This document shows positions 1-64,000 of a DNA stretch of 64,000 nt, piece by piece. The notes below the pieces were generated by a model. The model ran no database searches. It saw nothing but the letters and a program-made list of their open reading frames with translations, and had not been told where the DNA came from. Source of the DNA: Hemiscyllium ocellatum (taxonomy: Eukaryota); assembly GCF_020745735.1 (NCBI RefSeq), contig NW_026867529.1, forward strand, positions 62,001 to 126,000. Direction: 5' to 3'. A program made the translations under genes and the position numbers. Position 1 is the first letter of the stretch. Every line of letters begins with the position of its first letter.

Positions 1-420
1 TAGGAAAATCTTATGAGGAAAGGCTGAGGCACTTGGGGCTGTTCTCATTGGAGAAGAGAAGGTTTAGGGGAGATCTGATAGAAGTGTATAAGATGATTAG
101 GGGTTTAGATAGGGTAGATACTAAGAACCTTTTACCGCTAATGGAGTCAGGTGTTACTAGGGGACATAGCTTTAAATTAAGGGGTGGTAGGTATAGGACA
201 GATGTTAGGGGTAGATTCTTCACACAGCGGGTTGTGAGTTCATGGAATGCCCTGCCCGTATCAGTGGTGAACTCTCCTTCTTTGTGGTCATTTAAGCGGG
301 CATTAGATAGGCATTTGGAAGTTATTGGGCTAGTATAGGTTAGGTAGGATTCGGTCGGCGCAACATCGAGGGCCGAAGGGCCTGTACTGCGCTGTATCCT
401 TCTATGTTCTATGTTCTATG
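1..420 (+). mobile_element. 3' end of a CR1 LINE (same subfamily as 29578-32086)
   Basis: ORF 33-338 is the ORF2 C-terminus; aligns by eye to 31668-32086; (TTCTATG)n tail. Confidence 0.9.
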
Positions 421-539
421 TCCCTATTGGCACTCAGGAGACTGCCCCACCAACATGGCTATCACAGCATCCAATCCTGGCCACCAACATAAATTCTTAT
501 CAACATCCTAATTTTGGAAATCACAGGACGACCCTGCTG

Positions 540-633
540 GAGCTGAAGAAGGGCTTATGCCTGAAACGTCGATTCTCCTGCTCCTTTGATGCTGTCTGAC
601 CTGCTGCGCTTTTCCAGCAACACATTTTTCAGC
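540..633 (+). mobile_element. Solo Penelope terminal repeat
   Basis: CTGAAGAAGGGCTTATGCCTGAAACGTCGATTCTCCTGCTCC..., same family as 43787 and 56184. Confidence 0.75.
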
Positions 634-2199
634 CTTGCTCCCCATATTAGTATGCAGTTTTCAGTGGCCATCTGATCTCACCAGATCCACAAACGATTCA
701 ATCCTGCTTATGATGATCTTTTCGTTTCTAACACTGCAGTTGTTTCTTTTTTCTCACCAGTACGGGACCTTGTTCTAATCGGAGATTGTCAGAGATGACT
801 GGAAGGGTGTGCAGAAAGTTTAAAACCAGAACAGACTTTTCCAGTGTATCCATCATTGGGAGTTGGCTTCAGGCATTAACCACTTGACCGCCTGCTTGGT
901 GTTCCAACTTGTAATTGTATGCAGTTAATAACAGCTAACGGCTGAATTTGACCAGAACCTAGAAGTGGGATGGCCTGTCCTCTTCAGCTCATCTTAACAA
1001 GTGTTTGGGTCCATTACTCTTTCAAATGTATGCATAGAAAGGTATTGACTGAACTTTCTCACACAAAGATTCCTGCCAAACTTTGTTTCTCTATGCGATG
1101 CATCTTCATTTGGCATCAGCTGAAGTCTGGGAAACGTACACTAATCGGACAGTCCTCCCTGTTGAGCCATCGGTGAGCCAGACACTGGTACAGTATCGGA
1201 ACGCTGCACATGTCAGCGACACATCTCACTGGGGATTATTCTTTGCCAAGACTTTAAACAATGAAATCCGTGTTTTCACTTGCCAAAAGGCTACTTCTTG
1301 GCAACGTCACTATTTGTAAGGCTATCCCTTTCTGAATAGCATACCTAAGCTGCCAAAATGGAGGCTCGGTCATTTTCCGTAACAATTCACTAACCCAAGG
1401 AAAGATCAAAGCTCAGATGCTGACATGGGAACAGAGGAACCACAGGGAGGAGACAGTTGAGAAGGATTTTGGCAATGATTGACGTAAGGGATATTCCCCA
1501 GTAGTTACCACAGTCAGACATGTTCCATTTCTTTGAAAATATTCATGGTTGTGGCATCTGGGAGCTCCCCTAGGATATTCTACTCTGTCCAGACAGTCTT
1601 GTCAATTTCGTCCAAGGCTTGGGTATTGCTTATAAGTTTTGGTCTGCAGACTGCTATGTGGACAGTAGATGACAATGACCTAGTTTTCACAGAGTCAGCT
1701 GCTTGAATGAGCAGTCAGGACTCCCTGATTGGACCAGATTCATAGCCCCAACTTGGGAAATTCTGTTCAATGATGTTCAGCTGGCTGACCTCGCTCCAAT
1801 AATTACTTTCCTCCACCTCGAAGTCCTAAGATTTATGCCTATTCTTCTTCCTGTGGCATCTCCTGGGATGTTTTCCCAACAGGTCGGGTTCCTCAAACTC
1901 TGGCTTGGATAGTGCTGGCGCATACCAGACTGTGACTGCCTCTTGCCCCTGGAGCATCTGACCAGACATTCATCATCGTCTGCCAGCAATGTTGTGACAG
2001 CTGCTGTGTCCATCTTTCCCCTCAGAGGTTTCTTCGACACTGGGAGGATGGGGAGAATTAACAGGTTTTGACAGCCTTGCCAGATATTCGGAGTGACCGG
2101 TACAGTTTGCTCTTGGCCATTTGGAGAGGATGTGGTACTCTCTACATTGGTGGGACCAAACAAAGTAAAATAAGGGTCAGCCTGGCCCCTACTCACCAT

Positions 2200-3790
2200 C
2201 CATTTCAATTCCGCCTCCCACTCCCTCCCTTACACGTTAATTCTCGACCTCCATTGTCGCAGTGAATCAGGAGGAACACCGCATCTTCCACCTGGGCAGC
2301 CGACAGCCTGGAGAACTCAACACAGTTCTCCAATTTCAAATAACCTGCCCACCCATGCCCCAAATCCCCTTTCACATTTATCCTTTTTGGTTGCAGGGTC
2401 CCAAGGCAGAATATGAGGCGTTTCTCCACCAGGTTTCGGCTGGTAATGGTTTAGCAGTGGAGAAGGCCCAGGACCTGCATGCCCTTGATGGAGTGGGCGA
2501 GGGAGTTGAAGTGTACAGCCACGGGACGATGAGGTTGGTGCATGCAGGTGTCCCAGAGATGTTCTCTGAAACGATCCGCAAGAAAACATCCTGTCTCCCT
2601 GATGTAGAGGAGACCACACCAGGTGCAACGGATGCAGTAGATGTTGCTGGTAGAGGTATAGTTAAATTTTTGACAGATGTGGAAGAATCCCTCGGGGCCT
2701 TGGATGGAGGTGAGGGGAGTGGTGCGGCCATAGGTTTTGCACTTCCTGTGGTGGCAAGAAACAGTGCCAGGAGTGGGGTGTAGGCTAGTAGGGGACGTGG
2801 ACCTGACGAGGGAGTCACGGAAGGAATGGTCTTTTTGGAAAGCTGATAGGGGTGGGGCGGGAAATATATTTCTGATTGTGGGGTCCATTTGGAGGTCCAT
2901 TAGTTCAGTGGGACAAGTGCAGGTTGAGACAATGGGTCGACCAGTGCAGTCAGGTTTGAGTGTCTTAGGAAGGAGGTGGAATCAGGCAGTGCAGGGTTCA
3001 TGGACGTTTAGGTTAGAGTCTGTGGATGGGTGATCCCCAGAGATGATGAGATTGTGGATGGTCCGGGGGATAATGGCTTGGTGATGGAAAGTGAGGTCGT
3101 GAGCAAGGGGGCGGTCGGAGGCGGAGTCTGCAAGTTGGTGCCTGGCTTCAGTAGTGTAGAGGTCAGTGCACCACACGACTACTACGAACCCCACCACCCC
3201 CCCACCCGCACGTTTGATGGTGAGGTTGGGGTTGGAGTGGAGGGAGTGGAGGACTGCATGTTGAGAGGGAAAGAGGTTGGAGTGAGTGAGGTGGTTGGAC
3301 AAGTTGAGGCAGTCAATGTCATGGTAGCAGTTTGAAATGAAGAGGTCAAGCATAGATAACAGGCCAGCATGGGGTGTCCATGGATGTGGTGTGTTGAAGG
3401 CGGGACAAGGGGGTCCCCCGTGGATGTGCAGGTGTCTCGGTTAAAAAAAAGTCAATACAGAGGCGGAGGAAGAAACACTCAAGATTGCAGCTTGTGTCGA
3501 ACTCATTAAACTGGGACCGTAGAGGGATAAAGGTGAGGCCTTTACTGAGGACGACACATTCGTCCCTAGTGAGGGGAAGGTCTGGAGGAATGGTGAAGAC
3601 ACCGCAAGGATGGGAGCTAGGACCCCAACTACCTCCCTCTCTATCTGTAGCACCCCTTACCCCCACCCAGGTCCTGAAGAAGGGTTATACCTGAAACATT
3701 GACTTCTGCACCTCCCGATGCTGCCTGGTTTGCTGTGTTCTTCCAGCCTCCTGTTTGTCTACTTCAGATTCCAACATCTACAGGGTTTGT
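2200..3790 (-). mobile_element. Penelope-like element, rearranged, with inverted ends
   Basis: GIY-YIG region IYCIRCTWCGLLYIRETG..LADRFREH (2451-2900) and N-terminal LSKGLTF motif (3346-3666). A plus-strand duplicate of the EN end lies at 2200-2345 and a plus-strand terminal repeat at 3660-3790. Confidence 0.8.
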
Positions 3791-4299
3791 TTTATATAAA
3801 AGTCTCTCGCTAGTCACTGAAGCAGTATAAATTGTAATTGCACGGTGGGGTCTATGGAATTTTTGGAGATGTGGCTGAAGCCAAGGGAATTTCCTGAAAA
3901 ATTGAAAATTCTGTCAGGGTAATCTCTGTGCAACTGGAAACTTTAACTTTCAGAGGATTCTAACTTACTCAAGCTTAATAATTACACAACAAAAAGTTCC
4001 GAGTTGAAAAACGTGCTCCAACTGTTTGGTAATCGCGAAATCCACTTTATCTCTGGTCTCCAGAGCAACATTCCCATCCCACTCCCCCATTCCAACTCAC
4101 ACCCCCCCCACCCCATCCAGACTCCTTCACAACCCTCATCTGATCTGAACCCAACTCAACATCTTCCTCAGAGCCCACACTGACCCTGACCTTCTCTCCC
4201 TCACACCCCACCGACTACACAATATTGTGCTGGTTGGAGTGGAAACCAGCCTCCCCCTTGCCCCCTCCTCAGGAGCTCACCCTGACATCTCACTGACTG

Positions 4300-4620
4300 G
4301 AGCAGACACGTTTCCCTCGCGACCACACCCAGCCCTGATGACGTCACTCACCACGTTCCAGAACTTTCCGTTAAACCGTGTAACCTTCCCGCTCTTGGCC
4401 AGAGCATGCGCAGTAGGTGGTGGCCTGGGAGGGAACATGCGCAGTAAATGCCTTCCCCCGCCTGCCGTTCCTTGCTGAGAGCCGGCAGTGGCAGCGGTTG
4501 TTGAGCGGCGCTGGGTTTAGGATTAAGTCGGTCAGTTATCAGGAGAACTCTGGTAATAAGGGAGGTAATGGATTTAAAGAGTGGAGATCCCCGGGATTTG
4601 CTCGTTACCATCCGAGTGTG
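4300..4620. promoter_or_regulatory. CpG-rich housekeeping-type promoter candidate
   Basis: About 20 CpGs in about 320 bp in an otherwise CpG-poor window. TGACGTCA (4339-4346), CATGCGCAGTA twice (4405, 4436), CCCCGCC near 4456, donor-like G|GTCAGT at 4531. Confidence 0.6.
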
Positions 4621-5286
4621 TTAAAGGAAATTCCCTCATTATAATCATTGCAGAATATTCTCGATCGGAAAATAACACCACTCCGAGGAAAACCAGGGAC
4701 ACACTGAGCAGTTAGTCTAAGTGTTGGAGTTTATCATCAGGGATGGGGTCACTGAATATCTTGTACATTTTTAAGTTAATCAATGAGCGTCATGACACGT
4801 AGGTCATGCCTGACAAACTTCTGAATTGTTTGACGAGATGACTGAGGTCGGACATGGCAATGTCAACAGAGGCAGTGCTCACATGGACTACCAGGAGGCA
4901 TTTGATGAATCCCACATAATAGTCTTAGTCAGAAACCTATGAAATTGAAGGCAAATTACTGACATGGATGGATAATGGATAGGAACTCAGATTTGGCAGG
5001 ATGTGACCAGTGGTGTCCTGTTGGGATCTGTGTTTGGCTTCAGTTATTCACATTATTTATTGATTAATCGGACAATGACACAATGGCCATATATCCAAAT
5101 TTGCTGATGACACAATGTTAGGTATTCAAGGTTTGTGTAAAGATTTGTAGCTCAGGTGCCTTTTGCCATGGTTGTGGGTATGATCGCTGAGCTGGGAAGT
5201 TGATTTGCAGACATTTTTGTCTCCTATCTAGGTGACAGCTTCAATGCATATTAGATGGCACTATAGACATGTACATCAGTGTACAT

Positions 5287-5601
5287 GGTGGGCGGCACGG
5301 TGGCGCAGTGGTTAGCACTGCTGCCTCACAGCACCTGTAGACCCGGGTTCAATTCCCGACTCAGGTGACTGACTGTGTGGAGTTTGCACGTTCTCCCCGT
5401 GTCTGCGTGGGTTTCCTCCGGTGCTCCGGTTTCCTCCCACAGTCCAAAGATGTGCAGGTCAGGTGAATTGGCCAAGCTAAATTGCCCGTAGTGTTAGGTA
5501 AGGGGTAAATGTAGGGTATGGGTGGGTTGCGCTTCGGGGTCGGTGTGGACTTGTTGGGCCGAAGGGCCTGTTTCCACACTGTAAGTCTAATCTAATCTAA
5601 T
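5287..5601 (+). mobile_element. tRNA-derived SINE (HE1/V-SINE type)
   Basis: Pol III A box TGGCGCAGTGG, B box GGTTCAATTCC, central GTGGAGTTTGCACGTTCTCCCCGTG, CR1-like 3' end and (TCTAA)n tail. Confidence 0.9.
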
Positions 5602-6737
5602 CAGCGTTTCTCAACCTTTCCCTATTCAAAGCCCCCTTCTTATCCTTGAAATCATGCAACGCCTCCCAAAAGTAAAGCTTGAGTTCACATATAGTACTTT
5701 CATCAATTTGTACGGCAGTTTCTTTCAATATCAAAAGGGAACATAATTTATCCTCAAGATTTGAGGCCATTTCATCGATGTACCTTCTCACGGAAGGTGG
5801 AAGAAGAATATGCTTGATAGTCGTTGATAGTTCCTGATGTAGCACAGTTGATAATATTTTGGCAATAGCTGGAAGCACCAACAATTCACCCACGGAATGA
5901 GGTTTACCACATTTTGCAATTAGCTTCGCTATGTTGTATGATGCCACAAGGCCATCCACATTTGTGGCTCTGTCTTTGAAAAAGCAATGGAAATCGTTGG
6001 TTGTTGATTGAATTTATTCTTAATGCTTGAAAATATGCCAAATCTTCGTCCTTTTTGTCACTATTTCTTTTCCAAATGTTTAATAAGATAGGAAGGCTTC
6101 ATGGCCTCGTTGGAAAAACTTTGTTCACAGACAGAGCAAGCACAGTGGTAATTGCTTATTAGATAGAGATTGAATAAAGCCATATCACAAATAGTCCATA
6201 CTATACTGCATGCTATACTCCACTTTTTCTTACTCAATGAGGCCATTTTTACACTGTCGCTCGAATACCCTAATGGAATCATGGGTATTACCTTATCACA
6301 ATTATTTTAAGACGCTCAGACAAGTGGCAAAATTTGATTGACTAATTAGCTGTAATGTGCATTCATTCTGCCACCCGAGCAGAATGCCATCTTAGAAACG
6401 ACACGAGTTAGGTGATATTGATCTCAGCAGTAGAATCAGTGCCAACTGCGAACGAGTTCAAATGGTTTGCTATTCACGGAAAAGACTATCAATAATAGCT
6501 CAGGAACCAATCAGAGCGCACTCCTCCATGGGTGCAGGGAAAATAACAGACTCGTGTTATGCGACTGTCCATCTGCACCCAGCAATGTCCTTCAAGGACA
6601 TGGCAGTCTTCCAAGTGATTGGTAAGCTCTCTACAAAGTCGTTCAGTGACCCCTTGCCGTCCCCTTTGACTTCAACGCCGACCGAAGGAAGGGAAACGCC
6701 CCTCAGGAGGCACTTCCACCCCCGTTGAGAAACACTG
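5602..6737 (-). mobile_element. Internally deleted hAT DNA transposon (Buster/Charlie type)
   Basis: TIRs CAGCGTTTCTCAA (5602) and TTGAGAAACACTG (6725-6737); 8-bp target GTGTACAT at 6738-6745 with TA centre. BED-finger remnant CSVC..NEAMKPSYLIKH and ASYNIAKLIAKCGKPHSVGELLVLPA are typical of ZBED5/Buster transposases. Confidence 0.85.
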
Positions 6738-7169
6738 GTGTACATGATGGCATAAAATTACAAGGGGATATTCATAGACTAGGTGGACGGGCAAAACTGT
6801 GATAGAGAGAGTTCAGTGTGAGTGTGAGGTATCAATTTTGGACTGAAGGAGGATAGATCATGATGTTTTTCAAGATGGTATGAAGTTAAGTATAGTGGAA
6901 GTCCAAAGAGACTTTGGTTTTAGGTGAATAGATCTTTAAAATGCCATGAATAGATGCAGAAAAAATTATAATCAAACACATGCCAGCTTTTATAACGAGA
7001 GGAAGACAGTACAAGGATGCAGAAGTTACGCTGTGAGTATTCAAAACTGTTCGAACCTTACCTGGAGTACTGAGAACAGATTTGGGCATCAGGTCTTAGG
7101 AAGGATACATTGGCTTGTAGTGAGTACAAAATATGTTTACAAGAATGAGACTTGTAGTTTATTCACTCA

Positions 7170-8790
7170 TGGGATGTGAGCTTTGTCGACTGGTGAGCAC
7201 TTATTATCCCACCCGGGATGCCTTTGTGAAGACGGTGGTAGTATGCCTTCTTGAATTGCTGCAGTTGATGTTGCTGGTTCATCCATCATAAGGTCAGAAG
7301 TGGAGATGTTCACTGATGATTGTAGAGTGTTTGGAATTGGCGACTCCTCAGGTACTGAATAGTCCACGTTCAAATGCAACAAGATCAGGACAATTTCCAG
7401 AATCAGGCTGACAAGTGACAAGTAATATTTACACTAAACAAATGCAGGGCTATAACCATTACCAATAAAGACAATCTGACCATCATCCCCTGGTATTCAA
7501 TTGTATTATCATCACCAAATCCCCAACTATCAACATCCTAGGCGTTACCATTGACCAGGAACTCAACTGGACTTGTCACACAAACACAGTGGCTATCGGA
7601 GCAGATCAGAGATTAGGAATCGTGTGGCAAGTAACTCAGGTTGTGACTCCCAAAGCCTGATCATTATCAATATGGCACAAGTCCGGAGTCGGTTGGAGGG
7701 CAACTTGCCTGGATGAGTGCAGCTCCCACAATGCTGAGAAAGCTTGACATCATCCAGGACAGAACAGCCTGCTTCATTGGCTTTACATCCACTCCCTCTG
7801 CCACTTATGCTCAATAGCAGTAGTGTGTACTGTCAACAAGATGCACTGCAGAAATTCACCAGAGATCCTCAGACATCACCTTCCAAAATCATGACCACTT
7901 CTATCTCAAAGGAGAAGAGCAGCACCATCACCTTCAAGTTCCCTTCTTAACGTCCACTTAACAGTCTGACTTGGAAATACATTGCCTTTTCTTCCTTGTC
8001 ATTGGGTTAAAATCATGGAATTCCCTTCCTCATGTCAGTGTAGGTCAACCTACAACAGGTGAACTGCAGCGGTTCAAGAAGGCAACTCACCACCACCTCA
8101 TCAACGACAACTAGGGACAGGCATAAAATGCTGGCCAGCCAGTGATGCCCACATACTACAAATGAATAAAAGGTCCATAAGCTGTTGGTGAATCCACAAT
8201 GCACTTAGGGAAGAAATTCCAGGGTTTTGATCCAGTGACTGAACAAATAGTAATATTTTTCCAATCCTGGATGGCAAGTCGTTTGGAGGGGAACTTGCTG
8301 GTGTTGGTGTTCCCATGAATCTGCTGCCCTTGTCATTCTGGATGGAAGTGGTTTTACATGATGAATCATGTTAGGCACATATGAATTTGATTGTGATTGT
8401 TGGAGGCCAGTCACCTCAGCTCCAGGACGTGTCTTCAGGAGTTCCTCAGTGTAGTGTCTGAAGCCCAACCATCTTCAGCTGCACCATTAATGATGTTCCC
8501 TCGATTATAAGTGCAACTAAGGATCTTTGGTGAATTTGTGCAGTTCATGTTGTTGCAGTGTATCCTGGGTGCCTGGTATGACTTTACCCAGCAGAGAATT
8601 TGCCATCCACCCCTCATATTCCAGTTTTCCTACAGCTCCTTGATGCCACACACAATTGAACATGGTCTTGATGTCAAGGGCTATCACTTTGGCTTCACCT
8701 CCATGTTTGAACCAAGGTTGTAATGAGGTCAGGGACCTATGTGGCCCTAGTGAAACCCAAACTGGGCTTCATTGAGCGGATTATTACTTG
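7170..8790. mobile_element. Decayed LINE remnants (CR1/L2 clade), mixed orientation
   Basis: Related text recurs at 56450-57600; family not resolved. Confidence 0.45.
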
Positions 8791-9229
8791 ACATTTTCTT
8801 GAGAATTTAGAAGGTTAAAGGATGATCTGATTAAGGTCTTTATGATATTACCAGGAAAAGACAGAGTAAATTAAGATAAACTATTTCTACTGATTGGGGA
8901 TTCTAGAATTAGGGTACATCGTCTGAGAATTAGGGCCTGACCACTCAGGAGAGATGTTCAAAAGCACTTCTACATACAAGGTGGGAGATATTTAGAACTT
9001 TTTTCTCAAATGGCAGTGAATGTTAGATTAGTTGATTTTCAATCTGTGATAGGTAACATTTTGTTATGAAGGGAGCTTTGGCACTTAGGTGTAGATAGGC
9101 TATGGCTTATAACAATTAATACGATATTAACAAAATGCAAACTAACAATTTACACTATAAATCTAATGAACTGTCTTGTGCTTTAGCTTAACTCTAATTA
9201 ACCTTAGGATGCTGACGTCAGCGTGTACA

Positions 9230-9500
9230 AGGGGGCATAACTACAAATTGAGGGTGATAGATTTAAAACAAATGTCAGAGGCAGGTTCTTTACGCAGAGA
9301 GTGGTAAGGGTGTAGAATGCCCTACCTGCTAATGTAGTCAACTCAGCCACATTAGGGATTTAAACAATCCTTCGATAAGCACATGGATGATTTTGGGATA
9401 GTGGAACAAGCTGAGAGTAGTTCACAGGTCGGCGCAACATCGAGGGCCGAAAAGCCTGTTCTGCGCTGTATTGTTCTATGTTCTATGTTCTCTATGTTCT
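9230..9500 (+). mobile_element. Short CR1 3' fragment
   Basis: GGTCGGCGCAACATCGAGGGCCGAA and (TTCTATG)n tail. Confidence 0.8.
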
Positions 9501-10020
9501 ATAATCTACATGATGATGATCATCTAGTCATCTTCTCCTGCTAGTTTCAGGCGTGTCTTCACGTGGTTGGTCTCAGGTTACCGCTCCTGAGGATGGTCTT
9601 GCAATGATCCTTACACTTTGAGGATTCTCCCAAAAGGGTATAAAGACTTCAGCATCCACCAATACATTGATCAGGAAGCCATCTCTAAGTAAGGGCTAAG
9701 GCACCCCTGCGTATAGTTAACAGCTTAATTTTTCCAGTTGTCCTGGGGATGATATTCAGGTAAATTCAACTCAATTGAAATTCAAGTGTATATTGTATTG
9801 TCTCCAGCTGCTGAGTCAATTGTATACTGTCTGTCTGTAGCTGCAGTCTCCCTAGATTCTGCACTTTTGGTTAAAGTTTGTCTCAATTTCCCAGCATGCC
9901 TCACTTATTGTCCATTTCTCATAAGTCCACCATTTTGAGTGGCCTGCCTGGCCACAAGGCCCTTCAGCTCTCCAAGTCTGCGCCAACTCATTTCGCCCTT
10001 CTATACTAAAACCGTCCTCA

Positions 10021-12190
10021 CAGAACATAGAACATAGAACAATACAGCACAGAACAGGCCCTTCGGCCCACGATGTTGTGCCGAACATCTGTCCTAGTTT
10101 AAGCACCCATGCATGTACCTATCCAATTGCCGCTTAAAGGTCGCCAATGATTCTGACTCTACCACTCCTACGGGCAGCGCATTCCATGCCCCCACCACTC
10201 TCTGGGTAAAGAACCCACCCCTGACAACTCCCCTATACCTTCCACCCTTCACCTTAAATTTATGTCCCCTTGTAACACTCTGTTGTACCCGGGGGAAAAG
10301 TTTCTGACTGTCTACTCTATCTATTCCTCTGATCATCTTATAAACCTCTATCAAGTCACCCCTCATCCTTCGCCGTTCCAATAAGAAAAGGCCGAGAACT
10401 CTCAACCTATCCTCGTACGACCTATTCTCCATTCCAGGCAACATCCTGGTAAATCTTCTCTGCACCCTCTCCAAAGCTTCCACATCTTTCCTAAAGTGAG
10501 GCAACCAGAACTGCACACAGTACTCCAAATGTGGCCTAACCAAAGTCCTGTACAGCTGCAACATCACTTCACGACTCTTGAATTCAATCCCTCTGCTAAT
10601 GAACGCTAATACACCATATGCCTTCTTACAAGCTCTATCCACCTGAGTGGCAACTTTCAAAGATCTATGTACATAGACCCCAAGATCCCTCTGTTCCTTC
10701 ACCTGACTAAGAACCCTACCGTTAACCCTGTATTCCGCATTCTTATTTGTTCTTCCAAAATGGACAACCTCACACTTGGCAGGGTTGAACTCCACCTGCC
10801 ACTCCTCAGCCCAGCTCTGCATCATATCTAAGTCCCTTTGCAGCCGACAACAGCCCTCCTCACTGTCCACAACTCCACCATCCTCACTGTCCACAACTCC
10901 ACCAATCTTCATATCATCTGCAAATTTACTGATTCCCTCATCCAAGTCATTAATAAAAATTACAAACAGCAGAGGACCCAGAACTGATCCCTGAAAAACT
11001 CCACTTGTAACTGGGCTCCAGGCTGAATATTTACCATCTACCACCACTCTCTGACTTCGACCGGGTTAGCCAGTTTTCTATCCAATTGGCCAAATTTCCC
11101 TCTATCCCATGCCTCCTGACTTTCCGCATAAGCCTACCATGGGGAAACTTATCAAATGCCTTACTAAAATCCATGTACACTACATTCACTGCTCTACCCT
11201 CATCCACATGCTTGGTCACCTCCTCAAAGAATTCAATAAGACTTGTAAGGCAAGACCTACCCTTCACAAATCCATGCTGGCTGTCCCTAATCAAGCAGTG
11301 TCTTTCCAGATACTCATAAATCCTATCCCTCAGTACCCTTTCCATTACTTTGCCTACCACAGAAGTAAGACTAACTGGCCTGTAATTCCCGGGGTTATCC
11401 CTATTCCCTTTTTTGAACCGGGGCACAACATTCGCTACTCTCCAGTCCCCTGGTACCACCCCTGTTGACAGTGAAGACGAAAAGATCATTGCCAACGGTA
11501 CTGCAATTTCCTCTCTTGCTTGCTACATAATCCTAGGATATATCTTGTCAGGCCCAGGGGACTTGTCTATCCTCAAGTTGTTCAAAATGTCCAACACATC
11601 TTCCTTCCTAACAAGTATCTCTTCTAGCTTACCAATCCATTTCACACTCTCCTCTTCAACAATACGGTCCCTCTCATTCGTAAATACTGAAGAAAAGTAC
11701 TCATTCAAGACCTCTCCTATCTCTTCCGACTCAATACACAATCTCCCACTACTGTCCTTGATCGGACCTACCCTCGTTCTCGTCATTCTTATGTTTCTCA
11801 CATACGCATAAAATGCCTTGGGGTTATCCTTGATCCTATCCGCCAAGGATTTTTCATGCCCTCTCTTAGCTCTCCTAATCCCTTTCTTCAGGTCCCTTCT
11901 GGCTATCCTGTATCCCTCCACTGCTCTGTCTGAACCCTGTTTCCTCAACCTTATGTAAGCCTCCTTCTTCCTCTTTACTAGACATTCAACCTCCCTTGTC
12001 AATCAAGGCTCCCTCACACGACCATTTCTTTCCTGCCTGATAGGTACATACATATCAAGGACACGTCGTATCTGCTCCTTGAAAAAGTTCCACATTTCCA
12101 CCACATCCTTCCCTGACAGCCTATGCTCCCAACTTATGCTCCTCAAATCCTGTCTTACAGCATCGTAATTTCCCTTCCCCCAATTGTATT
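10021..12190 (-). mobile_element. CR1 LINE, frameshifted ORF2
   Basis: ORFs 10094-11047, 11031-11495, 11523-12002 and 12003-12206 give successive RT parts (QHGF, QGSVLGP, FADD); tail CAGAACATAGAACATAGAAC at 10021. Confidence 0.92.
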
Positions 12191-12215
12191 CCCCCACAGG
12201 ATCCATATCCCTCTA

Positions 12216-12990
12216 CAGTGGAACCTCGATTATCCAAAGTCCTTGGGCGAGCAGGTTTTCATTCAGGTAATTGATCATTTGGTAAATTGATTTGACGTTA
12301 AACAATTGAAGCTGCATTGCCCATAATTGCATTAAAAAGCATGCTAACAGTGTGTTTATTTCATTTGATCGCTAAAATCTTCACAAACACTGCATATTGC
12401 TTAAAAATTCATGACATTTTACAACTCAGATCACTTTTTATGTACTTGTACAATTAAAAAAAATCATTGAGGTGGAGGCTATTTATTATTTCCAAAGAAA
12501 TTATCCAGCGGCTGTTGTTTGAGGAAGTGCTGTCTCTTTTTTGTTTCCAAACAATAACATGTGACAAAGATGCATCAATTTAACAGCATCAACTTCATCT
12601 TGTGTTTCATACCACTCCATGAAAAGTCGCAAACTGTCAATAGCTTCATTAACTGGAGGTGGTGCCGGTATCAGAATTTCCTTACTATTCACACCATTCA
12701 TACAGTCCTGCTGTTCCTCTGTGACCACGTTGACTATTTGATCATCGGAGAATGTCTCTGTTTCAATTTCGTTGTCAGAGTTCACCCAAGCATCAATCTC
12801 TGTCTCTGCAAAGTCTCCTAAACCCAGGTGTCTGCAGTTTTCAGTGATTTCAGTGGTTATGCTTTGTTCTGAACGGGTGTCCACTTCACTGGCACAGCTC
12901 CCAATACACAAGCTATTGTACCAACAGTCTGCAATTGTTGATGGCTTGATGCGGTCCCATCAATACTCTCCTGATGTTCTCTCTCTCTCC
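12216..12990 (-). mobile_element. Tigger/pogo-like DNA transposon, 3' part
   Basis: TA followed by TIR CAGTGGAACCTCGATTATCC; ORF 12501-12911 resembles the acidic C-terminus of Tigger transposases. Confidence 0.7.
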
Positions 12991-13574
12991 TCTCTTCTGA
13001 ACCTTGCTCTTTTGTCTTTTAGTTAGAGGAGGAAGGGGGCTGACCATTCCTTAACACCAGGTTGGTCCACGATGCTCTGCAAAGTCCACTCCCAAAATAG
13101 TTTTTTTAATTTCAAAAATAAATTTATTCATAAGAAATCTCATAATGTCTTTATAAATACATTGGCACAAGTGCGGTTCAGTTCTATACAGTTGCATATC
13201 AAATAAGCAAACACAACATTGGACTTTGACCTGTCCAAATACCCAAAGACTTCTCTTATATATGCAATACTAATAGTTACATAAATGAGGCAGTTTCTCA
13301 AATATATCTACCTATTAGTATTTGCACACAAGAGTGGATTTTGCTTCCGTTTTTTGGCAGAATCCAAGTCCAATGTTTTGTTTGTTTATTTGATGTGACA
13401 CCGTACAGTCCACTTCCAGAATGCAAATGAGAAATGTCTCAGCTCCTCCAGTTAGATGCACTTCCTCCTGCTGGTCACCTGGGGTGGTCTTCCACGATGC
13501 TCTCCACATCCATGCTGATTGTGAAGTCCACTCTCAGAATGCAAATAAGTGATGTCTCCACACACTTAGATTGA

Positions 13575-16130
13575 ACATAGAACATTATGGTGCAGTACTG
13601 GCCCTTCGGCCCTTGATGTTGCACTGACCTGTGGAACTAATCTGAAGTCCATCTATCCTGCACTATTCCACTTTCATCCAGATGGTTATCCAATGCCCAT
13701 TCTAATGCCCTAAAGGTTGGCAAGTCTACTCCTATTGCAAGCAGTGTGTTTTACACCCCTACTCCTCTCTGAGTAAAGAAACTATCTCAGACATCTGTCC
13801 TATATCTATCACCCCCAATTTAAAGCTATTTCCCTTGTGCCAGCCATCACTATCTGAGAAGAAAAACTCTCACTGTACACTCTATCTAACCCTCTGATTA
13901 TCTTGTATGTCTCAATTAAGTCACCTCTCAACCTTCTCGCTAATGAAAACAGCTCAAGTACTTCAGCCTTTCCTCTTAAGACCTTCCCTCCATAACAAGC
14001 AACATCCTAGCAAAGTTTCTCTGCATCCTTTCCAAAATTCCCACGTCCTTCCTATAATGCGGTGACCAGAACTGTAAGTAATACTCGAAGTGCAGCCGCA
14101 CTAGAGTTTTGTACCGCTGCAGCACAACCTCATGACTCTGAAACTCCATCCCTCTACCAATTAAAGCTAACACACTGAGTGCCAACTTAACAACCCTATC
14201 AACCTGGGTGCCAACTTTCAGGGATCCATGTACATGGACACCGAGATCTATCTGCTCAGCTACACTACCAAGAATCTTACCATTAGCCCAGTACTCTGTT
14301 TTCCTGTTGTTCCTTCCAAAGTGAATCACCTCACGTTTTTGCATTAAGCTCAATATGCCACCTCAGCCCAGCTCTGCAGCTTACGTATGTCCCTCTGTAA
14401 CCTGCAACATCCTTTGGCACTGTCCACAACTCCATTGACCTTAGTGTCATCCATAAATTTACTAACCTATCCTTCTACACCTTCATCTAGGTCATTTATA
14501 AAAGCGACAAACAGCAGTGGCGGCAAAACAGATCCTTGCATTATAACACTGGTAATTGAACTCCAGGATGAACCTTTCCCATCAACCAACACCTTTCAGC
14601 TAGTCAATTTTCAGTCTTTCAGCTCGCCAATTTCTGATACAAACCATTAAATTTCCCTCGATTCCGTGCCTCGCTATTTTCTGCAATAGCATACCATGAG
14701 GATCCGTATCAAACGCCTTACTGAAAACCACATCAACCAACTTACCCTGATCCATCTGTTTGGTCACCATCTTAAAGCACTCAAGAAGATTTGTGAGCAC
14801 AATCTCCCCTTCACAAACCGTGTTGACTACCCCTAATCAACTTATATCTCTAGGTAATTATAAATCCTTTCTCTTCTGACTTTTTCCGACACTTTACCCA
14901 CAACTGAAGTAAGGCTGACTGATCTATAATTACCGGGGTTGACTCTATTCCCCTTCTTGAACAAGAGGGAGTTGTCCTCCAGTCTTCTGGCACTATTCCT
15001 GTAGACAATGACAACACAAAGATCAAAGCCAAAGGCTCTGCAATCTCCTCTCTGCCTTCCCAGAGAATCCTGGAATAAATCCCATCTGACCGAGGTGACT
15101 TATCTATTTTCACACTTTCCAAAATTGCTCACACCTCCTCTTTGTGAACTGAATTCCATCTCGTAGCCTGTTTCTCAGTATTCTCCTTGACAATATTGTC
15201 TTTTTCCAGTGTGAATACTGATGAGAAATATTCATTTAGCAATTCCCCTACCTCTTCAAACTCCACCCACAACTTCCAACTCCGGTTCTTGATTGGCCTT
15301 AATCTTTCTCCAGTCATTCTTTTATTCCTGATATACCCAGAGAACGCTTTAGAGGACACTGGTGGTTCTTAGCCTTCTCTTTAGGTCTTTTCTGGCTGAC
15401 TTGTAAATCTAAAGTGCCCTAAAGTGTCTCATCCTAATAGAAGCCTTTTTCTTCTTCTTGACAAGAGATTCAACCTTTTTAGAAAACTATAGCTCTATCG
15501 CTCGACAATTTCCTCCCTGCCTGACAGGCACATGCTTATCAAGGACACACAGTAGCTGTTCCTTGAAATAGCTTCACATTTCAACTGTGCCCAACCCCTG
15601 CAGTTTCCTTCCCTATCCTATGCATCCTAAATCTTGCCTAGTCGCATCATAATTGCCTGTCCTCCAGCAATAACTCTTACACTGCCGCATATACCTATCC
15701 CTTTCCATCACTAAAGTAAACATAACTCGAATTGTGGTCACTGTCACCAAAGTGCTCACCTACCTCCAAATCTAATACCTGGCTGGGTTCCTTACCCAGT
15801 ACCAAATCCAATGTCGTCTCGCCCCTTGTTGGCTTGTCTACATACTGTGTCAGGAAACCATCCTGTATACATTGGACAAAAACGGACCCATCTAAAGTAC
15901 TCGAGCTATTGTATTTCCAGTCAATATTTTTAAAGTTAAAATCCCCCGTAACAACAATCTTGTTACTCTTGCTGCTATCCAGAATTATCGTTGGTATCCT
16001 TTCCTCTACATCACTGGAGGCCTAGAGAAAACTCCCAACAGAGTGTCTTTTCCTTTATTGTTGCTTACCTCAGCTCGTGCTACCTCAGTAGTTGAGTCCT
16101 CAAATGTCCTTTCTGCCACCATCCTTGACT
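13575..16130 (-). mobile_element. Degraded CR1 LINE
   Basis: Fragmentary ORFs 13976-14353, 14600-14800, 14850-15122 and 15129-15359 match CR1 ORF2; GAACATAGAACAT tail near 13575. Boundaries approximate. Confidence 0.8.
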
Positions 16131-19100
16131 AAGTGCATATCTCTCCCTCTTTTAGCATCTTCACAGTTGCATGTGAGTAGTTTTGGACCCAATATTTAAG
16201 GAAAGCTATTATTTCATTGGAGGCAGTTCCAGAACATTGATGTGGGTGATCCCTGATCAAGAGGAAAAGGCTAAACAGGCTGAGAATTTAGAAGAATGCG
16301 ATATGATCTCATTGCAACATATAGGGTTCTTAAGGGACTTGACAGGGTAAATGCTGAGAGGATATTATCCCTCACGGGAGAGTCGAGGACCAGAGGGAAT
16401 GGTCTCATAATGAAGGGTTGACAATTTAAGACTGAGATGCAGAGGAATTCGTTCCTAGTTTTGAGAGTCTTTGGAACTCCTCATTACATAGAGCTGTGGG
16501 AGTAACGTCCCTGTCTATATTTAAAGCTGAGATCAATTCTTGAGCAGCAGGAGAATTGAGGTAATAAGAAAATACAGAAAAGTAAATAGTGTGGAATGTC
16601 GTGTCAGCAATGATCCTAATGAACGATGGAGCAGACTTAATGAGCCAAATGGTCTGTTCCTATTCCTATTTCTTATGGTTTAGGACCTTGAGCTATAATT
16701 AACCTATATCATGTTCTCCTTTCCCACAACATCACTCACATTTTCCATTGCTGTGACCTCAGGCACATTAGTCGAAAGTGGATGCAAGGAGAACATCTAC
16801 AGAAGTCTGTGCCTGGCATTAGGAACCTATTGGAAGTAGATTGTTCCTATTGGACACTGGCCTATGTTATATCTCAGCAGGGGCCAAGTAGCTGGTGTCA
16901 TGGAAGTTAAATTGACTCGACTCAAATGCTAGCAAGAGCATAGACAAAGCTTTATTGTAACCTCTACAGGGGGCTAATAGATTTGGCAAAAATGTCTTAT
17001 ATAAGGGCCCTGAACAAGTTTCGCATATTCTCTTTATACTATTTTTTGCTTATTCTTATCACAAGCTCAAGCACAAGGGTTGGGAACATTCAAGCTTCTT
17101 CCTGCCCACCCCCCATTCTTCACTCCCTCCAAAATCATTGCCATGGGTCTCCAGTGTCTGGTGACATTTGATGAAATATGCCTACATATTTGAAGAAATA
17201 TGGTTACGGATTAGGACCGGCTCCTGGTCTCCTTGCCTTGGTCTATCTCCCATACAATGTCGCTATTGAATGCTTTGCACTTTTTATAATTTAAGTTGGC
17301 CAGAGGTCATGTGTATCCACGGAGTCAGGCACATTCCCTAGTAATAGGTATTTGTTTGAATCAAGCTTATAAAGTGTTTTCATGGCAAATTCAATACAGG
17401 CAGCATCACATCCACACCGTTTCACTGATGTCATCAATTAACAGAAGTCTAAATACTGAAGTGATTACACTGCTCTGGGTCAGAGACCTGTAATTATTCC
17501 TGGGTTTATTATGGTCAGATCTTTCAGTAAACTGCAAATGGATGAAGGAGCAGGAAAGGAAAAGGAATAAAATTCTCTTTTCAACAAAACAGCCAATACT
17601 GACTAATATGACATGAACCTTCAGTAAATTTGAATAATGAGAAATTACTATGTTCGGATTCTGAATCAAACATTGAGTTACAAATTGTGCTTGTAAGGGT
17701 TAAATTAGCAATCGTGTATAAAGACCTTGAGTTTCTTGTTCCGAGATAAGGAAGTTAAACTTGAATCCTTGCATTTGCGATGTTTTCCCTCTGTCCCAGT
17801 GCAGACAAGTCTTTATTTGACCTATTTACTCCCCACCCACCAGCTCCTGCCCTCTCAGCCAAACCTCTCGATGTTGATAAGAAGTGCCAAATATTAACTT
17901 TGTGATCATGCACATATTTAAAATGATTTAACTGGTACTTTATGACCAGTTGCGGCTGTGAAAATGTTGACACCTCACACTGTGAATTAAGTGGAAATCT
18001 AAGTTTGTCAGAAACTAAAGGGAACACATTGGCAAGTAAGTTTGGTCTAATATCAGATTAAATCTGCTATATTAGGGATCCAATAATGAGAAAGGGAAGT
18101 GCTGGCAGTTGTTGTCAGATTATGTCAGGATTGCCTCACGAAGGCATCCCACGGCAGCGTGGTGAACACAAACACAGATGAGAACAATTACAGAAAACAA
18201 CTGCTTGACTGGTTCAGAAATGCTTGGCTTATTTTGAGAGACCAATCTTAAATCAGCATAAACATCCAAAGTTTTTCAATGGTCCGTTGAATTTTGCCTG
18301 TCTTTCAGTATAAAGGTCTTGCATAGCCCAGAAATGGCTTTAAACAAGGATGACGTACTCTGACATACTGAAGAAATGGTTTTCTCTTTCTTTCGCTCTG
18401 TGCTGTCTCTTCCACACCCCAACCCCTGCATTCCCTCATTGTGGTGTACTGTAGACATCCTGTGGAAGTCAAAAGAATCCCATACCAACTCGACCAAGAT
18501 GGTTCATGATGCATCTTGAAAACAAATAAAATCCCAGCAGCATTTTTTAGATCATAGGACAGCATTGTCAACACACTCCAGGGGGATGGGTGGTGAAGAC
18601 AGCAATAACTAGTTACATTAGCAAGATTACAAGACTGGGATACAAGGTATACTGCTTTGTCATTACCCCCTCATTAACTACACCATTGCAAGGCTAAAAT
18701 CGGGAGCATTGGAATCCTCACTGCTCACCTGGTGATTTGTTTAATTGCAACAATAGTCAAGAAGCTCAATATGTCAAAGAGAGAGCAGTTTGATTGACTG
18801 GCAAAAGAACTAACGTACCTAATTTCCACTCCCTTCACCATCACTGAGCTACAATGTTGGGCCACCTAGCACTTACACTGTACGGAATGAACTGCAGCAA
18901 CTCATTAGACTTACACTGAAAGGACCTTTCCTGTCTATAATCTCTATTTCTGAACAGAACAATAATCAGCTAAAGGTCTATTCCACCTGATTCTGACTTT
19001 GCATGGATATCTCTGTTCTTTTATTATCACTATGGCAAAATAATGCGATTTATTAAAATTGCAGTCATTGACTAACTTAGGAAAACTAGTCGACCAGGCT

Positions 19101-19216
19101 TGGAATATTGAATCTCAAGTCTGTGATTTCTTTTTTTGTTAAATTGCTTTGGACTTAATTCTGAATAAGTTTACTGATGTTAAATGAGTTAATTTGTGCT
19201 CTTTGATGAATTGCAG

Positions 19217-19294
19217 TTCTGGAAACATTGTCAGTGCAAACAGTGAGGAAAATGGGAATGCAGATTCTCCTGGATCAAGTGAAGTAATTGCAAA
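19217..19294 (+). CDS. Candidate small exon of an unidentified gene (SGNIVSANSEENGNADSPGSSEVIA)
   Basis: TTGCAG acceptor, GTAAGC donor, 78 nt, only one open frame, non-repeat context. Confidence 0.35.
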
Positions 19295-20034
19295 GTAAGC
19301 TTAGTTGCATGCATGACTAAGTTAGTCATTATATCAGAATATGACAAACCATTAGGAAATAACTGGTGAGCTGGTAGTTTATGCAATGTTATACAACGAT
19401 CAATGGTAACAACTCGGAGGCAATGATTTGATCAGCTCTCAAAGAGGAACTTGCCTATGTTCACTCCCAAGTCCTTTTACCATGTGATACTGCAAAACCT
19501 CTCCTTATGAAAATTGTAGATTCCTTTTGAAGACCTCAGTTGAAGCTGCCTCCACCACTAAACTATCAGGCAGAACATTCCAGTTTCCGAGCAATGCTGT
19601 TTTTAAGAACAGTTTTCCTTGTAACCGTTGTTTTCTTTTTTTTTTGCTGATCAAGTTAAATCCACTGATCCTTTTCTTCTCAAGCCTTTTTAAAATATAA
19701 TCCGCACAGTATGGAAACAGGCCACTTGGCCCAACAAATCCACACCAACCCTCCAATCCAAATGCATTCTCCTACTCTTTTACGCTGCTCTATCCAAATC
19801 CCTCATGATTTTGAATACTCTTAAAATGAATTCTTCATCTTCTGTTCTCAAACTATTCACATAGTTCTCCAGTTGCTCATCTCTGGTACCATTTTTGTGT
19901 ACCTTTTGTGCACCTTCTCAAATCCCTTCCTGAAGCGTGCTGCATAAATACTAGACATGAGGGAAAAGCATGTTTATAACTATTTATCATAATTTCCTTC
20001 TTTTGCATGCCACTGTCTTATTTATAATGTTCAG

Positions 20035-20114
20035 AATACTAATGATATCTTCAATCTGCAATCTGAGGAAGTTGACAATTTAAGTTCACGAGAAAAGAAA
20101 GTGACAGTCAAAAA
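20035..20114 (+). CDS. Candidate small exon (NTNDIFNLQSEEVDNLSSREKKVTVK)
   Basis: AG-free pyrimidine-rich run before TTCAG, GTAAGT donor. Its phase does not directly follow 19217-19294. Confidence 0.3.
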
Positions 20115-20749
20115 GTAAGTTTGATCCAATGTATGAACATGTTATGCTTCAAAATGTGTTCAGTCTCTTTCTGAACCTGTGCCACCCTTCAAAGGTTAAG
20201 TCCATAGGATGTTGCTTGATTGGAACAGCATTTCCTCAATCAATATTATGTGCAGTGAGATTAGTAATTCCCAGGTTATTCCCACATATCTCCCTATGTT
20301 AATTGTTATTAGGTCAATTAATAGGGATAACTATATGCTGTTCTATGAGCCTCATAGAAATCCCATTTAATGCTGGCCTGGACAAGACTGGTAAACTTAA
20401 ACTTGTGCTTATAGAGAAAGGACTGAGATCTTAACTGGCTCATTATCATCTAATGTATTGAGTTTAAACTTATGTCTATATCTAAATTCTTCAAGGCCTT
20501 GATCCATGCTGTCTCTTGTACCCCTTATATACACACTCTGTTCTTTGGTTCTCCGATTGCTTTTGTCTATGAGTATGGTCAAGCCCCCTTAATTAGCTGT
20601 ACTTTACTGTTAAACTTCCTTACATGCCCTCTGGTACTCATTCTCACTTTGAAAGCTTGCTTAAAAGCCGGTTTCATGTCATTGGTCCTAACTCTTCTGA
20701 TACATGCCAACAACCTTCTCCTGTTTGGCGTTCGGTGCATCCTTTTCCA

Positions 20750-21520
20750 GTTTGGAAGGTCAAACCCGAATGCTGAATATAGGGTTAAAGGCAGGATTCT
20801 TGGCAGTGTGGAGGAACAGAGGGATCTGGGTGTGCAAGTACATAGATCCCTCAAAGTTGCCACCCAAGTAGATAGGGTTGTTAAGAAAGCAGATGGTGTT
20901 TAGACTTTCATTTACAAGGGAATTGAGTTTGAAAGCAGTGAGGTTTTGCTACAGCTCTACAAGTCCCTGGTGAGACCACACCTGGAATATTGTGTCCAGT
21001 TCTGGTCGCCCTGCTATAAGAAATAGATAGAGGCTTTGGAGAGGGTGCAAAGAAGGTTTACCAGGATGCTGCCTGGACTGGAGGGCTTGCCTTATGAAGA
21101 AAGGTTGAATAAGCTCAGACTTTTCTCTCTGGAGAGAGGGAGGAAGAGAGGAGACCTGATTGAGGTATACAAAATAATGAGAGGAATAGATAAAATCAAA
21201 AGCTAGAGAATTTTCCCCAGGGCAGGATTGACTGTTACGAGGGGGTCATAGTTTTAAGATATAAGGAGAAAGGTATAGAGGAGACGTTAGAGGTGGGTTC
21301 TTTATGCAGAGTGTTGTGAATGCATGGAAGGCTTTGCCAGCAGTGGTGGTGGAAGCAGAGTCATTAGGGACATTTAAGTGACTGCTGGACATGCAAATGT
21401 TTGGCAGTGAGTTGAGAGGTGTGTGGGTTGTTATTATATTTTACATTAGGATTAGACCTCGGCACACTGTCGTGGGCCAAAGGGCCTGTTCTGTGCTGTG
21501 TTTTTCTATGTTCTATGTTA
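20750..21520 (+). mobile_element. 5'-truncated CR1 LINE
   Basis: NPNAEYRVKGRILGSVEEQRDLGVQVHRSLKVATQVDRVVKKA followed by 3' UTR and TTCTATG tail. Confidence 0.85.
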
Positions 21521-23859
21521 AAGCATCTCATAAATGTGAGTATTAATATCCACATTGGTAGATTTAACTGATTCTAATTGGAATGTATCTGCCAAACCTT
21601 TAGCAAAACCGAATCAGCAAACAGCTTCAGACTGTGCACACGTCCAACACAAAACATTGCTGCTCCTCATTCACTTTTCAAATGCACTGCTCCATTCCAA
21701 ATAGTGGACCACCCATTCCCATTCATAGACATTTGTTTCTGATGGATGGAAGTGGTTGTTTCTGTACTTCTGCCATTTTTATTGAACTCATCTCAAGTTA
21801 CACTTTAGAATTTGACGGTCAGGCCAAGACTGTTTGTGTTAAGCTTTATCAATTTTGACCAGGTTGCCAGCTCTTCATGTTCTTGAATATTGGAATGGGA
21901 CTGGGTTCTATCAGCCCTCTAGGGACAGGCTGCAAGGTCATTAGGTGGATAATAGGGTGGAAGATGATAAGGGAAGGAAGGAGTTTCCACCTCCGTAGTA
22001 TTTTATTGATCCCAAATTCGGGAAAGGATGACCACTCAGGTGGCCAATGCAGAGTCTGTTCCTGACAATGCTGGCAGTTTCTTAGCAGTAAGGTCCTCCA
22101 TTGTGTGGGAGACCTCCTCCTGCATCCTAGTGACACACCTGGAGGATGTCCCTCCTAATGTAGTACCTTATGGCTCACAACAGGGTATCCCATCTGCACA
22201 CTGGAACAGTCCCCTGTCCGTGGTGGCGATCACTACGGGAACTGGAAATCAGAGTTAGTGAGTGAAAGAAGCCGTGAGGGCTAGAGTGTTCACAACATTC
22301 CCAGGACCAGGTTGGCAGCTCCTACTGAGGCCATTAATAAGTCATTGAGATCCCCCAATTGGTGCATGGACGATGGGTTACTTCTACTCCTAGTAAGAGT
22401 ACTGTGATTACTGCTTTTTCAGTGCTATCAAGTAAATAGTGAAGTGGGGCCATGTGATAAAATCATTTACATTCAGTGCTGGATACTTGAGACTCTTTTG
22501 TGAGAAACTTTATAATTCTTCTAAATGTTCTTCATGCACTTTTTGTTTCATACAATGGTGATGTTCTACATAGGATTACAGAGGAAAAACAGACCATTTT
22601 GCGCAATCAGTTTATGCCAGTGTGTATGTTCTACTCAAGGTGTTTCACATCTTTCCTCATCTAAATCGCTCGTTGTAATTCTCTATTCCCATCCCTTCCA
22701 AGTGCTCCCCTAGTTTCCTTGAAATACATCTAAACTATTGATTTCAACTATTCCGTCTGGCCACATATTCCCATTCTCATCATTTCTTCTGAATTCCCTT
22801 TTGGACTTCTTGAGGTACCGTCTTATATTGACAGCCTCGAGTTATATTCTATCCCACAGTGAAATGTTTTCTCTGTACCTTCTCTTTTCAAAACCTTTCT
22901 TAATTTTAGAACTGTCATCCTTCTTTTCAAGAGAGAAGTGAACAGCACAACAATTCTTCCTTGATATGCACAGCCAGAAACTTGTGTAGCATTCTCATAA
23001 ATCATCTCTTCACTCTCTCTCATACATTCTATAATATGTCAACTCGAACTGCAGGCAATACTCTGAATTATAGTCAACCAAATTTTTATAGTGACCCGAC
23101 TTTCAAATCTATCCCTTTAGAGATAAAACTTAGAGCTTTGTTTGCATTTTTATGGCCTTTGGAACCTGTGGTGAAATTGTTAGTGATTGATGTAATTGTC
23201 TGAAATCCCTTTGTTTGTCTCCCTCACTTAGACGTGCATCTTTGAATAAGTGACCTGCACATTATTCCTACCAAGATGTAACACCTTACGTTTATCTGTG
23301 TGGATCTTCATTTGCTAATTATTTGAACATACCATCAATTAATTAATGATCTCTTGCAACTTCTTGTAGTCCTCAGAATTGGCTACATTTCAACATTCCT
23401 TTCCAATCTGGTGTCATTGAATTGCTAATTTTTTTGTCGTAATTAGACGCAACATTTAATTTGCAGTTTTACTTTATTTTGTTTTGAATATTTAGAGAGG
23501 TGCAGTAATCCACACGTTAACTATAACAACTAAATATAGAATGACAGATAGATGAAAATTATTACAAACACAGGACTAATTAATAGACTCTATTAACTTC
23601 ACGGTCAAAACAGGGAATTATTTTTTACACGAATGATATGGTGAGATGATCCGTAGTGCAATAACTTTTTGACCTTTTTTTGTTGCAGTTTATTTCCCCA
23701 GGTCTTTCTGTGCTACTGATTTAAAATTGTAAAGGCACCCATCCTCCATTTTAAACTAAATGATAATTTAAAAAAAACAACATTTATATTAAATGCAACA
23801 TGATTTATGAAGCCAATCCTCGAGGCTTACACATATTCACAGCCATGTATAGTTATATA

Positions 23860-25400
23860 GGGAGAGGCTGAATAGGTTGGGGTTGATTTCTCTGGAGGGT
23901 TGGAGGCTGAGGGGTGACTTTATAAAGGTTTACAAAATCATCAGAGGCATGGATATGGTGAATAGACAAGGTCTTTTCCCTGAGGTGGGTGGAGTCTCAT
24001 CTAAACTGTGAGTATAGGTTTAGAGTGAGAGGGGAAAAAGTTGAAAGTACCTACGGAGTAACTTTTTCATGCTGAGGATGGTGTATATGGAATGAACTGC
24101 CAGAGGAAGCGGTGGAGGCTGGTGCAATTTCAACATTTAAAAGGCATCTGAGTGTGTATAAGAATAGGAAGGGTTTAGAGGGATATGGACCAAGTACTGC
24201 CAAATGGGACGAGATTAGTTTAGGATAACATGGGCAAGTGTGATTGAAAGATCTGTTTCCAAGTTGTACATCTCTATGACTCTATGATCTACCCCTTTGC
24301 TCTTAATGTACTAGTCGAATCTCTTTGGATTATCTTTAACATTATCTCCCAAGGCTATCTCATTTTCCTTTCTTGCCCTCCTCATTTCCCTCTTTCGAAT
24401 GTCCCTGCACCTCTTGTACTCTTCGAGATTCACTTGATCTCATTTATCTATATCTAATATATGATTCATTCTTACTCTGAACTAGAGCCTCAATATCTTT
24501 ATTCCTCCAGTGTTCCCTCTTCTTACCAGCCATACCTTCACACTAACAGGAACATCACGCCTCCGAACTCTCGTTATCTCACTTCTGAAAGCTTCACTCT
24601 TGCCGGCCGTCCCTTGAGCTGCAAACAGTCTACTCTAATCAACTCTTGAAATATTTTGTCTCATACTATCAAAATTTGCCCTAGTTCAATTAAGAACTTT
24701 AACTTATATATAATGCCAATCCTTTCCATAGATATTTTAAACTAATCGAATTATGACCCCAGCCCCAAAAAGCTCCGCTACTAACCATTCAGTCACTTGC
24801 CCTGCCTTTTATCACAAGAGTAGGTCAGGTTTGCTCCTTCTGTGAGAGTTACATCTGTATATTAATGAAGAAAATTGACTTTAGCACTTACCAAATTCCT
24901 CTCCATCCAAGCTCTTAAGACCATGGCTGTCCCACTTTATGTTTGGAAGGTTAAAATTTGTGATTATTACAATCCTATTATTCTTACGTATAAATAAGAT
25001 CTCTCCACATATTTGTTACTCAATTTCACTCTGACTACTGGGGGGACTATTACAATTGCATCAAAATAATCATGCCCTTCTTATTTATGAGTTCCATCCA
25101 CACAGCTTCACTGGACCATCCCTCAGAAATACCTTGTGGTAGAACAGCAGTAATGTTTCACCACAAGAAAAATTGACTCCAATCTCCTTCTAGCTCTTCC
25201 TACTTCTGCCGTACCTTTGATGGTGGGAGGGGCTTTGAACATAAATTATTCAATTCACTGGTGATAGTTAGTAGCTGAAAATAAAGATACTATGGGGGAC
25301 TTGGGTGATGGGAAATAAAAGGTTACATTGTGTGGAAGGAAAATTCTGGATATAAACAAGAATTTTAAAAAACGAACTCCATTCCCAGGTCTTGCCTACA
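23860..25400. mobile_element. Degraded CR1 fragments (plus then minus strand)
   Basis: CR1 3'-end-like text on plus 23860-24290; ORF2-like text on minus to about 25400. Boundaries approximate. Confidence 0.6.
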
Positions 25401-26999
25401 CCGCTGTACCTCCAGAGTACTTTCCTTTTATTTTGATGAGTTCAAGTTAATCTCACCCACTGTTTTGTACTTGCCAACCATTTGTTAACGGGTGTTTGCT
25501 GTTTCAGAATGTAGGTTGCCTTATTGTGTACGATCTCAGAGTTCAGTGTTTGGAGTCCTTGTTGTTCCAACCTGTGCTTTGGTCTCTAATGCAAAATAAC
25601 AGAAAAATATTAATAGCAATTTAAGGTAAAATGTTAGGATATTGGAAGAACAGCATAGAGCATCAAGTTTGACAGAGGGGTTGTGGGAAAGGACGTGGAA
25701 AGCAGCAGGGTTTCCAGAACTTCTGATCTCTGCCTTCTCTGATCGAAATCAACCTGTGATTGATCATTTTTGAGGATTGTTATTCATTAATATCGGTGTG
25801 TCAGATAGATCTCCGTCTCAGGGAGGGGTGATGTACTTCTTTGTTTTGTGATGACCTCAGGGGAACATACAACAGTAAGGGGGTAAACCCAAAGGGGGTG
25901 AAGGAGCAGAGGATCCTCCGTGTGTATGTACACAAATCAGGAAATGGACCATGACACGTGGACAGAAGAGCAAATAAACCCTACTTCATCAATAACACCG
26001 CAGAGAACAAACACAAAGCAATTATGTTACACTGAAATCAAACAGTCTCTTGTCTCACCTGGAATATTGCATCTAGTTTCAGGTGCCACATTTTTGACAA
26101 AATGCGAAGATATGAGATTGGGTGCGTGACTGATTCACAACACTATTCCCGGGATGATACACCTCACCAACTCTGAGAAATTGAGAATGTTCTCCTCTGC
26201 TGATAGTTCCCAGACTCTGTGAACAGTTGCTATGATTGGTTCTCAATTCCATCTTGCGTCATATAGATCCCAATGGCTGAATATTTCAGGGACTCATGAT
26301 CTCTGCCTTGCCTGATCAACATCGACCTCTGATTTAATATTTTTGAGGGTTGCTGTTCAGTAATATCCCTGTATCAGATAGATCTTAGTCTCATTTCCTG
26401 GGATTTGACAGGTGTGGTGTGTCAAATAGATCCCAGGAATTCTGCTCCATGAGATTTATGTGTGAGAAAATCTCCAGTTCTGAGAATCCGCCCTTGGATT
26501 GTGCACGTGTTGTTGTCTGACTACCTGACTGAACGTTGACATTTTTGGCTGATGAATGTTTTGTTAGGCGTTTTAGGTGGTGAGTTATGCATTACTAACC
26601 CAGGCTGTCCGGACATTGGGAGTACATGTAGTTTAGACGGTGTAGAGTAAACTTTCAAACTCCTTTGCCTGCCTTTCATAGGCTTCTGGTGGAGCAAAGC
26701 TCCTAATTTGTATCATTACGTGACCCGAGGCCGTGACCCTTGGTGCATAAGAGGAAATGTTCTCTAATCATTCTGCCTCTGGAGTGTTCCATCAGGCATA
26801 TCGTGTGAAAGATGTATTTACATTAGTGGGCGGCATGGCAGCGCAACATTAAACTAAATGACTGGATGAAACACAACCAAACAGAACAAGTGAAAGTATT
26901 TGGCTGGGAAAGGAGTAGGATGTGGGAAAATGTATGATTACTGACTGGCCTTGAAGAAAGAATGAAGCAAACTCAAGGTTACTGCATATTCATTCGAGA

Positions 27000-27005
27000 T
27001 TTATT
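27000..27005 (-). terminator. Probable poly(A) signal for membrane mu mRNA
   Basis: First AATAAA I found downstream of the TM2 stop, about 430 nt away. Confidence 0.55.
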
Positions 27006-27434
27006 AACCATTTCAGAAAGCATTTTTATCCAAAAAGTTGATGTAAAAGCTAACAGAAGTGAATATAATGGCTGGTTGCCACATTGAGACGAGAACACAT
27101 GCGCTGTGAGGTGGGAATTTTCTGTACATCAGTAACAGTCACAAGAAAGGGAATACAAAGGCTCATCAGAAAGGGTAGGCAACCATTCTGAGTAAGGAAC
27201 AAATAAAAACAAAACAAATGGGCTTCAAACAACAGGGAAGCTACAAATTCTTCCAACCACAACCATCTCAAAGATATCAAAGTAAAAACAAAAATCCATC
27301 AATAATTGTCTCAGTTACACACTGGTAAACTGAAGTGATCTCACTGTTAGAGTCAGCAACAGGACAGATTGTAGATTGGGAATTCAGAGACCTTGATAAG
27401 CAGATCAGGAAAATCAAAGGAGTCCACAATTCAT

Positions 27435-27443
27435 TCACTTAAC
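27435..27443 (-). CDS. IGHM: Transmembrane exon TM2 (VK*)
   Basis: Pyrimidine tract TCTCTCTTTTCCAG then GTT AAG TGA, giving the canonical KVK cytoplasmic tail. Confidence 0.9.
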   Translation of the reverse strand, partial: VK

Positions 27444-27582
27444 CTGGAAAAGAGAGATAAAGCAATGACGCAGATATTTATGATCAGGGACTTTCAGATT
27501 TAATGTTTATTCAATGGCACACTTAGAGATTTCACAAAACATATTGGGCTGCTTGGCGTGAGAAAGATGTGATTATTCTCAC

Positions 27583-27707
27583 CTTCACCAGAGTGACGGC
27601 AGCGCTGTAGAAAATACTCAGGAAGAACAAGGTGATGAACGTGGAAGCAGTTGTCCAGATGTTGCTGTTATTGTCATAGTCTTCAATCCAAGTGCGATTT
27701 ATTGAAT
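27583..27707 (-). CDS. IGHM: Transmembrane exon TM1
   Basis: Acceptor TTCATAG, donor AAG|GTGAGA. (D)SINRTWIEDYDNNSNIWTTASTFITLFFLSIFYSAAVTLVK contains the conserved antigen-receptor TM motif. Confidence 0.94.
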
Positions 27708-28199
27708 CTATGAATATAAAGACGAGAGAACGCATTTAGATCGTTTATTGATCCAGATCGATCTATGTGCATCCAAGTCATGTAATTAGAGACCATTACA
27801 TCTTCATAAAGCAGTCAGGTATTTCTCAAGTGTGACTCTTATCTGTATCCATCAGTGCATTATTGACTCTCAGCAAGAAATTACAAATACTAATTGCACA
27901 TGTTCTTTCGTCATTGTCCATGTCAGAACGTTTTAAATTATTTTTCTTTTAATCTATTATTTAAGGATATTATTATTTGAGGAATGCTTATTACGAATGA
28001 TTATTTTAATTATATCATTATATTTTAAATGTAGGCTGTGACAGCACTTTAGTTGAAAATTGTGGCCATCACTGAATAAAAGTTCAAATGTGATTCTCAC
28101 CTTTATGTATTGGTGACCAATTGCTTGGCAAATCGTGAATATAAGTGACATCACAGTCAGGACATTGTTTCATATTTTTGTTTGTAGGATCTGTATATT

Positions 28200-29290
28200 T
28201 AGGAATAAGTTTTTGTACATGTGTCCCTTAATTTATTTGACCTACTGCTTGGTGTGTTTGGTTTCCCTTTAATGTTTGTGTATGTGGTTATGAGAGTCTC
28301 TTACTTCACTCTTGCCCATGTTGGAGTCTGTGCATGAATAAACATATTCCTGTTCCTTTACTGCTGGGGTGCTCATGTGTTTGTGCTCCGAAATTTTGGT
28401 CTTTTCACATTGTGTAAGCATCATCATGCTAATATGCCATTTTGTTGCTGCCTATGCTTATCTTGTAATGTCTTTGTGAGTGTTCACTTTTCATGAGTGC
28501 TATCTAAAATGTGCACTTATGTGTCTGTTTCAGGTCCTTAATGTTTATGCTTAATAAATGTTAGCATGCAATGTTATGTTTTGATGGATGTTTATATTTA
28601 TATGATGATGTTTGCTTGTGTGGCAATCTTTCCCAAACCATCTCCTGAGAAGCTTGTTTGTGTTACTGTGTGTGGATGCTTGCTGATGCTTGTGCCCATT
28701 ATCCTTATTTAATAAACGCCCCTCTATTTGTTGATCTATGCACTTGTGTGTCTGCATGTGAGACTCTGAATTTGTGTGTACGTGTGACATTGTATACATG
28801 CTGATCAATGTGGTTTAAAAATAACTAATTAAGCTGCCTCTGTCATCGTATGTTTGTGATTCTGAAATTGGGGAAATAATGATATTAATATTTATCTCTG
28901 TGCACTTACGTGCCTGTATGAGTTGACATGTGGGAGGACATTTTTCGGAATTTGTATCTGTGTGTTCATGCGTGTATGTCTGTACGCATTGTGCTGTATG
29001 AATGTATATGTATTCATGCCCATTTGTGTGTTACCGTGTGTCTATATTTCTCATGGTTATGTGTGAGTACCCCTGTTCATTTGTGCAAATAATTTTCTTT
29101 CGGTGTATGTGAGTTTTTGTATGAGCTTAGGTGAGTGTTCAAGTACCACTTGCATGTGTGGCTCTGTGCGAGTATGCGTGTGTGACATCTTATCTATATG
29201 CACATTTGAGTGTGCACATAAATATGTGTCTTGAGGTGAGAGCCCATATATGTGTCATTACATGTGTATTTGCGATCATCTCTCTGTATC
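28200..29290. repeat. Degenerate TG-rich (sense CA-rich) low-complexity tract
   Basis: Dense TGTG/TATG runs over about 1.1 kb, e.g. GTGTGTTCATGCGTGTATGTCTGTACGCATTGTG. Confidence 0.75.
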
Positions 29291-29561
29291 TGTTCTTATA
29301 CCAGACTGCAATTTTTATTATTCTAATTTATTGTTCTAATTTTAATGGATTGCCCATAATTAGATTTGACCTTGGTGTTGTAGGAAACATTTCCCATCAT
29401 CGTGGAGAGATAAGCGTTTTATGAGCAACTCTTCTGTTGCAGTGATAGAATTTCTGTCTCTGAGAGAAAAGGCGTGAGTTCAAATCCCCACTGCCCCAGA
29501 GATAACATTTCTGAATATGTTTATTAGAAAATGTCTACTTGTGTTCTGTATGTGAAACAAA

Positions 29562-32006
29562 ATGATATCAGGTATTCGAATAACAGTAGAGGAAAGTATT
29601 GCGAGGATGATTCAGGAGAAGAGTGAAAGTAACAGGGTGGTTGTTATGGGGGACTTTAACATCCCAGATATTGACTGGGAAAGCTATAGCTCGAGTTCGT
29701 TAGATGGGTCGGTGTTTGTCCAATGTGTGGAGGAGGGTTTCCTGACACAATATGTAGACAGGCCAACAAGAGGTGAGGCCATACTGGATTTGGTTCTAGG
29801 TAATGAACCAGGCCAGGTGTTAGACTTGGACGTAGGTGAGCACTTCGGGGACAGTGACCACAACTCGGTGACTTTTACTTTAGTGATGGAGAGGGATAAG
29901 TGTGCACTGCAGGGCAAGAGTTATAGCTGGGGGCAGGGAAATTATGATGAGGTGAGGCATGACTTAGGATGCGTGGATTGGAAAAATAGGCTTCAAGAGA
30001 AGAACACAAATGATATGTGGAGATTGTTCAAAGAACAGCTATTGGGTGTCCTGGATAAGTATGTACCAGTCCGGCAGGGAGTAAAGGGTCTTGTGAGGGA
30101 GCCGTGGTTTAATAAGGAATTGGAATCCCTTGTGAAAGGGAAGAGGGCGGCCTATGTAAAGATGAGGCGTGAAGGTTCAGTTGGGGCGATAGAGAGTTAT
30201 AAGGTAGCCAGGAAGGATCTAAAGAGAGAGCTAAGAGCAGCGAGAAGGGGACATGAAAAGTCCTTAGTTGGTAGGATTAGGGAAAACCCAAAGGCTTTCT
30301 ATAGGTATGTCATGAATAAAAGGATGACTAGGGTAGGTATCGGTCCAGTCAAGGATAGTAGTGGGAAGTTGTGCGTGGAGGCGGAGGAGATTGGAGAGAC
30401 ACTAAATCAATACTTTTCGTCAGTATTCACTCAGGAACAGGACACTATTGCTGATGTGAATACTGAGTCACAAGTGATTAGAATGGATGGCCTTGAGGTA
30501 TGTAGGGAAGAGGTCTGGGGAATACTGGAAAGGATGAAAATAGATAAGTCCCTTGGGCCTGATGGCATTTATCCTAGTATCCTCTGGGAAGCTACGGAGG
30601 AGATAGCAGAGCCATTGGCCTTGATTTTTATGTCGTCATTGTCTACGGGAATAGTGCCAGAAGACTGGAGGATAGCGAATGTGGTCCCCTTGTTCAAGAA
30701 GGGGAGTAGGGATAGCCCGAGTAACTATAGGCCAGTGAGTCTCACTTCTGTTGTGGGCAAAGTCTTAGAGAGAATTGTAAGTGATAGGATTTATGAACAT
30801 CTGGATAGGAATAACGTGATCAAGGATAGTCAGCATGGTTTTGTGAAGGGCAGGTCGTGCCTCACAAACCTTATTGAGTTCTTTGAGAAGGTGACTAAGG
30901 AGGTGGACGAGGGTAAAGCAGTAGATGTGGTGTATATGGATTTTAGCAAGGCGTTCGATAAGGTACCCCATGGTAGGCTACTGCAAAAACTACGGAGGTA
31001 TGGCATTGAGGGTGCATTAGAGGTTTGGATTAGGAATTGGCTGGCTGGAAGGAGACAGAGGGTAGTAGTTGATGGTATAGGTTCATCTTGGAGTGCAGTT
31101 ACTAGCGGTGTTCCACAAGGATCTGTTTTGGGACCATTGCTGTTTGTCATCTTTATAAATGATCTAGAGGAGGGGCTTGAAAGCTGGGTGAGCAAGTTTG
31201 CGGATGACACGAAAGTCGGTGGTGTTGTGGACAGCAAAGAAGGATGTGGCAGGTTACAGCGGGATATAGATAAGTTGCAGAGCTGGGCAGAAAGGTGGCA
31301 AATGGAGTTCAATGTAGCTAAATGTGAAGTCATTCACTTTGGTAGGAGTAACAAGAAGATGGATTACTGGGCTAATGGTAGGCTACTTGGTAGTGTGGAT
31401 GAGCAGAGGGATCTTGGTGTCCATATACACAGATCTCTGAAAGTTGCCACCCAGGTAAATAGAGCTGTGAAGAAGGCATATGGTGTACTGGGCTTTATTG
31501 GTAGAGGAATTGAGTTCCAGAGTCCTGAGGTCATGTTGCAGTTGTATAAGACTCTGGTGCGGCCTCATCTGGAGTATTGTGTGCAGTTTTGGTCGCCATA
31601 CTGTAGGAAGGATGTGGAGGCATTGGAACGAGTGCAGAGGAGGTTTACCAGGATGTTGCCTGGCATGGTAGGAAGATCTTATGAGGAAAGGCTGAGGCAC
31701 TTGAGGCTGTTCTCATTGGAGAAAAGAAGGTTTAGGGGAGATTTGATAGAGGTGTACAAGATGATTAGGGGTTTAGATAGGGTAGACACTGAGAACCTTT
31801 TTCTGTTAATGGAGTCAGCTGTCACTAGGGGACACAGTTTTAAATTAAGGGGTGGTAGGTATAGGACAGATGTTAGGGGTAGATACTTTACTCAGCGGAT
31901 TGTGAGTTCATGGAATGCCCTGCCAGTAGCAGTGGTGAACTCTCCCTCTTTATGGTCATTTAAGAGGGCATTGGATAAGCATATGGAGGTTATTGGGCTA
32001 ATGTAG
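29562..32006 (+). CDS. CR1 LINE ORF2, 5'-truncated, uninterrupted (partial AP endonuclease plus reverse transcriptase)
   Basis: 814-codon ORF with GDFN..PTRGEAILDLVL..SDH (APE C-terminal part), QHGF, PQGSVLGP and FADD (RT). Confidence 0.92.
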   Translation: MISGIRITVEESIARMIQEKSESNRVVVMGDFNIPDIDWESYSSSSLDGSVFVQCVEEGFLTQYVDRPTRGEAILDLVLGNEPGQVLDLDVGEHFGDSDHNSVTFTLVMERDKCALQGKSYSWGQGNYDEVRHDLGCVDWKNRLQEKNTNDMWRLFKEQLLGVLDKYVPVRQGVKGLVREPWFNKELESLVKGKRAAYVKMRREGSVGAIESYKVARKDLKRELRAARRGHEKSLVGRIRENPKAFYRYVMNKRMTRVGIGPVKDSSGKLCVEAEEIGETLNQYFSSVFTQEQDTIADVNTESQVIRMDGLEVCREEVWGILERMKIDKSLGPDGIYPSILWEATEEIAEPLALIFMSSLSTGIVPEDWRIANVVPLFKKGSRDSPSNYRPVSLTSVVGKVLERIVSDRIYEHLDRNNVIKDSQHGFVKGRSCLTNLIEFFEKVTKEVDEGKAVDVVYMDFSKAFDKVPHGRLLQKLRRYGIEGALEVWIRNWLAGRRQRVVVDGIGSSWSAVTSGVPQGSVLGPLLFVIFINDLEEGLESWVSKFADDTKVGGVVDSKEGCGRLQRDIDKLQSWAERWQMEFNVAKCEVIHFGRSNKKMDYWANGRLLGSVDEQRDLGVHIHRSLKVATQVNRAVKKAYGVLGFIGRGIEFQSPEVMLQLYKTLVRPHLEYCVQFWSPYCRKDVEALERVQRRFTRMLPGMVGRSYEERLRHLRLFSLEKRRFRGDLIEVYKMIRGLDRVDTENLFLLMESAVTRGHSFKLRGGRYRTDVRGRYFTQRIVSSWNALPVAVVNSPSLWSFKRALDKHMEVIGLM

Positions 32007-32086
32007 GTTAGGTAGGCTTTGGTTGGCGCAACATCGAGGGCCGAAGGGCCTGTACTGCGCTGTATTTTTCTATGTTCTATGTTCTA
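29578..32086 (+). mobile_element. Young CR1 LINE in the Cmu4-TM1 intron, antisense to IgM
   Basis: ORF2 above, 3' UTR GGCGCAACATCGAGGGCCGAAGGGCCTGTACTGCGCTGTA and (TTCTATG)n tail; no clear TSD. Confidence 0.92.
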
Positions 32087-32917
32087 ATTGATCCCATGTG
32101 CTCCAGAAAACTGAGACAAAACTATGGAATTCAAACCGGGACGATGCAAACACCAGTTTTGGATTATGGGAATCGATGTTAATCATTTGTTAACAGAGCC
32201 AAGCGTGTCCAACATGTTTCAAAGGTATTATTTTGCATGGAAATGTTCAATCTTTGGACAGTAAGCAAGAAGCTGACTGTTCCTGTTAGTAACTAGGTTA
32301 CATTACTGAGGACATCTACCATGAAAACTCTGCACAGGGAGCAAGAGGACAGACCATTCATCGTTCCCCTCCCCTCTGCTCCACGGCAACTTATCTGTCG
32401 ATTCTCTTTGGTGTGAAAGTGAAGATACATTCTGTCAACTCATGCACTGGCGCAAGATCCCTGGCAGTCCCCCACAAACAAAGGTTACATTCAAACTGTT
32501 CTGAACTCTTTACTATTGGTATGTTCCAATCAAATTTAATTTCAAATTGTATTAAATTTACATTTCCAATTGGTGCAATGTGGCAGTTGAAAACTGACAT
32601 GAATTTTGTAAGAATGTCCAATGGGGGGAATCAAGAACACCAAGTTCAAACCTCGTGCTCTACCCTTGACATAAAATGGACAGTGTCAGATTTTGTCACA
32701 GAGGGACTAAAGATGGATAAGGGACTTGGCGGAATCCTGCAATGAGTGAGCTTTACTCTGTCTCTGACCCAGGGTGTATCTGAGCAGAGAACATTAACTG
32801 CACAAGACACTTGTCCTAGACCTGTTAATAACCCACTTTAACTACACCGATGTAATGTAAGTCAGAGTGAGAAACAACTAATTCAGTATTTACCTCACAA
32901 CTGGAGGGAAAAGAAAC

Positions 32918-32923
32918 TTTATT
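32918..32923 (-). terminator. Poly(A) signal for secreted mu mRNA
   Basis: AATAAA about 37 nt downstream of the secretory stop codon. Confidence 0.75.
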
Positions 32924-32959
32924 ACTTCTGTTGAATTATTAAATGCAACTTTGAGATTT

Positions 32960-33351
32960 TTATTGACATGAATTAACAGTGTCCATCAGTGCAAGTGAAA
33001 TGTTTACGAAACTCGGTTTACCGCTGGATTTATCGACTGTTCTGTTGATGATCTTCAATGGAATCGCTTCATGTCCCACCACACAGGAGTAAGAAGCACC
33101 GCTGGCCCACTCCTCCGCTGTAATGGATAACAGGCTGTAGATGAAGAAGGAGGTGTTGTCACTCTCCGCCATCACCTCGGTGTTCTTGTAGTTACTGGGA
33201 TTCACCTGCTTGTCATTGTTTGTCCACTTGACGAAGATCTCTCGGGGGGAGAAACCTCTCACTAAACAGGTGAGGGAGAGAAACCTCTGAGCGGAGATTT
33301 CTTCTGTTGGTGGCAGGAGGACCGACACTGATGGCTCCAGCGGATTAATCA
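32960..33351 (-). CDS. IGHM: Cmu4 exon plus secretory tailpiece
   Basis: Acceptor [23 protein letters not shown]...[23 protein letters not shown] then [20 protein letters not shown] (NIS glycosylation site, penultimate Cys). Internal donor G|GTAAAC at 33021 for the membrane form. Confidence 0.95.
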
Positions 33352-33806
33352 CTGCAGAATATTTGAGACAAATATAAATCAACCAAAAACATCCTGAACC
33401 AATATCACAATTACACTAAATATTAAAATACGCCATTTTAAATTTGGGATTTATTCACTTTCATTTTCTAAAGGAGCAGTATGGTACACATTCTGTTCAG
33501 TAAAAAAAGTAAAGTTTAATGTGAAAGTTGCCTCCATGTTTCCAGCCCACAACAAGGGCATTCTGTCCAACTGTCATTGCTGATGGTGACATCACAACCC
33601 AGGTTACTTCCCACCTTATCTGACTTAATCAGAATACAATATCCTTTGGTCCATCTTTTTCTTAATCAGCTACTTAGTTATCCTGCCTTCAGATGCATCA
33701 TTAATGCTCCCAACGGTGTTTGTTCATTACCAATCAAAGCCTGCCATTGATGTAACTGGATGTGGATTACACATGGGATGCTTTGTGTTTTAATCTCACC
33801 GCTCAC

Positions 33807-34115
33807 CTTTCTCCTTGTGGATGGAGTCTCTCAGCGGAGTCGGTAGATTCTGATGGTACACCACACATTCAAAAGTAACGCCACTCAGCCAGGCTTCAGT
33901 AGAAATGTCTAATTTGCTGATCACGCTGTCGGGATTCTGTCCAGGCTGGTCAGCAATCTCGGATTTCAGAGGCTTCTTTTCTTGTTTCCAGGTCACGTTG
34001 ACTCCAGAAGGAAGATTGGACACAACGCAGGTTAACGTCACCGTCGCCTCCAGTAAGACTTGTTCTACTGGCGGTGGGAGGATTTTAACGGTGTTAGGGT
34101 GGCACTCGGTATCTT
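33807..34115 (-). CDS. IGHM: Cmu3 exon
   Basis: Acceptor TTCATAG, donor G|[28 protein letters not shown]...[22 protein letters not shown] matches shark mu CH3. Confidence 0.94.
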
Positions 34116-36085
34116 CTATGAAACAAAAATCAAAGTCAATGAAAAATGCCCCTTTATGATACAAACACCCAATCTTCAGATTACTTCTTCACAGGGTGAA
34201 GACACCACCTTCAAAATGGCAACTCCAACCATTGCTGAAACGATGCTTACTGTTGTTGATGTATTTTGATTTGTGAAAGCATTTGTGATTACCTATGACA
34301 TACCCTGTGTCATTATTCCTAAAGAACACTGACTTTGTAACAAGTGACACCTGTGAAAAAAGGTAAAATCATCGAAGATACCATTATGTAACCCATGGAA
34401 TTACCTTTCTTTCAGAGTTTGTCTCTCACTTAAGACCATCTATTGATACTTGGGACAAGAATAATCTGAATATAATGAGTTGAATTCCATGTTCATAACC
34501 CTTAGGTGCAAGTGCTGCTGGTCACGCTGACTGCCAAATCACAGCTCAAATTTCGGACAAATTATAATAAATAATAATTATTCTCTTTGCAGAGTTCTAA
34601 AGTATTACAGGAGCGGTGAATATCCATGGAAATTCTGTTCATTATATTTAACGTGATCAAAAATACTTTGCGTTATTGGTGTGATGTCATTCTCTAATTT
34701 ATGTCATTGTTCCTCGTGGGCTGAGTTTGGAGTAGATCTGAAAACAAGACACTGAGTACAGCATTGGATATCGAGAAGGACACCCATCTCCTTAAGTCTT
34801 TCCCTCCATTCAGTTCGTTCATGACTGGTTTGTACATTCACTTTATTTACCAAGCTGCATTTTTTAATTTCTTCATAGAGCAGGGGAGAAAAAAAACAAA
34901 CAAAAGCATCTTAAATTAATCTCCAAACATGATGGAAATGTACACTAATTTTAGAGACATCCACTACCCACTGTGTAAACATCACCACCCCAAACCAGGC
35001 TAAATCAGCCTGACTCGAGTTCCTCGTTCATTCATCCCTATTGTAGCATTCTTACCAGAATTTATTCTCCTCCCTCATGCACTACTTACAGAGAGCATCT
35101 TAAAGAAGCTCAGTGAGACCACGTTTATCCCAGTTCATCAAATGTGATACCCACTTGGTCTGTGGTCTGATCCCATAAATGAAGTTAAAGAGCTCAGTAC
35201 CAGATAAAAATCGATGTCGTACAATGTCCAAGGCCAACAGGTCATTCCTGATCAGGAAATGAAGCATTGAACGCATTCTGATTTATTTTCAAGTAAGGGT
35301 CCCTGCTTATTTTAACCACGTCATTTTGAGACCACATCATCATGAGATAGAGGATCAGAATAAGGCTGTTCGGCCAATCCAGAGTTTAGATCAGAATGAT
35401 GCTGGAAAAGCACAGCAGGTCAGGCAGCATCCAACAAGCAGGAAAACCGACGTTTCGGACTAAAGCCATTCTACTGTCTTCTCCCCACACTAAACAAGAG
35501 CCAAACTATCTCTGGCTTGAATATACACAATGGCCTGGTCTCCACAGCCCTCTGCAGCAACAAGTTCCACAGATTCATCACCCTCTGGCTGAAGAAATTC
35601 CTCCCCATCTCAGTTCTAAACGATGCCCCTTTGACCCTGAGACTGTGCCCTTGGGTCCTAGTCTCGCCTACCAGTCAAAACATCTATTCCACGTTCACTC
35701 GACCTCAGTCTCTCAGTATTTTTTATGTTTCAATGAGATATCTCTCCAATATCGCCCCTCCACCCCCAAACTTATCCTTGAAGCCACTACCAGGCAAGGA
35801 TTCAGCACTCTGAATGCCTCTCCCAGCAAGGTCAGGCAACAAACTATTTAACAAAGCTCACTGTCTATATATCTATCTTCAACAGAGAGGAAACATGCTT
35901 TTCTGACTTGCCAAAATGTTGAATTATGAGCAATGCTAATGTAACAATCAAACTGAAATGAGATACGTGACATGTTGGGAAACGAGAAGCTGGACCTTGC
36001 TGTTTACTACGCCTGATAAATTAGTGTGTTTGATTCACATCAGAGTTCAGAGTGATTTGTAGCTCTCTCAGTATGTGTCTCTTAC

Positions 36086-36397
36086 CCTGGAGTGCGGTGA
36101 TGTTTTTACTTTGAACGTTCTCTTCATGAGTGACCTGGCAGGTATAGACTGCGCTGTTGTACCATTCACCATAAGGGACCATCAGCCGACTCGTCACCGA
36201 GAAGTTCCCGTTCGCCTCACACACGGGAGACGTGAAGAAGCCAGAATCCAAGAGTCGGCCATTTTTCAACCAACTCACGGAGATTGACTTCGGATGGAAA
36301 TCGATGATTGAACAGACGACAGTTGCAAACTTGCTGCTTGCGATTTCTTCACTGGAGCTCACAGTTAGGAGAAGGGTTGGTGGGAGAGGACCTGTAC
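36086..36397 (-). CDS. IGHM: Cmu2 exon
   Basis: Acceptor CTAAAG, donor G|[39 protein letters not shown]...YTCQVTH matches shark mu CH2 motifs. Confidence 0.94.
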
Positions 36398-36699
36398 CTT
36401 TAGGAAACACATCGCATAAATTATCTGATGAATTTCATAACAAATACAATCAGTTCTCATATATCAAGGTTTCTTGTGGTTAATGGATACAAGAATCATA
36501 ATTGTGCAGAGTGCTGGAGAAGCTGGGATCCACACAGAAAGATCAGCAGGACAATGTGAAAGGCTAAAATTATAGGGCACAGCAAGGGAGTCAAGGAGGC
36601 ATAAAAACGATAGGCCGGTAACATCAGAAGGGAGATAGCAACGTTGGATGGTATTCGTTTTAATGACAGAGTCTGATGAACAAGGCAGATGAAATACTG

Positions 36700-39410
36700 C
36701 CATAAATGAGGAAATGATGCGGTTGCTATCACGGAGACATATTGAGAGCCGGGCAGGAGTGGCTATTCAATATTCCAGGATTTAATGCCTTCAGGCGAGA
36801 CAGGGAAAGATGGAAAAGGATGGAGGCGGGGGTTTGCGGCACAGAATGTTGCTTCTGTCGCAATCCTGACAAGAGTATTTTAGGCTGTAAAGAGAAATGA
36901 AATCATGGATACCTCCTCGAACAAAGGCAAATGGACAGTACTTCAAAACCAAAATACAGCAACCATCACTACTGGGAGAACACGATAGACCTTACCATAG
37001 GTCCAAAAGACCAAGGGCAAAGACATGGGCAAATTTCAGAGAAATGTTAATTAAATAGGGGAATGAGAAAAGAGGTTTTTAACTTCCTCAGCATAGGCTT
37101 GGATATTCATTGTGTCAAAAGTTTAGAGGGAGCACAATTCTGAAAATGCCCCCAGGAGAATATTTTAACAAAGTATGTGTTAATACAGAGAATTTTAATC
37201 CAGACCTTGCAAGAAAGGGGTGAACCTGGACTTAACTTTTGGAAATGAAATCGACCCAGTGGGTAAAACATTGGTGCACTTTGCAGACAGTGAGTGTAAA
37301 TCAGTTGGATTTCAGATTGTACTGCAAAGGAATAGAAATTGTCCCAAAGTTCTGAAAAGGGGAAGGACAATTTTAGTAAGATCAGGTAATGACTTAACCA
37401 GAGTGGACTGGAAGCTGACACTTATTGGTAAATCTGAGTCAGAGCAGTGTGACACATTTAAGGAAGAGATAGGAAAATCACAGGGAGGACATTTCCCAGG
37501 AAGCCATTGAATGGGACCAAGAATGTAGCGGGCTCTGGACACCAAAGGGCATGGAGGGTGAGATAAAGAGAAACAAGGGAGGCTTCTGATCTATACTGAA
37601 ATCTCAGAACAATAGAAATTAGTATGGAGTACAGAACATGAAAGGGGGAGTTTGAAAGACAAAGGAATTAGAAGAGCAAAAGGGACCATGAGAAAATAAT
37701 AGCAGTCAAAATAAAGGAAAATATTTTTAAAAGTTACAGGCTCATTCATAATAAAAGAATTATTCGGGAAACAGTAATGCCCATTAAGTGTTATTATTGG
37801 AGTGGAGTCGGAGGATTAGGTTGTGGTCAAAACAAATGTGTTGTGTCAGTGTTCACTCGTAAGACGGACAATGTGGGGACAGAAATCATGGAGGGGTGTT
37901 GTGATGTACTTTCAGAAATTAGGACACATGATGTGATGTTCTGTGTTGTCTTGCTGAATGAAAAGTGGTTATATTTCCAGGGCAGATGAAAAGTATACCA
38001 AGCGGTTGAGTGATGCAAAGGATGAAATAGTTGGGTCGCTGACAATAATTTAGAATTACTGTTTGGCCACAGCAGTTGTGCCAAGTGAGTGTAGATCAGC
38101 CAACGTTGCACTGTTACGCAGGACAAAGGAAGGGATAAATAATGAAAACACAGATCTGTCAAGCTAGTCTCAGTGGTAGGGAAACTATTGAAAAGTGAAA
38201 TTAGTCTTCATTTGGAAGATAAATCAACAACTTTCAGCACGATTTTATTGAGAGAAAGTCATGTGTAACAATTTGATAGTAGTTTTCAGAGAGATAACTC
38301 GATGTACAGATGATAGCAATAATCAGAGCCAATGGGATCCGAGTTAATTTGACAGATTGGATCTCGAACTGGCTGAGTGATGGGAGCAGGGGATAATAGT
38401 CATCGGGTATCTGCGTGACTGGAAATCTATGTCTCCTGGTGTTCTGTAGGGATTGGTGTTGATTTCCATGTTATTTCTCTTACATACCAATGATTGAGAC
38501 TCAAATTTAGGAGGATGAACCAGTGAATTCACAGATGAAATGAAAACTGTCATGTTGGTAAGTCATGAGCATTATGGCTTTAGATTGCAGGAGGATATAA
38601 AAGGGTTGGTTGTATGTGAAGAGAAGTTGCAAATGGAAATTATTCTGGATAAATGTAAGGTGATGGAATTTGGCAGAAGAATCTGTGAGGTATGACATTT
38701 TGAATGGTGGAACCCTGGAAAGGCCTGAGGATCTTTGGTGCATGTACCCACTGTTCCCCTATAGTACTGTGTCATCTGGATAAAGAGACTAAGAAGGTGG
38801 GAGGATATTTGCTTTTATTAGCCTAGACATTGACAATGAAGAACAGGGAGATAATACTGGAACTTAATAGAACACTGGTTAGGCCATACTGACGCGTTGT
38901 GTGCATGTTATCGAAGGAATGTGATTACACTGAAGGCAGTATTGATTAGATTTGCCAGGATCTTGCCTGGGTTGGAGGGTTTTAGTTATGAAACTAGATG
39001 AGATAGACAGGGGTTTTCCTTGGAGCAGAGGAGAATTAGGGAGAAGATTATCATGATGTCTAGAATTATTTTAGGCATAGACTGGGTAAACTGGATCAAA
39101 CCTTTCCCCTTGATGGAGAGATCAATGCCTCAGGGGCACAGGGTGAAGGTAAGGCCAGGAGGTTCCAAGTGGATCTCAGGGGAAAACAAAATCAAACAGA
39201 GGGTGGTGTTAGCCTGGAGCTCAGCACCTATAAGTCATGTCGAAACTGAGCCCTTCACAATAAGTATGAAGTATTGAAATGCATCCTTGCAAGGGCAAGT
39301 CACACAAGGCAATGGATCATGTGCTGGCACATGGGACTGGAATAGTTAGGTGGCTGTTATTGATAGGCGTAAACTGGATGGATCAAAGGGCCTTTTTCCT
39401 GTGCTGTATA
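36700..39410 (+). mobile_element. Old degraded CR1 LINE in the Cmu1-Cmu2 intron
   Basis: Colinear decayed APE/RT-like sequence ending in a CR1-like 3' UTR (GGATCAAAGGGCCTTTTTCCTGTGCTGTA). Boundaries approximate. Confidence 0.7.
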
Positions 39411-39497
39411 AGGTGATTCTGTGAAAATGGTTATAAATAATGCCTTATTCATATTAATCCCAGATGCTCTGTTTATCTCAGTTCCCACAATACGTAC

Positions 39498-39806
39498 CAC
39501 ATGGCATTTCTTTGCTCTTGTGTGAGTGTGACCCGCTGTGTTCAACCTCACAGTAGATTTTGCTGGGGCAATCTACCGCTGACCCGGGCAGGGTTAACTG
39601 GCTGCTCAGGGTGTATGTTCCCTTCTTGTTTCTCACTGATGGGTAAGTCTTCAATCCATCCGTGATTAGCTCCCCACCTTTCTTCCAGGTTACCTTGGTG
39701 ACGTCAGGAAAATAGTCCATCACCAAACAACCAAAGATTGTCGAATCGGTGTTGTGCTCCTCACAGGAGGAGACCAGGCCATAAAGCGTGGGGGGAGATG
39801 GTGTCT
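39498..39806 (-). CDS. IGHM: Cmu1 exon
   Basis: Acceptor TTGTAG, donor G|GTACGT. (E)[42 protein letters not shown]...[20 protein letters not shown] is a C1-set domain like shark mu CH1. Confidence 0.93.
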
Positions 39807-40149
39807 CTACAATAGAATGACCAATTGAGCATGTTAGTTTCTGTTAATTTGACCTTATCAGTTACTCAAATGTATCCTCAGCTGTAAACATTTGCCAGTA
39901 TGCTCCCGCTGAAGTCTACAGCATAACTGGAGTTTATTTTTGTTTCCTACCAGTTGCTGATCATGATCATTGGTTCCCTCTTTAGAAACATGCCCTCGAC
40001 CTTGACCATTGCCATATCATTTAGGAAGAAGAACATCCTGATCCCACCCCAGGAACTGTTTGAAGATCTCACCAACTGACACTTTCATTGGATTGCTGTG
40101 AAGAGCAGAGAAGTTTCACAAAATACAAACCAAGGAAATGCAGATTCAT

Positions 40150-40470
40150 CGAAATTCTACAGTGTAGACAAACAGGCCATTTGGCCCAACAAGTCCACAC
40201 CCACCCTCTGAAAAGAAACACATCCAGACCCATTCCCCTACCCTATTATGCTACAGTTAACCCTGACTAATGCACCAACCTCCCAATCACTGAACACAAC
40301 ATTTGCAATTCCCCCAGCTTGTACATCTTTGGACTGTGGGAGAAAATGCACACAGATATGGGGAGAAAGTGCCAACTCCACACAGACAGTCACCCGAGGC
40401 TGGAATGGAACCCGAGTCCCTAGCACTGTGAGGCAGCAGCGCTAACCACGGAACCAGCGTGCCGCCCCAC
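40150..40470 (-). mobile_element. HE1-type SINE
   Basis: Reverse complement aligns by eye to 5287-5601. Confidence 0.82.
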
Positions 40471-40524
40471 TAGGTACCCTGCTGCTGGAAATACCCGACA
40501 GAGAAAATACCCCCGGAGAGAAAT

Positions 40525-40830
40525 CAGAGTGAATCATAGAACATAGAACAGTACAGCACAGTACAGGCCCTTCGGCCCTCGATGTTGTGCTGCTCTGACA
40601 TACTCATATGAAGTCCATCCCACCTACACTATTCCATGTACATCCATATGCCTGTCCAATGACAACTTAAATGTACTTAAACTTGACAAATCTACTACCG
40701 TTGCAGGCAAAGCATTCCACACCCTTACTACACAATCAGTAAAGAAACTACCTCTGCCATCTGTCTTATACCTATCTCCCCTCACTTTAAAGTTGTGTCC
40801 CCTCGTGTTTGCCGTCCCCATACTTGGAAA
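40525..40830 (-). mobile_element. CR1 3' fragment
   Basis: CATAGAACATAGAACAGTACAGCACAGTACAGGCCCTTCGGCCC tail and UTR; ORF 40624-40821 is the ORF2 C-terminus. Confidence 0.8.
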
Positions 40831-41309
40831 TCAGGTCCAGTGAGCCTTCCTCACTTATCACTGCAAGGCAGAATGTTCTCTCTGGGAGGAAGGTCACTGC
40901 AGCAGCAGCAGCACAGGCAGGAGCTGAGCACTGGGACGGGGAGGATGGCTGTCACGGCTGAACTCAGGCCAATTGTCTGGAAGTTGAAACATCTCATTTA
41001 CAATGATCTGAATTCTGGAGGCCTCTGAAAAATGGAGGACCATTAAGGTTCAGAGACTTTGGAGTGTTACAGCTGAGTATTTACTTAAATATGATTTGAG
41101 AAATGAACAAGTAATCTTTAACTTTAATAACTATCAAACTGATCCGCAGTTCACCACCAAACCTCATCTCTCAGACTAACCACTGCACTTACTCTGCCTA
41201 GACCTAAATTTCCACTCACATTGACAAACCCTACCCTGCTATACACCCATTCATGCCCGGAACACACAAGCCCTATCACACAAAACACATCCAAGGCAAT
41301 CCATATTGG

Positions 41310-41985
41310 TAGTGTAGCTGAGCAGAGAGATCTCGGTGCCCATGTACATAGATCCCTAAAAGTTGCCAGCCAGTTTGATAGAGTTGTTAAGAAGGCATAC
41401 TTTGTGCTGGCTTTCATCGATAGAGGGACTGAGTTTCAGAACCATGAGGTTAGGTTGCAGCTGTACAAAGCTCTGGTGTGGCTGCACTTGGAGTATTGTG
41501 TACTGTTCTGGTCACCACATCATAGAGAGGATGTGGAAGCTTTGGAAGAGTTCAGAGGAGGTTTCCCAGGATGTTGTTTGGTATGGCGGGAAGGTTTAAT
41601 GAGGAAAGGATGAGGGTCTTGAGGCTGTTTTTGTTTGAGAGAAGAAGGTTAAGAGGTGACTTAATTGAGACATAAAAGATAAACAGAGGGTGGACAGTGA
41701 AAGTTTTTTTCCTTGAATTTGTGATGGCTAGCAGGAGAGGACATAGATGACAGATGTCAGAGGTTGTTTCTTTACTCAGAGAGTAGTAGGGCCATCGAAC
41801 GCACTGCCTGCAACAATAGTACACTCGCCAACTTTAAGGGCATTTAAAAGGTCATTGGATAAACATATGGATGAAAATGGAATAGTGTAGGATAGATAGG
41901 CTTCAGATTGGTTCCACAGGTCAGCGCAACATTGAGGGCTGAAGAGCCTGTACTGCACTGTAATGTTCTATATTCTATATTCCAG
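41310..41985 (+). mobile_element. CR1 3' fragment
   Basis: GSVAEQRDLGAHVHRSLKVA... followed by 3' UTR and TTCTATA tail. Confidence 0.8.
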
Positions 41986-43483
41986 ATGGACATATGATCT
42001 CAATTCCTTTCAGTCATTTACACTCCTGCCACCCTGCACCTGGCCCATGGCGAATCTGGCCCTGACTGGACCTGGCACCATCATTTTCACAACCTCTGAC
42101 AAAAGCCCACTACCCAAGACATGACCTCAGCCCTTGATCACTGACCTCTCATCTTACCCAAGACAATCTGTGCACATTGCATCCTAGCTCCTTTGGCATC
42201 TGTGCTTTACAACCTACCATTTTGCCAGACTCCGAGCTTTGCATTTTGACAACACGTCCACCTGTCACTTCATTCCAGTGACCTTCCACCCCCTAAACAT
42301 CCTGGCACTCTGCCCACCTCTACACTAACCAGCCTGCCATCCTGCCCACCTCTCCATAAACCAGCCTGGCAAAGACAGACCTCCTGCATTTCAGCTCAAA
42401 CTACCCCTCACCTACCAAGCACAATTCAACCAAATTATCCTGTGACCATTACCATTTACCTTGATGCCACCTTTTGCCAGACAGAGTGCACGCAAGCTTA
42501 CCCAGCAGCCAGCCAACCAGCTTCCCATCCCAAACTCTCCCACATGCCCAATCTAGCCCCTCACTTGCTCACCACCTTTCAACTTTAAGCCTCCTCCACC
42601 ATAAAGTCAGTGAGTCATAAAGTCGTACAGCACCGAAACAGTTCCTTTGGTCCAGCCCAGCCATGCTGACCAGAGTTCCCAAATTAAACTCATTCCACTT
42701 GCCTGCCTTTGGCCCATATCCATCCAGACCGATCCAGTTCCTGCAGCTGTTCAAATGTCTTCTCAATGTGGGACCGATCTCTGCACTTCCCGCTTCCTCT
42801 GGCAGTTCATTCCAATGTTTTGGACAGTTACAACATGAAGCCCTAACTCCTGCACTCAGTGCTCTGACCAATGAAGGTACATGTGCCAAACACCTTCAAC
42901 ACACTAGGTACTTGAGACAACGCTTTCAAGAATCGATGAGTCTTGAATCTATGAATTTCTGTGGTGGAGAATTCCAAAAGAATTCACCATTCTTTTGTTG
43001 AACAGGAAACAATCAGGCTCAATGTTATCGAGTGTTGGGAAGACTGGTGAGCAGCAAGATTAATGATGATCCCATGAATGGAATAGCCTTCTAGAGAGGC
43101 CGAGATGCCTTCTTCAGCTTCCATTTTGCCTGCTGACATGTCCCTTTGGCAGCATGTTCCAAAATTGTGATCCTTGAGGATAAGGGCACACATGCATGTA
43201 AAGCTTTCCTCCAAATCAGACTTCAACTTGACTCTCAACTATTTCCCTGCCCGTTTCCTCTTCCTCAATCACAGCCATGGGACTCACTTCCTAACAGCGC
43301 TGTGAATGTGCTAATACCACACAAACTTCAGCAATTCAAATAGACTGATGACATCTGGTTTCTCAAGGCGATATAAAAAGTCTGACACTTCCACACCTGT
43401 CTAGAGATTGAAACAACCACTGGAAGAATTGAAAATTATTTGAGGCACTTGTGTGTCTATGCAAGATGACATGGTTTCCTTTT

Positions 43484-43686
43484 TTAAAAATCACACAACA
43501 CCAGGTTATAGTCCAACAGGTTTAATTGGAAGCACACTAGCTTTCGGAGCGACATTCCACTATCACCTGACAAAGGAGCGTCGCTCCGAAAGCTAGTGTG
43601 CTTCCAATTAAACCTGTTGGACTATAACCTGGTGTTGTGTGATTTTTAACTTTGTACACCCCAGTCCAACACCGGCATCTCCAAAT
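43484..43686 (+). mobile_element. 203-bp palindromic Penelope-derived insertion
   Basis: Perfect 70-bp inverted arms (43484-43553, 43580-43649); 14-bp TSD CATGGTTTCCTTTT (43470-43483, 43687-43700). Confidence 0.85.
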
Positions 43687-43786
43687 CATGGTTTCCTTTT
43701 GTGTGATTTGACTGTGTTTTCACTGAATGAACAGAGCTATTTCTTAATCATATAACAGGAATGAAGCTTCCCTCATTTTTTAGCAA

Positions 43787-43987
43787 CTGCTGAAAATGTG
43801 TTGCTGGAAAAGCGCAGCAGGTCAGGCAGCATCCAAGGAGCAGTCAGCATCCAAGGAGCCCTTCCTGAAGAAGGACTCATGCCTGAAACGTCGATTCTCC
43901 TGCTCCTTGGATGCTGCCTGACCTGCTGCGCTTTTCCAGCAACACATTTTCAGCTCTGATCTCCAGCATCTGCAGTCCTCACTTCCT
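43787..43987 (+). mobile_element. About 200-bp palindromic Penelope-derived insertion
   Basis: Perfect 55-bp arms (43789-43843, 43900-43954); flanked by CCTCATTTTT(T)AGCAA direct repeats. Confidence 0.85.
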
Positions 43988-46675
43988 CCTCATTTTTAGC
44001 AAGGCAATCACACATTATATTTCTTGATTCCAGGGAAGTATAGTGTTAAATTAATGAAATATGATGATTGGGATGTTTCAATTGGAAATTGTCAGAGATT
44101 TAAAGTTTACTTTCATGTGCAATTAATTCCAGCCTCATTGTGTCACAGTACTCACAGGAATGTCTTTCAGAAATGGTGTCTCCCTTTGTTATGGGCAGTC
44201 GAATCAGTAAATCTGGGATAGTTTTTGCTTGTTATACAAAGGTGTTAAAGAGTTTTAGCCAAAGGGAGACCTGGGGATTGAGCTCACAGATGCACCATGA
44301 TCTAAGCAAGTGGGGGAACTGCTCGAGGGGCTGAGTGCCCTCCTTTTGTTCCTACCTTCCTATCATTGTGTCATTCATTAAGCTAGCACTGGCCGTGAAT
44401 ACTTTTTATTAAAATATTTCAACAAATTAATTGTTTCACACATGCTTTAAAAAAAAACTTCTGTTGATTATTTGGAACGGGATCATTGACATTCTCTATT
44501 TGAGTGATCAAAATAACTTCCACCCAATTACAGCAGCCACTGCACTCTGCAGTGTGTTGTTACTTCATAATAGTTTCTTGTGAAACTACAGCTCGAGATC
44601 GGGGCACTCAAATTCAATAATATCTCTGAACATTCGCAATTTGTTCAAATGCATCTTTTCTCTGAAGAACGTGTTTAATCGAACAGAACTTTTTTCAATG
44701 AAACAACAAACTTTAAATGCTAGAAAAACAAAATAAAGACAGAAACTTCTGAACTCAGCAGGTCTACCAGCTCTTGTGGAGAGAAGCCAAGGTTAACCTT
44801 TCCCATCTTCACCAAATTGTTTTCATGTTTTTGGCACAAGAGCTCACATCTGTTGAGATAAACAGTGATTGCGTTGGCTTGACTCCTGTTGGAAACAGAA
44901 TTCTTAGCAGAGGTACTGGATGGTCTGAGATAGCAATGGAAGACCAACTGAAAATCTATCACCATCTGCTGCAAGTGTTGGATTCAGCAGAACCCTCACC
45001 GTACTGAACTATCAAATTCAGCTACAGCACTGGTTTAATATAAAGTAAAACAGCCTCAGCATAATCTCATCAAATATACTTTGAAAATGATTCATTCTGG
45101 ATTAGTTATAAATGATATTGTTAGAACAGCAAGTCAAAAGCTGGGATTTCTTTGAGCACTTACTCCATTAACCCCATCTAGCGATGCCCAAAAGCCTGTG
45201 AACAAATATTGATCTGGAAAAAGCTGCTAACCACCAAAATTCTGTTTAATATCTAAGAGACACAAGTCAGGACAGCGATTGAATAGATTTCACTGGCCTC
45301 TGTGAGTGGAATTCCAACAAACACCCAAACATCTCAATCTGCTTTCTTGCATTGAAGTAACCTGATAAGAGATGGTGTTACATACCTCTCTAACAGGTTG
45401 TAAGTGAACACAGACCACCTGGCACAGAATCAGGGACCCTACTATAACTTCACAACAGACCTGAACGCAATGAGCTCGACACTATCACGGAGAACACAGC
45501 CCACCTGTTTTGACAGTATATAAACCATGTTAGTTATTAACACCTTCCAACAACCAAGGATTGTTCCAGAATGTTTGTACAATGAAAGTAACATTTCAAC
45601 ATTTATCCAAGAATACTTTGACAGCAGCTCCAAATTGTTCAAACTCTATGGGAACTACAGAGCAATAAAACTGGGAATTGCATTGCCATCAATTCACTGT
45701 CACTGGATTCCAACCTCGAACTCCCTTCCTCTTTCCGCTGGGAATGTTGCTGCACCAGACGGTCTACTTAGTTTGAAAAAGATTAAAATGTTTTGAAGTG
45801 TATTATGACCGTTGCCAGTGACATTAAAAGCTGATAATAGGTTTTCAAATAATAAGATGCAAAAAAAATTCTGATTCTACATTGTGCCACGAAACATGTC
45901 CTGCATAACTGAGGCACAAAGAAAATATGCAGCATATTTCCCTTTGCCTCGCTCAATCAAATATCCCTTGTTGCCAACAACCAATTTCAAAACTCTTGCT
46001 ATCTGCCTTTTGTTCCTGAAACGTTCGTTCTGATTGGAACAACTTAGTCAGGGCTCTCAATTCTGAGGCACCTATTGTATTTCTGGCAGATAAAAGTGGT
46101 TTTGAAGCGCGAGATGAAATTGAACTGTCTGCGATTCAGGTACCCGAACTGGACAATTTACAAATGGTCAGGACCGTTGACAAGTTAGTCAGAGATAGCA
46201 CTGAAACAAACTGTACAACAGACTTAATCCTAGAGGATACATTGCTCAACTCCTCACGTCAAATATATTCACTGTAAATATTCATCAGAAGAACTAACCA
46301 GTGGATTAATGTGAACGATAATGTGTTCACAATGAACATAAATAACCACTGAATTAATAAACTTAATAAGTCATTGCATTTAACAAAATTATTGAGGTGG
46401 GAAATATCGCCAATTAAAGCACAGATCTGGAGGAAATGGGTTATTCTCCAACTTATTTTTACATATTCTTAAAATGTTCCTTGAACTATGGAGATTTTGC
46501 ATGCACTGCATAAACAATACTGTATTCCAGTGTGGAAAGCATTTCTTTTGAAGGAATTAGGGCAAGGTTATTTTCTTGTTAACTGCTTTTAATGAACTAA
46601 AATGTTTAAAAAGGTAAGAATTGAAAACATGCTTCTGTCTGGAGTTGCCCACTTTAACGGATGTCTAAGTAAATG

Positions 46676-46960
46676 TGGCACTGCTCCCTCACAGATCCAG
46701 GTACCCAGGCTCGGTTCCAGCCTCAGGTGACTGCCTATGTGGAGTTTACACAATCTCCCCTGTGTCTGTGTGGATTTCCTCCCACAATCCAAAGATGTGC
46801 ATGTCAGGTGAACTGGTCATGCTATATTGTCTATAGTGTTAGGTGCATTAGTCAGGGGTAAATATAGGGTAGGGGAATGGGTCTGGGTGGGTTACTCTTC
46901 AGAGGGTCGGTGTGGACTTGTTGGGCCAAATGGCCCGATACATACTGTAGGAAATCTAAT
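46676..46960 (+). mobile_element. HE1-type SINE
   Basis: Aligns by eye to 5287-5601. Confidence 0.82.
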
Positions 46961-47210
46961 TGAAATGATTGTCACACTTAACTAATGTCAGCAGATTCCT
47001 TCTGATCGCTACATTGCAATAAATTGGTCAAGTATATTAATTAAAATAAATATGACTCTATTTTCAGTGTCTGAATAAACAATGTGCTCTGTTATCCTCT
47101 AGTTCACGTCTCCTGCAAATTTGTGAACTCTGCATCCGCCTGAACACATCGATGTAAAATGAATTCTCTGCGTTTGCAGCAAGTACTCCCATGGTTTTAA
47201 GAGGAGAGTT

Positions 47211-47550
47211 CCTGCAGTATGGAAACAGGCCATTTGGCCCAACAATTCCACACTGACCCTCTGAACAGTAAGTAGCCCACCCAGACCCATTCCCCCTAAT
47301 TTATATTTTCCCCTGACTAATGCACCCTAACATACACATCCCTGAACACTATGGCTGTGCTCAATTGCACAATCACCTGACTTGCACTTCTTTTAGACTG
47401 TGGTAGGAAACCAGAGCGCCCGAAAGAAACCCACGCAGACACAGGGAGAATGTGCAAACTCCACACAGGCAGTCACCCGAGGGTGGAATCAAATTTGGGA
47501 CCCTGGCGCTGTGAGGCAGCAATGCCAATCACTGAGCTACCATGCTGCCC
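47211..47550 (-). mobile_element. HE1-type SINE
   Basis: Reverse complement aligns by eye to 5287-5601. Confidence 0.85.
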
Positions 47551-49041
47551 TGCGAGTTCATGAGTGGATTACTTTAATTAATTCGAAATTTGGCCTTGGT
47601 CACATAACTCACTATAGCAGTTGTTTCCGGAAGAATGACTCTTCAGTTGATATTTTGTTGTAAAATGGAACTATTTATTTAAAATGCACAGATTGGGAAC
47701 ACCTAAAGCACTGTGCAGGTTAAATAATTCAGTTCATGTTTTATTTTTATCCTGCAAATCCAGTTTAATCAGGGACATAACAATTAATTAACTCAAGTTA
47801 TGTGTGAAACTGATCAAAGCAGTGAACCTGATCTGTTCTTCATGGAATTGAGCAGAATTTCCAAATGGTCTTTGTCAATGATCTTTTCCAGCCAGAAAAA
47901 TATGTATGTCGTGTACAGCGGAATTGAAAGGTGTTTCTTGATAAATTATAGCACAGTCATGGCATTTGGATTGTAAAGCATGGATTAGATTAATCCTTAA
48001 TTATTTATTTTAAGTAAAAATGGCGCCTGAAGGTATCTGTTTTCCCTTCATTGCTAAAACCTTTGTGATTTGCCTTTCTCTTAATAATAGGCTTTATGAA
48101 ATTTTAACTCGCATGCTGATTGCATTGAATGAGGAAAGAGCAGTTCACTGTCACCAACCGTGTTAACATTGCAAAAACAATGTAGAAACCAGAAACAGTT
48201 TCCCAAATATAACACATTTAATGTTACCCAAGCACAGTCCCTCCTCAACAGATCAACGATCACCAGATCACAACACGGTGTGTTTGCAGCAGAACTAGCT
48301 CTGCAAACATTTTCAACAGAACCAAGAACATGATGTAACCTCACAAAAAAACCAAATTGAAGTCTAACAAAGCTGCTCAGAATCAAGCAAACTAATGATT
48401 AAATTGAATAGAAATAACAGGTCATAACAGCAACCTTGTTGGTGAGGGGACTTAACACTTAAAACTGTAACGTTTCTGGCAATAGTTCAATTTACTTCCA
48501 ACCTGCACACCCTTCCTGATCATGACAATCTTGTGCAGCGCACAGTAGAGTGGGGTTGAAGGCATATATTGATTAATCACTTCATGGTCAAAGCAAAATT
48601 ACTGAATGGACAAATATTACCACATTATAATTTTAAGTTAGTTTCAATTACGTAATCTGATCAATTCTGCACTTTCAGATTTTAGTCCCAAATTTTATTT
48701 TGAATGAGGCTACTCAAAACAAAATTCAGTTCGTTTACAATTAGAACGGAGTTTTTTTTTAAAAGTCAATGCATTAAAAACTCGTTTTTTTTCATTTCTC
48801 ACACTTCCGGGTTTCTGCCTTAAGTTGTTTTTCAGACCGTTACAAATAGATGTAATGTTTTCAATCAAGCAGAGAAAAATGTGTCATATAAGTTTAACAA
48901 ATGCAGAAATGATACATGACAAACAAAAGAACTTCACAAATATTGGTAATGAAAAGTATTCCAGAGAGTCAATCTCCTCACCAGAAAGAAAACACCAATT
49001 CAGAAAGCATGAAAACGCAGATCAATTTCACAAACTGAATA

Positions 49042-49422
49042 AGAATCCAATCAACTCAATTCAACAGAATCAAGGAAAATAAAATCAGAATCCAATCAAC
49101 TCAAAACAACAGATTTGAATGAAACATAATCAGAATCCAAACAATTCAATTCAACAGAATCAAATAAAACAAATTCCAAAAACCAATCAACACAATTCAA
49201 CAAAACCAAATAAAAACAAAGTCAGAATCCAATCAACACAGTTCAACCGGATCAACTAAAACAAAGCCAAAATCCAATCAACTCAATTCAACAGAATCAA
49301 GTAAAAACAAAGTCAGAATCCAATCAACACAGTTCAACCGAATCAACTAAAACAAAGCCAAAACCAATCAACTCAATTCAACAGAATCAAGTAAAACAAA
49401 CTCAGAATCTAATCAACAGAAT
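49042..49422. repeat. Tandem array of about 8.4 x 45-bp units
   Basis: Units like AGAATCCAATCAACTCAATTCAACAGAATCAAGTAAAAACAAAGTC start at 49042, 49087, 49132, 49178, 49224, 49269, 49315, 49360 and 49404 (partial). Confidence 0.92.
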
Positions 49423-49934
49423 GCAATATAGCACCTCAAGAAACTTTTATGTCAGTTTCTAACCTGCTTGTCATCAACAAAATTAACAAAATAAATGAGA
49501 TAATATAATCATGGTAAGAACATATATTCAGGAAATGAATCATGATATTTTAGCATATTTTAGTCATGTTTGGTAATATCTTTGAACATCTTTGAATTCT
49601 TAGGGTTTGTTGTTGATAATAAAACTCACAGTCAGGGTGTCACTGACATTAAACATTATTTATAGCTGACTAATTAAGAGACATGAGGTGTTTCAAGTAA
49701 CCCAGCCACATAGAATGTCCATCTGATTAAAAAAAAGAGATACACCCAGCACCTGACTCCATCATCACCATTTTAACTATTTGCTGACCCTTAACTGGTC
49801 TACAATCAGTCTGAACAAAAATCAATCTGAACCAAACCAAACTCAGCACAGAATCTGAGTTTCATTTAATTCAGAAATTAGTCACATGAATAGGAAGTTT
49901 TTAAAAAGTCACTAAGAAAGTTCAAAGTTCTTAC

Positions 49935-49982
49935 CTGAAGTCACTGTTACCATGGTCCCTTGGCCCCAGTACTCAATATAGT
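49935..49982 (-). CDS. IGHJ: JH segment (YIEYWGQGTMVTVTS)
   Basis: WGxG motif, abuts the RSS heptamer, donor TCAG|GTAAGA at 49934. Confidence 0.96.
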
Positions 49983-50021
49983 CACAGTGTTACATTCTCT
50001 GGACTGGGTCGCACAATAACT
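49983..50021 (-). promoter_or_regulatory. 23-spacer recombination signal sequence 5' of JH
   Basis: Read away from J on the plus strand: heptamer CACAGTG (49983-49989), 23-nt spacer, nonamer ACAATAACT (50013-50021). Confidence 0.9.
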
Positions 50022-50348
50022 AGCTCTGCATAAAACAAATCAAAAATCTACCATCATTTTAAATGTTCAGAACCACAGGCAAAATAAAGTCTCGATAAAT
50101 CTTCATCACATAATTGCGCTAGTGAATTCTGATCATTCTTGATAAATTTTAATACTGTTTTATACTTCACAGAGTAACACATGAGCTGATTCTCAAAATC
50201 TCCAACTGGTATATCAATAATTACCCAACCCTTTTACAAATTAAATAGTGATACTGGCATAAATCCCCACAGAACTAATACTGCGCTGCAAGTTAAGACG
50301 GTTTGTAGAAGTAATCACTGACTAGTTTCAAACAATGGAGGCTGAATA

Positions 50349-50376
50349 GGTTTTTGTATTGATCATAATTGCAGTG
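50349..50376 (-). promoter_or_regulatory. 12-spacer recombination signal sequence 3' of D
   Basis: Heptamer CACTGCA (50376-50370), 12-nt spacer, consensus nonamer ACAAAAACC (50357-50349). Confidence 0.9.
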
Positions 50377-50398
50377 TCACCCCAGTACCAACTGTACG
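50377..50398 (-). other. IGHD: Joined D-region remnant (probably D1+D2): CGTACAGTTGGTACTGGGGTGA
   Basis: Lies between the V end (TGTGCAACAGA) and a 12-RSS. TACAGT and TACTGGG cores resemble shark D1 and D2 sequences as I recall them; the D1/D2 split is inference. Confidence 0.75.
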
Positions 50399-50702
50399 TC
50401 TGTTGCACAGTAATAGATGGCGGTGTCTTCGATCTTCAGGTTCCCCAGGTTCAACGAGAAAATGTTGTTTGAAGTGTCTTTGGACGCAGTAAATCGACCC
50501 TGAATCGCTGGTGCATAGTAATTACTGGATGAACTATAGTAGCTAACCAGCCACTCCAGACCCTGGCCGGGAACCTGGCGGACCCAGCTCATGTAGTACC
50601 TGCTGAGATTGAACCCGCTGGTTTTACAGGTCAGTTTCAGGCTGCCGTCGGGACGGCCAGTCTCTGCCTCTGGCTGGGTCAAAACAATCTCCGAGTGGAC
50701 AC
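50377..50702 (-). CDS. IGHV: VH exon (IgM-type) already fused to D-like sequence, ending in TGA
   Basis: (C)[107 protein letters not shown]. Both V-domain Cys, WVRQ and YYC intact; framework resembles elasmobranch IgM VH. Confidence 0.95.
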
Positions 50703-50830
50703 CTTTAAAAAGGACAAGAAATAAACCATGAGCATTAATGCAGATGAAATGATGCCTGAGTCTTTTACATTCCTGAGGTAGACTAACATTGAGACAGTAA
50801 CAAAGACAGACTTGAACAAAAAACACTCAC

Positions 50831-50879
50831 ATGATAAGAAAGTCAGTAATAAACTGAGAAAAATTGTCGACACAATCAT
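50831..50879 (-). CDS. IGHV: IgM heavy chain leader exon (MIVSTIFLSLLLTFLS + first base of Cys)
   Basis: ATG at 50879, hydrophobic signal peptide, phase-1 donor T|GTGAGT at 50830; 128-nt intron to acceptor TTTAAAG at 50703. Confidence 0.93.
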
Positions 50880-50965
50880 TCTGATAACTTCTGGGAAGCG
50901 GTTCTGTCAAGACCTTTCTAAACAAAGCCGATCCCGGAGTGTTGAATTACGGTCCAGTGCCTAGG

Positions 50966-51020
50966 ATTTATATGGCCATCGGAAAGGGCAGGCTTACAGC
51001 TTCCGCCTGTTGGTTTCCTG
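50966..51020 (-). promoter_or_regulatory. VH promoter: TATA box and two GGAA (ETS-like) cores
   Basis: TATAAAT at 50972-50966, about 90 nt upstream of the ATG; GGCGGAAGC and CAGGAAAC just upstream. No perfect octamer seen in 50880-52000. Confidence 0.6.
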
Positions 51021-51246
51021 CTGGAGGCTGAGACTGGATCCTGGTCTCAGCTTGCACAGCCCCAACACATGGGCTCATGTATTTACCAGGTTACACTTCA
51101 ACATGGATATATACACATCTTGGGATATTTATTTTGCTGAATAGCTTCTTTGGGAGTGTTTTTTATAAATGGTGGAAGTAAAATTGAGTAGCTTCAGGTC
51201 TATTTCACATGATAGTTGCAAGTATTTTGTTTAAAAAAATTCATTT

Positions 51247-51693
51247 GAAAGTTAGCTCCCTTTATTTCTACATTCATTCACAAGCAGATAAAACTAAAAT
51301 CAAAGTTCAAACATATTACTAGCTAGTAAAACAATTGAGCTTTTATTTCCCAGGACACTGCCAGTCTCTGTCCCACTACAAAATAACATGTAATTCATAC
51401 TAAACATTTCAAAATTCAATTTAGGCAACTGAATACAGAGCGTGTCCAAAGTGATTATATTCAGAATATTCCATTAGAAGTTAACTCCCTTTAATTCTAC
51501 ATTCCACCACAAGCAGATAAAGCTAAAAAGAACTTCGATCATATTATTAACTAACAAAATGAGTGACTTTATTTTTGCTGTCACTCAAAGTCTCTCTCAC
51601 TTCACAAAATAACATCCCATTTCTAATCTGCGTTTCTAAATTCCATTTAGGCAACCTAATATGGAGCAGGTCTAAAGTGATTATGTTCGGAAT
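51247..51693. repeat. Diverged tandem duplication, 230-bp period
   Basis: GAAAGTTAGCTCCCTTTATTTCTACATTC...CACAAGCAGATAAA...TTTAGGCAAC...AAAGTGATTAT recurs from 51247 and 51477. Confidence 0.8.
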
Positions 51694-52554
51694 GTGAGTG
51701 GATGTCACTAAACAGTTTGGACCCGGAGATTAGAAGCACCTCCTTACATTGCAGAATGTCTCTTCTTCCCTCCTAGACTTGCTTAGAACAACTCGTGACA
51801 ACAAAATTGCTTGATTTTTTTTGTGTGGGGTAACACATGAAATGTTACTGTATTCCGACTGATGTGAACCATTTGCACTTCAAGTTATTTGAAAACGTCC
51901 TTCACAACAGATATGGGAGCAAATTTTAGAAATCATTGATCAAAGGGTCTTTTTTTTTCAACTCAAGGAAGATCCATAGTGATATTTTGTAAATGTTTGG
52001 AGCTGTGACTGCTTTAAATTTTTAATTAAGACATTGGCATACAGTGGACAACATCACAATTTGCTGTAACATGAAACTCGCAACCACTGAGAACCATCGC
52101 CTGATGGTTCAGAATTTAACAAGGACCTAGCAAGGTTCGTGGAATGGACCGACGAGTGATACATGAAAATTAACAAAGGCATTTCTGAAATGATTAATTT
52201 AGCTAGGAAGAATGTAGAGACCTCACATCTCTGTTTGCATTTCAATATACTATAAATTACTTTTCTATTATATCCTAAAAAACTTGTGTCTTTGTTCATA
52301 TTTAATACACTCTATCTTGTTCCGGGGTTAAGATAGTTTCTTTATTTATTTCACTCAAGACTGGATGCTGTAGTTTTGCCTCAGTATTGACCAACCTCGG
52401 TTTGGTGCCAGCTTATATCACTTGAGCTGCTTTTTCAGGAAGTGAATCTCTCCACCTGTTCAGTCAAAATAATCTGTTCATGCTTCGATCGAAATAAATC
52501 CTATTAATATCATCCCAAATTCAGACTCGGTTATTTTGTATTTATTCATTGGAA

Positions 52555-53640
52555 TTGAACAGGAATATGACCGGCTGTTCTTGGTGGAGTGGGAGGGGGA
52601 GTTAAAGTGTTCAGCCACGGGGCTGTGGGGTTGGTTGGTAAGGGTGTCCCAGAGATGTTCTCTGAAACGATCCGCAAGTTAGTGTCCTGTCTCCCTGATG
52701 CAGAGGAGACCACATCAGGTGGAACAGACACAGTGGATGACATTTGTGGAAGTACAGATAAGTTTCGATGGGATGTGGAAGGATCATTTGGGGCCTTGTC
52801 GGAGGTGAGGGGGAAGGTGTGGGCGCAGGTTTTGCACTTCCTGTGGTGACAGGGGAAGGTGACAGGGGTGGGGAGTGGGCTGGTTGGGGGGCATTGACAT
52901 GACGAGGGAGTCGTGGAGGGAATGGTTTCTCCGGAATGCCGATAGGTGTAGGGAGGGAAATATACCCCGAGTGATGGGGTCTGTTTACGGTGGTGGAAGC
53001 AGCAGAGGATGATATGATGTGTGCAAGGTTGGTGTGGTGGAAGGTGAGGACCAGGAGAGGTCCCTGTTGCGATTGGAGGGATGGGGTTGAAGGGCATCAT
53101 CGACCACGTGGGAGGGGAAATTGCAGTCTTTGATAAAGGATCTGGGATGTTTTATGGTGGAACTGGTCCTCCTGGAAGCAGATGTGGAGGAGGCAGAGGA
53201 ATTGAGAATAAAGGATGGCATTTTTACCTGAGGTTGGGTGGAAGGAGGTGTAGTCCAGGTAGCTGTGGGAGTCAGTGGGCTTGTAGTAAATGTTTAGTTG
53301 GTCACTGGAGATAGAGATGAAGAGGTCTAGGAAAGGGAGGGAGGTGTCCGAGATGGTCCCTGTAAAGTTTAGGTCAGGGTGGAAGGTTTAGTAAAGTTGA
53401 TGAACTGTTCAAACGCCTAGTGGTTGCATGAGGTGGCGTTGATACAGTCATCAATGTCGTGGTGGTAAAGGTGGGCAATGATACCGGTGTAGCTGTGGAA
53501 GATTGACTGTTCCACATATCTGACAAAGAGGCAGGCATAGCTGGGGTCCATATAGGTGTCCATGGCTACCCCTTTGGTTTGGAGGAAGTGGGAGGATTGA
53601 AAGGAAATGTAGTTGAGGTTGAGCATGTACTGCTTGGGTT
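52555..53640 (-). mobile_element. Penelope-like element (RT C-terminal half plus GIY-YIG), degraded
   Basis: FLQTKGVAM..M.PSYACLFV.YVEQS..DIDDCI (PLE RT motifs); homologous by eye to 2400-2900. Confidence 0.8.
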
Positions 53641-56183
53641 GGCGTGACAGGAAGAAACGGAGGGCTTCGAGGCCTCCATCATGGCGTTTGGATGTGTACA
53701 GGGCCTGGACATTCTGTTCATTCTGGGGCTTATCAATAGCTTGCAGTTATTATGGAACTGCAAGGGCAATGGCTGGGAACTCAGAGAAACCAATGGTTCA
53801 GTCTTCTGCTTGAAGCAAATTTTGACCAGAACATTTAAACACCACAAAGCTCACTGTAGGAAATGCCAGTGCTGCAACTTTTAATAATATTTGAAACTTG
53901 GTTAAAAATAGGGATTTTTAGTTATAGTTTCTGAAATAATCAAGAAAAGAATTAACCGTTAGAACAAGCTCTATCAAAGAGAGAGGATTTGCAAAGTTTG
54001 AAACCACACAGTGCTGTGGTTTATTTGAATTCAATGTCGGTCAGAGTTAGATACAGCCAAGGTGATCTCTCCATATATTGATTCTGTTAATCGGACACAC
54101 CAACAGACCTGTCTGTACTAAACTGTATTATTTGTTTAGTTGATCAAAATTTAGGAAATAGATCAAACAGAATGTATTCGGCTGGGAAGGTGATGGATAC
54201 AGAAGACAGAATCAAAAGCTGGGAACATTAAATCTGAAGAGAGAGTAACAAGTAGTTCAAGATCAAAGACATGAAAAGGTGCATGTCAATGTGTTCCAGA
54301 CGTTAGTGAATCGAATGAGCTTGTTAGATAGTCGAGAGACTTGTCCAACGACATCCTGGAATCAGACCGTGAAATAGAGATCGAAAGGTCGATTTGCAAA
54401 TGTCACTTCAATGTGATCACTTCACACTCTGTGTCCTGATATAGGCCACATTGGCAGGTGGTTCTGCCAGATTGTATCCCCTGGGTTTATTTTCTGATCA
54501 GAAGTGAGATGTGTGGCTTGCTGCTGGCACATAGAAACAGGAAGTTGCGCGCCAGCTGAGAATGATACATCAGGCGCTACTTTCCGTATTATCAGCACAA
54601 ACAGTCTTCCTACCTCTGAGGGTGAACACACTGACAGTGTCAAGAACAAACAGACAGTTTGCTGTTGGTCTCAACATTGTATTCAATTCCATTCCCATTT
54701 TCCAGAATGAAACAGAAGAGACACAAGATTATTTCAGCGAGAGTAAATTATCTGTCAGAGAGATAAGAAAGAGTTATCACCGGGTGAAAGGAGCGAAATG
54801 ACAATATGTAATTTTGCTCATAAACCTATGTTTAAAAGTAGAAAGCTTGAGGGAAGTTAATAAATAAATCTAAGAGACAGCATTCATTAAAAGTTGGAAT
54901 TGTAAGGTTTAGTCAATAAAATTCAGCAGGGCTTTGGTGGAAGTGAGACCATCTGGGAAGTGGTTGATTCTGTTTTCCGCAGAGGCAATGAGATGTGCCA
55001 TCGGGTGTAAAAAGTGGATGTGATGCTTCTTGACTTCAATCAGGTTTTTGACCAGATCTTGCATCTTCAATATGCTAAGGGTTCATGGGATCTGGTGCAG
55101 TTTGGCAAATGCATCGAAGGTTTATTTGTTGGCAGAAGCTAAAGGTCAAAGGTAGACATTGTGAAGACATCTTGTGTCCAGTGCCTGACCATATGACTTG
55201 GTGCTGGATCCTTTGCTGTTTGCAGTGTATATGAACGATCTAGTCAAGAATGTAGCAATTTTGATCAATAAGTTCAAAGATGAGGAGAAAAACGTTTGGT
55301 TTTGCAACTAATGTGGAGGAAAGCCAGTGTGACATCGATGACCTTGCCTGTTGGAGAGAAGAATTGAAAACAGAACATTCTATCCTAAAGTCTGTGAAGT
55401 AAAGGATTTTCAAGACTAACAAATTAAGTGAATATATGATGTATTGTTGAAATCTACAAATACAAAGGATAAGCGATCTTCTGTTGTGCATATCCACATC
55501 ATGGAGTGCGGGTTGGAGTTATAGTCTGGAGATATTGTGGCTAGACCATTAATTCAGGAAACTGGGGTCTGAGCCTGCAGTGCTGCCACATCAAGTCATG
55601 AACTAAAGTTGATAATTAAACAACTCACTGAAGGAATAAGCTCCACAGATATCCCCTTGCTCGGCTTTGGAGAGCACAACACATCAGCGCAAAAGTTAAG
55701 GCTGAAGCATTCACAGCAAGCGTCAGCCAGAAGTGCCAATTGTCTGATCCATCTCAGCATCTTCCATCGATCACCAATATTACAGATACCTGTCAGCAGG
55801 GAATTCGCTTCTCTCCATGTGAAATCAAGACACTGTTGAGCGGGGGGCACTGGTTACTGCAAATGCAATGGAGCCTGACAAAATTCTGGCAATAATACTG
55901 ATGACTTGTGCTAGCCAAGCACTCCCAGTACAGCTACCACACTGGCATGGACAATGTGGAAAATAGGCCAGACATGTCCTGTGCACAGAAAATAGGTCAA
56001 ACCACCCTGGCGAATTACTGCTCCATCAGTCCATGCTCAATCATGTGTTAGGTGTAGGAAGGTGCTTTCAACAGTGCTATCAAGCAGCACTAGCTCAGTA
56101 ATAACCTGCTCGGTGACATAAAATATGGGTTATGAAAGGCCTACTCAGCTCATGACTGAATTACAGACTTGATTTAAACATGG

Positions 56184-56410
56184 CTTAAAAATGTGTTGCT
56201 GGAAAAGCGCAGCAGGTCAGGCAGCATCAAAGGAGCAGGAGAATGAACGTTTTGGGCATAAGCTCTTCTGAAGGCTGATTCCTGAAGAAGGGCTTATGCC
56301 CGAAACATTGACTCTCCTGCTCCTTTGATGCTGCCTGACCTGCTGCGCTTTTCCAGCAACGCATTTTTAAGCTCTGATCTCCAGCATCTGCGGTCCTCAC
56401 TTTCTCCTAG
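56184..56410 (+). mobile_element. 227-bp palindromic Penelope-derived insertion
   Basis: About 85-bp imperfect arms; perfect 15-bp TSD TTGATTTAAACATGG (56169-56183, 56411-56425). Confidence 0.85.
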
Positions 56411-57244
56411 TTGATTTAAACATGGACAAAGAACTGAATTCCAGAAATGAGGGAAGAGTGACAGCCCTTCACATTAAGGTCACAGTCGACAGAGTGTGAT
56501 ATTATGGAGTCCTAGCAAAACTGGATTCAATGGGTATCAGGTGACAACCTCCCTGCTGCCTGCAGTCAGACCTCACACATTGGAAGGTGGCTCTGCTTGT
56601 TAGAGGGCAGTCGTCTCAGCCAAAGCAAATCTCTGTTGGAGTTCCTAAAGAAAGTGTCCTTGGCCCAATCATGTTCAGCTGCTTCAGCAACGCCTTTCCC
56701 TCCCTCAGAAGGTCAGAAGTGAAATCTGCATTGATCTAGCACTTTTTTTGGGACTGCTCAGTCCACATTCAAACGCAACAAAATCTGGACAATTTCCAGC
56801 CTTGAGCTGACAAGTGGCAAATAGCATTCACACCACAAACCTGCGAGACAATGACCATTGACAATAAGAGACAATCTAACCAAAACCCCTTGACATTCAA
56901 TAGTGTTACCATCACGGAATCCCTCACCATCGACATCCTGGGTTTTATTGTTCATTAGAAATTGAGCTGGACACTCCATATAAATACAATGGTTGTAAGA
57001 GCAGGCCAGAGGCTAGGAATACTGCAGCGAGTAACTCACCCTCCTGACTTGCAAAGCCAATTAACTGCCTAAGAGACAGAAGTCAGGAGGGTAATAGCAC
57101 AGCTCGCCCTTTGACTGGACAGGAGCACCTTCAACTGCACTCAAGAAGCTATGCATTGTCCAGGACAAAGCATCCCACTTGATCAGCAGCACATCCACAA
57201 GCGTCCATTGCCTCCAAATCTGATGCTTAGTACCTGCCATATGC

Positions 57245-57336
57245 TGAAAAATGTATTGCTAGAAAAGCGCAGCAGGTCAGGCAGCATCCAAGGAGCAGGA
57301 GAATCGATGTTTCGGGCATAAGCCCTTCTTCAGGTA
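57245..57336 (-). mobile_element. Solo Penelope terminal repeat
   Basis: Same family as 56184-56410; flanked by TACCTGCC(A/G)TATGC direct repeats. Confidence 0.75.
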
Positions 57337-57989
57337 TACCTGCCGTATGCACTGTCTAAAATACTGCACTGCAGTAACTTAGCCACTTCCTTACACAGTA
57401 CCTTCCCACTCCCACTTGCATCTCGATGGATAAGAACAGCAGATACATGGGAACAGCACCACTGTAAGCTCCTCTCTCAACTCCTCGGCATCCTGATATG
57501 GAAATATATCATTGATCTTTCACTGTAACTGGGTCAAAATCTGGAATTCCCTTCCTCAGGTCATTTTGGAAGATGTTATTTCAGAAAAGCAGCTTTCTGC
57601 CATCTTCTGAAGGACACCTACCGACAACTAAAAGCAACCACCGTGTTCCATGAGTCAATAAAACAATCATTGAAGCTAATATGACAGTTTGAGAAAGTGG
57701 TTAAGGAGGCATTATGAGTATGTAATAAGCAATCAAAAGGTTTGGAGTAAAGTTCCAGAACCAATCTCAACCATAGTAGCTCCAATTAATGAAAGAGTGT
57801 GAAATGCAACTGCTGAAGTAACGAATGAGAATCACAGACCTACCAAAGGTTTGAAGCATGTTACATGGTTCAGTATTGTCCTTCAGAAGAGGATGTGTGG
57901 CCTTCCTACCTGGCCTGCCAGACCTGTTCAACAAAAAGGCGATGGTTCCTTTCCTGTGCCGAACCTGACTAAGAAACCCATCAGGAGAA

Positions 57990-58205
57990 GGTGAGGACTG
58001 CAGGTGCTGGAGATCTGAGTTGAGAGTGTAGTGCTGTAAAAGCACAGCAGGTCAGGCAGGATCCAAGGAGCAGGAGAATCAATGTTCCAGCCATAACAAC
58101 GACATCAGGTATCTTAATGAAGGCCTTATGCCCAAAACATCGATTCTCCTGCTCCTCAGACGCTGCCTGACCTGCTGTACTTTTCCAGCACTACAGTCTC
58201 GACTG
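57990..58205. mobile_element. Older palindromic Penelope-derived insertion
   Basis: Inverted pair of the same terminal repeat, more diverged. Confidence 0.7.
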
Positions 58206-61129
58206 AGAAGCCATTTGGTTGTAATAAAGCTTCTTAACAAAGATCAACCATAATTAGCCGAACAAGATGGCAGGCCTTCAAAAAGGGAGCTGATGGCCAC
58301 CTTCTTGGGATATGTGACTAACGCTTTCATAATTCAGTGAAGAATTCAACAAATGCAAATTACGGTGAGTCAGGTTCTTCAGACAGAATCCGATACAGAT
58401 TTTAGATTGGTGAGTGGATGCAAAGTCTCCTGTAATGTTGCTGTGAACAGCAAGAGAGTTCTTGCCAGTATTTCACTCCAATATTTGTTCATGATATAAA
58501 GTGTCAGATTTATTGCATTTCTGTGCTTTCTGTACATTGCCAACATTCGGATCACAGTGATGATATCATGGGACCAGTATTCTCGAACTCCAGTTTGATG
58601 TTGGATGGCCAGGGTTTGGAATATCATCGTTTGCCCAGGGTGAAATGTGAATTTAAAGAAATCCTGGAATCAGAAAGGAAGGCAAATGGTGACCATGTAA
58701 CCCGAGTCAATGGAAAAATACAAAAACAGCTGGTTCACGAATGACAAGGCATCTGTCACCTTTACATGGTCTGGCCACCATGAGATTCCAGACCCACTGG
58801 GAAGTAATTGACTGTGTTCTAAAGTGGCTTTAGCAAGCTATTCAATGGGCAGTTGGGGATAGGGACTCATTGCTGACCCTTACCATTAAGTAATACATGT
58901 AACGAAACCTCGTAACAACTATATCAATTAAATGTAATTATTGCGGCAGTTCCTGTATTTCACATGAATATTCTAAATTTGCAGAATTTTCAGCACTGAA
59001 TTGTTAACCTAAATAAAAGTTTTAAATTATTTATCTTTCAGAAATAAATAAAATCTGTCGCAATTCGGCTTCATAAATTTTTATTCACTTCTGCAAATGG
59101 TCAACATTCTTAAAATAAACTTGTTTCGATTTGAAACTTACCACCAAATCACTTCATTCACCTGGCTTTGCTGCCATCATCACTTCCTTGAAGCCAATTA
59201 AGCATTTATGTAAATAAACACAGAAATAGAATTCTCAGAATAGATTACAGAACCACAAAACCCTAATTTATATTTCCCCACAAGCACATCACACGAATTG
59301 TGGAAAAATGCAAATAACTCAATGGATTCCAATACTAATTGATGTTAGGGCTTTTTAATACATAAGTTGTATGATTGTTGAATGACAGAGGTATCAATTG
59401 TCATGTTTAGTCAAAAAACTATAATTAAGAGATACATTGGCACAGCTAATATTTCTGTGTCTCTTTTTCTCTCTTCCCCTCCTGCCTTCCCCCTTTTTTC
59501 TTTATCTCTGATGCCTTGTTTTGCCTCTCCACAATCGGACAATGTTTTCCTCAATAACATGAAGCCAACACCTCACCAACATTGCCTCTCAGCCAAATTC
59601 ATCCATTTCTTTCGAGAGATTTGAGTCAGGACAGCAAGATTTTCTCAAAAATCTGTGAGTATTGAGTGATCTGGAAATGCTTGATAGGAATGAGGCTGCA
59701 AGACTTTGCTGTGTTAGTGTTTTCATTGTATCTCTGCACTATTATTCTTGTCTGAGGAATGTTTAATGGTTCAGTGTAATGCATATTTAGTCTATAATTA
59801 ACCTTACACTGCACATCTCATGGAAGTTTTAATATTGTAGAGGTCAATTTATTCTGTATCGACTCTGGGAGGATTCTTTTTCGGGAATCCTGGATGCAGC
59901 TCTACTCTGTGTCTAAACCAAAATATATTTGACATGATTGCATTGGACAACACAATATAGAGGGAGATTTACCCAGCACATTACATGAGCTGTACAATCA
60001 CGGAAAACATTTGATGTAGCCGTGTAAAGGGGCTTGAACTCCTACCCACTGCCTTTCTGATTTTGAAACGCTTGATACCAGAATAAAAAGGGAACAGCAC
60101 TATGCATCAAAACTTTGTTATACAAGTAGATTATCATCTACAGGCACAGACATACGCACACACATAAGCAAATCATCTCTGAACAACCCTTGCAGTGTTT
60201 AATGGATGAGTACTGAGAGAGCTTTAATATGCAATGTGTGTGTATTCCATGCAACACATGCCAACAGTGTGCTTGATATGGTAGTTTAAATGTAGTTTTG
60301 ATCTGTCTTTAACCTTTTCTGTGACAGCCGTGGTTGTGTTTGACAAATATTCAACAGAACTGGAGGACTATAAATGTAGTCACTGCATTAGAGGCAGAAT
60401 GCAATGCCATCTAACAGTGAGAAAGATGATCCCTGTCTTTTTTCATGATGAGGAGGGATTGAAGCAGCTGGGCTTCAAACATGAAATGGAGGGTAATTTC
60501 GATGAGACCTATATAATTCTGAAAAGACTAACTTCGAGCAAAAGTCAATGAGAGGGAACCAGAAGCAGTCTGTTCAGCCAATGGGGTTTGAGCTTCCAAA
60601 CAATGACATCATAGCTGAGCTGATAATCCTCACCTCCACTTTTCAGCGTTTAACTGTAAGCATTGATTCAATTCCCAAATCAAAACCTGCCCATTTCAGC
60701 CTTCAAAATACTGACTGACCCAGCCTCGACAGTGTTCTATGGAAACAAATTCCACAGATTCACTACATTCTGGGAGACAAAATTCTGTTCTGCCTGACAT
60801 TTGTGACCTCTAATTCAGAGATTTTACTCACTGGTCCGAACCTCTCCCACAAGGGGGAACAACATTTCTGCATTTACACCATCAAGTTTCCTGAAAATAA
60901 TAGATGTTTCAGAATGTCACCACTGAATCTTCTATGTTCTAATGAGTATAGGCCCAAATGACTCAGTCTCTACTCTCAAGACAGTCCCTCCACCCTCAGG
61001 ATCAGTCGACTAAACCTCGTGTGGATTGTCTCACAGTCCAGTGTACCTTTTCTTTGTGATATGAGTCCCAAGAACAGTCCACAGTATTCCAGCTGTGGTA
61101 AAAATACAGCTTCTTTTCAGTTTAAACAA

Positions 61130-63170
61130 ACATTATAGTCGTACAGATATCAGACAAAGAAACAGACCCTTCGGTCCAACTGCACTGACCAGATATCCCA
61201 ACCTGACTGAGTACCAGTTGCCAAACATTTGGCCGATCTTTCTCTAAATGTTTCCTGTTCATACACCCATCCAGGTGCCTTTTAAATGCAGTAATTGAAC
61301 CCACCTCCCCCACTACCATTGGCAGCTGTTTCCATACATACACGTGAAAAGGTTACCCCTCAGGTTCTTTTCAAACGTTTCTCCTCTCACCTTAATCTGC
61401 TGTCCTCTAGTTTTGGACTCTCCCACTCGAGGAAAAAGGCCTTGGCTATTCACCATATCAATGCCCTGCATGATTTTATAGGGTCTTGTTCAGGCCACTC
61501 CTCAGCCTCCTTTCCTCTCACTGTAGGGAAAAGAAAAGCCCCAGTCTATTCAGCTTCACCTTATACCTTAAACACTCCAGTTCCAGCATCATTCTTGGAA
61601 ATCTTTTCTACATCCCCTCAAGTTTCACAAAATCCTTCATCGAAATGGTCAGCCAGATTTGTCTGTAATAATTCTAAACGTGGCCTCACAAATGTTCTGT
61701 ACAACTGAGATATGACATCTCGACTCCTACACTTAATGTTATGACCAATGAAGGAAAGCGTGCCAAACACCTTCTTCCCCACCCTGTCTACCTGCAACTC
61801 CACTTTCAAGGAATGATGCATCTGCTCCCTTTGGTTTCTTTGCTCAGCAACACTCCCCAAGGGCCAGCCATTAATTGTATAAGTCTTGCCCTGGTTTGCC
61901 TTACAAAAATGCAGCACCTCACATTTATTTAATAAAGCTTGGGTTCATGAAAGGCAGGTCATGTTTAACTGATTAATTGGAATTCTTTGAGGTCATAATG
62001 AGCGTGGTAGACAATGGGGAACTGGTGAACGTGGTGTATCTGGATTTCCAAAAGGCATTCAGCACAAAAGGCTGCTGCATAAGATAAAGATGCACAGTGT
62101 TACGGGCAATGCATTAGCATGGACAGAAAACTGGTTAACTAACAGAACGCAAAACGTGGGGATAAATGGGTGTTTTTCTGGTTGGCAATCAGTGGCGAGT
62201 GGTGTGTCTCAGGGATGAGTGTTGGCACTGCAATTGTTTGCAATTCAGGGAGATTGCTTCGAGTTAGAGATCCAAGTGTAGTGTGTTGTAGTTCGCAGAA
62301 GGCACTTAAATGAGTGATAGAGCAAAGTGTGCAGGAGGATATAGATAGGTTAAGTGAGTGGGCAAGAGTCTGGCAGATGGAGTACAATGTTAGTAAACGT
62401 GAGGTCATCCATTTTGGTAGGAATAATAACAAACAGAATGCTGCTGTGCAGGGGGACTTGGCTGTTCTTGTGCATGAAACAAAACAGTATGGTTTGCAGG
62501 TACAGTAGCTAATTAGGAAGACAAATGGAATAATGTCCTTCATTGGCTGTGGATAGAGTTTAAAATTAGGACTTTCTGTTGCAGCTGTATAGGGCGCTGG
62601 TGTGACCATGCCTGAAGTATTCTGTACACTTTTCATCGCCTTACATGAGATGGCACTGGGGTGGGGCTTGCTGAGGAGGTTGATTACGTTGATTCTGGAA
62701 ATGAGGGGGTTGGCTTGTGAGGAGAGATTGAGCAGACTGGGAGTATACTCATTGGAATTCAGAAGAATGTGGGAGGGGGGTTGTAAAATTATAAATGGGA
62801 TAGATAAGACAGAAGCAGGGATGCTATTTCTACTGGTGGGTGAAATTAGAATGACGGGGCATAACATTAAAATAAGGGCAACAGATTTAAGACTGAGTTG
62901 AGGATCAACATCTTCACCCAAAGGGTTGTGAAGCTGTGAAATCCCCTGCCTAGTGAAGCAGCTGAGGCCAACCTGTTGAATGTTTTAAAGGTGAAAATAG
63001 ATTTTTTAACAGTAAAGGAATGGAGGGTTATAGTGAGCGGGTGGGTAAGTGGAATCTTAGTCCATTGAAAGATGATCCATGATGTTATTGAAAGGCAGAG
63101 CAGACTCATGGGGTCAGATGGCCTACTCCTGATCGTATTTCTAATGTTGTTATGTTCTAACAGGCCTCCC
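61130..63170. mobile_element. Cluster of CR1 fragments (minus 61130-61930, plus 61940-63170)
   Basis: ORFs 61618-61917 and 62314-62508 are RT-like; CR1 3' UTR motifs present. Confidence 0.7.
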
Positions 63171-64000
63171 ATCCAAAACATAATGCTCTCTGACTACTAA
63201 GTAAAAACTGAAAGAATTGTGGATGCTGTGTATCAGAAACAAAAACGGAAACTGCTGGAAATGTTCAGAAGGTCTGGCAGCATCTCTGGTGTGAAAGGCT
63301 CACCAGTTTATGGTTCCCTGGCTTTTCCATACAGCGTTCTTCAATAATGCTGCCACATTAGTCACTCTCCAGTCTTCTGGCATCTCATCTATGATTATCA
63401 ACGATACAAATATCTCAGCAAGGGGGCCACGAATCTCTTCCCTAGCTTCCCACAAAGTTCTGAGAAAACCTAACCAGGTCTCCAGGATTTATTTCCATTT
63501 TTCTACTGTAAGACCTCCAACACCTCCTCTTCTGTAAGATGAACTCATTTTAAGATCATATTATTTATTTCCCAAGTTCCTTAGCTTCTACGCTCCTGTC
63601 TACTGTAAATATTGATACAAAATATTTGCTTAGTGTCTCAGCCATCTCCTGTGGTTCCATGTATGGAAAGCCATGTTGATCTTTAAGGGCTGTATTCTCT
63701 CCTTAGTTATTCTTTTAACCTTAAAATAATTTTAGAATCTTTTTGGATTCTCCTTAATTCTATTTGCCAAAGCAATCTTATGCCCCCTTTTTTCCCTCAT
63801 GATTTCCTGGTTAAGGATACTCTGACTGCCCTTATCCCCCCTTCTCAGGATTCACTCAATCCCAGCTGTCTATATCTGATGAATGCCCCCTTCGTTTTCT
63901 GGACAAGAGTTGCAATTTCCCTCATCATTGAGCTTTTCCCATGCCTTGCCCTTCACACAAACAGAAACATACCATCACTGAACTCTCATTGTCTCATTCT

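Follow-up and report, generated by a model that had tools for sequence, protein, structure and literature searches.

A probable germline VD1D2-J fusion in an IgM heavy-chain mini-cluster of Hemiscyllium ocellatum, read against split clusters of Chiloscyllium punctatum

Does an IgM heavy-chain locus of Hemiscyllium ocellatum carry a V segment that was fused to its D segments in the inherited genome, and could such a locus still produce a heavy chain? Pre-joined shark antibody genes are the main natural evidence for RAG in germ cells reshaping antigen-receptor loci, and they are candidates for hard-wired early-life antibodies. Many IgH clusters of sharks and skates are joined in the germline either partly (VD-J, VD-DJ) or fully (VDJ) (PMC5192425, PMC4279169), and the joining in germline-joined shark clusters has been attributed to germ-cell RAG activity (PMC5192425, PMC4279169, PMC2193156). 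We analysed a 64-kb stretch of contig NW_026867529.1 (the whole of it is called the window below), in which the gene lies on the minus strand, and compared it with four loci of Chiloscyllium punctatum: L001 (BEZZ01001741.1), L002 (BEZZ01001580.1), L003 (BEZZ01002062.1) and L004 (BEZZ01002017.1). The V-D-J part of the window contains the following features:

50831..50879, minus strand: leader exon, with the ATG at 50879, MIVSTIFLSLLLTFLS plus the first base of a Cys codon, and a GTGAGT donor
50398..50702, minus strand: VH exon, preceded by an AG acceptor and closing with the V coding end ...TGTGCAACAGAC, which is untrimmed
50397..50397, minus strand: extra G at the V-D1 joint, read against the V ends and D1 of L002 and L004
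50387..50396, minus strand: D1-derived segment TACAGTTGGT, 5' end trimmed by 4-5 nt and 3' end untrimmed, 9/10 against the L002 D1
50377..50386, minus strand: D2-derived segment ACTGGGGTGA, 5' end trimmed by 5 nt and 3' end intact, ending in an in-frame TGA, 10/10 against the L004 D2
50349..50376, minus strand: D2 3' 12-RSS (CACTGCA, 12-nt spacer, ACAAAAACC)
50022..50348, minus strand: D2-J intersegmental spacer, 327 nt, lost in the remaining join
49983..50021, minus strand: JH 23-RSS (AGTTATTGT, 23-nt spacer, CACTGTG), 0 mismatches in the RSS scan
49935..49982, minus strand: JH coding segment, encoding YIEYWGQGTMVTVTS, with a GTAAG donor after 49935 (GT at 49934)

An earlier note on this DNA had described a V that runs straight into D, followed by a 12-RSS and, about 330 nt away, a JH with a 23-RSS; direct reading of the minus strand agrees with this to the base, the spacer being 327 nt long. 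The leader is the same as the leader of C. punctatum P0001 and is separated from V by an intron of 128 nt, and the VH exon encodes a V-set domain (Pfam, E=3.7e-17) with the conserved Cys, WVRQ and YYC all in place. The D-derived stretch after V comprises 21 nt (1 G, 10 nt of D1 and 10 nt of the D2 3' end), and translation in the V frame across V-D1-D2 yields 10 residues and then a stop (TGA). The 12-RSS shows 0 mismatches to the pattern CAC-N16-nonamer and is the sole such site in the 64-kb window by RSS scan; its heptamer, CACTGCA, is off the consensus at 3 positions, yet it is the usual D2 heptamer of the family. The same scan detected no RSS between V and the 12-RSS, the V coding sequence being contiguous with the D-derived nucleotides, and motif scans, RSS scans and direct reading of the whole 64-kb window gave no V 23-RSS, no 5' D RSS, no second V and no second J. 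The absence of a V 23-RSS, a 5' D RSS and a V-D spacer had also been claimed before, and it is borne out here, 728 nt of the split cluster L004 being missing. That the joined appearance is an artefact of mis-reading was considered and rejected, with no other V, D or J and no convincing RSS in the window. In the assembled genome, V, D1 and D2 are fused and J is unjoined.

To identify D1 and D2, alignment to unjoined clusters had been proposed, and L002 and L004 served this purpose. L004 is a split cluster with a V and its 23-RSS, a D1 (ATGCGACAGCGGGT) with a 22-spacer 3' RSS and a D2 (ATATAACTGGGGTGA) whose 3' RSS is CACTGCA-ATTATGATCAAT-ACAAAAACC, after which come a spacer of ~330 nt, a 23-RSS and JH. 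L002 is split as well, with a 23-RSS at its V and a 22-spacer RSS at its D1 (ATACTACAGTGGGT); the 3' part of its D2 and the RSS of that D2 are missing. These two split clusters are the nearest to the window across V, J and flanks (89-93% identity), as compared with 85% for L001 and 79% for L003, both joined, in V; the window cluster thus derives, in joined form, from a split-type family. A blastn comparison with L004 shows that homology ends at window position 50398 and restarts at 50386, and that between these points the window has 11 nt as against 728 nt in L004, which comprise the V-RSS, a spacer, D1, a spacer and the 5' part of D2. The window 12-RSS is identical to the L004 D2 3' RSS at 28 of 28 positions and the next 60 nt are 100% identical, so the likeness between the window and L004 reflects homology and not chance. 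The D2-J spacer is 87-100% identical to that of L004 in sliding windows, the JH 23-RSS differs from that of L004 at one position, which lies in the spacer, and the 12-RSS is also conserved in L001 and L003.

The 11 nt and the sequence next to it can be apportioned between two D segments. The last 10 nt before the heptamer match the D2 3' end of L004 at 10 of 10 positions, and the D1 part matches the L002 D1 at 9 of 10, the references being germline D segments of C. punctatum, which is another species, and not of this genome. A D1 match as good as this was reached by 47 of 200,000 random and 116 of 200,000 shuffled 11-mer inserts, which gives a simulation p of about 2e-4 to 6e-4. One may argue that the nucleotides after V are a single D with non-templated bases and contain no D1, which would make the locus a VD-J; the insert is short, and its D1-like part has one mismatch to the C. 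punctatum D1. However, the 9/10 match to D1, which simulated inserts hardly ever reach, lies directly 5' of the 10/10 match to the D2 3' end, and since the window lacks ATATA, the 5' part of D2, the 11 nt cannot come from D2 alone. Moreover, the deletion edges in the window fall at coding/RSS borders and neither joint has an N region, which is why we read the locus as VD1D2-J and not as a single-D VD-J. We regard the single-D reading, which the earlier note had named as the outcome that would overturn its V-D1-D2 fusion, as scarcely credible; both D segments contribute.

The VD1D2-J reading suggests how the locus may have arisen. The window very probably holds a VD1D2-J IgM mini-cluster that was generated by two RAG-type deletional joins in an ancestral germline and has been inherited since. 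V would have been joined to D1, and D1 to D2, by RAG-type deletion in the germline of an ancestor, and the putative fossil coding joints would consist of an untrimmed V, 1-2 palindromic nucleotides, a D1 that lost its first 4-5 nt and kept its 3' end intact, and a D2 that lost its first 5 nt, with no N nucleotides. A P nucleotide derived from the V end may account for the G at 50397 (GAC|G), and GT is likewise palindromic with that end. We infer that this animal carries the locus in its germline, that RAG made the joints, and that the gene rearranges and is expressed. Blastn detected neither of the excised spacers, V-D1 or D1-D2, in the rest of the window, where reinsertion could have placed them.

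Joints of this kind have been studied in other sharks. For nurse shark light chains, Lee et al. 2000 (PMC2193156) concluded that joined genes derive from split genes through germ-cell recombination of a RAG-like kind that left few traces of TdT, and the joints in the window fit this picture and are unusually easy to read. For the heavy chain of the horned shark, the joints could not be dissected, the joined and the split genes being too divergent (Lee et al. 2000, PMC2193156). The window differs in this respect, as a split relative at about 90-93% identity allows V, P, D1 and D2 to be assigned and both heavy-chain joints to be read base by base.

A joined V in an assembly could also come from a lymphoid cell. 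In nurse shark thymocytes, whose IgH rearrangements are mostly incomplete, VDD-J ('2R') is often met as a somatic intermediate (Malecek et al. 2008, PMC2435157), and both its segment configuration and its remaining RSS pair are identical to those of the window. The joined form might thus be such an intermediate, or an artefact of assembly, with a normal V-D1-D2-J in the germline. The somatic nurse shark joints, however, occur on clusters that are split in erythrocyte DNA, and each is unique to its cell, so that a consensus assembly, which is what the window comes from, should favour the shared unrearranged form. A thymic VDD-J clone carries an N region between V and D1 or between D1 and D2 (PMC2435157), whereas neither joint in the window has one, which is the condition of the germline joints (PMC2193156). 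The window is also free of gaps, and the genomes of horned shark and skate carry pre-joined clusters. Finally, two VDD-J clusters of the same design occur in the independent C. punctatum assembly. Taken together, a somatic or artefactual origin appears very improbable.

The two C. punctatum clusters, L001 and L003, have a V that enters ~20 nt of D-derived sequence, then a CACTGCA-12-nonamer RSS and, across a homologous spacer of ~330 nt, a 23-RSS with its JH. Their V frames are open, and they are annotated solely as hypothetical V proteins. Because the VDD-J layout recurs in an independent assembly, the layout is probably heritable in the lineage. L001 and L003 are alike to the window in layout, but they are not its orthologues (V identity of 85% and 79%, respectively). 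An orthologue of the exact window locus, joined or unjoined, was not found in the protein search, whose 31 hits reached 83% at best. L001 (11669-12120) is VDD-J too: its 12-RSS is that of the window, its junction, TGTACAAGAG-CAGTGGGGAGCTGGATTGT, differs, and its gene model P0004, annotated as a hypothetical protein, reads through the RSS into the spacer.

It is evident that the junction of L003 (4444-4510), GAC-G-TACGTGGG-ACTGGAGTGC, has the same breakpoints as the junction at window positions 50377-50409, GAC-G-TACAGTTGGT-ACTGGGGTGA. Three breakpoints are common to both, although L003 belongs to a divergent family: an untrimmed V ending in GAC plus one G, a D1 that starts from TAC and a D2 that starts from ACTGG. 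These shared breakpoints could be explained by shared descent with later homogenisation, or by recurrent canonical joining. In sliding-window comparisons the window keeps its affinity to the split L004 as far as the joint on either side and shows no local likeness to L003; as the window is nearest to L004 on both sides, common descent of the L003 and window joints is unsupported. There is a small chance that the VDD joint is no random accident at all, being either a very old cassette kept by selection, or spread among clusters through gene conversion with homogenisation of its flanks, or the product of a strongly canonical, TdT-free joining in germ cells. The 'canonical junction' receptors of the mammalian fetus offer a parallel for the latter. 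Either scenario, if true, would mean a selected, semi-invariant, innate-like antibody family across hemiscylliid-type sharks. Two other protein gene models, P0009 of Rhincodon typus and P0027 of Scyliorhinus torazame, run from YYCAR through CDR3 straight into WGQ(G/E)TMVTVT, which suggests that the assemblies of whale shark and cloudy catshark contain fully VDJ-joined germline clusters.

Irregularities are seen in the split loci too. L002 (11270-11320) has lost ~200 bp with the 3' part of D2 and its 12-RSS, so that the 22/23-RSS of D1 faces the 23-RSS of J; in L004 (4380-4480), V has a frameshift and its heptamer is mutated to CGCAGCG. Since these nearest split relatives in C. punctatum are defective, the subfamily to which L002, L004 and the window belong may be decaying.

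Whether the joined locus could still work depends on the segments beyond the joint, which are as follows:

50880..51020, minus strand: proximal promoter block, a candidate, with TATA-like CATATAAAT at 50974-50966, conserved in 5/5 clusters
39498..39806, minus strand: Cmu1 exon, Pfam C1-set, open frame, AG/GT boundaries
36086..36397, minus strand: Cmu2 exon, Pfam C1-set, open frame, AG/GT boundaries
33807..34115, minus strand: Cmu3 exon, Pfam C1-set, open frame, AG/GT boundaries
32960..33351, minus strand: Cmu4 exon with the secretory tail and then a stop, Pfam C1-set, open frame
27583..27707, minus strand: TM1 exon (...NIWTTASTFITLFFLSIFYSAAVTLVK), a typical mu transmembrane sequence, flanked by an AG acceptor and a GTGAGA donor

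The Cmu exons begin ~10 kb downstream of JH on the same strand, and their junctions are phase-1. The leader, V, J, Cmu1-4, the secretory tail and TM1 contain no frameshift, stop or broken splice site. All C and TM exons had been claimed to be intact; this stands for Cmu1-4 and TM1, which are open and have good splice sites, and does not extend to the tiny TM2 exon, which was not located in the window. With one split-leader VH, one JH and one set of Cmu1-4 and TM1 in one orientation within 64 kb, the gene is an elasmobranch cluster-type IgM heavy-chain gene. Upstream of the leader, the block of ~140 nt (CAGGAAACCAAC...CATATAAAT...) hardly varies among five clusters, joined and split alike, from two species and is a candidate core promoter. 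A motif search near and upstream of VH gave no canonical octamer (ATGCAAAT).

The remaining RSS pair, the D2 3' 12-RSS and the JH 23-RSS, is 12/23-compatible, and both members are conserved relative to L004. As it is the single compatible pair left, one RAG cut-and-join would suffice for a VDJ exon, in agreement with what the earlier note had proposed. In a B cell, D2 would be brought to JH by one RAG deletion that removes 394 nt (50376-49983). Nine or ten residues at the start of CDR3 would then be fixed, together with their reading frame, and diversity would be confined to the D2-J joint; that the first part of CDR3 is fixed had been stated before, and the set V-D1-D2 frame with its CATDVQLV stem accords with it. 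Because the last in-frame codon of D2 is TGA, at least one D2 base must be trimmed. When trimming of 0-10 nt at each end without additions was enumerated, 36 of the 121 combinations were in frame and free of stops, with about one-third expected, and the TGA at the D2 end stops solely those joins that keep the whole D2 end. It is predicted from these sequences that the cluster can make heavy chains with a CDR3 that varies only at the D2-J joint. By analogy with other pre-joined shark genes, the window gene may rearrange, be expressed and have a role in early life, and it might give the fast, semi-invariant IgM that the earlier note had proposed.

The joined cluster might nonetheless be heritable and functionless, a decaying by-product of stray RAG activity in germ cells that has ceased to rearrange or is silent, and no selected semi-invariant antibody gene. 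The stop codon in frame at the end of D2 (TGA) would agree with such a relic, although trimming of a single base removes it. The CATDVQLV stem occurs in none of the 31 database protein hits, the closest split paralogues in C. punctatum are defective, and a LINE has inserted into the Cmu4-TM1 intron. Besides, the nurse shark is, according to review, without canonical germline-joined IgM (PMC5192425/PMC4279169). Against these points, the leader, V, J, Cmu1-4 and TM1 are undamaged in frame and splice sites, and the conservation of the promoter block and of both RSS equals that of functional clusters. The framework dN/dS against paralogues is 0.3-0.55, which is weak evidence of constraint and is not lineage-specific. 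We consider a functionless relic possible but rather unlikely.

Among the closest known systems is that of the horned shark (Heterodontus francisci), in which 'VD and VDD joined' genes were described by Kokubu et al. 1988, as cited in PMC2193156, PMC5192425 and PMC4279169. In both the horned shark clusters and the window, a cluster-type IgM has its V fused to one or more D segments in the inherited genome, with J split off behind an RSS and one join left; the two differ in species and in V subfamily, and the horned shark V is 77% identical in amino acids to the V of the window, the cloudy catshark V 75% and the C. punctatum VH, the best protein match, 83%. The nurse shark IgM1gj is fully VDJ-joined, lacks Cmu2 and has a restricted CDR3 (Rumfelt et al. 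2001, as presented in PMC5192425 and PMC4279169), and those two sources treat it as a model for the early-life expression of pre-joined genes. IgM1gj and the window share a germline-joined IgM heavy chain with a restricted CDR3, but in the window D2 has yet to be joined to J and none of the four Cmu exons is missing; with J unjoined and Cmu2 present and open, it is not of the IgM1gj type. A germline-joined IgM V was also obtained from the spotted ratfish (Hydrolagus colliei) by Rast et al. 1998, as named in PMC12227049. The ratfish, of the holocephalan lineage, resembles the window in having a pre-joined heavy-chain V in a cartilaginous fish. That ratfish gene reportedly has a VDD-J layout. 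In C. plagiosum, 37 IgM clusters have been counted, the joining state of which is not described in that account (PMC8692893).

The class of pre-joined shark antibody genes is thus already described, as had been said, by the VD and VDD genes of the horned shark and by reviews that list VD-J, VD-DJ and VDJ, and the window cluster is a clean new example of it. The window cluster, L001 and L003 appear undescribed in the literature searched, the first of these as the earlier note had thought possible. The current picture of shark Ig genetics is unchanged by the window cluster, which offers a CDR3 stem, CATDVQLV..., for searches of repertoire data.

Repeats of two kinds occur around the exons. A LINE-type reverse-transcriptase ORF of 814 aa lies at 29562-32006 on the plus strand inside the Cmu4-TM1 intron, and related RT fragments are located at 10094-12002 (minus), 13976-14353 (minus), 20472-20903 (plus) and 41221-41613 (plus); strong local swings of GC skew at 10-16 kb and 28-32 kb coincide with RT elements. 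A 45-bp tandem array of ~8 copies, A/C-rich on the plus strand, spans window positions 49042-49426, ~0.5 kb downstream of JH. Equivalent 45-bp arrays are found at the same place in L001 (12671-12935), L002 (12089-12374) and L004 (6178-6462), joined and split clusters alike, and the array is thus conserved in the J-C intron of this lineage.
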